Origin: a virus | Taxonomy: Duplodnaviria; Caudoviricetes | DNA length: 25,360 nt | Strand: one strand, 5' to 3' | IMG/VR virus record: IMGVR_UViG_3300037100_000035 | Coordinates: 1 to 25,360 of that record | Shown here: positions 1 through 25,360 of the stretch, piece after piece | Numbering within the stretch: the first letter of the stretch is position 1 | How the letters are laid out: every line of letters starts with the position of its first letter | The notes under the pieces: generated by a model | The model's input: only the letters and a program-made list of their open reading frames with translations | Told to the model about the DNA's origin: nothing | Databases searched by the model: none | Program-made: the position numbers and the translations under genes

Positions 1-300
1 GAACTGCGGGTTGAGCACCGCCGCGGCGCCCGGCGAGAACGTCGCCGCCAGAGGCGCGGCTGTGATGGTATGTGCGCCTGGTTCCGCCAGGCTCGCGGTG
101 CCCAGTGTAAAGCCGCCCGTGAGCGGGGCGGCGGTGACGAACTGCGGGTTGAGCACCGCCGCGGTGCCCGGCGAGAACGTCGCCGCCAGAGGCGCGGCGG
201 TGATGGTCGTGGCCGTCGGTTCCGCCAGGCTCGCGGCGCCCAGGCTGAAGGTGGCGGCCACCGCTGCTGCGGTGATCGCCTGTGGGTTGAGCACCGCGAC
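1..300. repeat. Intragenic imperfect tandem repeat, period 138 bp (46 aa)
   Basis: GAACTGCGGGTTGAGCACCGCCGCGG starts at both 1 and 139, and similarity continues through CCCGGCGAGAACGTCGCCGCCAGAGGCGCGGC. A degenerate third copy (GGGTTGAGCACCGCG) starts near 284. Confidence 0.9.
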
Positions 301-405
301 CGAGCCCAGCGTGAAGGTCGCCGTCAGTCCGCTTGCGGATACAACCTGTGGCGAGGGCGCGGCTGTGCCGTATGGCAGCGCGCCATAGGGCTTAGCGGCA
401 TACAT
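1..405 (-). CDS. Repeat-containing putative tail/fibre protein, 5' part only (missing from the ORF track because it runs off the left edge)
   Basis: ATG at 405 overlaps the upstream stop (TAATG). The frame is open to base 1: MYAAKPYGALPYGTAAPSPQVVSASGLTATFTLGSVAVLNPQAITAAAVAATFSLGAASLAEPTATTITAAPLAATFSPGTAAVLNPQF... It is Ala/Thr-rich with internal repeats. Confidence 0.8.
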   Translation of the reverse strand, partial: MYAAKPYGALPYGTAAPSPQVVSASGLTATFTLGSVAVLNPQAITAAAVAATFSLGAASLAEPTATTITAAPLAATFSPGTAAVLNPQFVTAAPLTGGFTLGTASLAEPGAHTITAAPLAATFSPGAAAVLNPQF

Positions 406-788
406 TAGGGCGTCAGGATGGTGGCGCTGCGTGCGGCAGTGATCGCCCCGGCGGAGACCAGCTGCGTCATGAACGACGCAACAATCGGCCCGCTGGTGAG
501 ATTGACCGTGCCGATCAGCGAGGCAAACATCATCGCCGAAGCAATCGCTGGCGTGCTCGCCGCCAGCGTCTCGATCGCGGTCTGCTCAGCCTGGGTGAAC
601 CGAGCCCAGAAAGCCACCAGCGGGATCACCGAAGGGGGCGCGACGACGGGCGCCGGGTCGGGCGTATTGCCGGCGGCCAGCCAGGCCTGATAGCTCTGAA
701 AGTCAACGTTCGTTGGATCGGCGGGAATCCAGGCCTGGTCGCTCTCGCGCAGGATCGCGGTGCCAGCGGTGAGTTGATAGAGCGCCAT
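405..788 (-). CDS. Small phage protein following the tail fibre; putative fibre assembly chaperone (127 aa)
   Basis: The likely start is ATG at 788 (MALYQLT...), 2 nt after the fibre stop; the longer track ORF (to 1133) overlaps the fibre gene. The motif WIPADPTNVDFQSYQAWLAAGNTPDPA is typical of small proteins encoded after this fibre type. Confidence 0.75.
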   Translation of the reverse strand: MALYQLTAGTAILRESDQAWIPADPTNVDFQSYQAWLAAGNTPDPAPVVAPPSVIPLVAFWARFTQAEQTAIETLAASTPAIASAMMFASLIGTVNLTSGPIVASFMTQLVSAGAITAARSATILTP

Positions 789-790
789 GA

Positions 791-2266
791 TCAGAGATCC
801 GCTGATGCTGAGTAGCTGTAGTTGATCGAAACCGTGCCTGAAGCCGTTGCTGCGCCGCCGGTATAGACTCCTTGATTGCCAAACGCTGACAAGGAAAAGC
901 TGCTGATATTGCTGTTGGCGTTGCTGGTGGCTGCCAGGGTTGGCGTGGCGCGCATTGTTACGATGTTCGGCAGATAAATCTGGAAGCCATTTCCGCCCGG
1001 CGCGTAGGCCGTCAAAACGATATTGCCAAGCTGATAAAACCGCTGGCACCGGACCAGATTCAGCGCCTGATCGACCCGCTCGAACGCGGTCGCGACGGCG
1101 CCGGCCTCGAGTTGCACCGAAGTCAGGTTCCACGTCAGCGTGCCAGTGGCGCCGGCCTGTGCCGCATAGAACTGCAGCTGCAGGCCCGTGGTGGCCGCGG
1201 CGGGGACGGCGAACGTCGCCGTATACGTGGTCGCACCGGCGCCGGGGGTAAACCCGACCAAGCCGATTTGGGTCAGCGTGGAGGCAAAATTATCCGCGGT
1301 GGACGGGTAATACAGCGCCACGACGAACGACGTGCTGCCGGCCGACACGGAATAATTCGTTTGAAACGACACCGTGCAGGTCTGGCCGGCCAGATCATAA
1401 CAGCGCGACGCCTCAATGCGGTGATTGAACTGCGCGTTCGCACCCGCCGTCAAACCGGTGAAAACCCCTTGCATTTGCTTGCGTGAGGTGAAGCCGGCCG
1501 CCGCGATCTGATTGACCGACGCGGTGCCCGCCGACCAGGCTGGTGACCAGCGATCCAGCGCGTAGGCGCCGCTGACAGTGACCGGCAGCCCGCGCTGGGC
1601 AATCTCCATATTGCCGTTATCGACGCGGTTGCGGCCAACAGCGTTGAACACATTGCCGGCGACCGCCGTCAAGGTCCCCGCGACCGACAGATTGCCGGTG
1701 ACGTTGTAGCCGGTGGTGCTGCCCTCGGACTCGAGCTGGAGCATGCCCGATGCGGGCGCGAAGCCGAGATAGCCCTGGCGCACGCCGGCTGGATTGAAAA
1801 AGGCGATATAGCCGGTATTGGCCGCACCCCCGGTGAACAGTGAGATCGAGCCGCCGGAACCGCCTTGAGCGGTAAACGCCGTAGCGGTGGCCGCGCCGGA
1901 GGCCGCAAGCGTCGTAAAGGCGCCCGCGTTCGCCGTGGTCGTGCCGATCGGTCCCGGTGCCGCCAGATACTCCGACAGGGTCAGCGACGTGAAGGTGATC
2001 GAGACCTGGGCGGCGCCGTCCAGGCTCAACAAGGCACCGGTCGATGAACTGCGCAGCGTGCGGGTCAGCGTGGTGCTGGCGGCGGTATAAGTCCCGGTGC
2101 CGATCTCCCAGGCCGTGCCATCCTCGATGAGATATTCCACCACCGACTGATCGGCGAGGCCGGCGGCGGCGAAGGTCTGAAACGGGCTGACCGCCGTGCC
2201 CAGGGTGAGCGTGCCGTTCCCCGTGGTCGCGGTGGTCATCTTGGCGCGGTCAACGAAAACGGGCAT
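791..2266 (-). CDS. Tail fibre / receptor-binding protein
   Basis: N-terminal [18 protein letters not shown]...WEIGTGTY...TLTR anchor-type module. C-terminal domain [14 protein letters not shown]...YALDRW...[13 protein letters not shown]...RCQRFYQ is common in phage fibres. Gly/Thr/Ala-rich and located after the baseplate genes. Confidence 0.85.
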
Positions 2267-2276
2267 GGCGGGCGCC

Positions 2277-2711
2277 TTAGCTCAGGGTCAGCACGGCGCC
2301 GGAGAAGTTGATCGTGATATTGGCTCCGTTCGGCGTGACCGGCAAACCCGTTTCGGTATCCATATAGGCTACCAGCTGCGAGGTCGCCGCCGTGCCGGTG
2401 TCGTTATAAAACACCAACGCCTGGCCGGTCGCCGCGGCGTTGGCGCCGGTGGGAGCGGCGACCGATGGCAGCACCACCGAGGATGCGCTCAGCGACCCGG
2501 AGGCGACGGCTTTGCCGGTCAGCGCCACACCCGGCGCCAGGATGGCGGCGGTGGGCACGCTGCTGAAAAACTGGTGTGTGGCGCTATACGTATAGTTGGT
2601 CTGCCCGGTGGTGGTGCTGACCAGACAGACCTTCAGCGTCGATCCGGTGACCAGGTCGAGGCCCGGCGACAGGGCGACCGATTTATAGGTCGGGTAAACA
2701 ACGTTTGCCAT
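2277..2711 (-). CDS. Conserved phage minor tail/structural protein (144 aa)
   Basis: Motifs MANVVY...LKVCLV...HQFFS...[37 protein letters not shown] resemble a widespread small virion-protein family. AAGGA RBS upstream. Confidence 0.75.
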
Positions 2712-2752
2712 GAGAACATCCTTTCAAAGCCAGCGAAGCGTCAAACTTTCAG

Positions 2753-3670
2753 CTACGGCACCGTCACGCCGGTCAGCGCGAAATCGCCAGTCGTGGCCGC
2801 ACCTGTAATGATCAGCGGCACCGTGCCGGTGTTGGTCACGGTGACCGTCTGAGCGGCACTGCTCGTCGCGGTCGCCTCGGGTGGGAAGCTCAGCGCGGTG
2901 GTGCTCAGCGTGTAGGCCGGCAGCGCGGTCACGGTGCCGGAAATGACGCCGGGACTGATGCTGACGATGGCCGTCGGCACGCTGGTGATGACGCCGGGGC
3001 CGATGCTGACCAACGGCTGCCACGGACTGATGTCTATGCCACTGCCGCCAGTGAAGCTGAAGAAGACGATCGTTTCGGCCGGCTTGTAGCGCAGGAACTG
3101 GCAGACCAGCTCGCCAACATCGAAGGTCGCCAGGGGATCACCCACCGCGCTGCTGCCGGCCTCGAAGTAGAAGGTCTGGATCTGCGGCGAACTGACTTGC
3201 CAGGCGTACGCCCAGGCCGGTCCATACATCGGTAAGCCGACCGCCTCGCCGATGGTGTAGTCGGTGAACTCGGTGATGGTGATGTCGAAGCCGAGGGTGG
3301 CGGCCAGGGTGATGAAGTAGCTGACCGACATCGAGCCACGGGCGGCGAACTTGGCCCGCACATTTGCCTGGCGCTGCTCCAGCGTCGGGCTGGCCGGCGT
3401 GCAGGGGTCCGGCAGACCGAGCGATTCCTCCCACTCGGGCAACAGGTTTTGCGTCGTCGCCGGGCTGGCATCGACCAGCACCTGCAGGGCGGCGGCGGTG
3501 CTGCGCGTGTAGCTCGGCGCCAGCGCTGCGAGGGTTTCGGATTGCACCGATTGCGGACCACGCGGCCAGATGATGCCCCGCGGCATCAAGGCCAGCATCG
3601 CCGCCTGGTAGTCGGCATTGCCGAACGGCGGTGGCACCGGCGCCGGCGCGGGTGTCGGCGGGTCGCTCAC
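2753..3670 (-). CDS. Baseplate protein YmfQ/DUF2313 (Mu gp48-like) with ~100-aa C-terminal extension
   Basis: DYQAAMLALMPRGIIWP, LLPEWEESLGLPDPC, YFITLAATLGFDITITEF, YKPAETIVFF; directly downstream of the gp47-like gene. Confidence 0.88.
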   Translation of the reverse strand: MSDPPTPAPAPVPPPFGNADYQAAMLALMPRGIIWPRGPQSVQSETLAALAPSYTRSTAAALQVLVDASPATTQNLLPEWEESLGLPDPCTPASPTLEQRQANVRAKFAARGSMSVSYFITLAATLGFDITITEFTDYTIGEAVGLPMYGPAWAYAWQVSSPQIQTFYFEAGSSAVGDPLATFDVGELVCQFLRYKPAETIVFFSFTGGSGIDISPWQPLVSIGPGVITSVPTAIVSISPGVISGTVTALPAYTLSTTALSFPPEATATSSAAQTVTVTNTGTVPLIITGAATTGDFALTGVTVP

Positions 3671-3685
3671 AGCCTGTGTCCCGCG

Positions 3686-4813
3686 TCAGACGTAAGTGAT
3701 GGTGCCAAGGATGAAGACATAGCCAATCGGCGAGGCCAGCGGCCAGCTGGCCGGCAGCACGATCGAAAACGACGGCAAGCCGCCGATCGCGGCCATCGCC
3801 GCCTCACAATCGCTCTGCTGCACCGAGGCGGCCCCCAGCGGCGAATCGATGGTGACGAACAGGCTGGCAAGCGCGCTGGCGATCTGTGAGCGTTGCGCCG
3901 TGCTGATCGCCGTCAGGCCCGAGAGGGTGAAGTTCTGCAACTGCGGCTGCGGCGCGACGGCATAGACCAGCGCGGTGACAGGGCGCAGCGGGAAGATGTA
4001 GTTGGCCACCGCCAGCTGATCGCCGGTGGCGGCCACCGCGCGGGTCTCGGCGGCGGCAACGCCACTGCTGCCCTGCGGGAAGCCGCCATAGACCGCTTCT
4101 GCGACATCCATCATGAAGTAGACGATCACGGTGCCGGCGCCGAAGCCGGTCGGGCTGCACCAGGCGCGGGTGACCCCGGGCACGGCGAGGGCCCAGGTGA
4201 CATAATCCGCCTGATCGCCGCCATGCGGTGGCGCGGCGTAGCTCTCCAGCATGCGCGTGCGCAGCGCCGCGTCGGTTTCCAGATCGGCGCCGCCGGTCAG
4301 CGGACCAGCCGCCGCGCCGAGCGAGACGATCCCGGCGACGACGCCCGAAAGGGTGAGCGGCGCACCGGCGTCGGTGTTGGAGGCCGATCCGGCGACGACG
4401 GCCTGGATCGTGGTGGTGACCGTGCCGCCGGAGCCGACCACAGCGGCGGCGGTGGTGACGAACTGGCTGAGGTCGCTGCGCGAGCAGAGCGTGCCGACGG
4501 GCAGCGGCGTCAGCGCGACGCCGGCCCAGGTTGCCGAGCCACAGGCCGGCGTCGGCGCCTTGCGCAGCACCGGCGTCGGCGCCAGCGCGGCCCAGCCCTC
4601 CAGATACTCGTCGGTCGCGGTGAACGGTGTGGACTGGCGCGAGATCCAGTCAAGATAGCCGTAATGCAGGTAGGCCAGCCCCGCCTGCACCCAGGCCAGC
4701 ACGCGCAACACCGAGCGGCGCAGGAAGCCATCCGCGTTGGGCAAGCCCGACGCGGTGATGTCCTGCATCGCCTGGGTTCTGAGGGCCGTCAGAGTCGGGC
4801 GGGGAAACGGCAC
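3686..4813 (-). CDS. Baseplate J / Mu gp47-like wedge protein
   Basis: PFPRPTLTALR, TATDEYLEGWA, GGADLETDAALRTR, PPHGGDQADYVTWALAVPGVTRAW. GTG start with GAGG RBS. Confidence 0.92.
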   Translation of the reverse strand: MPFPRPTLTALRTQAMQDITASGLPNADGFLRRSVLRVLAWVQAGLAYLHYGYLDWISRQSTPFTATDEYLEGWAALAPTPVLRKAPTPACGSATWAGVALTPLPVGTLCSRSDLSQFVTTAAAVVGSGGTVTTTIQAVVAGSASNTDAGAPLTLSGVVAGIVSLGAAAGPLTGGADLETDAALRTRMLESYAAPPHGGDQADYVTWALAVPGVTRAWCSPTGFGAGTVIVYFMMDVAEAVYGGFPQGSSGVAAAETRAVAATGDQLAVANYIFPLRPVTALVYAVAPQPQLQNFTLSGLTAISTAQRSQIASALASLFVTIDSPLGAASVQQSDCEAAMAAIGGLPSFSIVLPASWPLASPIGYVFILGTITYV

Positions 4814-4816
4814 CGG

Positions 4817-5284
4817 TTAGACCTCTTGCTGCCAGGCATAGGTGAACGACGTGCGCTTGCCGCTTGGTTCGGTGATGACCACTTGCATGCCGATCTGACC
4901 CTTGCCGAGAAATTGCGTGCTGACGTTGACCGAGGCGGCCACGCCGTCATCGATCATCCACTGCAAGGCTTTGGTTGCGGTATCGTTGGCCCAGTTGAGC
5001 GTGTCCTGGTTGGTAACCCGCCAGAAAACCTGCCACAGCCGCGAGCCGATCTGATCGGCCTCGTAGGTATCCGCCCACCAGCCACGCGGATCCGCCGCCT
5101 GACCCGGCGGCAGCACGTCGTCGGGATCGGCCAGCTGATCGGTGAACAGCGAGATCAGCACAGCGGTCTGCAGCTCGTCGCCGGTCAGCAGATCGCCGCC
5201 CTGGGGCAGCATCTGGAAGTCGCCCGTCGTGGTATCGGGGTTGAAGACGATGGTGATGTCGCCCAGCGCGCCGGTGAAGGCCAT
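4817..5284 (-). CDS. Mu gp46-like baseplate protein
   Basis: LQTAVLISLFTD, DPRGWWAD, IGSRLW, ALQWMIDDGVA. Confidence 0.92.
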   Translation of the reverse strand: MAFTGALGDITIVFNPDTTTGDFQMLPQGGDLLTGDELQTAVLISLFTDQLADPDDVLPPGQAADPRGWWADTYEADQIGSRLWQVFWRVTNQDTLNWANDTATKALQWMIDDGVAASVNVSTQFLGKGQIGMQVVITEPSGKRTSFTYAWQQEV

Positions 5285-5285
5285 C

Positions 5286-5807
5286 TCAGCTGCCCGCCGT
5301 CGGCGCCGCGGTCGAGCCGGTTCCGGTTGCCACGCCGGCGTGCTTGTGCTGCTGGACCGTCACCGAGCCGGCGGTGCCGGCCCCGGCGGTAATCTCGCCG
5401 CTGACGGTCAGGTTGCCGGTGATCGACAGATTGCCGACCAGCGCCGCGCCGGTCGAAGCCATCAGCAGCGAATGGCCCCACATGTCGTGCATCACGCTCT
5501 GGCCCGGCTGTAGCCCGCGATAGCGGTACGTCTGGTGCCCGGTCGCCACCACCACGCCCTGCGAGCGGTCGCCGTTGAGGAAGATCATCGCCTTGTCGCC
5601 GCCGATCGGCAGCGAGGACGAGAAGCCGTAGTTCAGCAAGGTCGGGATGTTGTCGCGCAATGACAGCGGATCGATCTGGCCCTGTATGGTCTGCACGCTG
5701 CCGGTGTCGATGGCCGGCGCGGTGGAGCGCGAGAGCGCCGTCATCAGGCGCAGTGCCCGTTCCAGCCGCTCGATGCGCTGCGTCAGCTGGGCGACGTGCG
5801 GATCCAT
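5286..5807 (-). CDS. Baseplate central spike (Mu gp45 / gpV-like)
   Basis: YGFSSSLPIG...NGDRSQGVVVA; C-terminal HxH iron-binding tip QQHKHAGV...TAAP. Confidence 0.9.
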   Translation of the reverse strand: MDPHVAQLTQRIERLERALRLMTALSRSTAPAIDTGSVQTIQGQIDPLSLRDNIPTLLNYGFSSSLPIGGDKAMIFLNGDRSQGVVVATGHQTYRYRGLQPGQSVMHDMWGHSLLMASTGAALVGNLSITGNLTVSGEITAGAGTAGSVTVQQHKHAGVATGTGSTAAPTAGS

Positions 5808-7015
5808 CAGACGTGTCCCAGCAAGCCGGCCGGGCCGCTGGTCGAGGCCGGTGGCGGGTTCTGGCTGCTGGGCACCGTGTTGGTCACCTCTGAGTCGAAC
5901 GGCAGCAGCGTTGACGGCTCAAGCGACAACGCGCCCGGCGGCATCAGCACCAGATCGGCATGCGTGCCGTTCTGGTCCTTGCGAAACACCACCGAGACAA
6001 TCACCCAGTTGTTGTTGACCAGTTTCAGCGCCGGCAGAGTGACCACGGCAAACCAGTTGGGCGTCCACAACTTGCCCTTCTGGTCGCGCCAGCTATCGCA
6101 GGTGATATGCACCGCCTGCGAGCGGCCGATGCGCCGGGTCATCTCCCATTCCGCCATGCGCTGGCCAAACGTCGGCGAGTTGTCGCTCTGCGTCGAGGGC
6201 ACCAGCCGGGGCCGGAACCGGCCGAGCGCCTGCAAGCCGTTGTCCACCACGCCATGGCTGCGCCGGATCGTCGGCGAGACTTTGGCGCCCTCGCTCAGCC
6301 CGTCCGTGGTGCTCCAGAGCACGGTAATTTCGGAAAACCTCTCGTCGTAGCCGGACGACAGGGAGGCCTGCTCGACATTGACCCCTTGCGCGAAACCGCT
6401 GGCCATCGCCTGGGTCGCGGGCGGCACCCGGTCCAGCACCAGCTGACCCTTCTCGTCCTCGAAGACCAGATAGCCCTGGTAGCGGGCCACCCGCTCGATG
6501 ATCTCATAGGGTGTCTCGCCGAGCTGCACCTGAAACGTCAGGATGGGACCGGCCAGATCGAGGAACGGGCAAGTCACCGTGATGGCGAATTTGCTGTTCT
6601 GGCAGAGTTGCACGGCGAGGTCGACCGCGCCGGTCGCCGTCGCCGCGCCGCCGCGCATCGGGGTGTCGATGATGTCGGCCGAGCAGTCGACGATGTCTTC
6701 GCACAGCCCGCGGCCGATGATCCGCACGTCATGGCGGTTCGCGCCGATGGCGCCCTCATAGCGGTCGATATAGCCGGTAATCACCAGGTCCGGCCCGATA
6801 AAGACCTGGCAATGATCACCGGGGTTGACGATCCGGCGCGTCGGATCGTTGGAGAACTCCTCGGTCATCGTCAGCATGAAATGGTTGGGGATCAGCTCGA
6901 CGCTGCGGTTGATTTCGACGGTTTGCCAGCCGGCGATCTTCGAGCAGCCGTTGATGACGATCGAGACGTCCCCGCCGCTGGCGGTGGTGTAGGTTGCCGC
7001 TGACGGACCGCTCAT
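5807..7015 (-). CDS. Baseplate hub protein (Mu gpP/gp44-like)
   Basis: GWQTVEINRSVE, VITGYID, IIGRGLCEDIVDCS, GET..EIIERVAR, WRDQKGKLWTPN; lies between gpN and the spike gene. Confidence 0.88.
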   Translation of the reverse strand: MSGPSAATYTTASGGDVSIVINGCSKIAGWQTVEINRSVELIPNHFMLTMTEEFSNDPTRRIVNPGDHCQVFIGPDLVITGYIDRYEGAIGANRHDVRIIGRGLCEDIVDCSADIIDTPMRGGAATATGAVDLAVQLCQNSKFAITVTCPFLDLAGPILTFQVQLGETPYEIIERVARYQGYLVFEDEKGQLVLDRVPPATQAMASGFAQGVNVEQASLSSGYDERFSEITVLWSTTDGLSEGAKVSPTIRRSHGVVDNGLQALGRFRPRLVPSTQSDNSPTFGQRMAEWEMTRRIGRSQAVHITCDSWRDQKGKLWTPNWFAVVTLPALKLVNNNWVIVSVVFRKDQNGTHADLVLMPPGALSLEPSTLLPFDSEVTNTVPSSQNPPPASTSGPAGLLGHV

Positions 7016-8349
7016 GAGGCCAGCACCTGGATCGTGGTCGGCAGGAATGCCGGATGCGGCACGCCGGCCTCGGCGGCGACCTGGTCGGCGCGGCTGGCGT
7101 CGCGATAGACGCGGTAGGCCACCACCAGCGCGGACAGGTTGCTGGGCAGCGTGAGCGTGATCACCAGCGGCAGTGCCGCGGCGCGCGCGGTGAGGTCCTG
7201 GATCACCGCGGCGCGGACGTTCTTGAGCGCAATATAGGAATTGTCATCGCCCGCGTCGCCCGCGGCGGTGATCTCGACATCGAGCGCCGCGGCGATCTGA
7301 TCGCGCATGGCAATCGCGTCCTCGTAGGACACCGGCTGATAGGCTGCCGTTGCCAGCGCCAGGCTGGTCAGTGCACAGCGCCGGCAGATCACCGCCATGG
7401 TCTGGCCGACAATGGCGGCATCGGCCGCCAGCCCGCCAGGGCCATAGGTGTGCGTGTCGGCGTAAGTGCAGAGCGCGAGCAGCAGACGGATCTGATCGGC
7501 TGGATTGTTCAGCATCGCCCGCGTCGCCTCCAGCATGGCGGCAATCTGGTTGACCAGCGCCTGCGCGGTGGCTGCGCTGAAGGCGGCGGCGGCGGCCGAG
7601 GCGGCGGCGGCGGCTTGCTGGACCGTCAGGCGCTGAGCCGCCAGCTGGGCTTGCAGTGCGCCAACCGTCGTGCCGATCGGCAGGGCGGTATAGGCGCCGC
7701 CGTTGGCATAGCGCCCGTAGCTGGTGAAATCGTTCGGCGGCGGCAGCGCGGTCGCCATCGCCACCAGGGCACTCGGATCGGCGCTGGCCGTGCTGCAGCT
7801 CGCGCCGAATGACTGGGTGACGCTCTCGCCTTGCGTGAGCGCGAGCACACCGGAGGCCGCGGCGAGTACCGCCACGCCGATGGCGATCTCGGAGCCGAAT
7901 TGCAGCAGCGCGCCCGAGACGGCGCTGACCACCGACGACAGCGCATTGGTGAGGACCGACGGAAACAAGCTGGCGCCCTGCTCGCGGAACAGAAACTCGA
8001 TGGAGATCACCCGCATCCGCTCCTTGTGGACGGCGGTGGTGGCCGACAGCAGGGCCACCTGCATCGCCCCCAGCGTCGGATGGATCAGCAGGCCCGGGCC
8101 GGGCAGTTCCAACGCGGTGTCGAGCAGCAGCTGCATGAGTGGCGCGACATCGCCGACGAGATGGCCGGTCAGGCGAAACTCGCGCTGCTTGCGGCCCATG
8201 TCCTCCATCCAGCCGCCGTCGCGGAAGGGGTATTCATGCACCGCGACCTTGCGTCCCTTGGTGACCTCCGAAGCGTCCACCAGGAACGGCACGCCACGCC
8301 AATACGCCCGCTGGAGCAACGACTGGAAGGTGGAGAGCACGCCCGACAT
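7012..8349 (-). CDS. DNA circularization protein (Mu gpN-like)
   Basis: AYWRGVPFLV...GRKVAVHEYPFRDGGWMEDMGR, GPGLLIHPTLG, C-terminal LVVAYRVYRDASRADQV...VPHPAFLP. Confidence 0.92.
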   Translation of the reverse strand: MSGVLSTFQSLLQRAYWRGVPFLVDASEVTKGRKVAVHEYPFRDGGWMEDMGRKQREFRLTGHLVGDVAPLMQLLLDTALELPGPGLLIHPTLGAMQVALLSATTAVHKERMRVISIEFLFREQGASLFPSVLTNALSSVVSAVSGALLQFGSEIAIGVAVLAAASGVLALTQGESVTQSFGASCSTASADPSALVAMATALPPPNDFTSYGRYANGGAYTALPIGTTVGALQAQLAAQRLTVQQAAAAASAAAAAFSAATAQALVNQIAAMLEATRAMLNNPADQIRLLLALCTYADTHTYGPGGLAADAAIVGQTMAVICRRCALTSLALATAAYQPVSYEDAIAMRDQIAAALDVEITAAGDAGDDNSYIALKNVRAAVIQDLTARAAALPLVITLTLPSNLSALVVAYRVYRDASRADQVAAEAGVPHPAFLPTTIQVLAS

Positions 8350-8362
8350 CGGCTATCTCCTC

Positions 8363-10273
8363 TCAATGGCCGCCGGCCGTCGGCATCGGGCTGGCAATCC
8401 TGACCGGCGACGTGGTGGCGATGCCGCTGGCTGTCGACGTGGCGTTGACGGCGCCGGTTCTGGCATTCACATCGACACTGACATGCACGGCGCCGACGAA
8501 TTGCTGGGCGGCCGCGCCCCGGCGCATGTCTTCAGCAATGCCGCCGGCCGGCACCTCAAAGCCACGCGAGAAGATCGCGCCTGATTGCGCCGAGCCCTGG
8601 CCCCGCATCGCCCGCAGCGCCGCCTGCATCGCCGGTTCGTTCCAGGCAAAGTTCAACTGATCGATGACGCCTGGCGTCGGACCATACTGTGCCTGCAGAG
8701 CTTTCATGCGGGGACCGTGTTCCTGGAACAGCCCGAGCGAGGTGTAATGGCCTTCCTTGTCGGGATCGCCCAGCGCGTTCGGATTGAAGCCGCTTTCGGC
8801 TTGGATGTTCGCCAGGATGCCGGCGATGTTTTCCTCCGGCACGCCCTTGGCGGCGAAGAAATCGTGCACCTGCGTCATCACGTCTGACGGCCCAGACCCC
8901 GTTTGCGGCAGACCGATCGCATCACGCGGCGGCGCCTGAAGCCTGGCGTCACCGCCACCCCATCCGTCGAACAGGCCGGGGCCCGGTTCGAACAGACGCT
9001 GCCACCAGCTCCGCGTATCCTGCTCGGCGTTTGGTGTCGGCTGGTTGAGGTACTCCCGAAACGACTGTCCGGCCTTATAGGGAACGTCGTGGATCCAGTA
9101 TTTCAGTTCTTTGAGAAAGGCGATCTCGCGTTCGAACGCTTCGGAAAACTTCCATTTTGAAATTTCGTCCCCGAACTGCGCCGCTCTGGTCGCCAGGTCG
9201 GCAACCTCGCCGCCGATCGTCTTCAGCGTTTCGCCAAATTCCGTGAAGTCCTTCGCGCTGAGCGAGTTGACCCAGGCGGTGAAACGATCGAACCCCTTGG
9301 TCAGCGGCGTCCAGTCCAGGTCGTTGGTGAGCCAATTCTCCAGCCGTGTCGCCAGCGTGCCGATCCAGCGGGAAAAGTCCGGGGCGATCCGGGCGATCCA
9401 GGTGGCGAAGCCCTCGCTCATCCGGGTGAACTGCGGCGACACCGCATCGGCGAGCCTGTTGGCAAAGCCCTCGGCGGCGATCGCGACACTCTGAAAACCT
9501 TCGTGCAACGCCTCCGCGCGTTGCAGCATCTGCGGTGAGATCACGCCGCCGAGCCGCTTGGTCTTGGCCACCAGGGCATCGATGCCGGCGCCGCCCTTCA
9601 GCAGCACCGGAAACAGCCCCTCCAGCCCCAGATTCTGCGCCGCCCGCAACGCCGCGCCGCGGCCCTCGGTCTTGTCCAGGCGCTGGATGCCGTTGGCCAC
9701 CTCGCGGATCGCCTCATCGGCGGTGCGGGCATGCTTGCCGATCTCGCCGAAACTCACGCCCAAGGCATTGAACGTCTGGATCTTCAAGCCGTCGCCGCGA
9801 AAAGTCGCACTGCGCAACCCTTCGTCGAGCGCCTGCAGACCGCTGCTCATGTCTTCAGCGGTGACACCGCCCAGTTTCGCCGCGCCTTGCAGCTCGGTTA
9901 GCCGGTCCACCGGGATGCCCAGCCGCTGGCCGAGGTTGCCGGCGCTCTGGCCGACGTTGGCGAAACGGTTCTCCAGGGCGAGCAGCCCGCCCAGGGTGAC
10001 CGCCCCGGTGATCAGCCCGATCGCCGGGGCAATGCGCTCCATCGAGCGCGCCACGTCGCGTGTGTGCGACCCAAGGCTGCTCATCCCATCGGACAACTTG
10101 TTCAGGCCGAACACGTTGCTCGCCGCGCGGTTGGTCATCTGGCCGAAGCGCTGCGTCGGCCCCGCCAGACCTTGCAGGTTGCGGGTGACCCGGTTGATCA
10201 CCGCCGTCGCATTGTCGACGGCCATGATCGGGATGGAGATGCCACCGACCGTGGTGCCTGCGGTTCCCGACAT
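8363..10273 (-). CDS. Tail tape measure protein with C-terminal phage-tail lysozyme domain
   Basis: Helical Ala/Gly/Leu-rich N-terminal two-thirds (AVDNATAVI..., LTELQGAAKLGGV). C-terminal IAGILANIQAESGFNPNA...GLFQ...FSRGFEVPA. GGAGG RBS; lies between the chaperone and gpN. Confidence 0.88.
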   Translation of the reverse strand: MSGTAGTTVGGISIPIMAVDNATAVINRVTRNLQGLAGPTQRFGQMTNRAASNVFGLNKLSDGMSSLGSHTRDVARSMERIAPAIGLITGAVTLGGLLALENRFANVGQSAGNLGQRLGIPVDRLTELQGAAKLGGVTAEDMSSGLQALDEGLRSATFRGDGLKIQTFNALGVSFGEIGKHARTADEAIREVANGIQRLDKTEGRGAALRAAQNLGLEGLFPVLLKGGAGIDALVAKTKRLGGVISPQMLQRAEALHEGFQSVAIAAEGFANRLADAVSPQFTRMSEGFATWIARIAPDFSRWIGTLATRLENWLTNDLDWTPLTKGFDRFTAWVNSLSAKDFTEFGETLKTIGGEVADLATRAAQFGDEISKWKFSEAFEREIAFLKELKYWIHDVPYKAGQSFREYLNQPTPNAEQDTRSWWQRLFEPGPGLFDGWGGGDARLQAPPRDAIGLPQTGSGPSDVMTQVHDFFAAKGVPEENIAGILANIQAESGFNPNALGDPDKEGHYTSLGLFQEHGPRMKALQAQYGPTPGVIDQLNFAWNEPAMQAALRAMRGQGSAQSGAIFSRGFEVPAGGIAEDMRRGAAAQQFVGAVHVSVDVNARTGAVNATSTASGIATTSPVRIASPMPTAGGH

Positions 10274-10276
10274 CGT

Positions 10277-10519
10277 TCACCTCCCAGCCGGATCGAAGGC
10301 GCGCACCCTGGGCACCAGGCGTTGCCAGAGCGCCAGCTGCGGCAGTGGCAACCCCAGTCCCCAGCGCAGCGGTTCGCCGTAGAACCGCGCCACGGCCGCC
10401 GCGCACACCAGCAGATCCTCCGACGCGGCCAGATGTTGCAGGACGGGGATGCCTGCCGTCAGGCAGCCGGGGACGCGGAACCCGCCGACACATCGGCGGT
10501 GGCGTTTGGCGCCAAAGGG
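10277..10519 (-). CDS. Putative -1 frameshift extension of the tail assembly chaperone (GT/E+E'-type)
   Basis: An 81-codon open -1 frame runs from slippery heptamer C CCT TTG (10519-10513) to TGA (10279-10277), ending EDLLVCAAAVARFYGEPLRWGLGLPLPQLALWQRLVPRVRAFDPAGR. It fills the gap before the tape measure gene. Confidence 0.65.
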   Translation of the reverse strand, partial: PFGAKRHRRCVGGFRVPGCLTAGIPVLQHLAASEDLLVCAAAVARFYGEPLRWGLGLPLPQLALWQRLVPRVRAFDPAGR

Positions 10520-10800
10520 TCGGGCAGCGGTGACCCCGAGAACGATTCGAAGTACTGGCTCATCTGCTCGATCTGCCAGGCCGGCACGCTCAGCAGCGCC
10601 TCGTAGGGGATGGTCTCGCCGCTGATGGCCGAGATCAGCCGCAGCGCCGTTGCCAGCCCGGACTGGCCGGGCACCGCGGTCGCCTTGATGATGTCGCCGG
10701 CGGCCGGCGCGCGCAGCGTGATGGTGGTATAGGTGGTCCCGCCATAGGCGACCGGCTTGATCGTCCAGACGACGGGTTCAGGGGGTGCTGTCCAGGCCAT
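10459..10800 (-). CDS. Tail assembly chaperone (Mu gp41-like)
   Basis: 113 aa between tube and tape measure; KPVAYGGTTYTTITLRAPAAGDI motif. Confidence 0.82.
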   Translation of the reverse strand: MAWTAPPEPVVWTIKPVAYGGTTYTTITLRAPAAGDIIKATAVPGQSGLATALRLISAISGETIPYEALLSVPAWQIEQMSQYFESFSGSPLPDPLAPNATADVSAGSASPAA

Positions 10801-10803
10801 CGG

Positions 10804-11202
10804 CTACGGTCCCTGCTCCTGCACGGAACCCCAGACGCCCTCGAACTTGAAGTCGAACGTCGCGTCCATGCCGGCGACTTCCTGCTCGCCGGTGTTCCAC
10901 AGCCCATGGCCGACGATGGACTTGCCGTTGGCCAGCTGGAACACGATCGTGGCACCCGTCATGCCGTTGAACGAGGTCACGTTGACGGTCGAGGCATCGC
11001 GGAACTTGCCCGCCACATAGGGCGCCTTCGGCATCTCCGAGTAGCCGTCTACACCGCTCATGCTGATCAGCGTCTCGCGTTTGATCGTGCCGGGCGACCA
11101 GCTGAACTCGGTGACGTTGTAGACCGTGCCATTGATCGAGGCGACGGTGATACCGGCCAGCCGGCGGTTGGTCGGCGTCGTCGGTGTGGTTGTTGCGCTC
11201 AT
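10804..11202 (-). CDS. Tail tube protein (Mu gpM-like)
   Basis: Start corrected to ATG 11202 (GGAGGAG RBS). RLAGITVASING...KRETLISMSGVDGYSEMP...TIVFQLANGK...FKFEG. Confidence 0.9.
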   Translation of the reverse strand: MSATTTPTTPTNRRLAGITVASINGTVYNVTEFSWSPGTIKRETLISMSGVDGYSEMPKAPYVAGKFRDASTVNVTSFNGMTGATIVFQLANGKSIVGHGLWNTGEQEVAGMDATFDFKFEGVWGSVQEQGP

Positions 11203-11215
11203 GGGGCTCCTCCGG

Positions 11216-12700
11216 TTAGGTGGTCTGCTGGAAGGCGATGAGCGCGGCGACTTGAAGGACTTGGTCCGTGAAGTCGATCGGCAAAAATAACAAAACCTGA
11301 CCCTTCTGGCCTTTCTGCGCGTAGCCGTTGGCGGCGAAGGTGGCGGGGTTCTGCACCACGTTCTGCGAGGCGAGATAGGCATACATGCCGCAGACGCCCT
11401 GGAAGATCAGCGAGGGTGTGGTCGCCGACGATCCGGCGGAAATCACCGCGCCGTCATCGATCAGGATCTTGTTCTGATACTGCGTCAGAACGTTGGCGGT
11501 GAGGTAGCGCGCCACCGCCATCGCCTGGAACAAGAGGTTGGTGTTGAGATAGCTGTCGTCCGACTGGCCGGCGGCGTTGGTCTGGTAAGTGGTGATCGAG
11601 CGGCCGATGCGGCATTGGCCGGTGGCATCGACGGTGAAGGTGCTGATCCCGTCATAGAGCAGCACATCCATCTCGGCCGGCGTATCCTGCGAGGCGATCG
11701 GCGGGGCCAGCAGTCCGAGCGGCTGGCCGATCACGCCAATCGCCGGATTGGCGCGATAGATGACGGCGTGCGCGCCGGCCCAGTCCGCCGCCGCCAGCCA
11801 CGCCGGGGTCGGGCTGTCGTAGTAGCCCAGGATGGTTTCATGCTGGCTGTTGTTCGTCACACCGAACGTGCTGCGTGTGCCGACTGAGCCTCTGAAGGCA
11901 TAGAAGGCGTGCCCGTACAGCGCCTCGACGGCGCTCCAGCGGCCCGACTGGTCCGACAGCAGGGCGCTGACCGCGGCCATGGAGAGGCTATCGGTGTAGG
12001 GCACCGCGATGAAGTCGAACGTGGTCGAGCCCAGGTTGGCGAGTGGCGGGGTCAGAACCGGGTTCAGCAGGCCACCGGCAAACGCCGTGATGGTCACACC
12101 GACACCGGCCGGCGTGACCTCGTTGTTGCGCCCGGCGCGATAGTTCAGCCGCAGATCGATGTCGTTCAGCGCCGCGCCTCTGTGCAGCGCGGTCAACGTC
12201 ACCGTGCCGGCGGCCGCTGTCGCCGTGCAGGGCAGATTAGCGATCAGCGCCATGTCGGCCACCAGATTGGCGGCGATGGTGGCGGCGGTGTCGCCGACAG
12301 TGACCGCCACACCGACCAGGATGCCGGCGATGTAGAGCGACAGCAGCCCCGACGTGGTGGCCGGGCCGGTGAAAGCGATCGTCGCCGTCGCCGCGGTGCC
12401 GGCGGCATTATCGGCCAGCGGCAGGATCCAGACCTCGCCAAAGCCGTCCTGCAGACGATAGGTCTGATACATCAGCGTCAGCATCGCGTTGAGGCCGCAC
12501 AGCGCGCTCACCTGCGCCTGCGAGTAGGCCAGGATCGGCTGGTTGAGCACCGCCGAGCCGCTGGCAAGCACCTGGCCGATCAGCAACGCCCGCTGATTGG
12601 GCGCCGCGGTGTTGGCCTGGTTGGCGTTGAACTCGGGGTAAAACCCCGGCACGCGCCAGCTCGCGGCGGGAAAGTACTGGAAACTGATCGAGCCGGACAT
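11216..12700 (-). CDS. Contractile tail sheath protein (Mu gpL-like)
   Basis: 494 aa; RVPGFYPEFNA..A, RALLIGQ, FDFIAVPYTD, GRWS, LLYDGISTF, ITTYQTNAAGQSDDSYL. Confidence 0.94.
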   Translation of the reverse strand: MSGSISFQYFPAASWRVPGFYPEFNANQANTAAPNQRALLIGQVLASGSAVLNQPILAYSQAQVSALCGLNAMLTLMYQTYRLQDGFGEVWILPLADNAAGTAATATIAFTGPATTSGLLSLYIAGILVGVAVTVGDTAATIAANLVADMALIANLPCTATAAAGTVTLTALHRGAALNDIDLRLNYRAGRNNEVTPAGVGVTITAFAGGLLNPVLTPPLANLGSTTFDFIAVPYTDSLSMAAVSALLSDQSGRWSAVEALYGHAFYAFRGSVGTRSTFGVTNNSQHETILGYYDSPTPAWLAAADWAGAHAVIYRANPAIGVIGQPLGLLAPPIASQDTPAEMDVLLYDGISTFTVDATGQCRIGRSITTYQTNAAGQSDDSYLNTNLLFQAMAVARYLTANVLTQYQNKILIDDGAVISAGSSATTPSLIFQGVCGMYAYLASQNVVQNPATFAANGYAQKGQKGQVLLFLPIDFTDQVLQVAALIAFQQTT

Positions 12701-12704
12701 CGCC

Positions 12705-12872
12705 TTACTCCTTCGCCGGGGTGGTCTTGACCGTCACGACGTCGCCCTGCTGTTCACGGCGGATCCAGTACGGATCGGTGTCGCTGACCTCGATGCCCTC
12801 GGGCGGCAGCGGGCGCTTGGCGCCGCGCCCTGGGGGGAGCACGCGCACGCCAGCCTTCGGTTTGACGATCAT
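12705..12872 (-). CDS. DUF2635 family small tail protein (Mu gp38-like)
   Basis: Likely ATG 12872 after GAGAGG. MIVKPKAGVRV...LPPEGIEV...YWIRREQQGDV; immediately upstream of the sheath gene. Confidence 0.85.
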   Translation of the reverse strand: MIVKPKAGVRVLPPGRGAKRPLPPEGIEVSDTDPYWIRREQQGDVVTVKTTPAKE

Positions 12873-12948
12873 TGGATACCTCTCGGTCAAAATTCGTTGC
12901 GGATTGCCGCATGACTGGCATTGCTTTACCGCCGGTCAAGCCGGTTGC

Positions 12949-13449
12949 TCAGGGCCCCACGACCGAGAAGTTGCCGGTCACGCCGGCCACCGCGAGCGAG
13001 CCAACCGGGCCGTATTCCTGGAACACGACCATCTCGAAGGTCAGCACGATTTCGCCGATGTGCTGGCGCGCCTCGGAGCTGAGCGTGGTGGTCACCTCGA
13101 CGGTCTGCACTTGCTGGATCGCGTGGTTCAACCCGTAGTCGGTGCAAAGCGCGTCGATGACCTGTTCGCGCAGGGTCTCCATGGCAGGACCAAGCAGCCC
13201 GGGCATCGGCGCGACCAGCCGGCCGACGACGACGAGCGTCAGCGTCGCGTCGAACTGATAGGTGCCCGGAAACTTGTTGACCTTGCGCTCACGCGGCGCA
13301 TGCACCATCAGCATCGGAAACAGCTTGGGATCGGTTGGCCAGTCGCCCCAGGGAAAGACGCTGGCGCCCACCAGGGTATTGGCCGCGATCAGCGCCTCGG
13401 TCGCCATCACCCGCAGCTGCGCCCCCGAGATGCCATCAGTCAGCGGCAT
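12949..13449 (-). CDS. Putative tail terminator/completion protein
   Basis: 166 aa, coupled (TGATG) to the head-tail joining gene and preceding the DUF2635/sheath genes. Function is inferred from position. Confidence 0.65.
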   Translation of the reverse strand: MPLTDGISGAQLRVMATEALIAANTLVGASVFPWGDWPTDPKLFPMLMVHAPRERKVNKFPGTYQFDATLTLVVVGRLVAPMPGLLGPAMETLREQVIDALCTDYGLNHAIQQVQTVEVTTTLSSEARQHIGEIVLTFEMVVFQEYGPVGSLAVAGVTGNFSVVGP

Positions 13450-13814
13450 CAGCCCGTGCCCCGGTCCAGCTCATTGAGCAAGAGCCGCGCCCAGCCGTGG
13501 CCGTCCGGGCGCACCTCCTTGACGATGTAGAGCGCGCCGCGGACGACCAGCGTATCGCTCTGGGTCGGATAGGTGCCCGCCGGGAACTGCGACAGCTGCA
13601 CGCCGAGCACCGGACGCTCCGCGCTGACCGCGCTGCCCAGCATGTGATCGGAGAATGTGGCCTCGCCGGCGGCGACGACGATCAACTCGCGGTACGCCTC
13701 GTCGAACACGCCGACGATGGCAAAACTGGCGGCCTGAGTGGAATAGGTGACCGGTTCGCCGAACCGGGCGACGGTCGGCCCGATCAGCAGGGTGTCCCAG
13801 TCGACCGCCATCAC
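13449..13814 (-). CDS. Head-tail joining protein (gpFII-like)
   Basis: VDWD...FGEPVTY...IVGVFDEAY...YIVKEVRPDGHGWARLLL; position after the capsid gene. Confidence 0.8.
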   Translation of the reverse strand: MMAVDWDTLLIGPTVARFGEPVTYSTQAASFAIVGVFDEAYRELIVVAAGEATFSDHMLGSAVSAERPVLGVQLSQFPAGTYPTQSDTLVVRGALYIVKEVRPDGHGWARLLLNELDRGTG

Positions 13815-14062
13815 AGCGGCCTGACCACGCCGTTGACCGGCCCGTTGAACTGCGGGCCGATGCCGGGCGTCAGCTGCGGCACGCGCGGATCGACCAGGAA
13901 GCCGGTGCTCAGCAGATGGGCGTGTTCATCGACGCTCAGCTGCAGCACCGTGCCCGGGCCATGGGCGCGACCGGCGTGCATGACGGTGCGCCCGCGCGCC
14001 ACCGTGGCGGTGAGCAGCGACGCCGCGGCCGGCGCCGGCTCGGCGGTCTTGGCCGCGGCCAT
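13811..14062 (-). CDS. Small hypothetical protein after the major capsid gene (gpFI-position)
   Basis: 83 aa, coupled to the MCP stop (TGATG) and to the next gene (ATGA); ATVARGRTV...GPG...HLLSTGFLVDP. Confidence 0.7.
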   Translation of the reverse strand: MAAAKTAEPAPAAASLLTATVARGRTVMHAGRAHGPGTVLQLSVDEHAHLLSTGFLVDPRVPQLTPGIGPQFNGPVNGVVRPL

Positions 14063-15141
14063 CAGTTGATCGTCCCGGCGCAGACCGTCGCCGTCAGCGC
14101 GGCATTGACGCGCGAGGGGATGACGATCGGGCTGCTTTGCATCAGCAGGAAGCGCTGCGCCGGATCCTGCTCGATCCAGGTCTTCGGCGCGAAGGGCAGC
14201 GCTTCGTAATTGAAGGCCGGGTCAAGGATCTGGCCGAATGCCCGCGTGCCCATCAGGTCGGGTCCGGTCATGACCACCGTGCCGTCGGGGATCATCGGCT
14301 GCAGCACGTTGTTATCGTCGACATACCAGTCGTTGTAGAGCCACAGGTCGTATTGCCCCCAGTGACCCTTGTAGGCCGCACCCGGCTTGATCCGCGCGCC
14401 GGGATCGAGGCTGTTGCCGTAATCGCCCAGCTTCGGATAGTAGATCGCGCCCTGCACGCTCTCGGCCTGGAGAAACTTCAACCACGGTGTCGTGGTGAAC
14501 AGGATCGTGGTCGCGTTCGCGCCCGACAGTTTGAGGATCTGGTGCTGCCAGGTCTCGATCGAGGCGGTCGGAACCGGGTCGCGGCCGTCGGTGTTGAAGT
14601 TGGGCGTGTAGCCCCACGATTGGGCGCCGGTTCCCAGATTGAGGGTCAGCGCGGGGTTGCGGCCGAAGTCGATCAGCGAGGTCGGAAAGCCCTCACCCTG
14701 CACGGTGACCGTGCCGGTGGTCAGGACCTGCGCGGCCATCCATTCGAGGCGCCGGGTCAGCATGTCGATCTGATCGGTCATCTCGAACTCGAGGTTGGCC
14801 ATCTCGCGTTCGGCACCGGTCATGTCGCCGCCGATGCGTTCGCCGATCATGCGCCGGATTGGCTTGCGCAGATCGGGCGCCCGCTTGTCCTTGATGTACG
14901 CCGGTTTGAAGCTGTTGGTCTGGATCCGGCGCTGTTCGACCAGCTTGCCTTCGACCAAAGGCGAAACGAAAGGCGACATGCGCCGGGCACCCACGTCAAC
15001 ATCAATCGAGACGAACTCGCTGTCCGACGTGACGACGTTGGGGAAGAAGGTGTCGAGCAGGAATGACTGCGCGCGCAGCAGGTTGGGGACAACCTGAATC
15101 AGCGTATTCGTGTCATAGATCAGGTTGCCCTGGGACGCCAT
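14062..15141 (-). CDS. Major capsid protein (lambda gpE family)
   Basis: ATG 15141 with GGAGG at 15151-15147. FLLDTFFP, RRMSPFVSPLVEG, FKPAYIKDK, RRLEWMAAQVL..G, PKTWIEQDPAQRFLLMQSSP. Confidence 0.95.
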   Translation of the reverse strand: MASQGNLIYDTNTLIQVVPNLLRAQSFLLDTFFPNVVTSDSEFVSIDVDVGARRMSPFVSPLVEGKLVEQRRIQTNSFKPAYIKDKRAPDLRKPIRRMIGERIGGDMTGAEREMANLEFEMTDQIDMLTRRLEWMAAQVLTTGTVTVQGEGFPTSLIDFGRNPALTLNLGTGAQSWGYTPNFNTDGRDPVPTASIETWQHQILKLSGANATTILFTTTPWLKFLQAESVQGAIYYPKLGDYGNSLDPGARIKPGAAYKGHWGQYDLWLYNDWYVDDNNVLQPMIPDGTVVMTGPDLMGTRAFGQILDPAFNYEALPFAPKTWIEQDPAQRFLLMQSSPIVIPSRVNAALTATVCAGTIN

Positions 15142-15151
15142 GAGAACCTCC

Positions 15152-15177
15152 AAAAAAAATCCCGCCGCGGCGGGGTT
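15152..15177 (-). terminator. Intrinsic terminator-like hairpin directly upstream of the capsid RBS
   Basis: Minus strand AACCCCGC-CGCG-GCGGGA-TTTTTTTT, immediately followed by GGAGG-N5-ATG. Confidence 0.65.
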
Positions 15178-15204
15178 GTTCAGCCATCCGAAGCCAAGGC
15201 GCGA

Positions 15205-15909
15205 TCAGGCGAAGTTGGTGACCACGGTGCCGGCGTCCTGCGCCGAAACGACCGACTTCAGGTAGATCGCCCACGGCCGCAGCGCGGTGGTCAGCAACTC
15301 GGGCGTCCACGACGAATCGTAGCTGAGCGCGTTGGCGTTGAACTCGCCCATGACATAGGCGCCGGTGCGCACCGGGCCGTTGGACGCATCGGCGTAGTCG
15401 GCCAGGATCGCCACCGGCACCTGGCTGCCGTCGGAGGCGGTTCTGACGCAGGTGATAAAGCTGCCGATGGAATCAACGACCGCGAGCGTGAAGGTGTCGT
15501 TGGCGCCGAACGGATTGCCGCCTGGCGTGATGGTGAAGCTGAGCCCGCCGCCGCTATAGGCCGTGCCGGTGGTCGCCGGGGCCAGCGCCACACCTTCAGG
15601 ACTGGTCACGGTCCAGTTGGTCGGACTGGTCGCGGTCAGCACGTAGTTGCCGACCATCGCCCCGGTTGCCGGGACAATCGTATTGACGGTGCCGCTGCCG
15701 ACGTTGCTGCTGCCGGCGGTGACGATGGCGCTGTAGCTGGACTGCTGGCCGAGCACGGTGCCGCGCGGCAACTGCGCGCCGGCGGCCAGCACGATCGGCT
15801 GCGTCACCAGCTTGAGATTGCCGGCGATAAGCTGATCGGGAATGAACGTTTCGGCGCTGATGCCGGGCTGCTGCGGATTCTCGCCGATCGTCGATACGAT
15901 GAGGGTCAT
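15205..15909 (-). CDS. Head decoration protein (gpD-like, with internal beta-rich insertion)
   Basis: FIPDQLIAG...LPRGTVLG and ASDGSQVPVAILAD...YVMGEFNANAL flank a ~90-aa Gly/Thr/Ser-rich segment. AAGGAG RBS; precedes MCP. Confidence 0.88.
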   Translation of the reverse strand: MTLIVSTIGENPQQPGISAETFIPDQLIAGNLKLVTQPIVLAAGAQLPRGTVLGQQSSYSAIVTAGSSNVGSGTVNTIVPATGAMVGNYVLTATSPTNWTVTSPEGVALAPATTGTAYSGGGLSFTITPGGNPFGANDTFTLAVVDSIGSFITCVRTASDGSQVPVAILADYADASNGPVRTGAYVMGEFNANALSYDSSWTPELLTTALRPWAIYLKSVVSAQDAGTVVTNFA

Positions 15910-15962
15910 AAGTCAGAAGCTCCTTTTGAAGCAGGCTTGCGAGGCTCGGAACGTCGGGGGCC

Positions 15963-16583
15963 TCAGAAGGTCGGGGTTTCGCCGCGCCGCTTCTGTCCGG
16001 CGGCGAGGATCTGGGCGGCCAGCGCCTTGCCCGGGTCCTTCTCCTTCTCCCTTTCCGCGTCGGGGCCGACGTCGTAGCGCGGTTGCTGGGCCATCCGGCT
16101 TTTCAGGTCTGTGCGCGGCTTCTTCTCCGGCTCGGCCGCCGCGGGCTGGCCGGCGACAACGACGTTCAAAAGCTCGATCGCCGCCCTGGACGAGAGGTTG
16201 GTCTTGAACGCCAGATGGGCGGCGACGTCCTGGCGAACCCCGGCCGCGGCACAGGCAAAGATCCGCTCGCCACGGCTGTTGGCGCTTTCATCGTCCTCGT
16301 CGCTGCTGGCCCGGCGCTTGGCGCGGCGGCTCTTTTTGTCGTCCTCGTCATCATCCTTGTCGTCGGTCTCGGCCTTCTTGTCGTCCTCGTCGTCGTCGTC
16401 TTTGTCCTCGGCTTTTTGACTGTGACGGGCGTCCTTTTTGTCCTCGTCATCGTCCTTTTCGTCGTCGTCGTCCTTGGCCCGCTTGGCGCGCGCTTCCTCG
16501 TCCTTGTCGTCTTTCTCAACCTTGGCCTTGCGGCCCAGCAAGTGCGCGAACGTGGACCCGCCCGCCATCAGAGAGCTACGCAT
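15963..16583 (-). CDS. Highly charged scaffold-like protein (Nu3 position)
   Basis: Asp/Glu/Lys-rich low-complexity tract followed by ERIFACAAAG...AAHLAFKTNLS..AAIELL; between protease and decoration genes; AAGGA RBS. Confidence 0.7.
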   Translation of the reverse strand: MRSSLMAGGSTFAHLLGRKAKVEKDDKDEEARAKRAKDDDDEKDDDEDKKDARHSQKAEDKDDDDEDDKKAETDDKDDDEDDKKSRRAKRRASSDEDDESANSRGERIFACAAAGVRQDVAAHLAFKTNLSSRAAIELLNVVVAGQPAAAEPEKKPRTDLKSRMAQQPRYDVGPDAEREKEKDPGKALAAQILAAGQKRRGETPTF

Positions 16584-16609
16584 TGGAGTGGTCCTTTTGG
16601 TTGGAGGGG

Positions 16610-17494
16610 TTACGCCAGGGTGGCGATCAGATCGCGTAAGGCGGCGTCAGGCGACATCACGGCGTCGGCCAGACCAGCGGCAACACCCGCCTCGCCCAGA
16701 TACGTCGCGGCCTCGGTAGCGCGGACCTGATCGGCGGTCAGACCGCGGTTGCGTGCGACGGTCGAGACGAACAGCTCGCCCATCGCATCGACATCGGCTT
16801 GGTAGTTCTCAAGCGCCTCGGCACTCAGAGGCTTTTCAGGGTGGCCATCGGCCTTGCGCGCGCCGTAGTGGATGAAGGTGACTTCGATGCCGCCGGCCTT
16901 CAGCGCCCTGGAGAAATCGACGTGCATCGCGATGACGCCGATCGACCCGACACCGCCGGTGCGCGGCACAATGACGTGGTCAGCGGCGGAGGCAATCGCA
17001 TAGGCCGCGCTGTAGGCGGTCTCACTGAGGATGGCGACGATCGGCTTGGCGCCGCGCGCGGCATATATCTCGTCCACCAGATCGAACAGACCGGACACCT
17101 CGCCGCCGCCGCTGTCGCACTCCAGCACGATCGCTTTGGCCGCAGGATCCTCCAACGCGCCCTGGAATGCGCCGCGGATCGCATCGTAACCCTGCAGGCC
17201 GCTGTACGGCCGGATCGAGCCCAGCTTGGCGACCAGGGTGCCGCAGACCGGGATGATGGCCACGCCATTGAACAGGTCGTAACCGGGATCAGCCACTTCG
17301 CCCGCCCGGTCAAAGTCGTCGTCGTCGTTGCCATCGCGCCATGCCTGGATGCTCAGCGACTCACCGCTAAGCCGCGTGAGCGACACCACACCCATCCTCT
17401 CGGCGAGTGCGCCGATCACCACCTCCGCCCGACGCGGATGGATCGCCAGCGGCGTGTTGAACAACCGCTGTGAGAGGAACGGGAGGCGGTTCAT
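16610..17494 (-). CDS. S49 family prohead protease (lambda gpC-like)
   Basis: GVAIIPVCGTLV, DSGGGEV, AYSAAYAIASAAD, GVGSIGVI, FVSTVARNRG, AGLADAV. Confidence 0.94.
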   Translation of the reverse strand: MNRLPFLSQRLFNTPLAIHPRRAEVVIGALAERMGVVSLTRLSGESLSIQAWRDGNDDDDFDRAGEVADPGYDLFNGVAIIPVCGTLVAKLGSIRPYSGLQGYDAIRGAFQGALEDPAAKAIVLECDSGGGEVSGLFDLVDEIYAARGAKPIVAILSETAYSAAYAIASAADHVIVPRTGGVGSIGVIAMHVDFSRALKAGGIEVTFIHYGARKADGHPEKPLSAEALENYQADVDAMGELFVSTVARNRGLTADQVRATEAATYLGEAGVAAGLADAVMSPDAALRDLIATLA

Positions 17495-17509
17495 GTCGCC
17501 TCGTCTGAC

Positions 17510-17650
17510 TTATCCACATCCTGGTACGGCACTGCATCAGCCAGTAAGGATATATCTATACCGTTCTCCGCGCGCGCACGCGTCTTGTCGTTGCCCCGGT
17601 GTGACAACGATGATAGCCCCACCGGGGCAATCGTAGGGGAGTTTTCCACA
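17510..17650 (+). promoter_or_regulatory. Candidate replication origin: two DnaA boxes, AT-rich patch and inverted repeat
   Basis: TTATCCACA at 17510-17518 and TTTTCCACA at 17642-17650, both fitting TTWTNCACA in the same orientation. TAAGGATATATCTATA at 17545-17560. Perfect 11-bp inverted repeat TTGCCCCGGTG (17591-17601) / CACCGGGGCAA (17620-17630). Confidence 0.65.
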
Positions 17651-18162
17651 TGAAAGGTCAGATCACGCGCTTCCGCTCGCGCGCCGAGTCGCTGAAGCAG
17701 GATCAGGCCTTGCAGTTGCGGCAACTTGTGCTGCCATGGGAAAACGAGTCGCCGGTTGCCGTGCGTCAGTTGTTGAGCCTGATCGATCGTCATACCGCCG
17801 CCTCGAAAGGATGGACGTTTGTCATGTTGTCGCCGACCCAGCACCGCGCAGTCAGTCATTGGATCAGGCGCCATGCTAGGCGCCCTGGCGTATCCAGCGA
17901 TCTCTGGTCTGAGTTCTTTTGTCATCTCCGCATGGACACCGGCGAGATCGTCATGGATCGCAAGCAAATGATGGAGGCTGCCGAGGCGAGCAGCTCGCAT
18001 GTCTCGAACGCCCTTTCGGAGTTGGTGAAGATCGGTGCGTTGATCCGCCATCAGGAGGGTCGCGAGGTGCGTTGGTTCATGAACCCGAACATTGGAACGT
18101 GCCTGACGGGCAAAGCCCGCGAGGATGCCCAGAGGTCGGCGCCAACACTGCAAGTCGTGTGA
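17650..18162 (+). CDS. Putative plasmid-type replication protein (RepL-like winged helix-turn-helix)
   Basis: 170 aa, antisense to the operon, AGGGGAG RBS. wHTH-like GEIVMDRKQMMEAAEASSSHVSNALSELVKIGALIR followed by RWFMNPNIGT, resembling the Y/F-x-x-N-P motif of RepL-family proteins. Fits exactly between the portal stop and the protease start. Confidence 0.65.
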   Translation: MKGQITRFRSRAESLKQDQALQLRQLVLPWENESPVAVRQLLSLIDRHTAASKGWTFVMLSPTQHRAVSHWIRRHARRPGVSSDLWSEFFCHLRMDTGEIVMDRKQMMEAAEASSSHVSNALSELVKIGALIRHQEGREVRWFMNPNIGTCLTGKAREDAQRSAPTLQVV

Positions 18163-18166
18163 TCGC

Positions 18167-19855
18167 TTATGTCGTCTTCGGGGTTTCAGGCTTCTTCGCG
18201 GCCTGGACCGCCGTGTAGAGCCCGGCCCATTCCGGGCGCGGGATGCCAAGCTCGTCGAACTTCTTGATCTCGTAAGCGCGCTGCGAGAGCACTTCCTCGA
18301 AATCGACGCCTTGGGCTAAACACTCGCTCTCCAGCGTCGACAACCCGGCATCCATGCCGAGAATGGCCCCGGCCCGCTCATCGACCGGATTGACCCAGCC
18401 CTTCGGCGGGCCGACCCAGGTGCACTTGAGGAAGGCCGCGCGCCAGGCGGTGAACATCGCATGGCCTTCTTCGCTCGAGAGATCGAAGCCAACCGGCAGC
18501 GGCAGATCATCGGTCAGCGTCATTTCCTCGACCATCGCCGCGCGCACCGGGGTCGCGAACCCCTGAAAGAAATCGTGCGCCCGGCGGTCCATCGTCTTGC
18601 CGGCCTCGAGGGCGGCGGAGCGGGCGGAGCTATAGTTCACGTCGGACCAGTTGTTGCTCACCTGCTGCGCCGAGAGCCCAAGCCCCGAGGCGATGTTGCG
18701 CAGCATGGCATCCTCGAAGGGGGAAAAGTTGGTCGACGGCCGGGCGGCCTGGACCGTCTTGATCGACTCACCGGGATACATCTGCGCCAACCGCGCATCG
18801 CCCAGCATGATGCCGTTCTCGCGGTGCCAGAGCGCGCGGTCGGCCTGGTAGCCATTCAGGTTGACCCCGTCGAAGCCCTCGTCGCCGCCCATCGCCTCCT
18901 TGACCAGCTGCGGATCCAGCGGCGATTCCACATAAGCCGCGAAGATCGCATTGATGATCGCGGCATCCAGCTCGACGCCGTCGTATTTGACCAGCATCTT
19001 GAGCCGTTGCAGGACCGGCGTGAAAATCCCCGCCCCGCCGCGGTGCTGCCCGGCCCGCTGAGCCTCGTAGTAGTGCACGACGACGGGCCTGCCCCACGGG
19101 GTTTCGCGCGGCACCCGCTCCCACTGCACGCTCTGCGCGGCAGAAAACCAGTCGCCCTGGTGCGCCTTGCGGATGTGATAGGCCACGGCCGCGCCGCGCT
19201 GATTGACCTCGACCCCGCCGCGCAGGGCATGCTGATCAAACCGCAGCTGCGGGTTCGACAGACGGTCGGGATCGACCAGTTGCACGGTGGTATGATAGCG
19301 CGCCTTGCCCAGCGTCACCTCGTCGTCGCCCAGCCATTGCAGGACCGCCAGGGCATCGCCGTCGATCAGCGCATGGCGGAACGCCAGGTGCGCCATCTGC
19401 GAGAAGGTCTGGTTGCGCGTGGCATCGCACCAATGACCCTGATCGTTGGCCCAGACATTCCAGTGGCCATCGACGGCCGCGCCGAACTCCCGCGACCAGA
19501 CATGATCGAAACCGGGTTCGCCTGATTCGCGCTGCAGCCAGCGCCAGTCCGGCTTGCTGACCGGGCGGAGGTTGGCGCCGATCGCATTGTCGAGGATCCG
19601 CGTCACCGCGCCGGAGGCCCAGCCATCATTGCGCACGACGTCACGCACCCGGGCCACGATCCGGTCGCGGAACATGTTGAGCTCGCCGTCTGGCGACCAC
19701 AGATACGGCTGCCAGGCCGCCATGTGCGGCCCGTAGTTATCGGCGGCGTCGTACGGCGTGTTGCGGCCACCGGCCAGCGCCATCGAGCGGCGCGAGGGCG
19801 GCAGCGCGCGGCCGTCAGGACCGAGGATCCTGACCGGGGAGACGGTGCTGACCAT
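18167..19855 (-). CDS. Portal protein, lambda gpB family
   Basis: RVRDVVRNDGWASGAV, QLVDPDRLSNP, GGVEVNQRGAAVAYHI, GQHRG, WSDVNYSSARSA, GWVNPVDE. Confidence 0.96.
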   Translation of the reverse strand: MVSTVSPVRILGPDGRALPPSRRSMALAGGRNTPYDAADNYGPHMAAWQPYLWSPDGELNMFRDRIVARVRDVVRNDGWASGAVTRILDNAIGANLRPVSKPDWRWLQRESGEPGFDHVWSREFGAAVDGHWNVWANDQGHWCDATRNQTFSQMAHLAFRHALIDGDALAVLQWLGDDEVTLGKARYHTTVQLVDPDRLSNPQLRFDQHALRGGVEVNQRGAAVAYHIRKAHQGDWFSAAQSVQWERVPRETPWGRPVVVHYYEAQRAGQHRGGAGIFTPVLQRLKMLVKYDGVELDAAIINAIFAAYVESPLDPQLVKEAMGGDEGFDGVNLNGYQADRALWHRENGIMLGDARLAQMYPGESIKTVQAARPSTNFSPFEDAMLRNIASGLGLSAQQVSNNWSDVNYSSARSAALEAGKTMDRRAHDFFQGFATPVRAAMVEEMTLTDDLPLPVGFDLSSEEGHAMFTAWRAAFLKCTWVGPPKGWVNPVDERAGAILGMDAGLSTLESECLAQGVDFEEVLSQRAYEIKKFDELGIPRPEWAGLYTAVQAAKKPETPKTT

Positions 19856-20124
19856 CAGCGGTAGAACGGCGTCATGGGACGGCGCACCGGCGGATAGCCG
19901 AGGCAGCGGTTGACCAGCTCAAGCATGCCCTTGGCCTGCGTCTGGCTGAAGATGTTATGGGTGATCGACTTCGCGCCGCCGTCGCCCTGGCTGTATGACA
20001 GCGACAGCGGGTTGGCGCCGATCGCGGCGTTGAACATCGCCGCCTGCAGCTGCGGCTGCCACAGCAGCAGGGTGGCGCGCGGAATGCCCGCCAGGATCGT
20101 GCGGTTCTGATCGAAAAGCATCAA
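19855..20124 (-). CDS. Head completion protein (gpW-like)
   Basis: Small ORF between terL and portal; SLSYSQGDGGAKSIT and C-terminal RRPMTPFYR; TGATG coupling to the portal gene. Confidence 0.75.
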   Translation of the reverse strand: MMLFDQNRTILAGIPRATLLLWQPQLQAAMFNAAIGANPLSLSYSQGDGGAKSITHNIFSQTQAKGMLELVNRCLGYPPVRRPMTPFYR

Positions 20125-20133
20125 CGCCCCCCG

Positions 20134-22095
20134 TTATCGGCCGGTCATCCGGCTCAGCCGTGAGCGCTGCGCCGGTGCAGCGACAGCCGGCGTGGCAATC
20201 CCTGGCGTGGTGACCGGCGCCGGCGCCGGTCTGGGCGCGGGCGGACCCGCGGCCATCACCTCATCGGCGCGCCGGTTCAGCTTGAAACCCATGTGCAACA
20301 GCCCGCAGAGCGCGGCGTAGGCGTACACCCGGACGTCAAGCGCCTCGTTGGTGCGCCCCGGCGGCAACTCCCAGACCCGGTAGCGATGGCCGGCCGTCTC
20401 CTTGATGATCGAGCGCTCGCTGACCAGCTGGGCGAAGTAGTTGATGTCGCGGTCGGCAGGGAAATGACAGTAGCCCGGCCCCGGCTCGCGCACGCCCAGT
20501 CTGGCGCGAATGGTGTCCTTGGCGGCATTGACGCCCAGGATGACCGGGCGGAAGGACTGCTTGGTGCGCGACAGCGGCCGCTTGACCGGCCAGACCGGCG
20601 AGCGCCTGCCGCCCTGCGCGGCCTCGCCCTTGATCGCCCAGATCCGCCGGCCCAGCCGCGCCTTGGCAAACTCGTAGACCCGCTGGGTGTGGTGACCGCC
20701 CGAGTCCACGCAGGCCGCCATGACCTCGAACTCGCGGCCGTCGGCGCGGCGAAACCGCCGCTTCAGATACGCGTCCACATGCGCCCACAGCGAGGGGCTT
20801 TCGGGATCGCCTTCGATCACCTCGTAGGCGATCGACCAGCTTTCCTCGTTGCGGCCCCAGCCGACCACCTCCAGCTCCAGGCGGTCATCCTGGACGTCAA
20901 CGCCGACGGTCAGTGCGGCGACCTGGTCGGGAACCTCGCCGCTCCACACTTCGCAGCGCGACAGCAGGCCCATCTCCGAGAGATCACGCTCGCCGCGGTC
21001 CTCGTAGCTCTGGCCGAGCACCAGGTTGATGAACGCCTGGCGGGTGAACGGATCGTTCTTCGCCGCCAGCCATTCGCGCACCAGGTTCGGCCACGACGAG
21101 TTGGTGTGCAGCGAGTAGCCGGCCCAGATGTGGAAGCCGGCGATGCCGTTGAATGGCTTGGTTGCCCGCCAGCGTCCGGCGCGGACCATGTCGCCTTTGG
21201 CGCGCTCGTCGATGACGCAGCCGTTGATACAGATGTAAACGACACTGTCGGGCAGGTGCTGGCCCTTGTCATCCTGGCGCCACTTGATGCCGTGCGGCGT
21301 GCTCTTGCCGCCCCACTCCAGTTTCTGGAAGTCGCCGCAGTGTGGGCAGGGCACCTCGTAAAAGCGCTGGTCGGTGGTCTCCCAGGCCCGCTCGATGCGG
21401 CTCATTCCCTTGATCGTCGGCGTGCTGGTCAAGACCGTTTTGCGGTTCCAGAACGTCGTCGTCCGCTTGATCGCCAGCGCCAGCGGATCGCCTTCGTCAC
21501 CGGCGCTCGCCGGGTAGCGGTCGACCTCGTCGCAGATCAGGATGCGGATCGGCCTGGAGGCGAGCGAGGCCGGGCTGTTCGCGCCGGCCATGGTGATCGC
21601 GCCGCCTTCGAAGGTCTTATGATAGATTGTATTGCCACTGTCACGAGTGCGGGCGTCGGCCACCAGGCCGCGCAGCGTCGGGCTGTCGCGCAGCATCGGC
21701 GCGAGGCGGTCCTTCGACCACGCTTTCGCCATCTCCAGCGTCGGCTGGATCACCAGGATCGGCGCCGGGTCGCGATCCATGTGGTAGCCGCAGAGATTGA
21801 TCGTCGTCTCCGTTTTACCGATTTGCGAGGACGTCTGCAGGACCACCAGCGGGATCGCCGGATCGCCCATCACGTCCATCATCTCCCGCTGGTACGGCTG
21901 GCGGTTGGTGTTCCAGCGCCCCGGCTCCGCGGACGACACCGAGCTGAGCATCCGATGCCGGTCCGCCCATTGCGAAACCGTCAGCTTCGGTGGCGGCTTG
22001 GCTGTCTGCAGCGCCGCGCGCACCGTCTGCGCCAGGCTCTGCCCCGGCACTCGGATTGGCGTCAAGGTAAACCGGGGTGGAGGCGATGTCGTCAA
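20134..22095 (-). CDS. terL: Terminase large subunit, lambda GpA family (start codon uncertain)
   Basis: PPPKLTVSQWAD, PYQREMMD, Walker A-like SSQIGKTE, Walker B ILICDEVD, STPT, CPHC, nuclease LTVGVDVQ and NEALD. Confidence 0.97.
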   Translation of the reverse strand: MTTSPPPRFTLTPIRVPGQSLAQTVRAALQTAKPPPKLTVSQWADRHRMLSSVSSAEPGRWNTNRQPYQREMMDVMGDPAIPLVVLQTSSQIGKTETTINLCGYHMDRDPAPILVIQPTLEMAKAWSKDRLAPMLRDSPTLRGLVADARTRDSGNTIYHKTFEGGAITMAGANSPASLASRPIRILICDEVDRYPASAGDEGDPLALAIKRTTTFWNRKTVLTSTPTIKGMSRIERAWETTDQRFYEVPCPHCGDFQKLEWGGKSTPHGIKWRQDDKGQHLPDSVVYICINGCVIDERAKGDMVRAGRWRATKPFNGIAGFHIWAGYSLHTNSSWPNLVREWLAAKNDPFTRQAFINLVLGQSYEDRGERDLSEMGLLSRCEVWSGEVPDQVAALTVGVDVQDDRLELEVVGWGRNEESWSIAYEVIEGDPESPSLWAHVDAYLKRRFRRADGREFEVMAACVDSGGHHTQRVYEFAKARLGRRIWAIKGEAAQGGRRSPVWPVKRPLSRTKQSFRPVILGVNAAKDTIRARLGVREPGPGYCHFPADRDINYFAQLVSERSIIKETAGHRYRVWELPPGRTNEALDVRVYAYAALCGLLHMGFKLNRRADEVMAAGPPAPRPAPAPVTTPGIATPAVAAPAQRSRLSRMTGR

Positions 22096-22549
22096 GGGCT
22101 TCGGTGACCGCCGTGGTTAACAGCCCCGATATCTGCCCGGCCGTCTGCAAGTACAGGATGGCCGTGGCCGTTGCCTGCGGGATCGCCAGCAACCGGGTGC
22201 GGATGTTGGAGATGATCGCGGTCCATGCTTTCTCCACATCGACACGCTTGAGCAGCGTGGCTTCGAACTGATCGGCTTCCAGCGTCGCATAGCGTGCGCG
22301 GGCCTGGAGCAGCTTGGCGCGTGAGGCACCGGCATCATCCGCGCCGGCCGGATCGCCTTTCATGGCACGCTCGCGCAGATAGCGGACATAGCCGCGCACG
22401 GCGAGGCCGACCTCGTAGCGGCCATGACTGTTGCGCGGGATCACGCCCTCCGCCGAGAGCTGCTGCACCCGCCGTTCGGTCAGGTCGAGCAGCGCTGCGA
22501 TGGTGGCGACTGGATGACCAGGGCGATCCTGGCCAGGGCGATCCGACAT
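21815..22549 (-). CDS. terS: Terminase small subunit, Nu1-like
   Basis: N-terminal wHTH IAALLDLTERRVQQLSAEGVIP...GRYE...VRGYVRYLRE, coiled coil, then IRTRLLAIP; immediately upstream of terL. Confidence 0.9.
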   Translation of the reverse strand: MSDRPGQDRPGHPVATIAALLDLTERRVQQLSAEGVIPRNSHGRYEVGLAVRGYVRYLRERAMKGDPAGADDAGASRAKLLQARARYATLEADQFEATLLKRVDVEKAWTAIISNIRTRLLAIPQATATAILYLQTAGQISGLLTTAVTEALDDIASTPVYLDANPSAGAEPGADGARGAADSQAATEADGFAMGGPASDAQLGVVRGAGALEHQPPAVPAGDDGRDGRSGDPAGGPADVLANR

Positions 22550-22586
22550 GCTTTAGCCCCTTCACGACCCTGGCCAGGTGTGACGA

Positions 22587-22994
22587 TCAGATCAGGCTGC
22601 CGAGTTTCTTGATTTCTGCAAGCAGCTCATCGAGCAGCCAATGATGCTGCCCCGGGATGATCGCCTTGGTGTTCTCGACCTTGCTTTCGAGTTCGGCGTG
22701 CGTCTTCGCCGCCTCAACCTTGGCCGCGAAGAACTCGGGATGGGCGCGGTTTTCCGGCGTGCTCAGGCCAGGCATCACCGAGGGCACCACGCCAGGCGCC
22801 GGGGTGGTGGTGATCGCGGGTTCGGCGGTGGTGGCCAGGGCGGGCGCCGGGGTGGTGGTGATCGCGGGTTCGGCGGTGGTGGTTATCGCGGGTTCTGGGG
22901 TCGTGGGCAGCGCGGCCGCGGCGACGCTGGGAGCGGCGGGTAGTTCAACAGCAGGCGTCACCGCCGGAGCGGCGGCAGGCACGGGATCTGACAT
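22587..22994 (-). CDS. Hypothetical Pro/Ala/Thr-rich protein with 8-aa repeats
   Basis: ATG 22994 after AAGGAG; TTPEPAITTTAEPAITTTPAPALATTAEPAITTTPAP; helical-looking C-terminus. Confidence 0.7.
   Translation of the reverse strand: MSDPVPAAAPAVTPAVELPAAPSVAAAALPTTPEPAITTTAEPAITTTPAPALATTAEPAITTTPAPGVVPSVMPGLSTPENRAHPEFFAAKVEAAKTHAELESKVENTKAIIPGQHHWLLDELLAEIKKLGSLI
22795..22896. repeat. In-frame 24/48-bp tandem repeat
   Basis: GGCGCCGGGGTGGTGGTGATCGCGGGTTCGGCGGTGGTGG at 22795-22834 and 22843-22882, plus a partial third ATCGCGGGTTC. Confidence 0.9.
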
Positions 22995-23020
22995 AGGGTG
23001 CTCCTTGTTGGCAGTCGCAG

Positions 23021-23674
23021 TCACGGGCGGGCTTTCTTGACCGCTGTCGTGATCACCTTGTTGAACGCGGCGACGAACCGCGCCTTGACGATCTGCTCCG
23101 CCCGCAGGTGGAAGTTCAGATGGGTCTTCACCGGCAGGGCGACGCCGAAGCGGATCAGCAGCACCAGGTTCCTGACGATCCGAGTGACCGTCTTGCCGGC
23201 GGCGTTGGTCGTCTGGACCTTCTTCTGGGTCCGCAGCCAGAAGCCGCTGATGCCGCGGATCGTGCCGACGTAGACGTTCTTTCGCTGCGCCAGCCGCTTC
23301 GCCGTGTTGTTGCGCAACTGGCCATAAGGATCGAGGGCGATGGTCTTCGGGTCGAGCAGCGCCGGGCCGGGCAGGACGTGCACGCCGCCATATTCGAACG
23401 GCATCAGATACTTCGCGGTGATGTCTTTGATGTAGACCACCGCGACCAGCTTGGCTTTCGTCGCCTTGCGGAAGAACACCGAGTTGACGGTGAACGGGCG
23501 GGGGTGCCTCAACACATGCTGCAGGTTGGCGCGCTCGCCCATCTGCACCTGGACCGCGACATCGTTAAGCGCCGCCGAGATGGCATACGGCAGCTGTTTA
23601 CGGGCGATATCGTTCAGCGACGCGGTGGCTCTGCGCACGTCTGCCTTGACGGAGATGCCGACCATAACCGTCAC
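23021..23674 (-). CDS. Basic phage protein, gpZ-like (minor tail/neck) family
   Basis: KQLPYAISAALNDVA...RPFTVNS...ATKAKLVAVVYIKD...YLMPFEYGG; Lys/Arg-rich. Start is GTG 23674 or ATG 23665. Confidence 0.65.
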   Translation of the reverse strand: MTVMVGISVKADVRRATASLNDIARKQLPYAISAALNDVAVQVQMGERANLQHVLRHPRPFTVNSVFFRKATKAKLVAVVYIKDITAKYLMPFEYGGVHVLPGPALLDPKTIALDPYGQLRNNTAKRLAQRKNVYVGTIRGISGFWLRTQKKVQTTNAAGKTVTRIVRNLVLLIRFGVALPVKTHLNFHLRAEQIVKARFVAAFNKVITTAVKKARP

Positions 23675-23730
23675 CGAATATACGGGAAACGCAATGAGAG
23701 CGGAGGGAAACCGTCACAAAAGCCGCATCA

Positions 23731-23766
23731 TGTCAATTTGGCAACACAAAGCGCGGCGGGTGTCAA
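23731..23766 (-). promoter_or_regulatory. Possible late-operon promoter region (two TTGACA hexamers)
   Basis: Minus-strand TTGACA at 23766-23761 and 23736-23731, in the intergenic gap upstream of the structural operon. No convincing -10 element. Confidence 0.3.
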
Positions 23767-23784
23767 GCGAAATTCATTACCCTG

Positions 23785-24087
23785 TTACGGTCTATTGTCG
23801 TCGTCTTCCGTCGGTTGACGGTATTTTTCCCACCAGCCTATAGGCTTCGGCAACGTCATGTGGATGTGCGCCAGGGTTTCCGCCCAGATCCCGAGCGTGT
23901 CCGGGATGTGGCGCTTGTTCTTCAGCATCTGGCGGATGGAGCCCTCGTTCATGTCCATGCGCCGCGCGAGATAATTGATGCTCCAGCCAATGCAGTCGAT
24001 CGCCCACTGCAGGCGCTCGCCCTTGTAGGGCAGCGAGAACGGCACGGGTGGTTCTGGAAAATCGGGCACGATGGGGTTCCTTGACAC
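23785..24087 (-). CDS. Small XRE/Cro-like HTH DNA-binding protein (start uncertain)
   Basis: GERLQWAIDCIGWSINYLARRMDMNEGSIRQMLKNKRHIP..L..W. A GTG at 24087, 24069 or 24045 is more plausible than the track start 24642, which overlaps the ASCH gene. Confidence 0.72.
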   Translation of the reverse strand: MSRNPIVPDFPEPPVPFSLPYKGERLQWAIDCIGWSINYLARRMDMNEGSIRQMLKNKRHIPDTLGIWAETLAHIHMTLPKPIGWWEKYRQPTEDDDNRP

Positions 24088-24177
24088 CGCCTGGCACGAT
24101 CGCCCGGCGCGTGCGGTGTAGACCACAAAGCCGCTCGCGTGGTCCAGTCGCCGAAGGGCAAGCGCCAGGGGGAGGCA

Positions 24178-24621
24178 ATGGTCGCCTACAGCTTCGACAA
24201 ACGGTTCGTGGGCCCGATAGCGACGGCAACCAAGCGGCAGACGATCCGTGGCGATCGCAAGCGCCATGCCCGCCCTGGTGAAGTCGTCCAGCTCTATACC
24301 GCCATGCGGACCCGGTATTGTCGCCCGATCGGCACGGCGCGGTGCGTGAACGTCGGCCGCATCACCCTGGATTTCACCGTGCCACGGGTGTCGTATGACT
24401 TGGGATCGGGCAAGATGATCATCTTCGCGCCTCGCCTCGATGCCTTCGCTCGCAGCGATGGGTTTGAGAACTGGGCGGAGATGCGGGCTTTCTGGGCGGC
24501 TCGCTACCCGGGCCTGAGCGTGTTCGAGGGATGGATTATCCAGTGGGCTGAGTTTTCGGTGGCCTCTGTGGTCGAAAACCGGCAAAACGAAAGCGAAATG
24601 CGAAAAAATTTCTGTGGCTAG
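24178..24621 (+). CDS. ASCH domain (PUA-like) protein
   Basis: ATG 24178 after GGAGG; MVAYSFDKRFVGPIATATKRQTIR (GxKxxTxR-like), PGEVVQLYTAMRT, FARSDGFENWAEMRAFW. Confidence 0.85.
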   Translation: MVAYSFDKRFVGPIATATKRQTIRGDRKRHARPGEVVQLYTAMRTRYCRPIGTARCVNVGRITLDFTVPRVSYDLGSGKMIIFAPRLDAFARSDGFENWAEMRAFWAARYPGLSVFEGWIIQWAEFSVASVVENRQNESEMRKNFCG

Positions 24622-24676
24622 AAAGGTAAAGGGCTCGCGCAATACCCCCGGTCGTTTTGTATGCAGAAAGGACCCG
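24600..24676 (-). other. Lambda-like cos (DNA packaging) site candidate: cosQ, cosN-like and I2-like segments
   Basis: Minus strand CGGGTCCTTTCTGCATACAAAACGACCGGGGGTATTGCGCGAGCCCTTTACCTTTCTAGCCACAGAAATTTTTTCG. GGGTCCT (24675-24669) equals lambda cosQ and is followed ~20 nt later by a CGGGG run and then a T-rich GAAATTTT tract. It is oriented toward Nu1/GpA-type terminase genes. Confidence 0.65.
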
Positions 24677-24686
24677 CGATGGTATG

Positions 24687-25128
24687 AAATGGCGGATTTC
24701 TGCCGTTTTTTGAGGTTTCGGGATGGCTAAAAAGGATGGTCAAATGCCCCAAAAATGGCGGAAATCCGCCGTTTTTTGGGTATGAAATACCGAATGAAAT
24801 CAATCTGCTGGTTTTCAGATCATATGAAATGAAATCACAATAAATGGCGGATTTCTGCGGTTTTTGGTTGGTTGTGCTAGATCAATGAATGGTATTGAAT
24901 GAAATCATATGGCCAAACGGGCGGATTTCCGCCGTTTTTTGGCACTAGATAGTTTCACAATGCCACAACTTGCCCATAAATGGCGGATTTCTGCGGATTA
25001 TGCTGGGCAATGCCACACAATCGGGCGGATTAGGCTTGCTGGCATTGTCAGAAAGTGGCAGATTTCTGCGGATTATTGGACCATTTTGCTAGATTGACTG
25101 CCCCGCAAATGGCAGATTTCCGCCATTT
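24687..25128. repeat. Array of seven dispersed 22-bp imperfect palindromes, consensus AAATGGCRGAWWTCYGCSGTTT
   Basis: Copies start at 24687, 24753, 24842, 24916, 24978, 25053 and 25107, with a half copy (GGCGGATT) near 25024. Gaps are 44, 67, 52, 40, 53 and 32 bp. Confidence 0.9.
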
Positions 25129-25133
25129 CTGCC

Positions 25134-25360
25134 CCCGGCTGTCCCGGTGGACCTGTCCCGGCTGGCCTCCCGGCTGTCCCGGTGGACCTGTCCCGGCTGG
25201 CCTCCTGGCTGTCCCGGTGGACCTGTCCCGGCTGCCTCCCGGCTGTCCCGGTGGACCTGTCCCGGCTGCCTCCCGGCTCTCCCGGTGGACCTGTCCCGGT
25301 GGACCTGTCCCGGCTGCCTCCCGGCTGTCCCGGTGGACCTGTCCCGGCTGGCCTCCCGGC
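25134..25360. repeat. Composite minisatellite, unit CCCGGCTGT-CCCGGTGGACCTGT-CCCGGCTG(G)CCT; continues past the window edge
   Basis: Units start at 25134 (35 bp), 25169 (35), 25204 (34), 25238 (34), 25272 (48, extra 14-mer), 25320 (35) and 25355 (partial). Confidence 0.97.

What the first reader, a model, noticed from the sequence alone, without database searches (positions are those of the whole stretch)
17493..18174. Candidate mini-replicon (RepL-like gene plus DnaA-box origin) embedded antisense in the capsid operon
Seen: one plus-strand 170-aa gene interrupts an otherwise all-minus operon between portal and S49 protease. Its 155-bp upstream spacer holds two co-oriented DnaA boxes (17510, 17642), an AT-rich patch and an 11-bp perfect inverted repeat. 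Known: portal and gpC-type protease genes are normally adjacent in lambdoid head modules; TTWTNCACA is the DnaA box; RepL-family wHTH proteins act as plasmid replication proteins. Inference: this is a self-contained ~0.68-kb replicon. It could let the phage persist or replicate as a plasmid (phage-plasmid), or it could be a minimal Rep-origin element parasitising a late operon. A replicon in this position would be unusual, and late transcription through it would be antisense to rep, which could act as a switch.
Basis: partly seen in the sequence, partly recalled or inferred. Interest (0 to 1): 0.85.

Follow-up and report, generated by a model that had tools for sequence, protein, structure and literature searches.

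The report
Plasmid replicon inside phage capsid operon
A 650-base module, made of a DNA-binding gene and an origin-like sequence shared with tiny cryptic plasmids, sits backwards between two capsid genes of a peat phage and recurs in several unrelated phages, where it likely lets the phage DNA be copied as a plasmid.

Summary
Observation confirmed; interpretation largely supported. The 170-aa ORF is a winged-helix protein. Its relatives lie on 1.2–5 kb alphaproteobacterial plasmids, once as the only annotated gene, and on 23 of 91 related loci that are small circles. It fails the RepL test and is a remote relative of the tested pMARC2 Rep (HHalign 93.5%). The spacer has a family-wide layout: DnaA box, AT-rich patch, two 17-bp palindromes 23 bp apart, and a second box at the ATG. 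Recognition-helix residue 117 covaries with palindrome base 4 (H–C in 26 of 28), so the protein likely binds these sites. The cassette is an insertion (148 of 153 related loci have portal and protease adjacent). It is under purifying selection (dN/dS 0.12–0.22) and as diverged as its flanks. At least three Rep lineages entered phages, mostly antisense in virion operons. A replicon is very likely (~0.88). That it makes a phage-plasmid is not shown (~0.5): no carrier genome is complete, none shows par genes, and a near-identical phage has the origin replaced by 1,744 unknown bases.

The parts
17510..17518 (+). Distal DnaA box TTATCCACA, left edge of the cassette
   Evidence: exact in 6 of 7 phage-borne and 5 of 63 other upstream regions; within 1 mismatch in 35 of 67 regions against 0.9% of shuffles
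17544..17561 (.). AT-rich patch, predicted unwinding site (inferred)
   Evidence: 20-nt identical stretch in L001; an ATCTA-type patch recurs in the family (by eye)
17570..17583 (.). (GC)n dyad between the AT patch and the promoter; role unknown
   Evidence: present in many relatives (by eye)
17585..17614 (+). Predicted weak rep promoter (-35 TTGTCG, -10 about GATGAT), inferred from the family layout
   Evidence: not called by the promoter scan; TTGAC/TTTAC precedes palindrome 1 in many relatives and in pMARC2
17591..17607 (.). Palindrome 1 (TTGCCCCGGTGTGACAA), predicted Rep-dimer site between -35 and -10
17614..17630 (.). Palindrome 2 (TAGCCCCACCGGGGCAA), predicted Rep-dimer site over the start of transcription, 23 bp after palindrome 1
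17636..17650 (+). Ribosome-binding site GGGGAG followed by the proximal DnaA box TTTTCCACA, which overlaps the ATG
   Evidence: within 2 mismatches of TTATCCACA in 43 of 67 regions
17650..18162 (+). rep: 170-aa winged-helix protein, predicted replication initiator; predicted recognition helix residues 115-127
16610..17494 (-). S49 (gpC-type) head protease, downstream late gene; keeps a GAGG site at 17499-17502
18167..19855 (-). Lambda-family portal, upstream late gene; its stop lies 4 bp from the rep stop

Best explanation
A 653-bp plasmid-derived module (distal DnaA box to rep stop) sits antisense between the portal and protease genes, and it likely works as a DnaA-assisted theta replicon that would let the phage genome be kept as a plasmid between lytic cycles. 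Shown: the anatomy, the plasmid ancestry, the insertion, purifying selection, the covariation of helix residues with palindrome bases, and repeated capture by unrelated phages. Inferred: Rep dimers bind the two palindromes that bracket the -10 box, repress their own promoter and mark the origin; host DnaA binds the two boxes; the AT patch opens. Also inferred: the backward orientation and the lack of a terminator on the late strand let late transcription run through to the protease gene without raising Rep, and probably lower it. Confidence that the unit is a functional replicon is about 0.88; the figure given is for the whole claim, including plasmid maintenance of the phage.
For: Homologues on 18 of 72,556 plasmids, many 1.2-5.3 kb; the only annotated CDS of the 1,211-bp pCP157_22. 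23 of 91 related loci are 1.8-4.0 kb circles; neighbours include MobA/MobL, Mob_Pre, relaxase, resolvase, ParA and PemK. Tandem palindromes score >=19 in 56 of 70 non-redundant upstream regions against 1 of 210 shuffles. Residue 117 is the top covarying column of 170: H-C 26 of 28, N-T 10 of 12; R120-G 11 of 11. In 8 independent pairs the base followed H117 6.5 times on average and never went the other way (sign test median p 0.016). Predicted homodimer 0.62 against best control 0.20; three runs agree in >=80% of contacts, partner pLDDT >=76; 20 of 30 solved homodimers and 1 of 23 single chains reached the mark. Remote homology to pMARC2 Rep (93.5%, E 2e-7, 115 columns), whose REP region supported replication in Alphaproteobacteria (PMC3832669, passages) and has two tandem palindromes after TTGACA. 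dN/dS 0.12-0.22 in 6 of 6 phage-phage pairs; dS 1.16 against L001, flanks 0.66-1.0. Phage copies keep the exact distal DnaA box (6 of 7 against 5 of 63; five of the six are close kin), which a purely trans-acting repressor would not need. G001 (88% complete) has its own primase-type gene and no PF00589, PF07508 or PF00239 hit. Precedent: mycobacteriophage repA genes, transcribed against the virion genes (PMC7157519, section 7).
Against: No family member within easy sequence reach was found tested in the papers searched. The closest folds are generic winged helices (best Z 9.1, rmsd 2.5-3.9, 81-87 aligned; no Foldseek E<=0.001). No carrier record is complete (16-88%) or has end repeats, so a missing integrase proves nothing; 38 of 46 cassette-free relatives carry a tyrosine integrase. 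No ParA (PF13614) or ParB (PF02195) in 4 of 4 carrier records searched, which is awkward for a 40-65 kb plasmid. In run X2 a contig identical over 8.7 kb has 17518-17649, most of the origin, replaced by 1,744 unknown bases, and a contig of X4 leaves the window at the same base. Palindromes of phage copies are weaker than those of the others (14-24, six of seven <=19, against median 22; p 0.01), which could be decay. L056 breaks the code (H117 with A). The promoter is not called by the scan. No expression data: one 162-nt RNA contig, in the portal end.
Confidence: 0.52

Rival explanations
1. Selfish or passenger replicon: a mini-plasmid core recombined into the junction and is kept because it over-replicates whatever carries it, with no stable plasmid prophage.
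For: Minimal unit ending at the rep stop; 10-bp direct repeat around the L001 cassette and 7-bp around the second L018 cassette; two different cassettes stacked in one gap in L018; the gap also collects other small genes; rare among relatives (1 of 153 loci); origin replaced in X2; nearest non-phage kin are 2.2-2.5 kb circles with no recognised gene besides rep.
Against: Kept since dS about 1 under the same constraint as head genes; no joint or depth step for an excised circle in 4 runs (contigs only); one Rep group occurs in unrelated phage types, which fits a benefit to phages.
Confidence: 0.2
2. Auxiliary early origin: the replicon raises phage copy number after infection or induction, before or beside the phage's own lytic replication genes; the phage still integrates.
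For: The wider family is integrase-bearing (38 of 46); no par genes in carriers; strong DnaA box and weak operators would favour firing.
Against: G001 and G002 already have replication genes (primase-type; weak replisome-organiser hit); an active origin in an integrated prophage should burden the host (general knowledge).
Confidence: 0.15
3. Incompatibility weapon: phage Rep represses or titrates the rep promoters of resident mini-plasmids with matching operators.
For: The window's half-site (TTGCCC) resembles those of circles L030, L023 and L064; specificity differs among close phages (H117 in the window and L018, N117 in L001).
Against: The distal DnaA box and AT patch, needed only in cis, are the best conserved parts of the spacer.
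Confidence: 0.08
4. Ordinary autoregulated transcription regulator moron with no replication role.
For: Pfam hits are HTH_Crp_2 and MarR types (79 and 18 of 105); fold hits are mostly regulators.
Against: Sole annotated gene of a 1.2-kb circular plasmid; only recognisable gene of many small circles; DnaA boxes and AT patch conserved with it.
Confidence: 0.05

Closest known systems
pAES4/pMARC2 REP modules of Paracoccus (PMC3832669; passages read, Fig. S1 not seen)
   Same: Small alphaproteobacterial plasmids, MarR-like HTH Rep, no iterons, long inverted repeat over the rep promoter; pMARC2 and pAPA01-060 show two tandem palindromes after TTGAC; profile match 93.5%.
   Different: About 21% identity; 245-254 aa against 170; palindrome period 21 against 23 (by eye); the paper describes them on plasmids and names no DnaA box for them in the passages seen.
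RepL-type replicons (PF05732; pMOS6, pLA6_12; PMC3832669 and PMC6789725, passages)
   Same: Small solitary winged-helix initiator without parAB; language-model neighbours include clusters with 12-57% RepL members.
   Different: Window protein has no PF05732 hit; 3 of 105 homologues at E<=0.01; pMOS6 has 18-bp iterons and an IHF-like box, not tandem palindromes.
RepA mycobacteriophages Miko, Rachaly, Lokk, CRB1, Jeeves (PMC7157519; abstract and section 7)
   Same: Plasmid-related initiator in a tailed phage, transcribed against the virion genes, with little or no 3' spacer in some.
   Different: Those are 320-350 aa, come with parABS, replace the integrase and lie after the virion genes; here 170 aa, no par found, inside the head module.
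Uncharacterised genes of pAPA01-050, pTF4.1, p1318-9, pCP157_22
   Same: Same protein family (37-43% identity); pAPA01-050 and p1318-9 share the upstream layout.
   Different: Annotated as hypothetical or HTH proteins; free plasmids; no functional test found.
Morons of lambdoid late operons (recalled, no call)
   Same: Self-contained gene with own promoter inserted between late genes, often backwards, at a stop/start overlap.
   Different: The cargo here is a replication origin and initiator, and no late-strand terminator was found.

Membership tests
RepL (PF05732) | Score above the Pfam cut-off | tested here: not met
   No hit for the window protein at E<=1; 4 of 60 at E<=0.1; 3 of 105 at E<=0.01; one homologue passes the cut-off (22.3 against 20.3)
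RepL (PF05732) | Small winged-helix initiator fold | tested here: met
   Model pLDDT 75.8, winged helix at about 61-149; the fold is generic
pAES4/pMARC2 Rep group | Close sequence similarity to the archetypes (47-55% for the members named in the paper) | tested here: not met
   About 21% identity over 115 columns; pMARC2 and pAES4 are absent from the tblastn hits
pAES4/pMARC2 Rep group | Iteron-less origin with inverted repeats over the rep promoter | tested here: met
Theta plasmid replicon (general) | Initiator gene with adjacent binding sites, AT-rich patch and DnaA box | tested here: met
Theta plasmid replicon (general) | Supports autonomous replication | not testable with these tools
   Needs cloning; indirect support
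Iteron replicon (Rep_3 type) | Three or more direct-repeat iterons and a Rep_3 protein | tested here: not met
   No iteron array; no Rep_3 hit among the families listed
Phage-plasmid | Virion genes together with a plasmid-type initiator | tested here: met
Phage-plasmid | Partition system | tested here: inconclusive
   None in 4 of 4 incomplete records
Phage-plasmid | Extrachromosomal prophage, no integration | tested here: inconclusive
   No integrase in G000-G004, all incomplete and linear; 38 of 46 cassette-free relatives have one
Excisable satellite or free mini-circle | Joined ends or higher depth over the unit | tested here: inconclusive
   No such joint or depth step in 4 runs, but contigs drop rare forms

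The most novel reading that the evidence does not exclude
Integrating tailed phages of peat and soil Alphaproteobacteria switch to plasmid life by picking up a 0.65-kb plug-in replicon, among the smallest such units, dropped backwards into virion operons so that late transcription silences it. They dodge incompatibility by stacking or swapping origins and by changing two recognition-helix residues together with the operator bases, a code readable from sequence. No par system is used, and the genes are annotated as hypothetical, so such phage-plasmids would be easy to miss.
Probability: 0.3. Interest if true: 0.8.

Novelty: new variant of a known kind. Interest (0 to 1): 0.62.

Why it matters
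It points to a large undescribed initiator family (631 clusters at 50% identity with E<=0.001, 139 at 1e-30) with a definable origin and a testable residue-to-base code. It also suggests a simple, repeated route from plasmid to phage: a 0.65-kb insert in the virion operon. If it replicates, it is a very small replicon for Acetobacteraceae vectors with swappable incompatibility, and it would show how an integrating phage family can give rise to phage-plasmids.

Tried and rejected
No tblastn match in 50,697 GenBank phages. PHROGs gave only weak replication-initiator hits (E 0.002-0.004). Foldseek gave no hit at E<=0.001, and no plasmid Rep was listed in either fold search; that does not exclude one. 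Two more scans of viral contigs, with the second L018 Rep and with a plasmid-clade alignment, found no further carriers; a box-to-ATG pattern found only L001's contig. A profile search of 52 related phage records found one HTH-only match and no full Rep. The first 30 bases of the variant insert matched nothing in viral contigs or plasmids, so the insert is unidentified. No Rfam family in the region. The small circles share no non-rep DNA with the phage loci beyond one 23-bp match, so no packaging site was found. Rolling-circle Rep rejected: winged-helix fold, and the tyrosine that is invariant in one clade is tryptophan in the window's clade. A target duplication in the window itself is at chance level (6 bp). 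The tree had one mis-framed row and was redone. RNA runs were uninformative. Earlier scan findings: none in three look-ups. Literature searches found no description of this family or of such a cassette in phages; the library lacks most subscription papers.
Full report
OBSERVATION. The window is a linear virus record, 55% complete, with a lambda-like head module on the minus strand (gpA terminase, portal, S49 protease, gpD, gpE) followed by tail genes. The only plus-strand gene inside the head module is 17650-18162. Both TTWTNCACA matches of the window lie in the 155-bp spacer (2 of 100 shuffles have two anywhere). The AT patch and the 11-bp inverted repeat are as described. Four peat runs hold half or more of the sampled words, one of them possibly the source. 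Contigs of X1 and X3 cover the cassette at the depth of its flanks.

THE PROTEIN. 67 of 138 candidates are homologues; a profile finds 631 clusters at E<=0.001. The model is a winged helix with an N-terminal helical extension (pLDDT 75.8). Fold hits are generic, and the window protein has no Pfam hit above cut-off. Context is what identifies it. 18 plasmid records match, mostly Acetobacteraceae and mostly a few kb, including a 1,211-bp circle with no other annotated gene. 23 of the 91 loci L004-L094 are circles of 1.8-4.0 kb. Among 73 neighbouring ORFs scanned are relaxases, resolvases, ParA and PemK. A 105-sequence profile matches pMARC2 Rep at 93.5% over 115 columns; the shallower profile gave only 15% and, for pAPA01-060, 55%. 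The pMARC2 REP region supported replication in Alphaproteobacteria (PMC3832669, passages; its Fig. S1 is an image and was not seen). RepL membership is not met. A homodimer through residues 55-93 is supported: 0.62 against best control 0.20. An Acetobacteraceae host is inferred from the plasmid hits only.

THE ORIGIN. Upstream regions share one layout: DnaA-like box, AT patch, often a (GC)n dyad, a -35-like hexamer, two palindromes, a G-rich site and TCCACATG. 84 regions were usable and 70 remained after removing near-copies. 56 of 70 score >=19 of 24 for tandem palindromes, against 1 of 210 shuffles. A distal box within one mismatch is in 35 of 67 long regions against 0.9% of shuffles. For 58 loci with a clear period-23 pair (12 dropped), residue 117 of the predicted recognition helix is the column most tied to a half-site base: H-C 26 of 28, N-T 10 of 12, E-G 4 of 7; residue 120: R-G 11 of 11, E/D-C 16 of 20. 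On the tree, H117-C4 goes the same way in 6.5 of 8 independent pairs and never the opposite way (median p 0.016); E/D120-C3 gives p 0.03; N-T, E-G, T-A and H/R120-G have too few pairs to reach 0.05. Several other columns also had high z and were not examined. L056 is an exception. This is good indirect evidence that Rep binds the palindromes.

INSERTION AND RECURRENCE. In 148 of 153 related loci with both genes, portal and protease are less than 150 bp apart; of the five wider gaps only L001's contig has a Rep (loci include near-copies). L001/L017 and L018 carry the cassette in the same gap. L018 has a second, more distant rep with its own origin in that gap. L179, with an 89% identical portal, has the genes that flank the L018 cassette directly joined. 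L001's cassette is flanked by a 10-bp repeat of the protease start. Unrelated phages carry it too: G002 antisense between two ejection genes, G001 after the ejection genes on their strand, G003 after the terminase, and L056 antisense with its stop against a podovirus-type portal stop. Six of these eight cassettes (L001 and L017 counted once) are antisense within virion genes. On a quick tree of 82 rows (L012 left out), the phage label needs 4 changes and starred branches force 3; L056 was not labelled and lies in a further group. The window's Rep groups with G001's and with four proteins from 17-80 kb contigs of unknown context, next to 2.2-2.5 kb circles. The five phage rows formed one branch (96) but G002's position is open.

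SELECTION. dN/dS is 0.12-0.22 for rep and 0.10-0.21 for head genes; dS against L001 is 1.16 for rep and 0.66-1.0 for the flanks. The cassette has therefore travelled with this phage lineage for a long time. Phage copies have better distal DnaA boxes (6 of 7 exact against 5 of 63) and weaker palindromes than the rest; five of the seven are close kin, so these contrasts are not independent.

WHAT IT DOES FOR THE PHAGE. Not settled. For plasmid maintenance: cis elements are kept; G001 (88%) has its own primase-type gene and no integrase or resolvase hit; mycobacteriophage repA is a precedent (PMC7157519, abstract and section 7). Against: no par genes; all carriers are incomplete; 38 of 46 cassette-free relatives have an integrase; and a near-identical phage in run X2 has 17518-17649 replaced by 1,744 unidentified bases, with X4 diverging at the same base and P0068 implying a different sequence before the ATG. 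No late-strand terminator was found in the cassette, which allows read-through; the antisense effect is inference only.

COMPARISON AND VERDICT. It works like an iteron-less theta replicon of the pMARC2 kind, but it is not a member of that group or of RepL by sequence. RepL plasmids were read in passages of PMC6789725; phage-plasmid gene flow in passages of PMC10879196; passages of PMC4490671 and PMC10783043 had nothing on this family. Eight searches found no description of it. Phage-plasmids are known; this initiator family, its readable binding code and its repeated placement inside virion operons appear undescribed. New variant of a known kind; interest 0.62.

Noticed in passing
window 17518-17649 (runs X2, X4): A near-identical phage has most of the origin replaced by 1,744 unidentified bases, starting inside the distal DnaA box and ending at the rep ATG.
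   Followed up: partly
L018 775-1501 and 1746-2485: Two different rep-origin cassettes stacked in one portal-protease gap, with small genes between; several inserted units begin with the same first bases as the protease gene.
   Followed up: partly
L019-L031, L034: A clade of mostly circular 2.2-2.5 kb elements with no recognised gene besides rep, no relaxase hit, and several with GC-rich tandem repeats of 40 or about 80 bp; how they spread is unexplained.
   Followed up: partly
L001 5250-5660; L179 after the portal; L018 2435-2807: Two small minus-strand genes also occupy the portal-protease gap in close relatives, one with a weak DUF7685 hit.
   Followed up: no
L182 3196-4140: A different 0.9-kb ORF fills the portal-protease gap; it looks like a GIY-YIG-type homing nuclease by eye, but Pfam gave no hit.
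   Followed up: partly
run X2, 4,876-bp contig: A second, diverged rep copy of the same length with the same RBS and box before the ATG occurs in the same run.
   Followed up: no
window 24600-25360: Low-GC stretch upstream of the terminase genes with higher summed depth and repeat-like joints in three runs; possibly the packaging or control region.
   Followed up: no
window 15963-16583: Acidic low-complexity ORF after the protease, matching phrog_6382 and weakly a head maturation protease family; likely the scaffold part.
   Followed up: no
P0053: A Rep C-terminal part fused to a T5orf172-type N-terminal domain; G001 has a similar T5orf172 gene at L260 4928-5461.
   Followed up: no
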